Assembly: GCA_038858525.1 (NCBI GenBank) | Contig: JAWCFL010000006.1 | Coordinates: forward strand, 41,759 to 73,758 | Direction of reading: 5' to 3' | Length of the DNA: 32,000 nucleotides | From: Candidatus Jordarchaeales archaeon | Lineage (GTDB): Archaea; Asgardarchaeota; Jordiarchaeia; Jordiarchaeales; Freyrarchaeaceae | Shown here: positions 1 through 32,000 of the stretch, in pieces | Layout of the letters: every line of letters starts with the position of its first letter | How positions within the stretch are numbered: the first letter of the stretch is position 1 | Notes under the pieces: generated by a model | Database searches by the model: none | The model's input: only the letters and a program-made list of their open reading frames with translations | Told to the model about the DNA's origin: nothing | Made by a program: the position numbers and the translations under genes

Positions 1-1
1 A

Positions 2-109
2 GGAGTTTACATGCATGGGGTCGGAGGAGTGCGCGTAGAAGACACGGTCGTTACTGAGAAAAAGAAGGGCAAGGTTTTAACCAAGCTACCCAAGGAATTT
101 TTTGTTTGA
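2..109 (+). CDS. 3' end of an M24-family (Xaa-Pro) aminopeptidase, truncated by the window edge
   Basis: Frame 2 reads GVYMHGVGGVRVEDTVVTEKKKGKVLTKLPKEFFV*, with the M24 C-terminal G-x-Y...GGVRxED motif; TGA at 107-109. Confidence 0.8.
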   Translation, partial: GVYMHGVGGVRVEDTVVTEKKKGKVLTKLPKEFFV

Positions 110-112
110 AGG

Positions 113-1049
113 TCAATCTGGCTGGTGCTCGGCGGGCTCTATCGGTGTTTTCGTGGGTTTTTCACATCCCCTCTTGGTTACCAGAACAGGAATCTTGGTT
201 ACCAGAACAGGAATTTCCAGCCTTAATCCTCCCACTCCAGGCTTATTTATCTGGAGGTAAAGTTCTTCAACCATTCCTTCTCTAAACTCATAGCTCGTCC
301 AAGGCTCAAAGATAGTTATCGGCGGATACCACTCATGTCCGACTATTCCTATTCCGTGGCCGAAGACTGGTGGCGTATGTGGCGCATACTCCGTCTTATT
401 GAGCTTCTCCATGATTTTTTTCGCGACCTCGCCGACAGTTACCCCCGGCGCAACGTTGTCTATTAAAATATAGGAAAGCTCGACGAACGTTTCAATCATC
501 TTCCTCTGTTCGTTGTCTGCCTTCTCCATGACGACGTTGTATGCGAGGTCAGAATAGTAGAGTTCATATGTAGAGTGCAACTACCATTACTATTTCTCCT
601 TCTCTGATAACCTTATTTGATGGAGGGGTGCAGCCGCACCTCGAATACCCACCCCTATAACCTGACGCTACCTCGTCCCCTCCCGTTATCGGCCAATTCC
701 ACATCGAGCCGAGTTCTCTCATCACCTTCTCTCCCGCTCCAAGGACGCTGCCTCGGTTACTCCTACTCTCAGAGCCCTCAAGGCAGCCTTTATCCCCTCA
801 TCAGCTATGCTGGCAGCTTTCCTCATCCTCTCTATTTCAGCTGGCTCCTTGATCACCACAGCCTCATTCATAACCTTTGAAGCGTTAACAAAGGTGGCGT
901 CAGGAAGCTTCTCCTTCAGCATTGTGTACTCTGCTTGATTTATCACGCCTTCAATGAGACGCGGCGTCACCTCCGCTTCTATACCTATAACTGCTTTTTC
1001 AAGTCCCAGTTCCTTAATTCTGCTAGCAACCTGTTCAGGCCAATAATAA
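113..1049 (-). pseudogene. M24-family peptidase/creatinase-like pseudogene, 5'-truncated by the IS607 element
   Basis: Three consecutive frames: YYWPEQVASRIKELGLEKAVIGIE...IKEPAEIERMRKAASIADEGI, then VLGAGEKVMRELG...NKVIREGEIVMV, then LHSTYELYYSDLA...GHGIG..GHEWYP..EELYL..GGLRLE. Frameshifts at about 748 and 581, an in-frame 21-bp duplication, and the 5' part replaced by the IS right end at 1050. Confidence 0.8.
172..214. repeat. 21-bp tandem duplication (TCTTGGTTACCAGAACAGGAA x2), giving IPVLVTK-IPVLVTK
   Basis: Read directly at 172-192 and 193-213. Confidence 0.95.
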
Positions 1050-1144
1050 CCGTTGTCGGATAGTTAATTTTTTATAACTATCCGTTCCACCTCGGCTAAA
1101 GCCTCATGGGTGGCTTTCGCCGCCAACGGTAAAGGACGGCACAT
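1049..1144 (-). ncRNA. Putative omegaRNA scaffold (3' part) of element A, overlapping the tnpB 3' end
   Basis: Stem GCCGTC/GGCGGC whose loop ACCGTTG (1130-1124) is complementary to the terminal CAACGGT (1055-1049), plus a subterminal 10-bp hairpin. The position matches known TnpB omegaRNAs. The 5' limit is unknown. Confidence 0.6.
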
Positions 1145-2239
1145 GGAGAGTTTTCCAGCTATGTTCCAAGCGGCGACCAAGTGTCTATCTGCTTGGAAGC
1201 CGCACCGCCTGCATTTGAAGACGTGCCCATTCGGCTTACTAATTTCGCCACACATCGATGTCCTAGAGGTGTTTTCAGGCTTAACGGTTTCAGGCTTAAA
1301 GCCATGCTCCATCCCCTTATAGGAGATGTAGAACTGGATTCTTCTGAATGGTATGCTGTGGAGCCTCCTATTCATCACCCCACCATACCGAATCCTCTCC
1401 CTTATGTGGGTGAGCTCCTCCATTACAGGCTTAACGTTTTCCTCGGCAACCACACCAGCTACAATCTTCGCCGCCCTATGAAGTACGTCGTTCACCCTCC
1501 GCCTCTCCCTCCCAGAATACTTCGATAACAGCTCAGCTTTTGTCTCCCCCGAGGTCTTACCCTGAATGCTCCTCCTCTTCCTGAAGTACCTGCCTCTAAT
1601 GTGTTTCGCCTCACTTATATCTATCTTGATGAACCTGACCTTACCCGGCTTCACAACAGCCAAGTCTATACTACACTCGTTAACATCGATGCCCAGCACG
1701 CCTTCGGACTTTCTCTCCTCAACCGTCCTCCTAAAAGTAACATGAAGATAGTATTCGTTATTAAATTTTACAAGCCTTGAGCCTTTAACCTGCCAACCCA
1801 TGAACTTCATCGAATGCTCATGAACCCTGAACGGAATCGCGATGTGTCCTTTGTGCGTAGCCAGCCTTACGCATCCCCAACTGAACCAGAACAGGTGGGC
1901 GTCGTCCAAAAGAATGGTGTTTAGTTTCTCAATTCTTGGAGGGTTAATTTCCCCCCTCTTCCTAGAGAGCCTCCTGTAGGACTTGAATATGCTTAGAGCT
2001 TGTGTTATAGCCGTATAAATGTAATGGGATGGGTGGTTCGGATACTTCGTCCTCAGCTCCTTATAAATTGCTTCATGAAGCCTCCTACGTGAGGTCACAT
2101 TTAGATTCATAGCCCTATCTAGGCATGCTTTAACCATTTCGGAATAGCTCTTGAAGAGATCCTCGAGAACGATTGCTTGTTCATCGTTGGGCTGGAGCTT
2201 AAACTTGCAGGTCTCATTCAGCAATAAGCTGCCTGACAC
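1064..2239 (-). CDS. tnpB: TnpB, RNA-guided RuvC nuclease (IS607-associated)
   Basis: 391-aa ORF with RuvC-I VLGIDVNE, RuvC-II PVMEEL and RuvC-III ADRHLVAAWNI. The Zn ribbon is TSRTSMCG...CRRCG, with the first Cys missing. The true start may be TTG a few codons downstream. Confidence 0.9.
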   Translation of the reverse strand: MSGSLLLNETCKFKLQPNDEQAIVLEDLFKSYSEMVKACLDRAMNLNVTSRRRLHEAIYKELRTKYPNHPSHYIYTAITQALSIFKSYRRLSRKRGEINPPRIEKLNTILLDDAHLFWFSWGCVRLATHKGHIAIPFRVHEHSMKFMGWQVKGSRLVKFNNEYYLHVTFRRTVEERKSEGVLGIDVNECSIDLAVVKPGKVRFIKIDISEAKHIRGRYFRKRRSIQGKTSGETKAELLSKYSGRERRRVNDVLHRAAKIVAGVVAEENVKPVMEELTHIRERIRYGGVMNRRLHSIPFRRIQFYISYKGMEHGFKPETVKPENTSRTSMCGEISKPNGHVFKCRRCGFQADRHLVAAWNIAGKLSMCRPLPLAAKATHEALAEVERIVIKN

Positions 2240-2847
2240 TCTTAACCACCTTCTCGTACTTGTGGCTTCTCAAACCATAGAGCTTTTCAGCAAAGCTTGA
2301 AACCAAAGCGATGAGATCCTCTATTGATAGGCGTCTTTAGGCTCTTCACCATTAACGACTTTGATTTTTACGTTGTGAGGGGCGAAGTAACGCTCTAGGT
2401 GTTTGAAGCCGAACCTCGTAAGCCTATCCTTAAAAGCTATTCTTGAAAGCTATTATGACGGCTCCTACCTCTCTTTTCTCGACCATATCAAAGATCTTGT
2501 TCAGGGACTTTCTGTTTTCGTTGAGCCTGCTTGCCGCGTCCTCTAAGATCGCGATAACTTCATTTTAGGTTTGGCGTAACTCGGTAAACTTTGCTTTTGC
2601 CTCTCTAGATCTCCTTTCTGTTTCTGGTCATGGGGGGGAACTCTGGTATAAATCACGGCTTTTTGGGCGTGTCTGGTTTGGCGATGCCCATCAAACGTTC
2701 AACTTCACTTTCAGGTATCCTCCTCCTACCACCAACAGTCCTAACAACTCTAATTTTACCTTGTTTATCCCATTTTCTAAGCGTATTTGGGTGAATGCCT
2801 GATCTCTCGCAGGCTTCGCTGAGCGTCAGCAACCTCTCAATCATCAT
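2214..2847 (-). pseudogene. tnpA: IS607 TnpA serine recombinase, several frameshifts
   Basis: N-terminal MerR-like HTH (LLTLSEACERSGIHPNTLRKWD), followed in shifted frames by KAVIYTRV, DLERQ, LNENRK, KDRLTRFGF and EDLIALVSSFAEKLYGLRS. Stop TGA at 2216-2214 overlaps the tnpB start region. Confidence 0.85.
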
Positions 2848-3110
2848 ACAAAAATGTTAAGAAGTGTTATATAAAGTTATCTATTCAGGAACTGATGCAA
2901 ACCCTCACCGAAGCAGAACCTCTACTAGGCGACAACAATGGAGCAGCGCAGCCTCAAAGCGCCACTCATGTCCCCTCCTAAACCAAGAATAATAGGTCAC
3001 AGAGTGGGGATGCAGAATTTCCTCTCCTTCCCTGAGAAAGAAAGGTTGGCACTCCCTTTTTGGGTCTAAGTTTTTATTTTTCTTTTTCTAAGTTTAGTTG
3101 GGTGTGACCG

Positions 3111-4937
3111 TTGAGCGGGTTGAGTGACCGGAGGAGTCTCTTTTTCACTGATTTTGATGGGCGCTTCAGAGCTAGGCTGAGCAAGGTTGAGCCTGCTAGA
3201 GCTGCGTCGGACGAGCGGCTTGGCACGTCTGCTCCATACGCCTGCACGGTGCTCGTCGAGTACGATAGGGAGCTGCTGAGGCTTCTCGACGTCGGCATGC
3301 TTCTCGCAGTCAGGAACTTTAAGAGTGGGGGAGGAGTGGAGCGCTACACCCTCATGGAGCTGTCCCGCTTCTGGCCTGAGCACTTCGGCCTCATGGGTGT
3401 TAAGGAGCACCAATATTTCCCCATGCAGTTCGAGGTTATAGAGCAAACAGTCCAGGACTGGGAGACTGAGGATAAGGCGACCATGGCTATATACATTTCA
3501 GCGATACCTGTGAACTACGACCTCGTGGTCTCGGGCGAGTCTGCAGAATATGTTCGAGGCTTTTCCTATCCTGTAGTTGGCGAGCAGGTCTATGTCCTTA
3601 ACAGGGAAATGATAAAGAGCATGTATAACCGAGGCGTTGCAGATAAGGTTCAGGGGGAAGGAGGGCACGTTGGGAGCCTGAAGATGTTCGAGTCCGCAGG
3701 CGAGGAAATCCCCATATACGTCGACTATGAGTCCCTTGTCCGGTACCACTTTGGCATATTCGCCTTTACTGGAGGCGGGAAGAGCAACCTGCTCGCGACT
3801 CTTATAAGGAAGATAATGCGCCACACTCGGGACACGAAGGTCATAGTCTTTGATATATCCTGCGAGTATCCCTTCCTCCTCATGGACCTATTAGCGGACC
3901 CATCGATTCCATCCATGGTTGTATTGGAACGGATGGTCGACTCGCCTCAGGAGTTCAGCCTCTCCATAGTTAAGCCGAAAAGGTACGAAAACGACCCGCG
4001 CGTCCTTAAGGGGCTCGGAAGGATCCTTTCTATGGGCAGAGTTACGCACCTTGTGAGGCGTAGCGTTGAGACGCCAACGTTCGCAGACATATTTCAGACA
4101 CTCGATAGCTTAGCGAGCGCGAACGCTGATAAGCCAAACTACGTGAACGCCATCACCGAGATAAGAATGTTCACGGACAGCTATATGACGTCTAGAGGTT
4201 ACGTGGAGGAGGACGAGATAGACGAGGAGTACGTGAAACACCTGGACGAGCACGTGGACTACTTCAGGTCAACCTACTCGATCTACGAGAGAAGCAACCT
4301 TTACGGGTGGATTTCCTCCCTGAAAACGATATACTCGAAGATCAAGGAGAGGAGCGCTGAGGAGGAGGTTGCAGGGGGAGTCGCCCCGAAAACAATATCC
4401 GAAAAGCTGTTCGAGAGCGACCTAAGACTCATATGCCTATCGATAGGGGACCCCGAAACCATCAAGCAACTGACGATAAACACCGTCAGAAGCGCCCTAT
4501 CTAGGAGAAAGAGGGAGTTCAGCGTTAAGCCATATATCCTCTTCGTCTGGGATGAAGCGCAGGAGTTCGCCCCCGCCCCCGACAAGGCAAGAGGAGTAGA
4601 GAAAACATGTTCCGAGGAGGTTGAAAGGCTCCTCAGGCAAGGGCGAAAGTACGGGTTGGGAGGATGCCTCGTAACGCAGCGCATAGCCCACCTGAACACC
4701 TCAGCCCTACAGCAACTCCACACATACTTTGTCGGCACTCTCCCGAGACCCTACGATAGGGGACTGATCAGCAACACATTCATGGTGGACAGGGAGATCC
4801 TCGAAAGGACACTGGAATTCACGCCCGGAGAATGGCTCCTCTCAAGCTACATCGCAACAGGAATAACCAACGTGCCGATATTCATAAAGTCGGAAGACAC
4901 CGAGCAACAACTAGACAAATTCATGAACACATTATGA
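3111..4937 (+). CDS. HerA/FtsK-superfamily ATPase (HerA-like, N-terminal HAS-barrel-like region)
   Basis: 608 aa; Walker A GIFAFTGGGKS, Walker B VWDEAQEF, and the RQGRKYGLGGCLVTQR motif typical of HerA. Confidence 0.85.
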   Translation: MSGLSDRRSLFFTDFDGRFRARLSKVEPARAASDERLGTSAPYACTVLVEYDRELLRLLDVGMLLAVRNFKSGGGVERYTLMELSRFWPEHFGLMGVKEHQYFPMQFEVIEQTVQDWETEDKATMAIYISAIPVNYDLVVSGESAEYVRGFSYPVVGEQVYVLNREMIKSMYNRGVADKVQGEGGHVGSLKMFESAGEEIPIYVDYESLVRYHFGIFAFTGGGKSNLLATLIRKIMRHTRDTKVIVFDISCEYPFLLMDLLADPSIPSMVVLERMVDSPQEFSLSIVKPKRYENDPRVLKGLGRILSMGRVTHLVRRSVETPTFADIFQTLDSLASANADKPNYVNAITEIRMFTDSYMTSRGYVEEDEIDEEYVKHLDEHVDYFRSTYSIYERSNLYGWISSLKTIYSKIKERSAEEEVAGGVAPKTISEKLFESDLRLICLSIGDPETIKQLTINTVRSALSRRKREFSVKPYILFVWDEAQEFAPAPDKARGVEKTCSEEVERLLRQGRKYGLGGCLVTQRIAHLNTSALQQLHTYFVGTLPRPYDRGLISNTFMVDREILERTLEFTPGEWLLSSYIATGITNVPIFIKSEDTEQQLDKFMNTL

Positions 4938-5357
4938 AAAACTAGAGAAAAATGGAATTTTTGACCAAAAACTCGCAGACCTCTCGCACAAAAAAGTTTT
5001 TCAACCCGCCTCTCAGTTAACGGAAGCCACTCGAAACACATCAATCTCGCCTCCGATGAACATACCCCCACATTCATAGGCAGCACCCCCTACTCTTTAC
5101 GTGTAGCATTCCCGCTTTAGCCGCCCCCATCCCAGGCAGCAATTAAAGTTAAGTCATCCTCGCTGAACTCTTACGTTCTTAATTTTTCAACAAGATGTTG
5201 AGTCTACTACTTGGCCACCATCAATGAAAACCTTCTTTTTGCAAAAATCGCATAAAAAAGAGACACTAATGCTTTCTCGTCACACATCGCTTAAATCTTT
5301 CGCTTAACTACTGCATGATTTGAATGTTTTTATGAGAAAATATATTTTCAAAAACCA

Positions 5358-5365
5358 TTTATAAA
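5358..5365 (+). promoter_or_regulatory. TATA box upstream of the small secreted protein gene
   Basis: TTTATAAA preceded by an A-rich BRE-like stretch, 28 nt before the in-frame ATG at 5394. Confidence 0.5.
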
Positions 5366-5375
5366 AAATCGGTGA

Positions 5376-5852
5376 GTGATGGAGGATGAATTTATGCACG
5401 AAGCGCAAAAGAGAATTGTGTGCATGTTTTTCGTATTGCTTTTAGCATCCGCCCTAACACTCAGCACGGCAGCCTCCTCTGTGAGCGCAGACACCCAACA
5501 GGCTCTTGCTCCTAGTAGCACTGCATCAGCTCAAGCCGCCCAAGGTGGAATTTCGCCTTCTGCTTTACCACTATGCTTCGACTTGATAGGAGCATTATCC
5601 GCCGCTCTGGGTGCAGTAATTAACGCCATTGTTAGTGGAGTTCTCGGAGCAATGGGCAACGTGATAGGCGCCTTAATGGCTGGGCTTGCCAGCTTCATCG
5701 CCGGAATAATTGCCAGCATAGTCTCTGCTGTTTTAGGCGTTATTGCCACAGTAATCGTGGCGATAATCGCAGCTTTAATCGGAGGGATATTCGGGGGAGA
5801 AAAACCCCAAAGCGAGCAACCCGGAGAAAACGCGACAGCACATTTTCTCTAA
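5376..5852 (+). CDS. Small secreted/membrane protein with a long Gly/Ala/Ile/Val-rich hydrophobic segment
   Basis: Signal-peptide-like N-terminus (KRIVCMFFVLLLASALTLS), a Ser/Ala/Gln linker, about 67 nearly uncharged residues and a short polar tail. The start is probably ATG 5394. Confidence 0.7.
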   Translation: MMEDEFMHEAQKRIVCMFFVLLLASALTLSTAASSVSADTQQALAPSSTASAQAAQGGISPSALPLCFDLIGALSAALGAVINAIVSGVLGAMGNVIGALMAGLASFIAGIIASIVSAVLGVIATVIVAIIAALIGGIFGGEKPQSEQPGENATAHFL

Positions 5853-6428
5853 AATCTCTCTGAAGAATCGCTGAACGAGCCTGACTTCAAAAGCGTTAAG
5901 CATCGAGGACTTTGGTTAAATCCATCACGTGCTTTTTTCATTCTTTTTGTTACATCCAAAATATTGAGACATACAAATAAATTGAGATATAAAGTGAGGA
6001 ATAAACTGCAAAGTGCATCGTCAATCAATAATAGCATTTTTGGCCCTAGATTCTTGAACGGCAAGGTTCCTCGTAGTTAACACGGAATTTCTCCGCCGTT
6101 CCTAAAATCTGACCTGGCAACTGCACTTCACCATTCCCCACCATAGTTACAATTTTTTAACCTTCAACTTACTTGGTTTTTCTGAGAACGAGCACAGAAA
6201 CGCACACTGAAAGACCTCGAAGTAGTTTATCATCAGCGAATTCAAATGCAGGCGTTCAGCGCCTTAGCGCACCTTAAAGCCCTAAAGTTAACATTAACTG
6301 TTTCTAGGTTGCTAAAATATTCTCCATGAACACTCCACAAGAGAAAAATCATCTTCGCAAAGGGGGGTTAATAAACAGTTTCTATCTAATATAAAGTTTA
6401 TTATCTTGCATATAACTTTGGTGACCTT

Positions 6429-7044
6429 GTGCCTGAGAAGCTCTACACTAATGGTGAGGTTGCGAGGACTTTCGGGGCTTCCTATGTCGCTGTTAAGAAG
6501 TGGGCTTATTCTGGTAAGGTTAGGCTTATTAAGACGCCTGGCGGGAAGTATAGGTTTCCCGAGAGCGAGGTAAAGCGGCTTCTTGGAGGGCGGACTCCGA
6601 AGGGAAGGGCTGTGATTTACGACAGAGTGGGTGCAGCTGACCAGTGGGAGGATTTGGAGAGACAGAAGCAAAGGCTCATTAGGTATGCCAAGAGTAGCGG
6701 CTACAGGATATAGTGGTTCTTGAGGACATAGCTTCCGGGTTAAACGAAGAATAGGAAGAGCTTGATGAGGCTTTTTGAAGTGGTTTCACAGAAACAAGTG
6801 GAGGTCGTCTTCATAACATAGGGATAGGCTTACAAGGTTCGGCTTCAAGTATTTAGAGGCATTCTTTAATTCTCATGGCTGTAGAATAGAGTGCTTAGAT
6901 GCTGAAGAAGTTAAGGAGCCACAACAAGAGCTTATAGATCTAATAGCCATAGTTACGAGCTTTGCTGGGAGAATCTATGGAGCGAGAAGCAATAAGAAGC
7001 GGAGGGTTGTGGAGGCTGTTGAGCAGACGATTAGAAACAATTAA
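6429..7044 (+). pseudogene. tnpA: IS607 TnpA serine recombinase, frameshifted
   Basis: HTH (LYTNGEVARTFGASYVAVKKWAYSG) and RAVIYDRVG..DLERQ, then in shifted frames EDIASGLNE, RDRLTRFGFKYL and LIAIVTSFAGRIYGARS; TAA at 7042-7044. Confidence 0.85.
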
Positions 7045-8415
7045 ACTAGCGGCGAGCTTCAAGCTGAATGGTTTTGTGCCAGACCGAGTTATTCCAAGCC
7101 TACAGGCAGATATTAAGCGAGCTCTTAGACTATGCCTGCGATAGGGGAGTCTCAAGCTTTAAGCGCTTAAAGTCCGAGAAGTATTGTGACTTAAGGGCGA
7201 GGTACCCGAGCTTGCCTATATCAGCAGTTTCGTGGTATATAGGTTTAAATAGAGGTTGATTACTTTGTTCTTAATGATGTCTACTCTAAAACCTGCCCAG
7301 TCTGTTCAGGAAGCATGGCTTCCTATCCGGGCAGGATATTAAACCTTCAGATGCGGGGAGAAGGGTTCCCCCAAAGAGCCCTCAATGAGTTAATCGAGGG
7401 GGAAGGGTTAAGTAGGAATGAAGGTAACAATTCACTATGTATTCCTACTTAACTCAGAACCCTTCACACTACATTTATACTGCATGCCCGATGGCATGCT
7501 TAATATACAAATCCTTCAGGAAGCTGAAAGGGAGGAATAAAGTTAGGTTAGGTCTGAAGCCGCTATTCAGGAAAGACGTTATAATGCTCGACGACCACCT
7601 ATTCAGCATGAACCTCGATAAATGGGAAGCTCCCGTTGCAACGGAAGCTGGGAGAATAGTGTTCAGAATCCTTCATGGAACATGTCATGAGAAGTTCAGG
7701 GGCATGAAGGTTGGGCAAGCATGGCTCGTCAGAAGGCGCGATGGCCATTATTTGAAGGTTGTCTTCAGCAAGACCGTAGAGGTTGCTGAACCTAATGGGA
7801 AAAAATTGGCTATAGACGTAAATGAAGCAGCGTAGCCTACGGCACGGAGAACAAGATAGGCGTCCTTAAGACTGGCGAGAAAGCCATAAGGACGGCATAC
7901 TTCCTGAAGATGCGTAGACTCCAATCCAAACTGAGGCTCAACGAGAAGCCGATACTTGCGAAGTATAGGGGTAGAGAGACGAGGAGGGTGGAGGCAATCC
8001 ACCATAAAATCGCAAACAGTCTCATCGAGGAGGCTAAGAGACAGGGCTGCACAACAAAATAGTCCTCGAAGACCTCAAGCACATCAGAAGACGCATAAGA
8101 AAATCTAAAGCTCTTAACGGCAGATTGAATAGGTGGGGCTTTCAGAAAACTCCAGCACATCATAGAATACAAGGCTAGCTTAATAGATTAAGCGTATTTT
8201 ATGTTAAAGCTGGGAGCACATCAAGTCTATGCCCAAAATGCAGGGGCAGGCTAAGCCCAAGCGGGTATAGGCTGATGAAGCGCCCAAGATGCGAACTGGA
8301 GGAGGACAGAGATATAGTAGCCGTGAAGAACCTCCTCCAGAGAATCCAGATAGATGTGCCGGCTTCACCCGTTCACGGCGAAAGCCCTCCCATGAAAGGA
8401 GGAAAGAAGAAATGA
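7031..8415 (+). pseudogene. tnpB: TnpB pseudogene interrupted by a 246-bp insertion, with further stops and frameshifts
   Basis: LRARYPSLP|SHYIYTAC rejoins when 7218-7463 is removed (compare YPNHPSHYIYTA in the intact TnpB). LAIDVNE, VLEDLKHIR, SSLCPKC, DRDIVAVKNL and DVPASPVHGESPPMKGGKKK* are recognisable in different frames. Confidence 0.85.
7215..7463 (+). mobile_element. Non-autonomous IS607-derived mini-element E1 (left end + TATA + omegaRNA-like scaffold + right end)
   Basis: CCT at 7215-7217 and 7461-7463. CC + 8 nt + CAGTTTC left end; TTTAAATA at 7244-7251; a collapsed tnpB tail reading YSKTCPVCSGSMASYPGRILNLQMRGEGFPQRAL; a 13-bp inverted repeat at 7407-7419 / 7441-7453; TCAGAAC + CC right end. 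Confidence 0.85.
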
Positions 8416-8438
8416 AAGTTAACACTGGATCAGAACGG
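8354..8438 (+). ncRNA. Putative omegaRNA scaffold (3' part) of element B
   Basis: Same motif as in element A (ATGTGCCG...CCGTT..CGGCGAAAGCC.CCCATGA). Internal CCGTTC (8369-8374) is complementary to the terminal GAACGG (8433-8438). Confidence 0.55.
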
Positions 8439-8595
8439 CAGGTGAGCAAGAGAAGAAGAATCTATCACCTCTTTGTCGCAGCGAAAACATGCAACTTAAT
8501 TGGAACAGCGTTTTTAGACAGGAACATTTGCTCTCACGATACATCCTTTTTAGTTACATGTCAGCCACATCTGTCCCTAGGAACTCACTTTCCCT

Positions 8596-9654
8596 CTAAT
8601 ATATTTCTTCTTCACCTTTTTTTCCCTCCCCGGCCATTACCTTGACCTTCTCTTCCTTGACCTTCTCTTCCTTGACCTTCTCTTCCTTGACCTTCTCTTC
8701 CTTGACCTTCTCTTCCTTGACCTTCTCTTCCTTGACCTTCTCTTCCTTCCCGATTTTCTTTCTCAGCTTCTCATCCAGTATTTTTAGTACCTCTATGGCA
8801 TACAGGCTTCTGCCGCAGTAAGGGCACTCGATGACGTTGCCGCTTTCAGGAAGCTTTAGTTTTCCTCCACAATGCGGGCATGCAATCTCCTCAATTATTA
8901 ATCCTCTGGTTTTTAGCAGCAAGCGTATATGTTCGTAGCTCTCTTTTTCCTCAAAAAACACGCCGATTTCTGAAGCAAGCTGATCAAGACGCTCATCGAA
9001 ATCTTTCCTGAGTAACTCCACTTTCTCACCCTGAGCTTTCACTATGTTCGGCCACTCCGCTTTAAGCTTCCTGTATTTATATTCAACATTGTCTAAATTC
9101 GAACGCAGTTCGTCATTAAGCTTATCTACGGCCTTTTTTATCTCTCTTCCTTCCTTCTTCAACATTTTTATTTCCTTACGAGCTGTGGGACTTATCAGTG
9201 GAGACAACACATAAAGAATGTGGGCACCGTATAACGCTAACCCAAATAACAGACCAGGCAATCCATAGCTATAAATAAGTATAACAGTAACAAGGAAAAT
9301 TGAGGTATGCAAGCAGCACACAAAGAGCTTTCTAAACCTATCCTTTGCTTGATTCACGTACATCATTAACGCGTCTTCTAACTCGTGAAGCTTATAAGTT
9401 AAAGCCTCTATTTCCGGCGTATACTTATTTCGTAATTCGTCGCATTCTTTTACTTTCGCGTAATCTAAGCCTCGCACCATTAACTCATACTTTCTGCTTT
9501 CATCATTAAGGACACGTAAATCCTCGGCCAGCTTCCTTAACTTGCCTCTTAGCTCAGGCGCAAGCTCCGTGTACTCGAAACCGTACCCCAACTTCGACTC
9601 AAGCATCTTTTTTATTTTTCTCTCGTTCTCCCTAACCCGCTCATCATAATACAC
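8596..9654 (-). CDS. Membrane protein with coiled coils, two TM helices, a C-terminal Zn ribbon and an (EEKVK)7 tail
   Basis: 352-aa ORF; hydrophobic LHTSIFLVTVILIYSYGLPGLLFGLALYGAHILYVL; CPHCGG...CPYCG. Confidence 0.8.
   Translation of the reverse strand: MYYDERVRENERKIKKMLESKLGYGFEYTELAPELRGKLRKLAEDLRVLNDESRKYELMVRGLDYAKVKECDELRNKYTPEIEALTYKLHELEDALMMYVNQAKDRFRKLFVCCLHTSIFLVTVILIYSYGLPGLLFGLALYGAHILYVLSPLISPTARKEIKMLKKEGREIKKAVDKLNDELRSNLDNVEYKYRKLKAEWPNIVKAQGEKVELLRKDFDERLDQLASEIGVFFEEKESYEHIRLLLKTRGLIIEEIACPHCGGKLKLPESGNVIECPYCGRSLYAIEVLKILDEKLRKKIGKEEKVKEEKVKEEKVKEEKVKEEKVKEEKVKEEKVKVMAGEGKKGEEEIY
8641..8745. repeat. Perfect 15-bp tandem repeat x7 (CTTGACCTTCTCTTC), coding EEKVK on the minus strand
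   Basis: Seven identical contiguous units with no spacers. Confidence 0.97.
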
Positions 9655-10173
9655 GCTCGATATTCGTCTCCCCCCATTTCAGTTAGCCAACTATTGTAAA
9701 TTCCCTACCATCCTTCATAAACTTTTATGTTTTCATTTTTAAAAAGATTTTCTTTAATGTTTACCAGTGATATCGCATACATCATCACCTTTAATAGCCT
9801 CCTTCTTACCCCGACGCCTCTAAGCGTCAATAGCTTCCATAACAACAATCACCGTTTTCTCTGTGTAGCTCACATAGAAGCTAAAAGGGGACACGTTTTC
9901 ATACAAGAGACATTTTCACCGTCTCAGCTACCTCGTGAACACCACAACATACATGTGCAGACTAAAAGGGAAAGTAACGTTCAAGTAGGATGAAGCCCAG
10001 GGAACACGTAACTGCTACTAACACGGAAGGAGAACCTTTAATGTACCCGCCTAGAATCTTTTTAATAACCAAAAGGATGCCGCCAATTACCGTAGCGAAC
10101 GGTAATTAAGAGAAATATTAAAAAGCAGAAAAAAATTAAAATAGTAACTGATAAAAGGATTTCTCTCTATTTT

Positions 10174-11757
10174 GTGGAGGAGAACATGAAGAGAGCGGCA
10201 TGGAGAACTTACATGGCAGTGTTGCTAGTAGGAGTGCTGGCGCTCACATTGGTAGCAATGCAAATATCAACGCCAGCACAAGCACAAACACAACGAACGA
10301 TACAAAAGGCTCAAATGACATGGGCAAAAACGTATGGAGGAACGTATGGCGACTCCGCTTTTCGTGTGGCTGTTGATGGTCAGGGGAACATCATAGTGGT
10401 AGGCGAAACATGGTCCTTTGGTGCTGGTGGTAGTGACGTTTGGGTCTTGAAGCTTGACCCTAACGGGGACCCAACATGGCAGAAGGCGTATGGAGGAACG
10501 TATGGCGACTCCGCTTTTCGTGTGGCTGTTGATGGTCAGGGGAACATCATAGTGGTAGGCGAAACATGGTCCTTTGGTGCTGGTGGTAGTGACGTTTGGG
10601 TCTTGAAGCTGAACGCCTCAGGTAACGTCATCTGGCAGAAAGGATACGGAGGAGAGAGCAAAGATTACGCTTGGGGTGTTGCTGTTGATTCTCAGGGAAA
10701 TATAATAGTAGCGGGAGGAACTGAATCCTTTGGTGCTGGTGGTAGTGACGTTTGGGTCTTGAAGCTGGACCCTAACGGGGAACCAACATGGCAGAAGACA
10801 TATGGGGGAGCGAGCAACGAGTGTGCTCTTGATGTTGCCTTTGATGTTCAAGGAAACATTATAGTGTCAGGGTACACTTACTCCTTTGGTGCTGGTGGCA
10901 GTGACGTTTGGGTCTTGAAGCTGGACCCTAACGGGGAACCAACATGGCAGAAGACGTATGGAGGAATAAACGACGACTATGCTTCTGGCGTTACTGTTGA
11001 TGCTCAGGGGAGCATAATAGTAGCGGGAGGCACAAACTCCTCTAGAGCTGGGGGATGGAACGTTTGGGTTTTGAAGCTTAACAGCTCAGGAGACACCATA
11101 TGGCAGAAAACGTATGGGGAAGCGAAGACTGACGTTGCCTATGATGTTACTGTCAACGCCCAAGGAAACATTATAGTGTCAGGGTACACTTACTCCTTTG
11201 GTGCTGGTGGCAGTGACGTTTGGGTCTTGAAGCTGGACCCTAACGGGGAACCAACATGGCAGAAGACGTACGGAGGAACTTATGAGGACTGTGCTATGGG
11301 AGTTGCCGCCGATAATGAAGGTATAATTGTGGCTGGGTTTACGTCATCCTTTGGTGCTGGGCTTCGAGACCTCTGGGTTTTGCGTATAAGTTCGAATGGT
11401 GAAATTTACAATTCAATATCCGAATTCACCATAAAAAATACTAGCGTGGCGCCTACAACAACAGCGGCTTCCCCCTCACCTACTAACGCTGCAATTTTAT
11501 CGACGAACGCGAACTTGAGCGATACGCAAGCAATAATAACAAATACCAACGCGGCAATAAACACGCAGGCACCGCCTTCCCCATCCTTTTCACCACCTAT
11601 TGAGGAGCAGTTTTTGCTTCTGCTTCTAGTCCTCGGGTTGTATGACTCGGTGGAGAATGCATCTCGAAGTAGTGTGGTTTCCATTGGCTTTTTCATAATT
11701 CTTTTTGGCGACATCAGTTTGTACGTTTTTCTTTATCGAAGGTGGAGACTTGCGTGA
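10174..11757 (+). CDS. Secreted, probably membrane-anchored 7-bladed beta-propeller repeat protein
   Basis: Signal peptide (start probably ATG 10186); seven 52-aa repeats W-x-K-x-YGG...V-x-VD-x-QGNIIV-x-G...FGAGGSDVWVLKL; Ser/Thr-rich stalk; hydrophobic C-terminus ending RRWRLA. Confidence 0.85.
   Translation: MEENMKRAAWRTYMAVLLVGVLALTLVAMQISTPAQAQTQRTIQKAQMTWAKTYGGTYGDSAFRVAVDGQGNIIVVGETWSFGAGGSDVWVLKLDPNGDPTWQKAYGGTYGDSAFRVAVDGQGNIIVVGETWSFGAGGSDVWVLKLNASGNVIWQKGYGGESKDYAWGVAVDSQGNIIVAGGTESFGAGGSDVWVLKLDPNGEPTWQKTYGGASNECALDVAFDVQGNIIVSGYTYSFGAGGSDVWVLKLDPNGEPTWQKTYGGINDDYASGVTVDAQGSIIVAGGTNSSRAGGWNVWVLKLNSSGDTIWQKTYGEAKTDVAYDVTVNAQGNIIVSGYTYSFGAGGSDVWVLKLDPNGEPTWQKTYGGTYEDCAMGVAADNEGIIVAGFTSSFGAGLRDLWVLRISSNGEIYNSISEFTIKNTSVAPTTTAASPSPTNAAILSTNANLSDTQAIITNTNAAINTQAPPSPSFSPPIEEQFLLLLLVLGLYDSVENASRSSVVSIGFFIILFGDISLYVFLYRRWRLA
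10331..11400 (+). repeat. Intragenic 156-bp repeats x7
   Basis: Period is 156 bp. 10331-10454 equals 10487-10610 (124 bp identical) and 10849-10958 equals 11161-11270 (110 bp identical). Confidence 0.9.
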
Positions 11758-11889
11758 AGCTCCTGACGGAAGCCCCGTCCTCTCCTGGCGCAGTTACTAT
11801 TATAAGTAGCAACGTGCGAAAATGCATTTGCAATAGTAATTAATCTATTCATTTTTAATCTAAGCTTCAATCTGAGTAGTAATTAATTA

Positions 11890-12480
11890 AATCATAGAGC
11901 TCTTAACGGTAAATTGGCATGGTTACTCGGTGGTTTGATGGAGTTTTCCGCTATTAAAGATGAAGGTCTTGAACGTCTTGTGCGATTAAAAGCTAAATAG
12001 TTGCTCGGCAGTTTCCAGATATATAACTTATTGAGGTTGAAGCCGCCTAAAATTTGCCTAATATGTGGCGAGACAAATGAGCTGAATGGGCGCGTCTTAA
12101 GTGTATGTGAGACTTAAGCGGTAGGATTCTGAACTGCGTAGTCTTTGGTAGACTTGTGTAGCTCTTGGTTTTCATCGAGCCCGTTCTGGGCTCACATCGC
12201 TCTCTAACCCTGTCGAGTCGAACCCGCCCCATACATCCACGCCAAGCCCTTTCGAGCCTGAGGTCATCTGTATGGGGAAAGTCCCCCCATCTGAAGGTGG
12301 CATCATCCGTAGGAAGCCATGCTTCCAGAGCAGAGCCCGGCTCCGGAAAGGTTAATGAGCAAGTCTATTTAAATCTATCTTGAAACTGTTTTTTGAAGGC
12401 GCTTCGCCGCCGTTTTTGGCATTGTAAATTTCCGGCGTGCCGCCCTTATCGTTGGCGGTGAAAACCCCTCGGGAGCTTTA
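11890..12480 (+). pseudogene. tnpB: Heavily decayed tnpB 3' remnant interrupted by mini-element E2
   Basis: RALNGKL (compare KALNGRL in element B) and ICLICGETNELNGRV (compare MCGEISKPNGHV in the intact TnpB). After the insert comes the scaffold motif GTGCCGCCCTTATCGTTGGCGGTGAAAACC (from 12437). The element ends could not be resolved. Confidence 0.65.
12123..12399 (-). mobile_element. Non-autonomous IS607-derived mini-element E2
   Basis: Minus-strand CCT at both junctions (+ strand AGG at 12397-12399 and 12123-12125). CC + 9 nt + CAGTTTC left end; TTTAAATA at 12373-12366; GGAAGCATGGCTTCCTA and ACCTTCAGATG shared with E1; TCAGAAT + CC right end. Confidence 0.8.
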
Positions 12481-12550
12481 ATCGTGGAAGATGAGAAAGG
12501 TAGAATCTGTTGACCCCACGAAGGTGGAATCATCGTTGAGGAGATAGTGA

Positions 12551-13069
12551 TTAATCTTTTATTTCGTCGTTTGTTGTTTCCCAGAGCCACTCTAGAGGGT
12601 TTTCCGTTTCTACAAATTTGAATTGTTTAAAGTCCTTTATGTTTTCTGTCCATATGAATTCCACTTTTCCTCTTGCTGTGCAAGCTAGTAGTGCGTCGAA
12701 GAAGTCTCCGCCTCTTAGTCCGATTCTTTCAGCCTCAAGCACCGCTTCCCTGTAATCTTCGATTGTCGGCTGCAGTTTCCGTATTGCAGTTGACTTAAGG
12801 TAGGCTGTGCATATTTCGGCTGCGCGGCTTGGGCTTAGAGGGTTCTGAACCTTCCTGCTCGTGATGACCGAGTAGAGCTCGGCTATGTTTTGGAGGCTGA
12901 CGTATGCCTCCAGGAATCCTAGGACTGCAGCCTTGATTATCACTGCCGCGCCTCTGTTACTGGGACTTAACTCGTCACTGGCATAGCAAAGGATCATTGT
13001 GTCGAGTAAAACGCGTTTCCCGTAGTGCTCGGTTTCAGTTATATCCACTCCGTTAACGAGTATCCTCAT
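12551..13069 (-). CDS. vapC: PIN-domain (VapC-like) ribonuclease toxin
   Basis: VLLDTMILCYA, IAELYSVIT, FFDALLACTA and IWTENIKDF carry the PIN acidic residues; the gene overlaps the upstream AbrB-type gene. Confidence 0.85.
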   Translation of the reverse strand: MRILVNGVDITETEHYGKRVLLDTMILCYASDELSPSNRGAAVIIKAAVLGFLEAYVSLQNIAELYSVITSRKVQNPLSPSRAAEICTAYLKSTAIRKLQPTIEDYREAVLEAERIGLRGGDFFDALLACTARGKVEFIWTENIKDFKQFKFVETENPLEWLWETTNDEIKD

Positions 13070-13295
13070 ATATTTCCCTTCTGCTGAGGTGTGGGACGCC
13101 GATTTTCGCGGGCTTTTCTAGGATTTCGAGGAGCTTCTCGTCCGCGGTTTTCCTCTTGAGTTTCGCCTCGAAGCTCCTACTGCTTGTCAGCCTGATTTCG
13201 AGCTTGTCTCCGTCTTCAAGTCCAAGGGCCTCCCTCACCTCTACGGGAATGTAAAGCTTGCCCTTATGGTATGTTCCGACTCCCAAGCTGGACAC
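13053..13295 (-). CDS. vapB: AbrB/MazE/SpoVT-type antitoxin (VapB-like)
   Basis: KGKLYIPVEVREALGLEDGDKLEI is the swapped-hairpin signature; 80 aa, directly upstream of the PIN gene. Confidence 0.85.
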   Translation of the reverse strand: MSSLGVGTYHKGKLYIPVEVREALGLEDGDKLEIRLTSSRSFEAKLKRKTADEKLLEILEKPAKIGVPHLSRREIYEDTR

Positions 13296-13321
13296 CTAGT
13301 AACCACAATAGTTAAAGGCCA

Positions 13322-13329
13322 ATATAAAA
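13322..13329 (-). promoter_or_regulatory. TATA box of vapBC
   Basis: TTTTATAT on the minus strand, 26 nt before the GTG start, consistent with a leaderless transcript. Confidence 0.5.
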
Positions 13330-13428
13330 GTTGCCAAAAACAGAGTGGGCACCAAACTTGAAGGTCAACGCTCCGACTAGCAACGTCTTAGAAACTCTTA
13401 TAGGCTTCGGCTCATGTAACCGTTCCAT

Positions 13429-15972
13429 ATGAGTGTGTGTTACGCTGACCGGTTTTACTCGAAAGACGAAATCTTATCACTTCTCCACCCTAAAGTTGCT
13501 AGGTGGTATTCTCGCTTTGAGCCCACTCCTCCCCAGTCGATGGCTATCCCGCTAATCCACCGCGGCGAGAACGTGCTTATCACCAGCCCGACTGGGACGG
13601 GTAAGACGCTTGCAGCCTTCCTCACCATAATGAGCGAGCTCGCCTTCATGGAGTGGAACGGCGTCCTCGAGGACAAGGTCTACGCCGTCTACGTAAGCCC
13701 ACTGAGGGCCCTCAACAATGATATAAAGCGTAACCTGCTGTCCCCCCTTGAGGAGATGGGGCTTGACTTCGTAAGAGTTTCGGTGAGGACGGGGGACACC
13801 CCTGCGAACGAGAGGCAAAAAATGCTCAGGAAGCCTCCTCATATACTGATAACGACCCCTGAAACCCTAGCCATAGTGCTTAACGCGACGAGGTTCAGGG
13901 ACAAGCTTGAGCCGCGCTGGGTCGTAGTCGACGAGATCCACGCTCTCTTCGAGAGCAAGAGGGGTGCTCACCTTTCGCTTAGCCTCGAAAGGCTAAACCA
14001 CCAAGCGTCATTTCAGAGGATAGGGCTCTCAGCCACAATATGGCCTCTCGACGAGGTTGCCCGCTTCCTCGTGGGGGAGGGAAGAAGTTGCGTGGTCGTT
14101 AACGCCTCATACGCCAAGGAGAAGGATATAAGGGTTGAAACTCCCGTCCCGGACCTCGTCCACATTGAAGCGGAGAAGCTTAACAGGGAAATGTATAGAA
14201 GGCTGGGCGAGATAATAGACGAGCACAGGACGACGCTCGTCTTCACGAACACGCGTTCCGGAGCCGAGAAGGTCGCCTTCCACCTTCAGGACAGCGTCGA
14301 CATAGATGATATCGGAACGCACCACGGTAGCCTCTCGAGGGATGTCAGACTGGACGTCGAGGAGAAACTTAAGAACGGCGAGCTCAAGGTGGTTGTGAGC
14401 TCTACGAGCCTCGAGCTGGGAATAGACATAGGATACATAGACTGCGTCGTTCAGATAGGGTCCCCGAAGAGCATAACGAGGTGTCTTCAGAGGATAGGGA
14501 GGGCGGGCCACAGGATAAGGGATGTTTCGAAGGGCGTGCTGCTATGCATGAGTCACGATGACCTTTTAGAGTGTGCTGTTATGGTTAAGTGCGCCTATGA
14601 CGGCGTCCTTGACAGGGCTTCCCATCCTCAGAACGCCCTTGACGTCCTCGCCCAGCACTTGGTGGGGATGGCTTTAGAGCGGAAGTGGAATGCTGAGGAA
14701 GCGTTTAACGTTGTGAGAAGGTCTTACAGTTTCAGAAGCCTCTCTTGGGATGACTTTGAGAGCGCCCTGAAGTATCTGTCCGGCGGATATGGGCTTGAGC
14801 CATACAAGGTTTACGGCAAAGTCTGGTACGACGAGCACGACAGGGTTTTTGGTAGGCGGGGGAAGTATGCGAGAGTAATATACATGCTCAACCTTGGAAC
14901 CATACCGGACGAGGTGGCGATAAAGGTTTACGCGCTCCCCGGCAAGAGATACGTAGGCAACATTGAGGAGGAGTTCCTCGAGAGGCTCGAGCCCGGCGAC
15001 ATATTTGTCCTCGGAGGAAGAGTCTACGAGTTCGTCAGGGCAAGCGGGCTGAACGCCTACGTTAAAGACGCCAAGGGCAAGAAGCCCACTATACCGTCTT
15101 GGTTTAGCGAGATGCTTCCGCTGAGCTTCGACCTAGCGTGCGAAATTAGGCGCTTCATAGAGAAAGTCTTCAGGGGGGAAATAGGCGAGGAGGAGCTGAA
15201 AGAGGAGTACAGGGTTAGCGATTGGGCTGCCAAGGCGATCCTGAACTTCCTGCGGCTCGAGAAAGAGTTTCTTGGAAAGCTTGGAATAGAGGTTAACGGG
15301 AGAAGCCTGCTCGTGGAGGAGTTTGAGGACGAGGATGGAAGGCAGAACTTTCTGTTCATGTTTCTCTTCGGTAGGCGTGTCAACGATGCCTTATCGAGAG
15401 CTTATGCGTGGGTTGCGAGCAGAGAAGTAGGGGCTAACGTTGGCCTAGCAGTCACCGACCACGGCTTCATGCTCACTGTTCCCCGCAAGAGAAAGCTCGA
15501 TGTCCGTCTCGTTGTAAGCAAGGTTTCCTCATCCAACCTTAGAGACGTCCTCTCGAAGGCCATCAGGAGCACTGAAATGTTCAGGAGGAGGTTCCGCCAC
15601 GTTGCTGCTAGGAGCTTCATGGTTCTCAGAAACTACAAGGGGCACGAGATAGGGGCTAGAAGACAGATGAGGAACGCGGAGGTCCTCATGAAAGCTGTCT
15701 CAGAGTTCGACGGCTTCCCAATAGTAAAAGAGACCGAGAGAGAAATAATGGAGGACGTCATGGACGTCAAGAACGCCATTGAAGTACTTAAGTCAATAGA
15801 AAGAGGGGAGCTGGAGATAATCCACGTCAAAACCCCGGTTCCCAGCCCATTAGCTCACGGAGTATACCTTTCAGGCCTTTCAGACGTGGTCCTTATGGAG
15901 GACAGACTCAAGCTGCTGGAATACCTCTACCAGAGAGTGGTGGAGGAGTCCTCTTGTGGGGAAAACCACTAG
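13429..15972 (+). CDS. lhr: Lhr-family SF2 ATP-dependent helicase (archaeal Lhr core)
   Basis: SPTGTGKT, VSPLRALNND, ITTPETL, VDEIH, GLSAT, HHGSLS, LELGIDIG, QRIGRAGH, and the Lhr-typical TIPD and IPSWFSE motifs. Confidence 0.93.
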   Translation: MSVCYADRFYSKDEILSLLHPKVARWYSRFEPTPPQSMAIPLIHRGENVLITSPTGTGKTLAAFLTIMSELAFMEWNGVLEDKVYAVYVSPLRALNNDIKRNLLSPLEEMGLDFVRVSVRTGDTPANERQKMLRKPPHILITTPETLAIVLNATRFRDKLEPRWVVVDEIHALFESKRGAHLSLSLERLNHQASFQRIGLSATIWPLDEVARFLVGEGRSCVVVNASYAKEKDIRVETPVPDLVHIEAEKLNREMYRRLGEIIDEHRTTLVFTNTRSGAEKVAFHLQDSVDIDDIGTHHGSLSRDVRLDVEEKLKNGELKVVVSSTSLELGIDIGYIDCVVQIGSPKSITRCLQRIGRAGHRIRDVSKGVLLCMSHDDLLECAVMVKCAYDGVLDRASHPQNALDVLAQHLVGMALERKWNAEEAFNVVRRSYSFRSLSWDDFESALKYLSGGYGLEPYKVYGKVWYDEHDRVFGRRGKYARVIYMLNLGTIPDEVAIKVYALPGKRYVGNIEEEFLERLEPGDIFVLGGRVYEFVRASGLNAYVKDAKGKKPTIPSWFSEMLPLSFDLACEIRRFIEKVFRGEIGEEELKEEYRVSDWAAKAILNFLRLEKEFLGKLGIEVNGRSLLVEEFEDEDGRQNFLFMFLFGRRVNDALSRAYAWVASREVGANVGLAVTDHGFMLTVPRKRKLDVRLVVSKVSSSNLRDVLSKAIRSTEMFRRRFRHVAARSFMVLRNYKGHEIGARRQMRNAEVLMKAVSEFDGFPIVKETEREIMEDVMDVKNAIEVLKSIERGELEIIHVKTPVPSPLAHGVYLSGLSDVVLMEDRLKLLEYLYQRVVEESSCGENH

Positions 15973-16661
15973 AGAACCTGGGCCTCATGATAGAAGATGT
16001 GGGCGTGCTCGCCGTAGCAGACCTCCACCTGGGTTACGAGGACGTGCTGAGGGAAGAAGGCCTCTTTATCACCAGCCAGTACCCCAAAATAAAGGAAATG
16101 ATCCTCGAAATGATAAACACTCACTCCCCCGACATCCTCATAATCAACGGAGACTTCAAACACGAGTTTGGAGAGGCAAGCCTCCAAGAGTGGGTTGAGG
16201 TGAGAGACCTCATCGAAGCCCTCCTGAAAGAGAAAGTTAAACTCGCATTCATTCGGGGCAACCACGATAACTTCATCGTCACCCTCATGAAGAAATACGA
16301 GCTCCCGCTAGAAGTCGAAGTCAAAATAGAAGACTACCTTTTCCTCCACGGGCACCGCACCCCCTCACAAACCGCCGAAAAAATAGTGATAGGACACGAG
16401 CACCCTTCAGTTCTGTTAAGGGACGAGTTCGGGACAAAGTTCAGGTACAAAGCCTTCCTCATGGGAAACTACGCCGAAAAGGAGCTGGTAGTACTGCCCT
16501 CAATGCACCCCCTAGCCACCGGAACCCTGATAAACAAAGAACGGGACTACATGTCCCCGCTGCTGAAATTCACAGACGTCGGAGAATTCACACCATACCT
16601 GGTTGAGCCAGGAGTTACCGTGAAAAAATTTCCAAAAGTAAAGAACCTCCGCGACATATGA
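15954..16661 (+). CDS. Calcineurin-like metallophosphoesterase (Lhr-associated MPE type)
   Basis: ADLHLG, NGDFKH, RGNHD, HGH and GHEHP motifs; the gene overlaps the lhr stop. Confidence 0.9.
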   Translation: MWGKPLENLGLMIEDVGVLAVADLHLGYEDVLREEGLFITSQYPKIKEMILEMINTHSPDILIINGDFKHEFGEASLQEWVEVRDLIEALLKEKVKLAFIRGNHDNFIVTLMKKYELPLEVEVKIEDYLFLHGHRTPSQTAEKIVIGHEHPSVLLRDEFGTKFRYKAFLMGNYAEKELVVLPSMHPLATGTLINKERDYMSPLLKFTDVGEFTPYLVEPGVTVKKFPKVKNLRDI

Positions 16662-16754
16662 CCCAACCAAAAAAGATAAATGAAAAAAATCAGAAAAAAT
16701 ATCGAATGTCATGCGACTTTTAGCAGGCAATTAACCCCTGTGGGAGGAGGTCTA

Positions 16755-17675
16755 TTGTCGATTGCTATTGAAACTTTCGACTTAACCAAGGTCTACTCGA
16801 AGCTTGTCGCCGTCGACAGGCTCAACATTAAAGTTCCTGAGAAATGTGTCTTCGGCTTTCTTGGCCCGAACGGGGCGGGCAAAACAACCACGGTTAAGAT
16901 GCTGACAGGCCTCACGCCTCCAACTAAGGGAACCGCTACGGTCATGGGCTGGGACATAATGTGCGACATGGAGCAAATAAGGAACATCATCGGATTCCTG
17001 CCCGAGTACTTCCCTAAGCCAAAGGAGAAAGCTCTAAAATATCTCGTCACGCTGGCGAGCTTCAACAGCATGAGAGACAGAAGGAGCCTAAAGAAGCAAG
17101 CCGAGGAACTGCTGGAGCTCGTCGGCCTATGGGACGTGAGGAACAAGAAGGTTTCCAAGTTCAGCATGGGCATGTTTAAGAGGTGGCTTCTGGCCAACGC
17201 CCTCATGGGCGACCCCGAAGTCCTCCTCCTAGACGAGCCAACCGCTAACCTAGACCCAATAGGCAGAGCAGAAATACTGGAGTTGACCCGCAATCTCAGC
17301 AGGGAGCGCACAGTATTCCTCAACAGCCACGTTCTCCCCGAAGTCGAAAAAGTAGCAGACCACGTCGCGATAATAAACAAGGGGCGCCTCATAATCCAAG
17401 CGAAAATCACCGAACTCAAAAACATAGTCAAAGTGGAAACTCACTCATACATCATCAGCAGCGATAACAACGAGAAACTCGCAAACTTCCTCCGAAAAGC
17501 AGGCATAGACACAAAAATCACGGACTCAGGAGTAGAAGCATCAACAAGAGACCCAAAGGAACTCTGGATACGCCTCGTGGAAGCATACCAAGAAACCGGA
17601 ACGCTCATCTACGAGTTCAAAGAGACCGGAAGAGAACTAGAAGACATCTTCCTAAAACTAGTTGAAGGTGAATAA
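16755..17675 (+). CDS. ABC transporter ATP-binding subunit (exporter type)
   Basis: GPNGAGKTT, FSMGM signature, LLLDEPT, H-loop NSH; TTG start after GGAGG (the ORF is open from 16680). Confidence 0.92.
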   Translation: MSIAIETFDLTKVYSKLVAVDRLNIKVPEKCVFGFLGPNGAGKTTTVKMLTGLTPPTKGTATVMGWDIMCDMEQIRNIIGFLPEYFPKPKEKALKYLVTLASFNSMRDRRSLKKQAEELLELVGLWDVRNKKVSKFSMGMFKRWLLANALMGDPEVLLLDEPTANLDPIGRAEILELTRNLSRERTVFLNSHVLPEVEKVADHVAIINKGRLIIQAKITELKNIVKVETHSYIISSDNNEKLANFLRKAGIDTKITDSGVEASTRDPKELWIRLVEAYQETGTLIYEFKETGRELEDIFLKLVEGE

Positions 17676-17677
17676 AC

Positions 17678-18886
17678 TTGACCTGGCAAATAAGGCTCAA
17701 AGCCATGACAAGATATGAAGCCGCAAAATTCGTTAAAGCCCTCCCACTAAACATCATATTCCTACTAATCGCCTGCTGGGTCTCCTCCTTCTTAACGCAA
17801 GGCATAACTGTCAGTATTGACAGTAAATTATCTTATCTAATTCAAGCATTCATTATAAGAGAAACGAACCCTCCGTCTCCCATTTATTCTTACTTTCATT
17901 ACTATCTTTCTCAGCTAGATATGGCTTTTGAAGCTTTTAGTTTCCTTCCAGATCCCCTGAGAGGATACCTTGCACTGGTGTTCTTATTTAGGGGCGATAT
18001 TGTTCAGGCCTCGTTCGGTATTCAATTTGTTTTTCCTATGTTTCTAGTATCTATGGTGCCCTTCGCTATGCTTCGCACAAGCAGAATTAAGGGAGACGAG
18101 GTTTACCTGTTCGTGAGACTTGACAGAAGCAAGCTTCTAGTCTTTCGAAGCATAATGAACGCGCTTCTATACTCTCTCCTAGTAACCTTTCTAGTACACA
18201 TCTCAAAAATATACGTCATAAACAATAATGTTTCACTATATCTCTTTAGTCCAGTAATTGAGTGGATGACACCCTCACATTCCATCATACTCCCAGTATT
18301 TATCTTCCTGCTCTTCATCCAAGCCATCATGGCGCTAATCAACATTTACTCTTCCCGTGCAACATTTATCGTTCCATTGTTTTTGCTTATTACTTTCATG
18401 TTCCAACAGCTACTGCTGTCCTCTTTAATTTCACAGGTATCACCTGAAGTTACGGGTAGAACTATTCTTTCTTTACTTCCAAGTTCAAGCCTTCAATTTC
18501 CACCTCAATATCAGTCTCAACAACAGCTTCTACTAATGTTAATCCAGCTCCTCATGGCAAGAGAAGCTATTTCCAACTTTTGTTTACTTCCTCTCGGCCA
18601 ACTTTCAGTGTTAATTCATGCTGCTAGTAGCTTGATGAGTGGAGTTTGGTGTCTCGCGCTTTTCGACCCAGCCCAGCTTCTCAAGGAAGCCATGATAGTC
18701 CTTCCGGACAGCGTGCTCATAGGGCAAGACGTCGGCCTCCTGCCCCAGGCACTGCAGGTTCTGGTGGTGATCGAATCTATCTCCAAGCCACTATACGATT
18801 TGTCGGCAACACTTGCCTACTTACTCTACCCAACAGCGGCTCTTCTCTCCTTCGCAGCAATAATATTCGGAAGAAAAACAGTATGA
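17678..18886 (+). CDS. Multi-pass membrane protein, probable ABC-2-type permease
   Basis: Starts 2 nt after the ABC ATPase and has several long hydrophobic segments. Confidence 0.7.
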   Translation: MTWQIRLKAMTRYEAAKFVKALPLNIIFLLIACWVSSFLTQGITVSIDSKLSYLIQAFIIRETNPPSPIYSYFHYYLSQLDMAFEAFSFLPDPLRGYLALVFLFRGDIVQASFGIQFVFPMFLVSMVPFAMLRTSRIKGDEVYLFVRLDRSKLLVFRSIMNALLYSLLVTFLVHISKIYVINNNVSLYLFSPVIEWMTPSHSIILPVFIFLLFIQAIMALINIYSSRATFIVPLFLLITFMFQQLLLSSLISQVSPEVTGRTILSLLPSSSLQFPPQYQSQQQLLLMLIQLLMAREAISNFCLLPLGQLSVLIHAASSLMSGVWCLALFDPAQLLKEAMIVLPDSVLIGQDVGLLPQALQVLVVIESISKPLYDLSATLAYLLYPTAALLSFAAIIFGRKTV

Positions 18887-19024
18887 AGCAAGTTGAAGTG
18901 AGCTAGAGCCCCTGGAAGCGAGTTCGTTTATCGGGTGTTGCAACACCGTAGGAGCAGGGTGGCATATGCCTTAAGTGTATGTGCCTCGTCTTCCAAAGTC
19001 GCCTGATAGCTGTGAGTTTAAACT

Positions 19025-19984
19025 TTGAATTCTCGGAATGCTTTAAATAAACAGTGCCCCCTCATGTTCAGACCGGTGAGCGGCTTGTTTTCCGTTTTCG
19101 TCTTCGGTCTTATCCCTGAGTCCTCCGGGAAGACGACGGTGTGTATGGCTGTCGCTAGAGGTTTGCGTCTCCGAGGGTGGAATGTGGGAGCTTTTAAGCC
19201 TAGGTCCGGGCACAGTTACTGGTATCACCATGACATATACGTTAAGTGCCGTGGGGAGGGGCGCCTTTACTCGTGGGACATACTGCGTCTTTCCCATGCA
19301 TGCGAATACGTCCTTTTTCCGCTTGAAGTCCTCAACCCAGTTGACGCGCTCTTTAGCCCACCTGACAGGCTTACCCTTGACCCACACCTCGTTGAGGTTC
19401 ACTTCGCCAACCCGTTTTTCGAGCTCGTCGCTGAGCGCTACACCCTGCTGAATGACACACCCCAAGTTACCATTTGCCTAAATGGCGTAAACCTCGAAAC
19501 GGATAACCTCCTCTTCAAGGACTGGAGCTACATTGAAGAGCTCAAGAGGAAAGCCGGCAGAGTAATCGTGGTCGAAAGCCTCGAGGAGTGGAACGAAGTT
19601 TACTCCCGCTACGCGCCTCTAGCCATAAGAAGCTGTTACGGTGCGGTCTGCCGGAGAAGCGATGTGGTCGTGGTGGAAGGCTTCAACGACGCGGTGTGCC
19701 CCGACCCGGAGTTGAGCTTCGACTTGGCTCTCGGAGTCTCACCAGGAGCAGTCTTCATGTATGACGGAGAGCGTCTCAGGACGGCGGTTGAAGCGGCCGC
19801 CACATCCTCAAGGGATCCGAGGAATCTTGAGGCGAGAAGCGTAATAGACCTCCTGAAGCCTGAAGCCGCCATTAAGACCCCGGTCCTCACTTCGCGAGAC
19901 GTAGCCGACAGCGACAAGTTAGCCTTAAAACTAGGTGAGTTGGTCGACAAGGTAGAGGAAAAAATGAAGCAGATCGCTATATGA
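19025..19984 (+). CDS. Predicted P-loop ATPase/GTPase (COG4028-like, dethiobiotin synthetase/CobQ-type fold)
   Basis: VFGLIPESSGKTTV, FKPRSGHSYWY and VVVEGFND. The real start is probably a few codons downstream. Confidence 0.65.
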   Translation: MNSRNALNKQCPLMFRPVSGLFSVFVFGLIPESSGKTTVCMAVARGLRLRGWNVGAFKPRSGHSYWYHHDIYVKCRGEGRLYSWDILRLSHACEYVLFPLEVLNPVDALFSPPDRLTLDPHLVEVHFANPFFELVAERYTLLNDTPQVTICLNGVNLETDNLLFKDWSYIEELKRKAGRVIVVESLEEWNEVYSRYAPLAIRSCYGAVCRRSDVVVVEGFNDAVCPDPELSFDLALGVSPGAVFMYDGERLRTAVEAAATSSRDPRNLEARSVIDLLKPEAAIKTPVLTSRDVADSDKLALKLGELVDKVEEKMKQIAI

Positions 19985-19985
19985 G

Positions 19986-20186
19986 CTAAAATCCTAGCTC
20001 CACGGCGTCATACTTACACTGCACCTTGCACGCGTAACACTCCATGCAGGCGTCCTCATTAACCACCACAACCTTCCTGTTCTTCTTATCAATGGAGAAG
20101 CAGCCCGCAGGGCAAACACTTAAACAAACACCACACCTAATAGCACCCACACACCGCCCAGCATTAATCCTGACTTTACCAACCAA
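19986..20186 (-). CDS. 2[4Fe-4S] ferredoxin
   Basis: CVGAIRCGVCLSVCP and CMECYACKVQC; TTG start after GGAGG. Confidence 0.88.
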   Translation of the reverse strand: MVGKVRINAGRCVGAIRCGVCLSVCPAGCFSIDKKNRKVVVVNEDACMECYACKVQCKYDAVELGF

Positions 20187-20374
20187 GGTAACGCCTCCAA
20201 TGAACACCCACAAACCAACACTTAAAACCTATCCTTATACCATCACTCCGGCTATAAGAAACCTCCTCGAAAAAGCCACCCACTTACTATCCCGCGAAGG
20301 ATCCTCTCTGGTTTAAGAGACAAATTTTTAAGTTTTTTCGGTTGACTGAGTGATGAGCCGTTCGAAGAAGAGAG

Positions 20375-21124
20375 GTGTGTATGAATATGAAGAAGGAGTG
20401 GAAGTATGGGAAGCCGAGCAAAAACGCCCCAGTCACTGTGCAGGACACCATAAGGCTGAGGCGGTCGATCAGGCGATACACGGGCGAGAGAATACCAGAC
20501 GAAGACCTAGAAAAAATACTTGACGCCGCACGATACACTCCGTCGCCGGAAAACATGCAAATGTACCGCTTCGTCATAGTTAGAGATGACCAGGAAACTA
20601 AGAACTTGATCGCTGATTTGGCTGTTGAGGCCGCGAAGGAGACTTTCGGAACCTTCCCGGCTGAGCTTACCCAGGGAAGGATATGGTACGTTCCACCCGA
20701 CAGGAGGCCTTGGACGTTCACCGAGATGAGGGACGGCAGCCTCTTCGAGTACCCGAGGTACGCCGACGTAGTCATCGTCGCCTGCGCCTCCGAGTCCTTC
20801 CACGACTCACCCGTGCTTTACCCGCTCAGCCTATTCGGCTCCATATGCGTCGGCATGGCGATAATGAAGATGTGGCTTATGGCGACAGCTCTGGGATACG
20901 GGGCGGGTTACCAAGCGTTCCCCATAATGGATCCGAGAAGAAGAGAGCTTCTAGCTGACAGGCTTGGAATTCCAAGGTCTTGGGACGTGATAGCCACGCT
21001 CAGCATAGGAGTCAGAGGTGAGGAGCGCATGATAGGGCCATCCCGCCTGACGCTTGAAGGCCTCTTCTATAAGGAGAGGTGGGGTAACCCATACATAAGA
21101 AAAGCTTTCTTGGAGGAGGAGTAA
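20375..21124 (+). CDS. Nitroreductase-family flavoprotein
   Basis: IRLRRSIRRY, ARYTPSPENMQMYRF and MWLMATALGYGA, with an inserted central segment. Confidence 0.85.
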   Translation: MCMNMKKEWKYGKPSKNAPVTVQDTIRLRRSIRRYTGERIPDEDLEKILDAARYTPSPENMQMYRFVIVRDDQETKNLIADLAVEAAKETFGTFPAELTQGRIWYVPPDRRPWTFTEMRDGSLFEYPRYADVVIVACASESFHDSPVLYPLSLFGSICVGMAIMKMWLMATALGYGAGYQAFPIMDPRRRELLADRLGIPRSWDVIATLSIGVRGEERMIGPSRLTLEGLFYKERWGNPYIRKAFLEEE

Positions 21125-21373
21125 ATGGTTGAGGTCAAAGTGGACCTGGACAAGGATGTCGTGGAGAAGCTGAAGAAGCAGGCTGAGTGGTGCGACCTGC
21201 CACTCGAAGCGGTCTGCAAGCTTATCCTCTCGGAGTACACGAGGAACAGGGGCGGATACCTCTTCTACGGCTCGGCTCCCGGAAACAGAAAGATAATCCT
21301 CATCCAGTGGCCATACATAACCGGACAAGTCATACTGACCCAGGAAGAGCTGAAGGCTTTAGGAGGAAAATAA
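21125..21373 (+). CDS. Small hypothetical protein with an N-terminal ribbon-helix-helix-like pattern
   Basis: Abuts the nitroreductase stop; VKVDLDKDVVEKLKKQAEWCDLPLEAVCKLIL follows the RHH strand-helix-helix pattern. Confidence 0.6.
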   Translation: MVEVKVDLDKDVVEKLKKQAEWCDLPLEAVCKLILSEYTRNRGGYLFYGSAPGNRKIILIQWPYITGQVILTQEELKALGGK

Positions 21374-21380
21374 GTGGGAG

Positions 21381-21680
21381 GTGTTATGTTTGACTAGGAA
21401 GTATAAGGGTTACGCTCCAGGATCCGAGTTCATAAGGTACCCTGTGCTGGAGCTAGAGGATGTGGAGTATGAGTACTTCAGAGAGGAGTCAAAGTTTCTC
21501 GGCATATCACTAGTGGAGAACAAGAAGGGCAGGATCGTGGTGAGGTGGGAGTACCCCTTCTACAAGAGGTTCCTTGAGGCCGTCGAGAAAGTTTACGGGG
21601 ACATATCAGCGAGCCACGTTGAGGACGCCGTTAGAAAGGCAGCCGAAGAATGGGTTAAAAAGGTGGAGGAAGGAAAATGA
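21381..21680 (+). CDS. Small hypothetical protein (possible C-terminal RHH-like helices)
   Basis: GGAGG upstream, operon-like spacing and a 4-nt overlap with the next gene. Confidence 0.6.
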   Translation: MLCLTRKYKGYAPGSEFIRYPVLELEDVEYEYFREESKFLGISLVENKKGRIVVRWEYPFYKRFLEAVEKVYGDISASHVEDAVRKAAEEWVKKVEEGK

Positions 21681-22039
21681 GCGACCTCAAAGCCTTCCTA
21701 GAGGACCTCACACGGAAGATCAACGAGAAAGCCATGAACCTTGTGAGGGAATGGATAGGCAGCAGGTACTATGGGAAAATAGTTGAGTTTGAAGTCGGCG
21801 ACCTCAAGGGAATGCAGAAAGCATACCACATCGTCTTCACGAAGAAGGGTGCGAGGTTCAAGGAGGGCGAGTACCCAAGCCCAGACCTAATATACCGATC
21901 AGACGAGGAAACGCTGAGGGGCGTCCTCACAGGCGCCATACCGGAGAAAGATGTCCGAAAAACGTGGAAGCTCATCATAATGGGAGACGCGCACGAAATG
22001 GACCCATTCTCCCAAGTAGTTGCTGCAGCGCTAAAGTAG
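21677..22039 (+). CDS. SCP2 (sterol carrier protein 2)-like small protein
   Basis: YHIVFTKKGARFKEGEYPSPDLIYRSDEETLRGVLTG resembles the SCP2 fold pattern; assignment made by eye. Confidence 0.5.
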   Translation: MSDLKAFLEDLTRKINEKAMNLVREWIGSRYYGKIVEFEVGDLKGMQKAYHIVFTKKGARFKEGEYPSPDLIYRSDEETLRGVLTGAIPEKDVRKTWKLIIMGDAHEMDPFSQVVAAALK

Positions 22040-22222
22040 AAAGCTAGCCTCACGCCACCCTCGCTCACCACCCTCCATACCTCCAATTATTTTACGTGTT
22101 TCTTTGCCTCCTAACTATGCTCATAAAGCGTTCCTGTTTCTAATAGGCCTTCGCTGGCGTTTCCCCGTGATTTACTAGTGGTCTCGCTTCCTATTTTAAT
22201 GAACATTTCTGTGCAGAAAAGA

Positions 22223-22230
22223 TTTAAATA
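22223..22230 (+). promoter_or_regulatory. BRE/TATA promoter of the trp operon
   Basis: CAGAAAAG followed by TTTAAATA, about 107 nt before trpE, implying a leader of roughly 85 nt. Confidence 0.6.
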
Positions 22231-22337
22231 GTTCATTAATGACTTATTTTTTCAGCTGGTAGATGTGACGGAGGCGCCAAAAGTGAGGTGTCGCGTTTGG
22301 CTCCCAGAGCAGCTCTGAACGCTTAGCAGCTTACTCT

Positions 22338-23705
22338 GTGAGAGGAAAGCTTGCCTACAAGCGCCTCCAAGTATCTAAGCCCCCAATGCTGGTTTTCCTA
22401 TCCTTGCAGGAAAACTGCGAGCACGCTTACCTACTCGAGTCGGTCGAGGGGCCGAGGAGAATTGCGCGTTTCTCCTTCATAGGGTTCAACCCGAGTCAGC
22501 TTCTCACGGTGAAGAATGGCGAAGCGCTTTTCCAAGACTTCAACCGTGAGGAGGAGCTCAGGTTCAGGGTTAAGGATCCTCTTGAATTATTAAGGATGGT
22601 GGTTGGGAGAGAAGGTGAGGGGTCAGAGTTCAGGTTTTCCGGGGGAGCTGTGGGGTACGTGTCCTACGACGCTGTAAGGTACTGGGAGAATTTGCCGTGC
22701 CTGGCTGAGGACGTGCTCGTCTTTCCTGATTTGCAGATGGGGATCTATGAGGACGTGCTCGTCTTCGACCACGAGAGAGGCGATGCTGTTTACGTTTACA
22801 GGGAGAAGGACAGGTCGAACGAGCTGCTTGAGCTGATAAGTCGCTGTGAGAGCGACGTGGAGGAGGGATTACAATTCACTTCTCCAAGAGCTAACCTTAG
22901 CAGGGAGGAGTACGAGGAGAGAGTTCTGCGGGCGAAGGAGTACATAGAGTCGGGCGACATATTCCAGGTTGTCCTTTCCAGGAGGTATGACTTCAGCGTT
23001 GAGGGCAACCTTTCGCGTTTCTACCTTGAGCTCAGAAAGATAAACCCGTCTCCATACATGTACTTTCTCAAGATGGGTTCTCGGAGAATCATAGGGTCAA
23101 GCCCTGAAATGCTGGTGAGGGTTGAAGGCGGGCTAATTGAGACTTTCCCCATCGCTGGCACTAGGCCGCGGGGGGCGACTGAGACTGAGGACGAGGAGCT
23201 TGCAATGGGGCTTCTCGCTGACCCGAAGGAGAGAGCGGAGCACGTGATGCTCGTCGACTTGGCGAGGAACGACGTTGGACGCGTTGCGAGGTTTGGCAGT
23301 GTCCATGTGCCTGAGTTCATGACCGTGCACAAGTACAGCCACGTTCAGCACATCGTTTCGAGGGTGGTGGGAGAGTTGAGGAGTGGTTGCGACTGCTACG
23401 ACGTGTTGAGGGCGGTTTTCCCGGCTGGCACGGTTTCAGGGGCTCCGAAGGTTAGGGCAATGGAGATAATAGAGGAGTGCGAGCCGTCAAGGAGGGGGCC
23501 ATATGCTGGGGGGGTGGGGTACTTCTCGTTTAACGGAAACGCTGACTTCGCGATAACCATAAGGACCCTAGTGGCTGAAGGCGAACATTGCTCCATACAA
23601 GTTGGAGCAGGAATAGTTGCGGACTCCGTCCCTGAGAGGGAGTGGCTGGAAACTGAGCATAAGGCTAAGGCTCTGCTGAAAGCATTGGAGCTCGCGGAGG
23701 TGTGA
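22338..23705 (+). CDS. trpE: Anthranilate synthase component I
   Basis: [52 protein letters not shown]. Confidence 0.95.
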
Positions 23706-24292
23706 CGATGCTGAGGGTTTTGGTTGTTGACAACTATGATTCCTTCGTCTATAACCTGGCTCAGTATGTAGGTGAGCTTGGAGGCAGGCCGTTCGTGTTC
23801 AGAAATGACCAGTTGACCTTGAAGCGCGTTTTCAAGCTTCGCCCGGACAGGATAATCATCTCTCCCGGTCCCGGGACACCTGAGGATCCAAGGTACTTCG
23901 GGGTCTGCTCGGAGATCATACGGAAACTCGGAGCTTATACTCCGATACTCGGAGTTTGCCTCGGTCATCAGGGAATAATACATGTCTTCGGTGGGAGGAT
24001 AGTTCGCGCAAAGAGGCTCATGCATGGGAAGACCAGCATGATAAGGCACGACGGAAAAGGCGTCTTTAGGGGGGTTGAAAACCCCTTCGAAGCCACAAGG
24101 TACCACTCGCTGGCAGGGGACAGGCTAAGCATACCTAGCTGCCTAAAGGTTACTGCTGAGTCGCTTGACGATGGCGAGGTGATGGGTGTGCGCCACGTCG
24201 ATTACCCTGTTGAGGGAGTGCAGTTCCACCCTGAATCCATACTGACGTCATGCGGGAAGATTATCATAAAGAATTTCCTTGAAGGGGGTTAG
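23702..24292 (+). CDS. trpG: Anthranilate synthase component II (glutamine amidotransferase)
   Basis: DNYDSF, SPGPG, LGVCLG, RYHSL, QFHPES. Confidence 0.95.
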
Positions 24293-24295
24293 AGC

Positions 24296-25354
24296 GTGAA
24301 GGAGTACATTCAGAAGCTTGTTGAGAGGGTGAGCCTCACGAGTGAGGAGGCTCGTGATGCCATGAAAAAAATAATGTCGGGCGAGGCAACGGGGGCACAG
24401 ATAGGAGCTTTTCTGACGGCTCTCAGAATGAAGGGGGAGACCGTGGATGAGATTGCGGCTTTTGCCTCGGTGATGCGCGAGTTCTGTCGCAGAATCAAGC
24501 CCAGGGTGAACGGGCGCTTGGTCGACACGTGCGGAACGGGAGGAGACAGGGTTAAGACTTTCAACGTGAGCACAGCGTCGGCGTTCGTCGTCGCAGGCGC
24601 AGGGATACATGTCGCTAAGCATGGGAACCGCTCGGTGACTAGCAGGAGCGGGAGCGCTGACGTGCTCGAGAAGCTGGGCTTCAACCTAAACGCTGAGCCG
24701 GAGAGAGTGGAGAGGATGATTGAAAGTGTTGGAGTTGGCTTCATGTTCGCCCCCAACTTTCACCCCGCCATGAAGCACGTCGCAGGACCCAGGAGAGAGA
24801 TGGGCATACGAACTGTGTTCAACGTGCTCGGACCACTGACGAACCCGGCTGGAGCAAACTCCCACGTGCTCGGAGTATATGGTGAAGAGTGGGTTATGCC
24901 CGTGGCTGAGGCGTTAAGGGCGCTTGGCTGCGTCGAGGCGATGGTTGTCCATGGAGTGGATGGGGTTGACGAGATATCAGTTACAGGCGAGACCATAGTT
25001 GCTTGGCTAAGGGATGGTGAAATTTCCACGCTTAAGTTGACGCCGAGAGACTTCAACTTTGAGGCGGCGAGGCCGGAGGAGGTGGCTGGCGTCGAGCCGG
25101 AGGAAAGCGCTGAGCTAACCTTCAAGATACTCAACGACCTCCTGCCGAGAAGAGACCCTAGAAGGAGGATGGTGCTCCTAAACGCCGCAGCCGGAATAGT
25201 TGTAGGGGGAAAAGCCGAAGACCTCGCTCATGGAGTTGAGTTGGCGGAGGAGTCGCTTAGGAGCGGTGCAGCCTACGGGAAGCTCAGAGATATGATCTCG
25301 TTCTCTAATGGGGACATGTCAAAGCTGGAGGAGTTGGAGCAAAGGTATGCGTGA
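24296..25354 (+). CDS. trpD: Anthranilate phosphoribosyltransferase
   Basis: DTCGTGGD, KHGNRSVTSRSGSAD, RTVFNVLGPLTNP, GVDE. Confidence 0.96.
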   Translation: MKEYIQKLVERVSLTSEEARDAMKKIMSGEATGAQIGAFLTALRMKGETVDEIAAFASVMREFCRRIKPRVNGRLVDTCGTGGDRVKTFNVSTASAFVVAGAGIHVAKHGNRSVTSRSGSADVLEKLGFNLNAEPERVERMIESVGVGFMFAPNFHPAMKHVAGPRREMGIRTVFNVLGPLTNPAGANSHVLGVYGEEWVMPVAEALRALGCVEAMVVHGVDGVDEISVTGETIVAWLRDGEISTLKLTPRDFNFEAARPEEVAGVEPEESAELTFKILNDLLPRRDPRRRMVLLNAAAGIVVGGKAEDLAHGVELAEESLRSGAAYGKLRDMISFSNGDMSKLEELEQRYA

Positions 25355-26123
25355 CTTCCTAGATGTTCTTGCCGAGGACGCTGGGAAAACCCTGAGGGAA
25401 GGCTTCTATGACGATGTTGAGGCGGCTCCAGCGGTGAAGCTCAGCCTCGTAGACTTCATCCTTTCCTGTAGGAGAGCAGCCATAATATCCGAAGTAAAGC
25501 CGGCATCCCCATCATCGGGAGCCCTATGTAGGGGACGTAGCCCGGCGGCTTTGGCTAGGGAGATGGAGGAGGGAGGCGCCGCTGGGATATCCGTGCTGAC
25601 TGAGCCAAAGCACTTTCAAGGCTCAATGAGAGCTCTCGCGGAGGTTAGGAGGGCAGTGAAAGTCCCCATCCTCATGAAGGACATAGTTTTGAGTCCGGTG
25701 CAGATTGACGCCGCCGTTAAAGCTGGCGCGAACGCCATACTGTTAATCTGCGCAGTGTTCGAGAGAGGATACGCTGAGGAGAAGCTGGAGGACATGATAG
25801 GCTACGCTCACAGTAGGGGAGTTGAGGTGTTGCTTGAAGTGCACAGCAGGGACGAGTTTAGGGCCTCACTCGACTACGATGCTGACATGATCGGAGTGAA
25901 CAATAGGGATTTGAGGACGCTGAAGGTGAGCTTAAACGTGACGAGGGATGTTCTTTCGGGTTACCGTGGAAGCCGAGTTGTTGTGAGCGAGAGCGGTATA
26001 AATGGGCCTGAAGATGTAAGGTTTCTTCACGCCTGCGGCGCCAGGGCCTTTCTAGTAGGAACATCGGTAATGAGGGCTGCAAGCGTTAGGGATAAGGTTA
26101 GGGAGCTGGTGGAGGCGCTATGA
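25347..26123 (+). CDS. trpC: Indole-3-glycerol phosphate synthase
   Basis: EVKPASPS, ISVLTEP, LMKD, LLEVH, GVNNRDL, SESGI. Confidence 0.95.
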   Translation: MRDFLDVLAEDAGKTLREGFYDDVEAAPAVKLSLVDFILSCRRAAIISEVKPASPSSGALCRGRSPAALAREMEEGGAAGISVLTEPKHFQGSMRALAEVRRAVKVPILMKDIVLSPVQIDAAVKAGANAILLICAVFERGYAEEKLEDMIGYAHSRGVEVLLEVHSRDEFRASLDYDADMIGVNNRDLRTLKVSLNVTRDVLSGYRGSRVVVSESGINGPEDVRFLHACGARAFLVGTSVMRAASVRDKVRELVEAL

Positions 26124-26755
26124 GGACGAGAATCAAAATTTGCGGGGTGAAGACCATCAACGACCTGCAGTTGGTTGTTGAGGCCGGGGCTGACGCGGTA
26201 GGCTTCGTGGTTGACGTCCCCTCATCCCCCAGGAGCATGACGCCGGAGGAGGCGAGGAGGCTGGTTAAGGCTACACCAGTCTTCGTGGAAACCGTCGCGG
26301 TCACGCTGCCAAGAGACCTAGACCACCTTAAGTCGGTCATCGATGTCGTTGAGGCCGACGCCGTTCAAGTTCACGGTTTACGAGTTAATGGCGAGGTGAG
26401 GGACACGCTGTCCGGCGTGAAGCTGATAGCGGCGATCCCGGCCTCCCCATCGGCTTTCGAGCTCGCCCTAGAAGCGTCACACCACTCTGACGCTATACTA
26501 TTGGATACACCTGGTGAAAGAGGCGGAACCGGAAGAACTCATGACTGGTCGGTTAGCAGGAGGGTTAGAGACCTTATTCATCCTAAACCCATGATCCTCG
26601 CGGGCGGCCTCAACGCTGGGAACGTTAAGAAAGCGATAAGGGAAGTTAAGCCCTTCGCGGTAGACGTGTCGAGCGGAGTCGAAGCCGCGCCGGGCGTTAA
26701 GGATAGGGTGAAGGTCTTAGAGTTTGTTAGAAGCGTTATGGAGGCTGAAGCGTGA
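26120..26755 (+). CDS. trpF: Phosphoribosylanthranilate isomerase
   Basis: KICG, VQVHG, LLD, GGTG, LAGGL, DVSSGVE. Confidence 0.95.
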
Positions 26756-27948
26756 AGCTAAGCGAGTACCCAATACGTGGAAAGTACGGGAAGTATGGGG
26801 GGCAGTTTGTCCCTGAAACCCTCATGTCGGCTCTAGAGGAGCTAGAGAAGGCCTTCATGGAGTGCAGGAGTGACCCGTCCTTCCAGAGGGAGCTAAACTA
26901 CTACCTGTCGGAGTACGCTGGGCGACCCACTCCTCTCTACTACGCCGAGAACCTCACCAAGGCTGTGGGCGGAGCCAAAATATACCTGAAAAGAGAAGAC
27001 CTAGCTCACGGTGGAGCCCACAAAATAAACAACACTCTGGGGCAGGCTTTGCTCGCTAGGAGAATGGGTAAGCGCAGGGTGATCGCTGAGACGGGAGCGG
27101 GGCAGCATGGAGTTGCGACGGCGATGGCGTGCGCCGCCCTAGGGTTGAAGGCTGAAATATACATGGGCGCGGAGGACATTGAAAGGCAGAGGCTTAACGT
27201 CTTCAGGATGCGCCTCTTAGGAGCTGAAGTTCACAGGGTTGATTCGGGGTCAAGGACGCTGAAGGACGCGATAAACGAAGCGATGAGGGATTGGGTCACC
27301 AACCTCAGGGACACATACTACCTTCTAGGCTCAGCTGTTGGGCCGCACCCCTACCCCTTAATGGTTAGAGAGTTTCAAAGCGTTATAGGGCGTGAGCTGA
27401 GGGAGCAGATACTGGCGAAGGAGGGAAGGCTGCCGGATGCCATCGTGGCGTGCGTAGGAGGAGGGAGCAACGCCATAGGAACATTCCACCCCTTCGTAGA
27501 CGACGATGACGTTAAGCTTTATGGGGTTGAAGCTGCGGGTCGGGGCCTGGAGTCAGGGATGCACGCAGCCTCGATCTGTGGAGGAGAAGAGGGCGTCTTT
27601 CACGGAATGCTCACATACATTCTGCAGGACGAGGACGGGCAGATAAAAACCACGCACAGCATATCCGCGGGACTAGACTATCCCGGCGTCGGGCCGGAGC
27701 ACGCCTTCCTCAAATCGATAGGGAGAGCGAACTACGTCGCCGTCACGGATGACGAGGCGGTTAACGCATTCCTTGAGCTCTCAAGGAGGGAGGGGATCAT
27801 TCCGGCGCTTGAACCGGCGCACGCGTTGGCCTTCGCCATGAAGCTCGCGGGAGAGATGGATCGGAGCGATGTAGTGGTGGTCACTCTTTCGGGCAGAGGA
27901 GACAAGGACGTGGAAGTGGTAGCCAGGCACTTGGGGGTGGCAATATGA
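26752..27948 (+). CDS. trpB: Tryptophan synthase beta chain (TrpB1 type)
   Basis: [21 protein letters not shown] (PLP lysine), [37 protein letters not shown]; about 400 aa. Confidence 0.97.
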
Positions 27949-28751
27949 GGGCGATCGCAAGGAAATTTTCTCAGCTACGGGGGCGGGGTGAGGGTGGACT
28001 CATAGCCTATGTGACTGCCGGCGACCCCTCCCCGTCCATGACGCCGAGCATAGTTAAGTCGCTCGTTGAGGGTGGAGCAGACGTGGTGGAGCTGGGAATA
28101 CCATTCTCTGACCCTATCGCTGACGGACCAACGATACAGGCAGCCACGGTGAGGTCTCTCAAGGCGGGGACGAGGCCGAGAATGGTGCTCAGAATGGTTG
28201 AAGAGATAAAGCAGGAAACCCACGTCCCCATAGTCATACTGAGCTACTATAATCCGATATTCCGTATGGGGTTGAAAAACTTCTTCGAGGAGGCTAGTGC
28301 TAGAGGCGTGGATGGAGTTGTGGTGCCAGACTTACCGGTTGAGGAGGCGGGCGAGTATAAGGAGTTCGCTGAGGCATACGAGGTGGACACGGTATTTCTC
28401 GCAGCCCCCTCCACCTCGACTGAGAGAATGAAAAGGATCGTGGACTACACTTCCGGCTTTCTGTACCTCGTATCTGTTTTCGGGGTCACCGGGGCGAGGG
28501 AGAACATTCAGGATGTAACCGTTGAGACGATAAGGAAAGCTTTACACTTCACGCAGAGGAGAGTCCCATTAGCTGTAGGCTTCGGGGTCTCAAAGCCTGA
28601 ACATGTGAGACAGGTTCTCGAAAGTGGGGCTGACGCCGCCATAGTTGGAAGCCGACTGGTGAAAGTCATAGAGGAAAACCTGGGTGACGAGGAAAAAATG
28701 GTTGAAGCGCTTCGAGAACACACCAGAAAGCTTAAAGAGGCAACTCTCTGA
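27945..28751 (+). CDS. trpA: Tryptophan synthase alpha chain
   Basis: [37 protein letters not shown]. Confidence 0.97.
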
Positions 28752-28814
28752 AGACGGAGAGGAAGTCTCTGAAAAAACTCCCCACAGACCTTTGTCCATG
28801 CTGCGTCTTTCACT

Positions 28815-30743
28815 TCATATTCCAAGTTTTCTTCTCTTCTCCTCTATGTGCGCCAGTATAGCGTCCGCCGCCTTCACTGGGTCCTTTTCGAGGTTCAGCA
28901 CGCCTCCAGTTATTCTTCCGCATTCCTCCACTAGTAGCTTTACGAGCCTCGGGGCACCGGTGATCGTCGGCACAGGGTTAACGTAGGTGTACAGCCCTAG
29001 GGCTAGAGCGAAGATGGCGTCTATCGTCGCCTTTTGCTCCATGTATTCTGGGGCAACAGCCGCGACGGGCAAATCCGGTATTGGAGCTCCAAGCTCGTCC
29101 GATATGGCCGCCAGCAAGTCCGCTAAGCGTCCCGTGTCGGTGCAGGTTCCATAGCTCAGCACAGGCGGAACACCGAGCGAGCCACACAGTTTTCTGAGGC
29201 CTGGCCCAGCCTGCTCAGCGGCTTCGGGGAGGCATAGCCCCGCAACTTGGAGGGCCGCGTTACCGCACCCCATTGAGAGAACTAGGATGTCCCTCCTTAT
29301 AAGCTCCCTAGCCATGGATACCGTGTGCACGTCCTGCCCGTGGTCTCTGAGGGTTGTGCATGAAACCAGCCCGGCAACCCCCCTCACGTCACCCTTCCTT
29401 ATTGCTTCCAGTAGTGGAGTTAGGCTTCCTCCGAGAGCCTCGAGAATGCTTTCCGTTGAGAATCCAGCGACAGCCTCGCCGACTGGTAGCCCAGTGACGG
29501 GCTTAACTTTCCTTTGTCTCTCCTTAAAGTTCTCTATGGCCCACTGGAGTAGCTTCGTAGCCTGCTCCTCGGCTTTTTCAGGCTCGTAGTTCACCCTGTC
29601 CTTCACTCCCTCGAATGCAACCAGCTCGGTCACAGGGACAAGCTTGAAGCTGTACTTCTCAGCGTAGATTGGGTCTATCGGCATGGAGCAGTTCATGTCG
29701 CAGGCGAACAGGTCAACGCAGCCGCTGGCTAACACAGCCTCCTGCATAATCCAGTTTCCGGTGAATCCGTAGAAGATGTCGTCAACCTCCCACCTCTGAA
29801 TCATCTCTTGCCCCGTCTCTATGTTCGCTATAACCCTAAGCCCCTTCGCCCCGGCCTCCCTTGCTTTTCTCTGCCATTCCTCTCTTCTTGCGAGCTGAAC
29901 TAGGGCAAACCCGAGGAAGGGTTCATGCCCGTTAACCAAGACGTTAACGTAGTCCGGGTTTAGGACGCCTAGGTTCACGCGCACCCTGTGAGGTTTGGGC
30001 ACCCCGAAAAGTATGTCTTGGCAGTATTCTAAGACGAGCTGGCTCTGGTAGGCCATGGCTATGGATAAACGCATAGCCTTAAGAGCCAAGCTCACATAGT
30101 AGCCGTCAACGTTCGTTAGGCAGGAGCTGGTGGCAAGCATGATCTCCTCGTATATGCCGCCGGGGAAGATGCCGAGCTCACGCCAAACCTTTTTTCGCTC
30201 CTCTGGAGCGAAGCCGTCAACTATCCTGCTCGGCTCGTAGAATTTCCTCGCGTAATCCTCCTCGACAAAGCCGCAAATCCTCAGAGCAACCTCCTCCACT
30301 TCCCCCTCAGAGTCCAATCCAAGCCTATTGGCAAACCACCTCAGCTTACCTTCCTCTCTTATCGTGAAGGGAGTTTTTCCCTCAGCTGTAGCCTTCAGTG
30401 TTCTGACGACCTGGCTGGCGTGGAAATGATAGGTTGAAGCACCCAAAACGTTCCTCAGCAGCATCATCCTCATAGCCATGCCGTCAGCTGTTATTCCGCA
30501 GACACCACGCTTATCCTTCTCAGCGTCAGCACGGCAGGGGCCATTAGAACACAAGTCACACCTCACACCCGCCTGGCAGAACGGGCACCTCCTGTCAGGG
30601 TCGCCGCCAAACCCCTGCGCAACATAACGATCCCAAATGTTCGTCACTCCATCGCTCTTCAACTTCTCGTACATTCTAACAACAGACTCGTGATACGATA
30701 CTCTCCTCTTTTCCAAGCGTTTCCCCCTCAAAGAAGTTATCAA
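28815..30743 (-). CDS. cooS: CooS-family (Ni,Fe-CODH scaffold) protein with non-canonical active-site residues, probably clade D / CooS-V-like
   Basis: CPFC...CDLCSNGPC...CG (D/B clusters), NGHEP, DMNC, VSC, MGC, GTC and EQKA are present, but IETGQE replaces the usual CCTGNE. Confidence 0.85.
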   Translation of the reverse strand: MITSLRGKRLEKRRVSYHESVVRMYEKLKSDGVTNIWDRYVAQGFGGDPDRRCPFCQAGVRCDLCSNGPCRADAEKDKRGVCGITADGMAMRMMLLRNVLGASTYHFHASQVVRTLKATAEGKTPFTIREEGKLRWFANRLGLDSEGEVEEVALRICGFVEEDYARKFYEPSRIVDGFAPEERKKVWRELGIFPGGIYEEIMLATSSCLTNVDGYYVSLALKAMRLSIAMAYQSQLVLEYCQDILFGVPKPHRVRVNLGVLNPDYVNVLVNGHEPFLGFALVQLARREEWQRKAREAGAKGLRVIANIETGQEMIQRWEVDDIFYGFTGNWIMQEAVLASGCVDLFACDMNCSMPIDPIYAEKYSFKLVPVTELVAFEGVKDRVNYEPEKAEEQATKLLQWAIENFKERQRKVKPVTGLPVGEAVAGFSTESILEALGGSLTPLLEAIRKGDVRGVAGLVSCTTLRDHGQDVHTVSMARELIRRDILVLSMGCGNAALQVAGLCLPEAAEQAGPGLRKLCGSLGVPPVLSYGTCTDTGRLADLLAAISDELGAPIPDLPVAAVAPEYMEQKATIDAIFALALGLYTYVNPVPTITGAPRLVKLLVEECGRITGGVLNLEKDPVKAADAILAHIEEKRRKLGI

Positions 30744-31048
30744 CTATGTAGGGGCTATTTAATTTTTAAACTTTCTGACATCGAAGAGGTCACGTGGAAG
30801 ATGGTCTTTTAGAAGTTCCGGATAAGCAGCATGCCGACTAGAACGTGGGAGACTGGACTTCCACTACACGTAAGAACGAGGATGCCGTCCGGACGGGGGT
30901 TTCGCCTCAATGGAAAAGGAACCTAGCGGAGAAAACACTGCTTTTTCGCACCCTCCACGCCTCAGAGCCCCTCTTTCTTAAGTATATAAAAGAAGGGTCT
31001 TGTAAAAAAGGTGAATTAAGGTTCCTTCAGGGGGTTGCTGGTTATTTA

Positions 31049-31452
31049 ATGAGAAGGGCTGAAGATTTGCTGGAGGACTCGGATGATTTTTTGGGTGCTG
31101 CTAAGGATCTTCTCTTAACAGGTAGGTGGGCTAAGGTTTGCTTTATGGCTCAGCAGGCCGCTGAGCTGGCGGTTAAAGCCGCATTAAACGCTTTAGGAAG
31201 AGAAAGGAGGATGCGCTCCGTGCATAAATTACTGGAGGAGCTGGCAGGCTTACTTTTCAGTTGCGAGGATATTGCTGCCTTGATTGATGACGCCAAGATC
31301 CTAACCAGTATTATATCCCGACGAGGTACATGAACGCCTTTTCGGAGGGCTCAGCTAAATCTCACTTCACAGAGAAACAGGCGAGGGAAGCCGTTAAAAT
31401 AGCTGAGATGATATTCTCTAAAATGGAGAGGATAGTCCGTGAGCGTGGATGA
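31049..31452 (+). pseudogene. HEPN-domain protein with a 1-nt deletion at about 31303
   Basis: FMAQQAAELAVKAAL in frame 1. After AAGATCCTA-AC the other frame continues QYYIPTRYMNAF...AREAVKIAEMIF...RERG*, overlapping the MNT start. Confidence 0.8.
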
Positions 31453-31837
31453 AGAGATCAGGAAGTTTTGCATGGAGGCCGTGAAGAAAGGAATGAGGTC
31501 CATTATTCTATTTGGCTCGAGAGCTAAAGGGGAGCATACGGAGGAAAGCGACGTGGACGTATGCGTCGTGTCAAGCCACTTGCCAGGTGACGTTTTCAGG
31601 AGAAGATGCCTCACCCCACCAGGATACTCCTTCATCTCCATCATGGGTTTTTGTCCCGAGGAGTTTCTTTCAATGCTCGACGAAGAAAACCCACTAGTAT
31701 TGGACATAGTCAAGTATGGTGTTGCGCTCTACGATGACGGTTTTTTCGAAAAGGCGAAGGAAGTCTACTTAGAAACAATTAGAAAGTATGGACTTGAAAG
31801 GGACAGCGCGGGGTGGACTTGGAAGGTGAAGCGATGA
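31439..31837 (+). CDS. Minimal nucleotidyltransferase (MNT), partner of HEPN
   Basis: ILFGSRAKG..EESDVDVCVV (GS...DxD motif). Confidence 0.9.
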   Translation: MSVDEEIRKFCMEAVKKGMRSIILFGSRAKGEHTEESDVDVCVVSSHLPGDVFRRRCLTPPGYSFISIMGFCPEEFLSMLDEENPLVLDIVKYGVALYDDGFFEKAKEVYLETIRKYGLERDSAGWTWKVKR

Positions 31838-31882
31838 TTGGAAAAGAAAAATTAAAGCTTCCATGTTCAGGCTTCTTGGTGT

Positions 31883-32000
31883 GGGTTTGCAGCAGTTCCT
31901 GAATAGATAACTTTATATAACACTTCTTAACATTTATTTGTATGATGATTGAGAGGTTGCTGACGCTCAGCGAAGCCTGCGAGAGATTAGGCATTCACCC
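31883..32000 (+). mobile_element. tnpA: Left end and tnpA start of IS607 element C (close relative of element A), cut by the window edge
   Basis: GG + GTTTGCAG + CAGTTCC...; ATG 31942 gives MMIERLLTLSEACERLGIHP. It differs from the element A left end (2904 leftwards) by two substitutions and one 2-nt indel. Confidence 0.9.

Follow-up and report, generated by a model that had tools for sequence, protein, structure and literature searches.

Among the closest described systems is ISXfa1 of Xylella fastidiosa (Yoon, Skopintsev, Shi et al., NAR 2023, PMC10711439), in which the TnpB guide-RNA scaffold ends in the GG crossover core and the final ~5 nt ahead of the guide are base-paired to a stem-loop's apical loop; this pseudoknot is needed for activity, compensatory pseudoknot mutants partly (about 100-fold) restore TnpB activity, and the TAM (GGG) includes the core (PMC10711439). 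In the Clostridium botulinum IStron (CboIStron), which joins IS607 to a group I intron, TnpA excision and formation of the omegaRNA pseudoknot each restrict the terminal dinucleotide (10.1101/2023.11.20.567912; PMC13521648), compensatory pseudoknot mutants restore TnpB activity (10.1101/2023.11.20.567912), and transposition was lost with most dinucleotide substitutions, including those introduced at the two ends together; the terminal CGG is required for both excision and PK-2 (PMC13521648). According to the cryo-EM work cited in PMC10711439, the TnpB omegaRNA of ISDra2 (IS200/IS605) has a nexus-loop/3'-tail pseudoknot directly upstream of the guide. Because IS605 has a Y1 transposase and no crossover dinucleotide, that tail is free of any recombination-core constraint. 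ISFba1 (Cell Res 2024, PMC11061315) has an IS607 TnpB with a structured guide RNA containing two pseudoknots and a G-rich TAM by its left end.

The window analyzed here, a 32,000-nucleotide stretch of an archaeal contig, contains IS607 elements in which we consider it likely that the right-end omegaRNA pseudoknot is closed by the recombination half-site and core, with GG and CC lineages carrying matched loops. Compared with ISXfa1, the hosts are archaeal, several GG sub-families exist, in which the outer pair varies, the system is known from sequence alone, and a whole lineage has switched core, loop, and left-flank motif to CC, GGGTT, and YGCC; compared with CboIStron, the intron is absent. 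TAM and core differ from those of ISFba1, whose reRNA derives from RAGATH-18, and a scan of the 32-kb window gave 0 Rfam matches at the gathering threshold, RAGATH-18 included if release 15 holds it. The original prediction overstated its novelty, since a pseudoknot with the scaffold 3' end, a core G within the scaffold, and a double constraint on the terminal CGG had all been published (PMC10711439; 10.1101/2023.11.20.567912; PMC13521648), and the crossover core had been placed inside the pseudoknot of GG elements (NAR 2023, NAR 2026). It is the natural CC lineage with a matching loop, rather than this principle, that appears to be new.

The GG-core elements in the window are represented by the following features:

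1050..2904, minus strand: element A, an IS607-family copy bounded on each side by a GG core (left-end GG 2904-2903, right-end GG 1051-1050).
1064..2239, minus strand: tnpB of element A, an open frame of 391 aa (Pfam Cas12f1-like_TNB, 8.4e-14, and OrfB_IS605).
2240..2847, minus strand: tnpA of element A, a frameshifted pseudogene (three-frame translations, 8 copies).
6365..8438 (start approximate), plus strand: element B, an IS607 copy with a GG core, now decayed (tblastn, TnpA and TnpB queries; blastx).
6426-7038, plus strand: tnpA_B, a frameshifted pseudogene (tblastn).
31884..32000, plus strand: a further family-A copy, left end only and cut by the window end (T-GG-GTTTGCAGCAG).

Family A has at least 14 genomic copies, among which homology begins at (T)GG-GTTTGCA and ends at CAACGG-T, the left end reading (T)GG-GTTTG-CAGCAG and the right end CAAC-GG, with GG at both ends in 14 copies. 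The tnpA pseudogene of element A has an intact MerR-type HTH and a broken Ser-recombinase part, and one family-A copy (G000:C6:1-492) has a tnpA that is open over its first 164 residues, to the contig end. In element B the left-end GG lies inside a G-run at 6362-6367 that is followed by GTTAA-TAAACAGTTTC, the right end is GAACGG at 8433-8438, and tnpB_B is frameshifted and interrupted by E1, one of two mini-elements with a CC core:

7215..7462, plus strand: mini-element E1 (CC 7215-7216 and 7461-7462; insertion of 246 bp; left-end nhmmer profile 4.2e-9).
12124..12399, minus strand: mini-element E2 (CC 12399-12398 and 12125-12124; left-end HMM 0.0035; alignment with a copy on C42).

In E1 a left end, a promoter, and a ATGATGTCT start are joined to family-C sequence comprising the tnpB tail, the omegaRNA, and the right end, and its empty site can be reconstructed to the nucleotide. 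Removal of 246 bp (7217-7462) brings back the frame of the host tnpB_B without a gap (…YPSLPSHYIYTAC…), and the E1-deleted gene gives a single blastx alignment (56% identity, 165 aa, E 4e-63) that spans the junction within the motif LPSHYIYTAC with no gap at that point. Deleting 247 bp gives a poorer match (48% identity), and deleting 248 bp breaks the frame. The target is TTG-CC-TTC; a CC stands at each of the two junctions and a single one in the empty site, and nothing else of the target is duplicated. The G that precedes the CC is target DNA and lies in a Leu codon of tnpB_B.

The CC lineage to which E1 belongs is present in many archaeal phyla. Its left ends read G-CC-N4-6-(C/T)AGCAGTTTC in 47/48 loci read by eye; the base at -1 is G in 45/46, with T (24) or C (18) at -2 and A (21) or T (18) at -3, a W-Y-G preceding CC. 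The right ends are GAAC-CC or GAACC-CC, and two copies (L011, L165) end in GAACCT. Homology stops after GAACCC in family C, as it does after CAACGG in the 14 copies of family A, and the 3' segments are thus true element termini. A scan for motifs at both ends yielded 26 CC/CC and 13 GG/GG elements, together with four apparent GG/CC discordances: the E1 left end nested in B, the chimera L152 (left end GCT with right end CAACGG), and L047 and L090, in both of which the spacing is ambiguous.

These comparisons indicate that the terminal dinucleotide is the crossover core. Most CC-lineage loci encode, together with tnpB, only a 58-aa HTH_17/MerR protein with no recombinase domain, and it might be argued from this that CC-type elements are not moved by serine recombination and that GCC…CC is a conserved end sequence or a TAM rather than a core. 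We regard this as very unlikely. Excision of E1 at its CC flanks restores the host gene exactly, the preceding G belongs to the target, and CC occupies the position homologous to GG relative to the common CAGCAGTT-type left-end motif, 4-6 nt from the core in both types. Moreover, L139 encodes a transposase with an N-terminal MerR/HTH_17 domain and a Resolvase domain (PF00239, 3.8e-27) alongside TnpB, and L145 and L148 have full-length TnpA by tblastn, the domains being Pfam-confirmed for L139 only; all three have CC at both ends. The predicted products thus place autonomous members with a MerR+Resolvase TnpA in the CC lineage, which also includes mini-elements, and the HTH-only copies and mini-elements are presumably moved in trans. 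A search of genomes G001-G004 for the empty site of a full-length CC copy on C24 returned only a G002 deletion allele that keeps 40 nt of the left end.

On the reading we favor, in which CC and GG are both crossover cores, the IS607 right end would encode the TnpB guide RNA (omegaRNA/reRNA), with a scaffold running from SL1 (the 'nexus') through an AAAG linker, SL2, and SL3 to a tail of 5-6 nt. This tail would pair with the SL1 apical loop and close a pseudoknot just 5' of the guide, and in DNA it would be the right half of the TnpA crossover site, comprising the conserved AAC half-site and the 2-bp core at which the serine recombinase would swap strands and which would also bound the left end. 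With the half-site and core fixed by recombination, the loop would have to follow the DNA site. By analogy with the systems described above, the omegaRNA is presumably made and bound by TnpB; its expression, processing, and scaffold/guide boundary would be as in those systems, and guided cleavage is expected next to a TAM. The corresponding features in the window are:

1050..1145, minus strand: omegaRNA scaffold of A (SL1, 1140-1137 with 1122-1119; SL2; SL3; terminal strand; 106.5 bits with model R1).
1124..1130, minus strand: pseudoknot 5' strand of A, ACCGTTG, in the SL1 loop and within tnpB tail codons.
1049..1055, minus strand: pseudoknot 3' strand of A, CAACGGT, being CAAC+GG plus the first flanking T (1049).
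7350..7462, plus strand: omegaRNA scaffold of E1 (strands GGGTTC 7363-7368 and GAACCC 7457-7462; R1 52.2 bits).
8353..8438, plus strand: omegaRNA scaffold of B (strands CCGTTC 8369-8374 and GAACGG 8433-8438; R1 60.3 bits).

All four loop/terminus pairs of the original prediction are present: those of A and B as listed, that of E1 as AGGGTTC (7362-7368) with GAACCCT (7457-7463), and that of E2, which is divergent, as GGGTTC (12225-12220) with GAATCC (12129-12124, one G-U). In GG-core elements (A, B, and most relatives) the loop reads CCGTT(G/C/T), and in the one TnpB clade with CC at both ends it is always GGG(G)TT, followed by C or T.

The covariance model R1 was built from a six-sequence seed (A2), a MAFFT alignment of 14 scaffolds (A1) having misaligned the 3' ends. 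It identifies about 130 full-length homologous scaffolds in 18/101 related genomes, and in every family its matches begin inside the tnpB tail, span the tnpB 3' end and the right end, and stop at the last conserved base, which is the element boundary. The whole scaffold structure is 88% paired, compared with 65% in shuffles, and its conserved stem-loops are accompanied by the nexus-loop/3'-tail helix, its 5' strand lying in the SL1 apical loop and its 3' strand formed by the terminal 5-6 nt of the right end. In 90 model-aligned homologues this seven-pair helix reaches 86.7% pairing and scores 0.276 for covariation versus 0.100 in shuffles (0/500), and the score is at most 0.10 when the partner strand is slid; an independent set of 49 gives 87.4% paired and 0.253 versus 0.096. 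Pair counts include false 'unpaired' cells from the long-SL3 'C2' sub-family (L015, L029, L141, L166, L128, L132, L131), in which R1 misplaces the 3' end and the true ends, GAACCCC, were read separately. The shuffles and slides together rule out chance as the origin of the complementarity. The covariation predicted from four elements extends to a larger set of relatives, and the data agree with the proposal that the core doubles as RNA structure, with a tail that includes the core pairing with the SL1 loop and the same dinucleotide bounding the left end.

Matched changes could also arise if the internal motif acted as DNA, repeating the terminal TnpA site in inverted orientation at a subterminal position, with both copies read by the transposase and changing together. 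IS607 ends do have short inverted motifs of 6-7 bp that are required for excision (10.1101/2023.11.20.567912), and G-U accounts for about 35% of non-Watson-Crick cells, which is not decisively above a transitions-only expectation. However, the internal motif coincides exactly with the loop of a hairpin that shows RNA-type covariation in its stem, and the left end has no extra copy of it. The core pairs are C:G or G:C and the outer pair is C:G, G:C, U:A, U:G, or G:U, these positions toggling between close relatives, which on a DNA reading would imply that protein specificity had shifted several times. The compensatory mutants in the literature exert their effect through the RNA and TnpB, and PK-1 is dispensable for excision (PMC13521648). 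We hold this explanation, like the one concerning CC, to be very unlikely. Likewise very unlikely is a plain nested helix that closes a multi-branch loop with SL1 unformed, as RNAfold draws it in its minimum-free-energy structures for A, E1, and the C24 copy: nearest-neighbor folding cannot predict pseudoknots, solved TnpB-omegaRNA complexes as cited in PMC10711439 contain one, and all four SL1 pairs covary (GC/CG about 40:38, changes on both sides, 95.5% of cells paired), so SL1 forms and the loop-tail helix is by definition a pseudoknot.

The suggestion that mini-element scaffolds are kept foldable was borne out for E1 but not for E2. The fold of the E1 scaffold has a z-score of -3.84 (element A, -5.1), and in the compared alignment parts (the first ~60 and last ~30 columns) E1 is identical to the full-length copy L109. 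E2 folds no better than shuffled sequence (z -0.61) and lacks the SL1 3' arm, such that the hairpin normally bearing the loop is absent; the scaffold of element B is also no better than shuffles (z 0.04). When E2 is removed, the joined flanks can be aligned with the tail of a family-A tnpB, with a weak blastn match across the junction; blastx of these flanks against TnpB proteins gave no match.

In a quick IQ-TREE phylogeny of TnpB, GG versus CC is a single split, so the core covariation represents one event. The idea that core and scaffold evolve together is thus upheld in that the loop matches the core in both lineages, but the change from GG to CC counts only once phylogenetically, even though four coordinated substitutions and the left-end core are involved. 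The expectation of a CC-core IS607 lineage with a compensated loop proved correct. The crossover site has near-dyad symmetry (…ACAAC-NN-GTTGT…), and CC is therefore equivalent to the GG site reversed relative to tnpB. The W-Y-G-CC left-flank motif, which parallels the T-G-[GG] target/TAM of CboIStron, may be the TAM. We tentatively offer, as a possibility rather than an expectation, the joint reading that in the CC lineage the asymmetric core has been naturally re-oriented within an otherwise dyad-symmetric IS607 site, accompanied by coordinated change of left-end core, right-end core, pseudoknot loop, and TnpB TAM preference (predicted W-Y-G-CC, not T-GG). The lineage would then have reached at least eight archaeal groups, for the most part in the form of non-autonomous 'HTH-only + TnpB' copies and of mini-elements keeping the left end and scaffold. 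TnpA would move these in trans and TnpB would protect them in trans, and here such mini-elements would have inserted into tnpB genes of the rival GG lineage.

Unlike the bench-tested CboIStron, in which almost no alternative core dinucleotide supports transposition, the CC lineage has a natural alternative core in autonomous, HTH-only, and mini copies; it is a natural counter-example in which the barrier was crossed once in evolution, and it reveals which parts changed together. Natural CC-core TnpA/TnpB pairs provide a test system for asking how small serine transposases respond to the overlap dinucleotide or disregard it, and the predicted TnpB nucleases with a C-rich TAM (YGCC) may interest genome editing. 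By the fixed rule that the loop is the complement of AAC plus core, archaeal IS607 elements and mini-elements derived from them can have their right ends and cores annotated from nucleotide sequence by itself.

The individual pairs of the helix differ in behavior. Seven-base pairing had been described for A and E1, and its inner part is conserved; however, the outermost (seventh) pair, in which the first flanking base takes part (A-T for A and for E1), forms in only ~45% of sequences and lies outside the conserved helix. The three middle pairs (G:C, U:A, and U:A over the AAC half-site) are nearly invariant and uninformative for covariation. A loop U to C change, giving a C.A mismatch, recurs uncompensated in at least six sequences, and there are single compensated cases in L149 (GGAUU/AAUCC) and L068 (CUGUUG/CAACAG). 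L068 (CTGTTG/CAACAG in DNA) is without a left end and may have an AG core.

The window contains four IS607-family elements: A and B, which have GG as the core (crossover) dinucleotide, and the mini-elements E1 and E2, which have CC and belong to family C.

IS607-family elements and their parts in the window
1050-2904, minus strand: element A, IS607-family
1064-2239, minus strand: tnpB of A, open, 391 aa (Pfam Cas12f1-like_TNB, 8.4e-14)
about 6365-8438, plus strand: element B, a more distant, decayed relative of A
6426-7038, plus strand: tnpA of B, frameshifted
7215-7462, plus strand: mini-element E1, family C
8433-8438, plus strand: right end of B, …CAGAACGG
12124-12399, minus strand: mini-element E2, family C

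The tnpA gene of A, coding for the serine recombinase, has an intact MerR-type HTH and a frameshifted recombinase part. At least 14 further A copies are present across the 2.09-Mb, 63-contig genome, and comparison of genomic copies shows that their homology begins (T)GG|GTTTGCAGCAG and ends …CCGACAACGG|T. The left end of B is GG|GTTAA|TAAACAGTTTC, and its tnpB, the gene for the omegaRNA-guided nuclease, is also frameshifted. E1 and E2 each consist of a left end joined directly to the final stretch of tnpB and the right end, and their left ends are homologous to that of A (nhmmer E-values of 4e-9 and 4e-3), with the core followed by 4-6 nt, a CAGCAGTTTC-type motif and a TATA-like box. E1 sits in tnpB of B and E2 in a remnant of a tnpB tail; both hosts are GG-type IS607, and each flank-derived guide would therefore be tnpB sequence of the rival family. 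There is a weak omegaRNA-like match by the E2 host remnant at 12434-12501 (covariance model E-value of 0.045).

The original prediction was that the crossover core doubles as RNA structure through pairing of an internal loop with the terminal segment, and our data support this. All eight segments proposed for A, B, E1 and E2 are present and each pair is complementary, with the 3' segments at the extreme ends of the elements and the 5' segments in the apical loop of hairpin SL1, which lies within the final tnpB codons. In every family the scaffold order is SL1, an AAAG linker, SL2, SL3 and a 5-6 nt tail. A covariance model was built on six scaffolds with the three hairpins entered as pairs; loop and tail were entered as unpaired, which keeps the model from favouring the pseudoknot. 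It recovers about 130 full-length scaffolds in 18 of 101 related genomes. In an alignment of 90 matches the whole structure is 88.3% paired (65.2% when shuffled) and the loop-tail helix alone 86.7%, counts that represent related sequences rather than independent events and are lowered by misplacement of the 3' end in one sub-family; all four SL1 pairs toggle between G:C and C:G. The predicted covariation is evident in the helix, which scores 0.276 versus 0.100 shuffled (0/500); shifting the partner by 1-3 columns gives no more than 0.10. An independent set of 49 hits, obtained by a protein-based search of a single genome for each species, gives 87.4% pairing and covariation of 0.253 versus 0.096.

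GG elements have C:G at both core pairs of the helix and CC elements have G:C at both, and the outer pair is seen as C:G, G:C, U:A, U:G and G:U. Two other compensated changes each occur in a single element, GGAUU/AAUCC in locus L149 and CUGUUG/CAACAG in L068. The latter (L068:201-300(-), G001:C19) is a truncated family-A copy without a left end, with loop and terminus both altered (ACTGTTG / CAACAG), the pair retained, and a core that is apparently AG. The middle three pairs, over the AAC half-site, are nearly invariant, and a loop U to C change is recurrent and uncompensated, as expected if the DNA site is fixed and only the loop is free to change. The seventh pair proposed for A and E1, involving the first flanking base, did not hold up; it is paired in fewer than half of the sequences, and the helix is thus 5-6 bp.

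Three lines of sequence evidence indicate that the terminal dinucleotide is the crossover core. The left boundary carries the same dinucleotide as the right end, and its spacing to the left-end motif that the elements share is the same. This dinucleotide is GG for A, B, D and a dozen related elements and CC for both family C and the group sister to it, with G|CC read by eye in 47 of 48 family-C left ends. A scan of both ends gave 26 CC/CC, 13 GG/GG and four apparent discordances, which comprise one nested element, one chimera (L152) and two elements with ambiguous spacing. Removal of E1 (7217-7462, 246 bp) joins …AGC TTG CC|T TCA CAC…, and the resulting tnpB of B, reading …YPSLPSHYIYTAC…, has 55-56% identity over 165 residues to two B-type TnpBs (E-value of 4e-63), gap-free at the junction. 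An extent one base longer weakens the match and two bases longer breaks the frame. Because the 246-bp removal restores the TnpB alignment, the target was TTG-CC-TTC; CC lies on both sides of the insertion without other duplication, and the preceding G is a host-gene base. Removal of E2 gives a weaker case, in which the joined flanks align over the junction to the tail of A tnpB (68.6% identity, E-value of 6e-4).

The predicted CC-core lineage with a compensated loop exists, and that it includes autonomous members is the third line of evidence for the core. In L139 a 215-aa TnpA, bearing MerR/HTH_17 and Resolvase domains (PF00239, 3.8e-27), is encoded ahead of a 393-aa TnpB; its left end is G|CC|TGAC|AAACAGTTCC, its loop GGGTTT and its right terminus AAACCC. 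By tblastn and end sequences L145 and L148 have the same build. A branch in a quick maximum-likelihood tree, built on 37 TnpB proteins, separates all ten GG-type rows (SH-aLRT 89) from all CC-type rows (93); GG versus CC is thus a single switch, although the lineage is widespread. Hosts of the CC lineage include Bathyarchaeia, Brockarchaeota, Nitrososphaeria, Archaeoglobi, Methanomethylicia and Thermococci, and, among the Asgards, Jordarchaeia, Baldrarchaeota and Odinarchaeota. The TnpB of one Jordarchaeia record is identical to a TnpB from a same-genus relative. Most CC copies have only a 58-aa HTH protein (HTH_17 1.7e-10, MerR) before tnpB and are for that reason probably non-autonomous. This commonest form (L011:2355-2531(-), L012, L013, L014, L029 and about 40 of L108-L187) is ~1.3-1.4 kb, occurs in many archaeal phyla, and has directly before tnpB what corresponds to TnpA reduced to its DNA-binding domain, with the recombinase domain absent.

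The joined ends of family A read …GACAAC-GG-GTTTGCAG…, and those of family C, when reverse-complemented, read …GACAAC-GG-GTTCTGAG…. Apart from its asymmetric central dinucleotide, the crossover site therefore comes close to dyad symmetry (AAC-NN-GTT). In this view the CC lineage would represent the GG site reversed in orientation relative to tnpB. Such a reversal would replace AACGG with AACCC in the RNA tail, so that the loop would have had to go from CCGTT to GGGTT. We infer both this origin of the GG/CC switch and trans-mobilisation. The left flank differs as well. A T mostly precedes GG in family A copies; of 46 distinct left junctions of CC type, 45 have G at position -1, 42 have T or C at -2 and 39 have A or T at -3. 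By analogy with TGGG of the C. botulinum IStron and GGG of ISXfa1, this flank motif is probably a TAM.

The principle is already known. In ISXfa1 the scaffold includes the core G, the apical loop of a stem-loop pairs with the five bases that precede the guide, and activity is partly regained in compensatory mutants (PMC10711439). IS605 and IS607 guide RNAs share a nexus-to-tail pseudoknot, and the CboIStron TnpA has a GG core and a TGGG target, with integration only partly reprogrammed by altered cores (10.1101/2023.11.20.567912). Boocock and Rice give the IS607 overlap as 'GG' (PMC4058570). What appears to be new is the natural CC-core lineage with its compensated pseudoknot; in the literature searched we found no description of such a lineage or of natural core/loop covariation, which does not itself prove novelty.

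The further suggestion that mini-element scaffolds are kept foldable applies to E1, which folds well (z of -3.84), but not to E2, which folds no better than shuffles (z of -0.61); nor does the B scaffold (z of 0.04). The E2 scaffold is without the SL1 3' arm and has U in place of C in the tail. The E1 scaffold is identical to full-length copies such as L109 over the first ~60 and last ~30 alignment columns, and recency would explain its foldability equally well. Mini-elements of left end plus scaffold are common in relatives with both core types (L039, L052, L058, L088, L102, L176, L178 and L179). The first five are GG-type, 0.1-0.4 kb, with little beyond the left end, omegaRNA scaffold and right end, and L039 has two in tandem.

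Several other loci were noted. L011 and L165, of the CC lineage, have right ends GAACCT rather than GAACCC, and may have inserted into targets whose dinucleotide does not match, something reported from experiments with CboTnpA. L152 (2253-3584) is a chimera whose left end is of family C, with its core mutated to CT, and whose right end (CACAACGG) is of GG type with the loop CTGTTG; its TnpB resembles that of family C, and the element is probably an immobile recombinant. Relative to contig C24 of the source genome (L010), the same-genus locus G002:C1:546665-547075 lacks ~1.9 kb, made up of the family-C element and 555 nt of flanking sequence; because 40 nt of the left end remain, it is a deletion allele and not an empty site. 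Within the window, a solitary HerA-like ATPase gene (DUF87, 9.6e-17; 3111-4937, plus strand) lies between A and B, and a 352-aa ORF with a zinc-ribbon-like match (8596-9654, minus strand) overlaps a run of 16-base direct repeats (unit ccttgaccttctcttc) around 8640-8700.

Follow-up and report, generated by a model that had tools for sequence, protein, structure and literature searches.

A 246-bp insertion that encodes no protein, E1, interrupts the tnpB gene of a decaying mobile element in the window, the stretch of 32,000 nucleotides of archaeal DNA that we analyzed and to whose positions all coordinates refer unless another contig is named. E1 is probably a guide-RNA mini-transposon: an element of an IS607-type archaeal family, left protein-less and non-autonomous by internal deletions, that would be moved by a TnpA acting in trans, transcribed from its own promoter, and used by a TnpB encoded elsewhere. 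The proposed mechanism starts from three parts that E1 retains, namely the left end with a TATA box and transcription start region, the last ≈180 nt, corresponding to the region that encodes the omegaRNA scaffold in TnpB systems, and a copy of the CC core at each junction. Acting in trans, a serine-recombinase TnpA would excise E1 as a circle and integrate it at CC, and transcription from the left-end promoter would run across the scaffold and the right end into the flank. This RNA would be loaded on a family TnpB from elsewhere, whose cleavage of the empty site, GCC followed by TTCACACTAC..., would favor retention of the element. The features concerned are the following.

6380–8438 (+): host element B, a decayed GG-core IS607-like element with tnpA at 6429–7045 and tnpB at 7068–8412
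7214–7216 (+): GCC target motif in the left flank, a candidate TAM; CC at 7215–7216 is the left core copy
7217–7283 (+): left end, ≈66 nt, with the conserved CAGCAGTTTC at 7223–7231
7244–7251 (+): TTTAAATA, a predicted archaeal TATA-like box 27 nt inside the left end
7274–7284 (+): relic HTH-gene start ATGATGTCT, then deletion junction 1, identified against the full copies G000:C14 and G000:C24
7292–7335 (+): nested hairpin in the RNA fold, CCTGCCC (7292–7298) with GGGCAGG (7329–7335) around GGAAGC-ATG-GCTTCC
7330–7345 (+): deletion junction 2, GGCAGGATA/TTAAACC, located by comparison with full copies
7355–7372 (+): GGGG...CCCC hairpin in the RNA fold, with loop GGGUUC at 7363–7368
7379–7402 (+): stem CCCUC/GAGGG, 96.6% of cells paired in 61 tails
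7405–7455 (+): long subterminal hairpin, 96.9% of cells paired, three pairs compensatory (100/149, 108/140, and 109/139)
7457–7462 (+): right-end terminus GAACCC; CC at 7461–7462 is the right core copy
7463–7482 (+): predicted guide, if an omegaRNA is made; host tnpB sense sequence starting TTCACACTAC

The boundaries of the insertion are sharp. The original prediction had placed it at 7218–7463; the length of 246 bp stands, and the best coordinates are instead 7217–7462 on the plus strand, with an ambiguity of 1–3 nt that is inherent to a shared core. CCT does occur at both junctions (7215–7217 and 7461–7463), as had been noted, but across more than 30 family members CC alone is shared, and the T is a coincidence. 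E1 splits the conserved TnpB motif YPSLP/SHYIYTA (here and below, the slash marks the junction) of host element B. The host frame from 7068 reads ...YCDLRARYPSLP to 7217 and picks up at 7464 with SHYIYTACPMACLIYKSFRKLK; once E1 is removed, AGC TTG CC/T TCA CAC TAC is joined and reads ...RARYPSLPSHYIYTA. An intact TnpB of 391 aa encoded elsewhere in the window (1064–2239, minus strand) has YPNHPSHYIYTA at the position that matches the insertion. The site is likewise uninterrupted in homologs from the same genus (YPDLPSHY in G003:C24 and YSSLPPHY in G003:C55) and the same order (PELPSHY in G008:C152), compared at a DNA identity of 67–72%, and one uninterrupted host homolog runs ...CTGCC/GTCGCACTAC across it. 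The joined reading, the intact TnpB, and the homologs together confirm that removing E1 restores the host tnpB frame, and the search for an empty-site tnpB allele, which the original prediction had proposed as a check, led to these same uninterrupted homologs.

Host element B itself carries many stops in both tnpA and tnpB, and its ends read GG + 8 nt + CAGTTTC ... TCAGAAC + GG. It has homologs in G003, G004, and G008 at 67–72% identity, and no paralog was found in the source genome (G000). The best explanation for this arrangement is that E1, already miniaturized, entered a GCC site in the tnpB of host element B, a decaying IS607-like element of the GG-core type to which it is unrelated. For genome annotation, the insertion accounts for a 246-bp break in a tnpB pseudogene. 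Nested insertion is ruled out as a rule for such minis; none of the 12 others that we checked lies inside an IS gene. Because of this count, the simplest reading of a mini sitting in a dead tnpB is survival in neutral DNA.

The ends of E1 follow the layout of the full elements, as predicted, with CC + 8 nt + CAGTTTC (7225–7231) at the left terminus and TCAGAAC + CC at the right terminus. The left end is 90% identical to G000:C14:47817–47886 and 93% identical to G002:C1:433495–433549. In ≈30 family members, the left flank is NGCC preceded by unrelated sequence (L167 reads GCT), and the right-end homology stops exactly after ...CAGAACCC in 65 aligned tails. Since the tails end alike and the left flank is NGCC in ≈30 copies, we take the core to be CC and the target or TAM-like motif to be GCC. 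The two ends are asymmetric and carry no terminal inverted repeats, and nothing but the shared dinucleotide core is duplicated at the target; E1 thereby lacks both hallmarks of a strict MITE. The left-flank GCC and the right-end CCC differ at position −3, which may separate the empty donor site from the element in the manner of CboIStron. By the rule that the guide lies directly outside the right end, the putative guide would occupy 7463–7482. Within the left end, the TTTAAATA box was found where it had been predicted, 27 nt from the terminus. It is kept at the same distance across the left ends of the family and, in full elements, stands 22–25 nt upstream of the leaderless HTH-gene start codon.

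The full members of the parent family are 1.35–1.4 kb long (L057, L096, L020, L040, L100, L120, L130, L135, L142, and L105) and consist of a left end with the TATA-like box, an HTH ORF, tnpB, and a right end ≈13 nt past the tnpB stop. The HTH ORF has 64 aa, ends ...ATGSQ*, and comprises only the DNA-binding domain of an IS607-type TnpA, matching HTH_17/MerR as the DNA-binding domain of IS607 TnpA itself does. The tnpB gene, which overlaps it, encodes 384–388 aa with matches to OrfB_IS605 and a Cas12f1-like TNB domain, and the nearest structural relatives of the protein are solved TnpB structures. The crossover core is CC in all family copies. In the two GG-core elements of the same window, the layout is otherwise alike, with core + 8 nt + CAGTTTC ... 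(T)CAGAAC/CAAC + core; the CC-core family thus shares its end layout with host element B, which has a full, if decayed, tnpA. Family members occur in hot-spring MAGs (G061, G063, and G064 among them) labeled Brockarchaeota, Bathyarchaeia, Nitrososphaeria, Geocrenenecus, Wolframiiraptor, Terraquivivens, Methanomethylicaceae, and Nezhaarchaeota. The tails are ≈80–97% identical to that of E1 across these hosts, which suggests that the family has been exchanged among distantly related archaea. Intermediate derivatives, ≈0.7 kb in length, are also present.

Two deletions separate E1 from such a full element. The first left codon 3 of the HTH gene next to codon ≈310 of tnpB, with the loss of ≈1.1 kb, and the second removed 51 nt comprising the second CxxC and the RuvC-III motif (TKCEECG...MDRDVVAV). 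What remains of the body is 94% identical to G000:C24:25395–25518 and 97% identical to G002:C1:432157–432281, and the last ≈180 nt, made up of the tnpB 3′ tail and the right end, are 94–97% identical to G000:C24:25395–25623 and G002:C1:432157–432376. These identities and the 51-nt deletion bear out the earlier claim that the body is the tail of a different tnpB subtype without the second half of the zinc finger and RuvC-III. The nested stems and subterminal hairpin listed in the original prediction are all present in the sequence at the places given for them and recur in the RNA fold. The nested hairpin at 7292–7335 derives from what was once the first zinc-finger CxxC of TnpB; it is kept in the E1 lineage, the G002 minis, the Brockarchaeota minis, and L063, and is absent from L111.

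E1 is not the only mini of this kind. Independent minis include a pair in G002 (L025 and L028), L063, L111, and a set of eight copies, seven of them from a single Brockarchaeota MAG and the eighth from a Nitrososphaeria MAG. The eight are 249–296 bp long and 89–98% identical, have unique flanks behind NGCC, and share a single junction at the 7-nt microhomology CCCTCTG; in L053, L075, L084, and L112, all from Brockarchaeota, CCCTCTG joins HTH codons 8–10 in frame to the first tnpB CxxC. Two Brockarchaeota minis, L053:3880–4163 and L136:106–373, have identical left flanks and differing right flanks, a mixture that suggests either that copies have recombined or that sequences were joined within the repeat during assembly. 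The orthologous intergenic regions of the two G002 minis are too diverged in G000 for a reading of the empty sites. There are at least five independent deletion lineages, and in none of them has the TATA box been lost or the tail become shorter than ≈135 nt.

To characterize the retained tail, we considered its fold and its pattern of substitution. The RNA fold of E1 has an energy of −63.5 kcal/mol (z = −3.07), and 0 of 200 shuffles were as good. A four-helix structure was tested in an alignment of 61 tails (A1), most of which overlap coding sequence; 96% of cells are paired, compared with 27–63% when the partners are slid by 1–3 columns. Changes on both sides of a pair affect 36 cells in these 61 tails versus 16 in shuffles, a control that overstates the support because the tails are related. 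Compensatory pairs occur in two helices, the subterminal hairpin (GGA/UCC versus GAG/CUC; U-A versus C-G) and the CCCUC/GAGGG stem. One pair of the latter varies within the non-coding E1 lineage, with U-A in the family, U-G in E1, and C-G in the metagenomic minis L167–L169. The loop GGGUUC (7363–7368) can moreover pair with the terminal GAACCC, core included, in a pseudoknot or closing helix. The pairing shows no variation within the family; in the GG-core elements of the window it changes with the core, to CCGTTC/GAACGG (8369–8374/8433–8438) and ACCGTTG/CAACGGT (1130–1124/1055–1049). A pseudoknot beside the guide has been described as general for TnpB and Cas12 RNAs. The Rfam search with the E1 scaffold returned no family match, either at the gathering score or at E values up to 10. 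Overall, these comparisons show a conserved RNA-like structure with compensatory changes and make a good case, short of proof, that the tail is an RNA gene. E1 keeps exactly the part that encodes the guide RNA in TnpB systems.

The same tail could instead be transposase-binding DNA or a hitch-hiking remnant, E1 being a pure parasite of the transposase that moves as other miniature non-autonomous elements do and neither makes nor uses a guide RNA. Minis with damaged structures do persist: L084 and L097 have no subterminal hairpin and half of the pseudoknot hairpin is missing from L025, so the RNA is not indispensable for persistence. The tnpB copies of the family in G000 are also either frameshifted (C24) or cut by contig ends (C17, which is open over aa 139–371, and C14, which covers aa 1–81), and conservation among young copies is little informative. 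Against these points, the deletion lineages independently keep the TATA box and a tail of at least ≈135 nt, although CboIStron, the studied IS607 relative from Clostridium botulinum, requires only 40 bp and 60 bp of its ends to be excised (10.1101/2023.11.20.567912). This retention fits selection for a promoter and a scaffold, a post hoc argument. The compensatory changes also fall within a non-coding mini lineage (U-A, U-G, and C-G; GGA/UCC versus GAG/CUC), and stand-alone omegaRNAs elsewhere work in trans, according to the account in PMC10691335 that cites Altae-Tran 2021. Taken together, we regard the parasite reading as unlikely, with a guide-RNA role for the E1 tail preferred.

As in the original prediction, we infer that an IS607 TnpA moved E1 in trans. 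None of our searches recovered a serine recombinase whose ends or DNA-binding domain match, no family member carries a catalytic TnpA domain, no autonomous element with these ends turned up, and no protein that fuses the family HTH to a resolvase domain was found. Longer proteins that contain the family HTH were rejected as candidates, all being read-through artifacts such as a beta-lactamase-family gene interrupted by an element. In P0001, a protein from a JGI metagenome, the beta-lactamase-family gene runs via the inserted left end into the HTH ORF; P0001 is a gene broken by a family member and mis-called as a single protein. The TnpA copies of G000 belong to GG-core elements, with an HTH only distantly similar to that of the family, and the one uninterrupted stretch of HTH and catalytic domain, C6:1–490, is cut by the contig end and is of the GG-core type. 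Three of the six other host MAGs (G061, G063, and G064), which are incomplete bins, have no resolvase domain. The remaining three have resolvase genes without family ends, and only one of these has a 44%-identical HTH. Among the three without a resolvase domain is a Brockarchaeota MAG with ≈20 family loci, including seven young minis. It is conceivable, if quite improbable, that HTH-only CC-core TnpB elements and their minis multiply without a classical IS607 serine recombinase; if the incomplete bins produce no artifact here, the enzyme may be an unrecognized one, or the HTH protein may recruit one.

A separate observation concerns the GG-core tnpA genes of G000, which are broken at the same two homopolymer runs (window 2640–2700, minus strand; L012:1440–1520; and L013). 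The first run, CCCAAAAAGCC, lies at the boundary between the HTH and catalytic domains and resembles an A AAA AAG slippery site. The second is a run of C6–7 over the catalytic serine codons; run lengths vary among copies, and G000:C6:1–490 is uninterrupted. Slippage, whether programmed or transcriptional, could lie behind these breaks, as could decay shared among the copies or an error of assembly.

Whether the mini form itself has moved can be judged from further copies, a check that the original prediction had proposed. In G000, blastn and nhmmer found none, only partial matches to full elements, and E1 is single-copy there; the exact pattern of its first junction had 0 matches in the metagenomes. 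A metagenome scan with the second deletion junction recovered four contigs, L167, L168, L169, and L170, of which L168 and L169 represent one locus, giving three loci. The minis on these contigs are 226–235 bp long and colinear with E1 from end to end at 80–84% identity. Their second deletion junction is identical to that of E1, and the first lies at the same place and is 11 nt shorter. The flanks are unrelated, intergenic, and non-syntenic with G000. Because the two-deletion architecture recurs at four sites with unrelated flanks, the comparison shows, at the level of sequence, that the mini form itself transposed. The claim of mobility is thus upheld by three other loci that carry the exact second junction in unrelated flanks, and the expected additional copies came from metagenomes and not from the source genome. 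Had there been neither further copies nor an empty site, E1 would, on the earlier reasoning, have been reduced to a one-off decay product; both copies and uninterrupted sites were found. The right-end pattern matched viral contigs 34 times, 0 of these matches fit the element profile, and we saw no sign of a viral vector.

These copies bear directly on a further alternative, in which a full 1.4-kb element was inserted and then decayed in situ through two deletions, so that the mini never moved. Such an account would suit the single copy in G000, the location of E1 in a neutral decaying region where deletions accumulate, and a first junction that is unique in its exact sequence. It would, however, have to explain three other loci in unrelated flanks with an identical second junction and the first at the same place, and a repeat of the same 51-nt deletion with 2–3 nt of microhomology is very unlikely. 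On these comparative grounds, decay in place is essentially excluded. The idea that E1 encodes a small protein, either from a 22-aa ORF (ATGATG at 7274) or from a 45-aa ORF beginning MASY (from 7315), is rejected and merits next to no credence: both ORFs are open in E1 and several Brockarchaeota minis fuse the first 8 HTH codons in frame to the TnpB tail, but that fused start codon is lost in four of the eight Brockarchaeota copies, L025, L028, and L063 have a disrupted tail frame, Pfam gives no match for the 45-aa product or for E1 as a whole, and no ORF is conserved among the minis.

A second protein-less mini in the window, E2 (12124–12399, minus strand), belongs to a subfamily that has diverged further. 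It is bounded by GCC/TTCAAAAAACAGTTTC ... CAGTTCAGAATCC/T and carries a TTTAAATAG box like that of E1 and a GGAAGCATGGCTTCC hairpin. Elsewhere, at 8640–8750, a 15-nt unit (CCTTGACCTTCTCTT) is present ≈7 times in tandem within a minus-strand ORF of 352 aa (8596–9654) with zinc-ribbon-like matches.

E1 belongs to a class that has already been described, the stand-alone guide-RNA mini-transposons. The novelty that the original prediction implied for a stand-alone omegaRNA cassette was therefore too high, since mobilized stand-alone omegaRNAs have been published: the account in PMC10691335, citing Altae-Tran 2021, describes such RNAs as mobilized without effector and transposase. Like those loci as described there, E1 has no effector or transposase genes, shows homology to the omegaRNA-encoding ends of effector-bearing elements, and occurs in the same form at several loci; its tnpB-bearing relatives in G000 are frameshifted or cut by contig ends. 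Unlike the loci in that account, E1 is archaeal and IS607-type, that is, of the serine-recombinase type, and has a CC core. A comparable group is formed by the PATE-like gene-less IS200/IS605 elements, which often encode omegaRNAs, as in Geobacillus stearothermophilus (Meers et al. 2023, 10.1101/2023.03.14.532601). By analogy with these, E1 is gene-less, keeps both ends and the putative guide-RNA scaffold, and would depend on TnpA and TnpB in trans. In PATEs, however, an imperfect palindrome lies near each end and is recognized by a Y1 transposase, which mobilizes the element in single-stranded form. The left end of E1 lacks a palindrome, and no conserved left-end hairpin was found in the minis or the family; both junctions of E1 instead share an invariant dinucleotide core, and its ends, like the family HTH, are of the IS607 type.

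Among IS607-type systems, the canonical core is GG, at both termini and in the target (IS607/IS1535, PMC6188088). E1 resembles IS607 TnpB elements in that it has no inverted repeats, its target-adjacent motif ends in the core, and its right end mimics the motif. It departs from the definition of IS607 in having no GG termini and no serine-recombinase TnpA with a MerR-like HTH; the parent retains only the 64-aa HTH and E1 neither part. In the CboIStron system, a laboratory mini-IS607 that lacks both tnpA and tnpB is excised when TnpA is provided in trans, and TGGG versus TCGG at −3 separates the empty donor site from the element (10.1101/2023.11.20.567912). In contrast to CboIStron, E1 has a CC rather than a GG core, a parent without the TnpA catalytic domain, and no intron, and in contrast to the laboratory construct it is natural, with the promoter fused directly to the scaffold. 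We found no description of natural IS607-type minis like E1 in the literature. The RAGATH-18-derived reRNA of ISFba1 (PMC11061315) also places the scaffold at the 3′ end of an IS607-type tnpB, although that of E1 matches no Rfam covariance model and is of a different scaffold family.

Measured against these systems, E1 opens no new mechanism and is of moderate interest for its CC core, the recurrent and independent fusion of promoter to scaffold, and a helper transposase that was not found. Such minis arise repeatedly by deletion, in every case with promoter and scaffold kept, and spread among distantly related hot-spring archaea. E1 provides a clean, well-bounded archaeal example of the stand-alone guide-RNA mini-transposons and defines a CC-core variant of IS607-type ends, in which a candidate TAM of GCC versus a terminus of CCC at −3 may follow the same self/non-self logic that experiments have established for a bacterial IS607 element.

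Follow-up and report, generated by a model that had tools for sequence, protein, structure and literature searches.

Two protein-less mini-elements of IS607 type, designated E1 and E2, lie nested in tnpB relics within the 32,000-nucleotide stretch of DNA analysed here (the window), which is part of contig C6 of a MAG of 2.09 Mb in 63 contigs. By sequence comparison, both are identified as non-autonomous derivatives in which a left end with a TATA box is fused to a TnpB omega-RNA scaffold, and their guides are predicted to consist of tnpB sequence because the landing site sets the guide. We regard the nesting as probably incidental, the elements having come to lie in dead, dispensable IS copies and the guides following from the architecture. 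The anatomy and boundaries of the elements, the YGCC motif, a covarying scaffold, precise empty sites and single-copy hosts are directly established.

The runs that contain the window stretch are hot-spring metagenomes, and the comparisons with them cover DNA contigs; one metatranscriptome run (X18) contained 7% of the sequence words. Three IS607-like bodies occupy the initial 13 kb of the window, namely IS-A, IS-B and a short tnpB 3' relic (Table 1). The tnpB relic of IS-B aligns with the intact TnpB in three tblastn segments at 31-46% identity, and several other IS-B fragments gave zero Pfam matches. At the DNA level, both IS-B and the relic that hosts E2 are single-copy in the MAG, and its contig ends are without IS-B. 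A third IS-A left end is found at the end of the window, where positions 31878-32000 are 97-98% identical, in inverted orientation, to 2789-2909; many contig ends of the MAG carry IS-A copies, which evidently broke the assembly. Between E1 and E2 lie two regions of repetitive protein-coding DNA, one a 15-nt tandem repeat of about 9 copies (8610-8790) within the minus-strand ORF 8596-9654, the other a run of six 156-nt tandem repeats (10318-11397) within ORF 10174-11757.

Table 1. Coordinates of the IS bodies, mini-elements and predicted guides in the window, and of family members on other contigs of the MAG
Feature	Position	Strand	Remarks
IS-A TnpB, intact, 391 aa	1064..2239	-	GG-core, multicopy family; decayed tnpA alongside
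IS-B, decayed IS607-like host of E1	about 6390..8438	+	tnpA and tnpB both relics
IS-B tnpA relic, MerR-HTH/resolvase	6390-7044	+	Pfam HTH_17/Resolvase
IS-B tnpB relic, split by E1	7040-8415	+	Pfam Cas12f1-like_TNB; multiple stops and frameshifts
E1 left flank TGCC, candidate TAM and serine-recombinase target, core CC	7213..7216	+	family comparison
E1, protein-less IS607-type mini-element, 246 nt	7217..7462	+	nested in IS-B tnpB relic
Predicted E1 guide/target TTCACACTACATTTATACTG	7463..7482	+	sense strand, host tnpB codons SHYIYTA
Short tnpB 3'-end relic, E2 host	11968..12475 (parts 11968-12123 and 12398-12475)	+	blastx
Predicted E2 guide TACCGCTTAAGTCTCACATA	12104..12123	-	apparently antisense to zinc-ribbon codons of tnpB relic
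E2, protein-less mini-element, second subfamily, 274 nt	12124..12397	-	covariance model, 78 bits
C24 complete element	C24:25395-26790 (L002)		61-aa MerR-type HTH ORF and tnpB
Left ends at C14 and C25 ends	C14:47820-48278 (L005); C25:26540-26773		
C17, C53			right ends with tnpB C-terminus ...LNLQMRG...
C42			third mini copy, E2-like

Three parts make up E1: a left end, in which a TTTAAATA box occurs, what remains of the tnpB zinc-finger hairpin, and an omega-RNA scaffold ending ...TCAGAACCC. The first 55 nt of E1, the box included, share 93% identity with the left end at C14, and the last 124 nt share 94% with the C24 right end. The right end reads ...CTCAGAACCC, with 7462 as its last base, and is followed by TTCACACTACATTTATAC, such that positions 7461-7483 consist of CC, TTCACACTACATTTATAC and TGC. 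Placement of the ends is ambiguous by 3 nt (CCT), and 7215-7460 is an equally valid assignment. When the 246 nt are excised in silico, the host frame reads ...RARYPSLP/SHYIYTAC... across the junction (slash) and is collinear with ...KYPNHPSHYIYTA... of the intact TnpB, in which the counterpart peptide of the junction is NHPSHYIYTA. This collinearity bears out, for E1, the proposal of the initial annotation that the guide would be tnpB sequence in the sense orientation. The E1-free arrangement also exists in nature: contigs from three independent metagenome runs (X2, X3 and X4; two studies) skip exactly these 246 nt with the same CCT ambiguity, and the resulting empty site reads TGCC followed by the guide sequence.

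E2 combines a left end containing TTTAAATAG with a longer omega-RNA scaffold ending ...TTCAGAATCC; the right end is followed by TACCGCTTAAGTC, a sequence matched only once, at 12123-12111 (minus strand). Upon excision of E2, blastx returns an 83-aa collinear alignment (E = 0.5) that includes an EYKAK-like block, a CxxCG...NG...C zinc ribbon and a PLxLAxKT tail. The host frame is collinear with three TnpBs, each alignment being weak alone (E = 0.013-3.5; best single match E = 0.013-0.04), and its zinc-ribbon peptide matches the same motif in at least eight tnpB copies of the genome, each weakly. The further proposal that the E2 guide is tnpB antisense finds backing in the collinear blastx alignment and the motif matches, but Pfam returned no match for the short E2-host peptides, and the evidence that the E2 flank is tnpB antisense is weaker than that available for E1.

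A genome-wide search located parent-type sequences at C24, C14, C25, C17, C53 and C42. The initial annotation had suggested looking for full-length CC-core elements whose TnpB ends in LQMRG/MWG, and elements with LNLQMRG in their TnpB were recovered as the C24 element, the C14/C25 left ends and the C17/C53 right ends; the proposal was to have been abandoned if a cognate TnpB were lacking, and the family is present in the genome. E1 can be aligned with the 3' end of the tnpB coding sequence in C24 and C17, and the 3' part that it retains is a structured RNA (fold z = -4.7) whose terminal hairpin is kept between the subfamilies through both-side changes in three pairs (five copies compared). Five copies served to build a covariance model, which recovers 53 copies across all five genomes of the family and scores E1 at 105 bits. 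Like an omega RNA, the E1/E2-type scaffold overlaps the 3' end of tnpB, stops at the right end and covaries; an Rfam scan of the entire window returned no family for the scaffold or for anything else.

The family also includes full elements of about 1.3 kb plus further mini versions. Full elements of the E1 type (C24, C14, C25, L014, L015 and L040) carry, besides tnpB, only a 61-68-aa MerR-like HTH ORF overlapping the start of tnpB, and the catalytic domain of a serine recombinase is absent from them; E2-like full elements in genomes G003 and G004 have, as read by eye, an apparent recombinase C-terminal part upstream of tnpB. For the HTH-only elements, it must be the case either that they are mobilised in trans or that the HTH protein has turned regulator. 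In a related genome (L042, contig C79 of G001), a further mini-element extending from -286 to 0 relative to the right end consists of the HTH gene and the right end with tnpB gone, and is an intermediate deletion form.

The junctions of this family are well defined. Among 29 right ends from five genomes, sequences are conserved through ...GAACCC and diverge at the next base; the right ends terminate in ACCC or ATCC, nearly all of them finishing in CC. At the opposite side, CC precedes all 15 left ends that were compared, and YGCC stands directly before 14 of the 15 (four genomes), the remaining one having TACC. A strict left-end regular expression missed most of the relatives' left ends, and the remainder were read by eye. 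The flanks to the left of E1 and of E2 both finish in GCC, a motif that the initial annotation had put forward as a candidate TAM and that is strengthened in this role by the family-wide YGCC and by the CboIStron parallel described below. The same core dinucleotide on both sides, the lack of a target-site duplication and the precise excision agree with the junction features of IS607. YGCC is likely to serve as both TAM and recombinase target, and position -3 would be what separates self from an empty site.

The copies of the cognate tnpB in the MAG look inactive. The tnpB of C24 has two frameshifts; by eye these look like simple +/-1 shifts and were taken as probable pseudogene lesions, in preference to tRNA-type mini-introns. 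Alone among the CC-core tnpB fragments of the MAG, the C17 copy (L004:2-766) has an open frame, of 254 aa, and it reads SFNVN instead of SFDVN; when aligned to ISDra2 TnpB, this Asn occupies the position of the RuvC-I catalytic Asp (D191), and the copy may be dead or encode a nuclease-inactive variant. The middle part of the C14/C17-type element was not assembled. No close E2-type TnpB was found in the MAG, the best being 39-41% identical. Relatives of the cognate TnpB are present in the genome, but their activity appears doubtful.

Within the MAG, a second match to the E1 guide was not found (next best, 3 mismatches in 16), nor was one to the E2 guide (best, 2 mismatches in 16, in unrelated DNA), and the extra TAM-flanked, guide-matched empty targets that homing would call for were absent. 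The site in the intact tnpB (2032-2013) agrees with the E1 guide at 15 of 18 nt; its mismatches fall at guide positions 1, 4 and 7 and it is preceded by ACCC rather than GCC; this copy is not a target, as the initial annotation had judged probable.

Outside the MAG, uninterrupted host-IS copies with TGCC and a perfect guide match do exist in hot-spring metagenomes, as had been anticipated. Runs X3 and X4 contain the window strain (zero differences in flanking DNA) together with E1-free IS-B contigs that share about 96% identity with the copy in the window and carry indels resembling frame repairs relative to it. These contigs reach 5-15x the depth of the flanking chromosome (571 vs about 100 in X3 and 178 vs about 12 in X4), and are Logan contigs whose copies are not assignable to cells. 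Their depth means that guide-matched targets may coexist with E1 in the same cells or community, and further IS-B copies could have been lost through MAG binning. A scan of JGI metagenomes for CC plus 18 nt of the E1 guide yielded the exact target in 10 tnpB copies, preceded by TGCC in 8 and by TACC in 2, plus one unrelated match. Some of these copies lie in open TnpB frames of 359-392 aa, and they are only about 67% identical overall with unrelated flanks; the search, by its design, picks out exact 20-mer matches. The IS-B homologues in genomes G002 and G004 differ from the guide by 3-6 mismatches in 20, and a scan of genome contigs for the target yielded only a Thermoprotei MAG contig identical to one of the metagenome matches. 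That contig (QMSP01000047.1, Guaymas; L056/L064) and the loci L053-L063 share an identical 20-24-nt stretch encoding SHYIYTAC, even though their tnpB genes elsewhere show about 67% identity or come from a different phylum; the shared DNA stretch may reflect ascertainment through the exact-match search. At two of these loci, L058:2161-2900 and L063:218-960, truncation ends an IS-B-like tnpB 30 nt beyond the position homologous to the E1 site, and next come two small genes that by eye resemble a RelE/ParE-like toxin-antitoxin pair; the idea that a second nested insertion lies 30 nt downstream of the E1 site was rejected, as the family covariance model finds no right end there.

The initial annotation had proposed that occupied and empty tnpB copies be counted, and all 10 of the JGI exact-target copies proved empty of E1 (0/10 occupied). 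Beyond this genome, E1 occupies a single further copy, at the orthologous locus in run X1; there, a 2.7-kb contig leads from the same chromosomal DNA upstream into E1, and its depth is that of the adjoining sequence. The X1 strain is roughly 3% diverged, and its orthologous locus is found on a 20-kb contig without E2. With E1 shared at the X1 locus and E2 absent, the pattern fits two independent, vertically inherited insertions of different age. The same insertion in several target copies at different loci was not found among X1 and the 10 JGI copies, and coverage gaps in metagenome contigs were not counted as evidence. In X1, E1-like words from window positions 7168-7601 reach depths of about 16,000 and 4,600 vs about 48 for the flanking chromosome, and the CC-core family or its mini-elements is extremely abundant in the X1 community.

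How unusual it is to find two family insertions in tnpB depends on the DNA regarded as available. DNA resembling tnpB makes up about 1% of the assembly, and under uniform insertion the probability that 2 of the 6 family insertions in the MAG would fall in it is 0.0013. The probability rises to 0.03-0.22 on the assumption that insertions persist nowhere but in dispensable DNA and that tnpB relics account for 5-15% of such DNA. When the MAG is pooled with its relatives (2 of 30 in tnpB), it is about 0.04 at the 1% rate. None of the flanks of 24 family right ends from four related genomes showed tnpB homology, in a screen that very short or decayed relics would escape. There may be some mild enrichment of family insertions in tnpB. 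E1 and E2 themselves occupy different tnpB regions in opposite orientations.

In the reading that we favour, E1 and E2 would be CC-core IS607-type offshoots that kept the promoter-bearing left end and the scaffold with its right end. A serine recombinase acting in trans would have inserted them at YGCC sites within the tnpB genes of unrelated IS607-like elements, and the host IS copies being dispensable, such insertions would be tolerated and retained. The guide would be whatever sequence adjoins the right end on its 3' side. The RNA would presumably be transcribed from the left-end TATA box and loaded by a cognate TnpB for which YGCC is the putative TAM; after excision, the rejoined YGCC and flank would be cut by TnpB loaded in trans, and repair from the sister copy would retain the element.

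The initial annotation had instead considered that guides of this kind might spread the mini-elements through a multicopy IS family or suppress that family, and neither outcome is borne out by the single-copy hosts, the lack of a second target, the 0/10 occupancy and the 0/24 flanks. Spread would amount to hyperparasite homing, an IS-in-IS drive in which E1 RNA with a cognate CC-core TnpB cuts E1-free IS-B copies and repair pastes E1 into them. The mechanism is coherent, and several components for it are at hand: a conserved, TAM-like YGCC flank, a scaffold that looks intact, a TATA box in the left end, CC-core tnpB copies in the genome, and empty IS-B sites with TGCC and a perfect target, some in open frames of 359-392 aa; the principle has moreover been demonstrated for multicopy plasmids (10.1101/2025.02.20.638934). 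However, only one locus is occupied and it is shared by descent, IS-B is single-copy in the MAG with no contig end carrying it, exact-target copies are occupied in 0 of 10 cases, and their identity of about 67% with unrelated flanks offers poor homology for repair. The C24 tnpB is frameshifted and that of C17 has N for the RuvC-I Asp, and E2 has neither a target anywhere nor a close cognate TnpB in the MAG (39-41%). We therefore consider homing unlikely. We give similarly low credence to the more general proposition that a guide-only IS607 mini-element residing in a multicopy IS behaves as a second-order selfish element, converting or eliminating empty copies in a possibly polyploid Asgard archaeon, a proposition kept alive by the abundance, in the same hot-spring communities, of E1-free IS-B copies with TGCC and a perfect guide match.

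Suppression would take the form of IS policing or competition, in which the guides destroy or suppress rival IS elements, with the CC-core family or the host as beneficiary, as a primitive defence against mobile elements. The E1 guide does match the conserved SHYIYTA segment, with the 20-mer exact even in a Thermoprotei MAG and in relatives of 67% identity, and an anti-self or defence side-effect of TnpB has been proposed for plasmids (10.1101/2025.02.20.638934). But the exact 20-mers were selected by the search, and the G002 and G004 homologues carry 3-6 mismatches in 20; the abundant resident IS-A escapes targeting through three seed mismatches and the lack of a TAM; tnpB-directed guides do not recur among 24 other family copies; and template-less chromosomal cuts would harm the cell. 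We regard policing as very improbable, and less credible than homing. A guide-independent account, in which the recombinase favours YGCC in the YPxLP-SHY codon context as a landing site, draws on the presence of (C/T)T(G/A)CC at the homologous position in 5 of 5 IS-B relatives (TGCC in 4) and on the mild enrichment of insertions in tnpB. E2 nevertheless sits at a different tnpB site, the YPxLP site holds no further family copy, and a motif as short as YGCC does not account for specificity, so that such a preference also appears improbable.

Incidental nesting remains the reading that we prefer, and under it the system has descriptive value as a well-bounded CC-core/YGCC IS607 variant in Asgard archaea. 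The natural occupied and empty alleles fix the element ends to the base, and the E1 RNA and the IS-B site form a natural target pair for tests of the TAM and of trans-loading. Were a drive to prove true, the reach of TnpB homing would widen beyond the retention of donor sites and the invasion of plasmids to include conflict among transposon families, and RNA-only parasites would be shown to exploit a foreign nuclease and to inhabit a foreign transposon.

SMN1/ISC1733 of Sulfolobus islandicus, a non-autonomous element of the IS607 family, resembles E1 and E2 in its description as a non-coding archaeal mini-element derived from IS607 and mobilised in trans. Gene-less elements with an omega RNA for use in trans are an already known kind, exemplified by PATE-like IS200/IS605 elements and OMEGA stand-alone omega RNAs (Meers et al. 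2023, PMC10055086). PATE-like elements and E1/E2 alike lack protein genes, keep both ends and take as guide the flank 3' of the right end. Their parents differ, however, that of E1/E2 being IS607-type (serine recombinase, dsDNA circle, core dinucleotide) and that of PATE-like elements a Y1/HUH IS605 with hairpin ends; E1 and E2 are also distinguished by their occurrence in an Asgard archaeon and by a left end bearing an archaeal TATA box. In the IS605 TnpB gene drive of multicopy plasmids, insertion reprogrammes the guide and empty copies are cut, then converted or lost (Mears et al., 10.1101/2025.02.20.638934). In that system the target is a plasmid within a single cell and the effect is a measured one, whereas here the proposed target is another IS, single-copy in the MAG, and no spread was seen. 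Closest at the level of junctions is the CboIStron, in which the TnpA_S target equals the TnpB TAM (TGGG), the core is GG, the scaffold ends in UCGG and discrimination occurs at -3 (Zedaveinyte et al., 10.1101/2023.11.20.567912). In contrast to the CboIStron, which has a complete serine recombinase, E1-type full elements encode only the 61-aa HTH protein, and the CC-core family has CC/YGCC in place of GG/TGGG and no group I intron. Both systems nonetheless have the same dinucleotide at the two junctions, a TnpA target that would equal the TnpB TAM, and a scaffold end resembling a near-TAM that differs at -3, such that precise excision regenerates the TAM together with the target.

Follow-up and report, generated by a model that had tools for sequence, protein, structure and literature searches.

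A gene-less mini-element, probably of IS607 type, with a predicted omegaRNA scaffold inside a decayed tnpB gene of a Jordarchaeales archaeon

Organization of the Mini-Element

The DNA analyzed here, referred to as the window, is a 32,000-nt stretch of contig JAWCFL010000006.1 from a Candidatus Jordarchaeales archaeon (assembly GCA_038858525.1). Between a β-propeller gene (10174-11757) and a VapC/AbrB-type gene pair (12551-13295, minus strand), the minus strand of the window carries at 12124-12399 an element of ~275 bases, termed E2, that has no protein gene. Read along its own strand, E2 is entered from host GCG through a CC dinucleotide and TTCAAAAAACAGTTTCAAGATAGA, continues through a TATA box (TTTAAATA, 12373-12366), a 17-mer (GGAAGCATGGCTTCCTA, 12326-12310), an 11-mer (ACCTTCAGATG, 12298-12288) and ~170 more bases, and closes with ...CAGAATCC at 12124, beyond which the host resumes with TACCGC. 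Every feature described in the initial annotation was recovered at the position it gave, including the two blocks of 17 and 11 nt, the motifs at either end, the TATA box and the GCC/CC junctions.

These landmarks divide E2 into a small number of parts, all on the minus strand. At the left junction the core dinucleotide CC (12398-12399) is preceded by a host G at 12400, which yields GCC, a candidate target or TAM-like motif. Within the left end (12341-12397) lie a conserved CAGTTTCAAGATAGA motif and the TATA box, followed by the decayed start of tnpA, CCGGAG (12346-12341) where relatives have ATGGAG. There follows a 29-nt block of tnpB Zn-finger coding sequence (12307-12335, ..LCSGSMASYG), which includes the 17-mer as a hairpin, GGAAGC-ATG-GCTTCC. 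An 8-nt filler, ATGATGCC (12299-12306), marks the second of two deletion junctions, and the remainder (12124-12305) matches an omegaRNA scaffold of the type termed B-prime below, with a second core CC at 12125-12124 within its right end. The first 20 nt beyond that end (TACCGCTTAAGTCTCACATA, 12104-12123) comprise the predicted guide, which is antisense to the host tnpB remnant; this assignment would follow from the position rule for TnpB guides. A 16-mer of the predicted guide has no second genomic site with ≤2 mismatches beside GCC.

The ORFs overlapping E2 are only 61-72 aa long, a Pfam search of the ORFs within it returned no convincing family, and its remaining tnpB codons are broken by stops; a transposase or nuclease gene of its own is absent. 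Rfam gave no match over the window at gathering thresholds, nor over 6800-12900 at E≤5, and a tRNA search found none. The two ends (left CAGTTTC..., right ...CAGAATCC) are not inverted repeats, and no duplication extends beyond the exchange core. As E2 lacks inverted repeats and a duplication, and is present in one copy, it is not a MITE in the strict sense; the absence of both features is expected for IS607-type elements (PMC6188088). E2 and E1, a second mini-element of the window (7217-7462, plus strand), belong to one superfamily, and E2 is a genuine, discrete mini-element without genes.

Insertion Into a Dead Gene

The host of E2 lies on the opposite strand. Its left piece (12061-12123, plus) is a decayed tnpB of family A that runs from the Zn-finger CxxC to the ADR codons, and its right piece (12400-12525, plus) holds the family-A tnpB tail (..FAAV..) together with its own decayed omegaRNA and a right end ...CACGAAGGT. 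Family A is represented by about a dozen copies in the genome, which feature an ADRHFVAA motif and a right end ...CGACAACGGT. When E2 is removed, the joined flanks align by blastn across the junction to the tnpB 3′ end of the intact family-A element of the window (1064-2239, minus), with 120/184 identities (65%, E=2e-12); the alignment spans the CxxC codons, the ADRH(F/L)VAA codons and the omegaRNA region, and weak blastx matches of the flanks fall on the same TnpB residues. By these alignments the host is the decayed 3′ end of a family-A tnpB on the opposite strand, just as the initial annotation had proposed in placing E2 inside a tnpB remnant in opposite orientation.

Locus DNA, or part of it, is present in 15 listed runs from eight studies, labelled as hot-spring metagenomes or with a coded organism; no RNA run is among them. 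One contig (run X11) contains E2 and both flanks with a single difference, and E2 is stable across samples from 2017 to 2024. A 20.4-kb contig from another run (X14) lacks E2 and joins 12120 to 12433 through 39 letters that align to the host remnant. The existence of an E2-free allele with host-like letters shows that E2 is a true discrete insertion, the outer limits of which lie within 12121-12432. The empty allele reads ATC where this genome has GCC, and the 40 nt by the junction are only ~70% identical, so that it is neither a simple pre-insertion copy nor a simple post-excision copy. Divergence between the two alleles is strong only near the site, with 20 substitutions in 11865-12075 and ~30% in 12400-12432, versus 3 in the 668 nt to the right. 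The natural empty allele has diverged at the junction and so does not give the exact pre-insertion sequence.

Left-End Homology and the Exchange Core

The left end of E2 is the same as that of a related locus (L066) over CAGTTTCAAGATAGA...TTTAAATAGAC, save for a 3-nt gap. Within aligned left ends, the motif CAGTTTC(A/G)..(A/G)TAGA...TTTAAATAG lies upstream of tnpA in ~21 related loci, and E2-like left ends precede tnpA in MAGs of Methanomethylicota, Nitrososphaeria, Bathyarchaeia, Korarchaeota-like and Jordarchaeia origin. Approximately 35 nt past the motif, these relatives feature ATGGAG..., the start of a 200-aa MerR-HTH serine recombinase tnpA (MERLYTLKEA...). The TATA box of E2 (TTTAAATA) would correspond to the tnpA promoter, and may serve as a promoter in E2 itself. 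Several departures from the consensus were observed: the left terminus of E2 reads TTCAAAAAA versus GTAGTCAG in relatives, the ATG is lost, and the right end is GAATCC.

In ~21 left ends from other genomes, and in 4/4 family-B left ends of this genome, the conserved CAGTTTC has a GCC trinucleotide 7-9 nt upstream of it, and the bases preceding that GCC are unrelated from locus to locus. At E2 the G of GCC aligns to a host family-A base. CC is found at both junctions (12399-12398 and 12125-12124), and an empty site with one CC agrees with the host alignment; at E1, the host reading frame is restored when one CC is kept. The spacing of GCC, the host origin of its G and the fit to a single CC together suggest an IS607-like picture, with a fixed 2-bp core (CC), no duplication, and a preference for G before the core. 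The initial annotation had placed the element at CCT. The left G|CC and the right ...CC| recur, but the T of CCT is not conserved, as the base beyond the right end varies freely in 29 homologs.

Precedent for such junctions is found in IS607, which exchanges at a fixed 2-bp core without target duplication (PMC6188088). In an IS607-family element, moreover, the TAM of TnpB is the target of TnpA, and the right end bears a near-copy of it (10.1101/2023.11.20.567912); in the Clostridium botulinum IStron the target/TAM is TGGG, with the right-end near-copy TCGG (10.1101/2023.11.20.567912). The analogous pair in the E2 lineage is YGCC (left) and AACC (right). By this analogy, GCC is a candidate TAM of the corresponding TnpB.

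A Conserved RNA Scaffold Reaching the Right End

The last 50 nt of E2 match an orphan on contig C42 of this genome and a complete 417-aa tnpB in a genome of the same genus (L040). Using the L040 protein as a query, 37 loci were gathered from MAGs of other genomes, labelled Methanomethylicota, Nitrososphaeria/Caldarchaeales, Bathyarchaeia, Methanodesulfokora, Nezhaarchaeota and Jordarchaeia. In 29/37 of these loci, conservation downstream of tnpB halts sharply after ...GAACC(C), and the following base is free to vary. The aligned B-prime 3′ ends fold to a common structure, in which a long-range helix (GGTTC/GAACC) uses the right-end terminus, and 15/27 predicted pairs of the B-prime set feature compensatory changes. 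For the family-B set, 95.8% of cells pair, versus 34-61% with the partners slid.

Neither E1 nor E2 contributed to the covariance model (R1), for which 27 tnpB-attached 3′ ends were taken from other genomes. Its match to E2 at 12124-12305 (minus) scores 79 bits (E=1.1e-21), covers model positions 1-190 and extends as far as the right end. E2 retains the long-range helix as GGTTC/GAAUC through a G-U pair, and most other pairs are kept; one internal hairpin is replaced by a shorter one that still pairs (GAGCCC/GGGCTC). From its predicted start to the right end, the E2 RNA has a fold z of -3.4. On this covariance match and predicted fold, the right part of E2 is a B-prime-type omegaRNA.

Scanning the whole genome with R1 gave six sites, comprising E1, E2, three full-length right ends and one orphan. 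The scores were 118 bits for the C42 orphan, 79 bits for E2 (E ~1e-21), 37 bits each for the copies on C17 and C53, 21.7 bits for E1, and 15.9 bits for the copy on C24. The C42 orphan was considered as a third mini-element and dropped, since its upstream DNA scores 39 against the 5′ part of E2, with a shuffle maximum of 46.

Origin of the Internal Deletions

E1 and E2 were searched against the whole assembly (63 contigs, 2.09 Mb). The 17-mer (GGAAGCATGGCTTCCTA) lies at 7309-7325 (plus) in E1, and the 11-mer (ACCTTCAGATG) at 7343-7353. The longest word common to the two elements is 17 nt, compared with a maximum of 12 in 500 shuffles. Their common blocks are also found within full-length tnpB genes on three other contigs, namely C24 (25395-26770, minus, with a frameshifted tnpB), C17 (at the contig start) and C53 (the last 126 nt of a copy, at the contig end), and matching left ends are present on C14 and C25. 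The lineage of full-length copies that hold both words is described here as family B. Its members are ~1.4 kb long, with the left end 1164-1179 nt before the hairpin, and their "tnpA" comprises the HTH part only; IS607-type tnpA genes are many in this genome, and at least one (C12) is apparently intact. The genome also contains a third tnpB family, which is the host of E1. The TnpB proteins of B and B-prime are 38% identical. No B-prime tnpB was found in this assembly, which is 92.7% complete, whereas family-B tnpB copies are present.

Within full-length family-B genes, the codons of the 17-mer belong to the first half of the Zn finger (CPLCSGSMASYGG), and the 11-mer encodes NLQM just past the RuvC-III DRD motif, which is the start of the omegaRNA region. 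The 29-nt Zn-finger block of E2 is 27/29 identical (93%) to the full-length copy on C24, and its sequence is found in none of 27 B-prime homologs, which possess a different hairpin at the matching position. The left end and omegaRNA of E2 are of B-prime type, and its hairpin block of B type, so that E2 is a mosaic. A B-type block within a B-prime element implies a parent that is either unsampled or recombinant; for the second case, a resident B copy could have taken part in template switching.

A set of 32 metagenomic family-B tnpB genes also contains the 17-mer, in every case 64-70 nt upstream of CCTTCAGATG, and 0/32 of these copies feature short block spacing or an adjoining left end. In full-length copies, the Zn-finger block and CCTTCAGATG are separated by 64-70 nt that code for the second CxxC and the RuvC-III DRD; the corresponding distance is 8 nt in E2 and ~18 in E1. 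The outer stem of the family-B hairpin switches between CCCAG/CTGGG and CCCCC/GGGGG, which is compensatory in two pairs and changes the encoded residues (V/L, L/G). This set was picked by the inner 17-mer, such that only the outer stem is informative. Compensatory changes that alter encoded residues suggest the hairpin is more than codons.

The deletions themselves can be read from the order of the blocks, for which the long blocks alone were used, since aligning E1 and E2 globally to full-length copies with gaps made cheap yields noisy small blocks. E1 retains the left end through ATGATGTCT, then a first deletion with the microhomology TCT, a 58-nt hairpin block (86% identical to C24), a second deletion of 51 nt, and 124 nt of omegaRNA (94% identical to C24). 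E2 retains the left end as far as one codon past the decayed start codon, followed by a first deletion with the possible microhomology CTCT(A/G)C (tnpA MERLY codons versus tnpB CPLC codons), the 29-nt hairpin block, the 8-nt filler and the omegaRNA. The initial annotation had stated that both elements lost nearly the same part of tnpB, and the four deletion endpoints of E1 and E2 indeed agree to ~0-15 nt. TnpA-mediated internal deletion at pseudo-sites was considered as a source of the similar endpoints, and is unsupported since the E1 junction lacks a correctly oriented CC/GG core.

Discussion

Our analysis suggests, with high probability, that E2 is non-autonomous and derives by internal deletion from an archaeal IS607-type element, which would originally have encoded a serine-recombinase tnpA and the RNA-guided nuclease tnpB. 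It would represent a gene-less guide cassette, likely a relic, with an origin apart from that of E1. Two deletions would have taken tnpA and almost all of tnpB, sparing the left end with its tnpA promoter box and decayed start codon, the 29-nt hairpin-forming piece of the tnpB Zn finger, the omegaRNA scaffold, and the right end. By the time of insertion the 3′ end of the family-A tnpB would already have been dead, and E2 or its full-length parent would have entered it at a 5′-G|CC-3′ site, where serine-recombinase exchange at the CC core would leave CC at both junctions and no duplication. Transcription would begin close to the former tnpA start, driven by the archaeal TATA box, and would yield an RNA with a 5′ hairpin, the omegaRNA scaffold, and a guide read from the flanking DNA. 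A matching TnpB acting in trans could use this RNA to cut element-free alleles and thereby restore the element, and a matching TnpA in trans could move it. As the genome lacks a B-prime tnpB, E2 is probably inactive, and in this genome it is most likely an inactive single-copy relic.

A second reading is a real contender, to which we assign a probability somewhat below even: that the insertion was of a full-length element, which two deletions then reduced in place, for example through microhomology or template switching with a resident family-B copy, leaving a functionless fossil. E2 is a single copy in a genome without its cognate tnpB, its left terminus is degenerate, its ATG is lost, and its right end has undergone a C>T change. 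The B-type patch occupies precisely the interval between one junction and the other, the outcome expected of template switching, and deletion derivatives are common, in that many relatives lack tnpA and family B retains only its HTH part. However, the omegaRNA pairs and TATA box of E2 are well kept, and the parts that survive are just those a guide cassette needs, twice over (in E1 and in E2). This fossil reading differs from the internal-deletion cassette proposed above in history and activity only, and not in the identity of the element. E2 may have transposed as a mini-element or shrunk in place.

The convergence of E1 and E2 on nearly the same four-part architecture needs explanation. One proposal, which we raise tentatively and regard as rather improbable, is that a family-B element (E1) and a B-prime-like element (E2) were independently trimmed to the same minimal unit of tnpA promoter, Zn-finger-codon hairpin, omegaRNA and right end. 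Under this proposal the hairpin would be a required 5′ module of the guide RNA, and the minis would be selected, self-promoted mobile guide-RNA genes that parasitize the TnpB and TnpA of full-length elements. In these leader-poor archaeal genes the transcript start lies at the start codon. Selection for a small working RNA cassette could plausibly account for what is kept, namely the promoter as far as the point where transcription begins, the hairpin at the 5′ side, and the scaffold with the right end.

The similarity of E1 and E2 had been interpreted differently in the initial annotation, as two diverged members of one old MITE-like family that propagates separately and prefers tnpB as a target. 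Both elements share the four-part layout with near-coincident endpoints: in each, the first deletion begins 2-3 codons inside tnpA and stops no more than ~15 nt from the first Zn-finger Cys codon, and the second removes the second CxxC and the RuvC-III codons and ends 0-8 nt from CCTTCAGATG. Moreover, both lie in tnpB remnants. Nevertheless, the shared blocks prove to be residues of full-length elements and no other mini copy is present in this genome, the outcome under which the initial annotation would itself have given up the family claim; that claim is not supported. E1 is 86-94% identical to full-length family-B copies over shared segments (94% over 124 nt and 86% over the hairpin segment, relative to C24) and aligns with them throughout in alignment A3, whereas E2 has the left end and omegaRNA of B-prime (79 bits for R1, versus 21.7 for E1), a lineage whose TnpB is as distant from that of B as the 38% identity given above. 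No derived base is common to E1 and E2 in the shared blocks compared by eye, and wherever the two differ in those blocks, E1 agrees with full-length B. The microhomology at their deletion junctions also differs (TCT versus CTCT(A/G)C).

A search for further family members was similarly negative. The genome-wide scan with R1 recovered no mini-element besides E1 and E2 among its six sites, and a DNA search found no other copy of E2 in 40 relatives. The 26-mer at the second-deletion junction of E2 has 0 matches in the metagenome collection, to which may be added the 0/32 metagenomic family-B copies with short spacing or a nearby left end. True multi-copy minis do exist in a sister genome (G001), which contains at least five copies of a 138-162-nt mini and one 211-nt mini; five are alike and the sixth is similar. 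These are made up of a left end, ~ten codons of tnpA and 85-120 nt from the end of the omegaRNA, and represent a single deletion, unlike the architecture of E1 and E2. The assignment of E1 to family B, the B-prime ends of E2, and the lack of further minis favor an independent origin, and at the level of sequence E1 and E2 most likely arose separately.

Nor does the proposed bias towards tnpB extend beyond these two elements. No similarity to TnpB or TnpA was found in the six flanks of the other full-length or orphan B/B-prime copies of this genome, or in the flanks of the six G001 minis (≤600 nt to the left and 150 to the right), so that 0/6 lie in tnpB in either set. Insertions within dead insertion sequences are neutral and tend to persist. 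The retention of insertions at neutral sites, together with n=2, is enough to explain why E1 and E2 both reside in tnpB. Overall, we consider it very unlikely that the two represent a single, self-propagating family. Lastly, the view that there is no element here at all, merely chance or low-complexity resemblance in an intergenic region, might draw on the lack of an Rfam match and on the shortness of the exact blocks shared with E1, but is ruled out by the covariance match (E ~1e-21), a left end identical to that of relatives, the empty-site allele, and a shared 17-mer that exceeds the maximum from shuffled sequence.

Relation to Known Elements

Among the closest parallels of E2 are the IS607 of H. 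pylori (PMC6188088) and the IStron of Clostridium botulinum (10.1101/2023.11.20.567912). Like E2, these feature a fixed 2-bp core that the target shares with the two junctions, an absence of duplication, a short left-end motif that recurs in altered form at the right end, and an omegaRNA that ends at the right end. The core is CC in E2 versus GG in IS607 and the IStron (element top strand), and E2 lacks a group I intron and both genes.

E2 also resembles the gene-less IS605-type elements, which often encode omegaRNAs used in trans (10.1101/2023.03.14.532601). Like E2, the PATE-like elements of the IS200/IS605 type (Meers et al. 2023, 10.1101/2023.03.14.532601) possess no protein gene, keep both ends, encode an omegaRNA for a TnpB encoded elsewhere, and rely on a transposase in trans. 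However, PATE-like elements derive from Y1-transposase (IS605) transposons with subterminal DNA palindromes, whereas E2 is of IS607-type serine-recombinase origin and has no palindromic ends. E2 also differs from them in being archaeal, and in possessing an archaeal TATA box that stems from the tnpA promoter. The defining features of a PATE, subterminal palindromes and a Y1 (HUH) transposase, are not those of E2: the partner of its relatives is a serine recombinase, and its own hairpins are internal, RNA-type helices.

Two further comparisons lie within Archaea. E1, like E2, comprises a left end with a TATA box, the Zn-finger hairpin, an omegaRNA, a right end and a G|CC junction, all within a dead tnpB host. 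E1 is a family-B derivative that lies in the same orientation as its host, at approximately residue 80, whereas E2 has B-prime ends and is inserted at the RuvC-III codons of its host, in the opposite orientation to it. ISC1733 is a member of the IS605/IS607 group. Its transposase mobilizes SMN1, a non-autonomous element of Sulfolobus islandicus (PMC3718332), which, like E2, is archaeal, ORF-less, ~300 bp long and dependent on the transposase of a tnpA/tnpB-type insertion sequence, a likeness drawn from its description. SMN1 is multi-copy and its movement has been observed, whereas E2 is single-copy, with movement indicated only by the empty allele.

Gene-less omegaRNA carriers and non-autonomous archaeal derivatives have thus already been described, and E2 leaves the current picture unchanged. 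Its value is as a clean, well-bounded case of an archaeal IS607-type element cut down to a promoter and a guide RNA, complete with a natural empty-site allele. For a widespread clade of thermophilic TnpB, it also points to GCC, with its core CC, as a candidate target or TAM-like motif. Moreover, E2 gives a hint that the hairpin inside the Zn-finger codons may belong to the functional RNA; were the hairpin indeed a required 5′ module, it would have a role in the processing or stability of the guide RNA.

Composition and Setting of E2

E2, the gene-less IS607-type mini-element at window 12124-12399 (minus strand), is a mosaic of a family-B block and parts of the B-prime type, B and B-prime being two tnpB/omegaRNA sublineages. 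Its 29-nt family-B Zn-finger block (window 12307-12335), which matches contig C24 of the same assembly (G000) at 27 of 29 positions and is absent from every B-prime homologue, is flanked by a left end and an omegaRNA that are both B-prime-type. B and B-prime elements terminate in ...AACCC with a CC core (window 12124-12225), and in both sets this end is base-paired to GGGTT(C), a segment lying farther inside; the terminus of family A, the tnpB lineage hosting E2, is ...ACGGT with a GG core (window 1049-1130).

Relative to X14, a hot-spring metagenome run with a contig carrying the empty-site allele, substitutions and indels cluster tightly about E2 (window 11865-12432). Window 11865-12075 contains 20 substitutions plus indels and 12400-12432 is about 30% different, against no differences in 11758-11864 and three in 12433-13100. 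This cluster could mark a recombination or introgression tract that brought E2 in, or it could reflect local fast decay. E2 and its host remnant lie directly beyond the 3' end of the gene for a VapC-like PIN toxin (172 aa), which has an AbrB/MazE-type antitoxin (80 aa) upstream (window 12551-13295, minus strand).

Related Remnants and Mini-Elements

An orphan B-prime omegaRNA and right end was detected at G000:C42:7667-7813 (minus strand, 118 bits), with only about the last 37 codons of tnpB remaining upstream and no recognisable left end; it adjoins a gene for a signal-peptide protein. In the sister genome G003, a decayed B-prime tnpB tail with its omegaRNA (L128, G003:C55:565-1700, 78 bits) begins immediately past the right end of an element from the host family of E1, the family-B mini-element, and this locus is a further nested insertion-sequence pair.

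The omegaRNA covariance model gave 52 matches in a second sister genome, G001, one of whose contigs shares its sequences with a Jordarchaeia record. A mini-element of 138-162 nt occurs there in at least five copies (L117, L121, L122, L124, and L127), each built of the left end, roughly 10 codons of tnpA and the final ~85 nt of the omegaRNA; a sixth copy (L114, 211 nt) retains about 120 nt of omegaRNA. The 138-162-nt minis are a real propagating family, with a deletion that differs from those of E1 and E2.

Non-Autonomy and Implied Constraint in Family B

In every family-B copy seen, "tnpA" encodes a MerR-type HTH domain alone (about 55-60 aa), with tnpB directly after, e.g. G000:C14:47829-48278, G000:C24:25395-26770 (minus strand) and L131 (322-1710, minus strand). 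Because the serine-recombinase catalytic domain is missing from all these copies, non-autonomy extends to the whole of family B. In many B-prime loci, too, tnpB starts just 90-370 nt from the left end.

The Zn-finger codons of tnpB contain a hairpin, and the alignment of E1 with full-length family-B copies (A3) revealed compensatory stem changes in columns 11-18 and 45-52 (window 7294-7330 in E1), which also swap the encoded amino acids (PV..LG vs PL..GG). These compensatory, residue-altering changes imply that nucleic-acid structure within the tnpB coding region is under selection.
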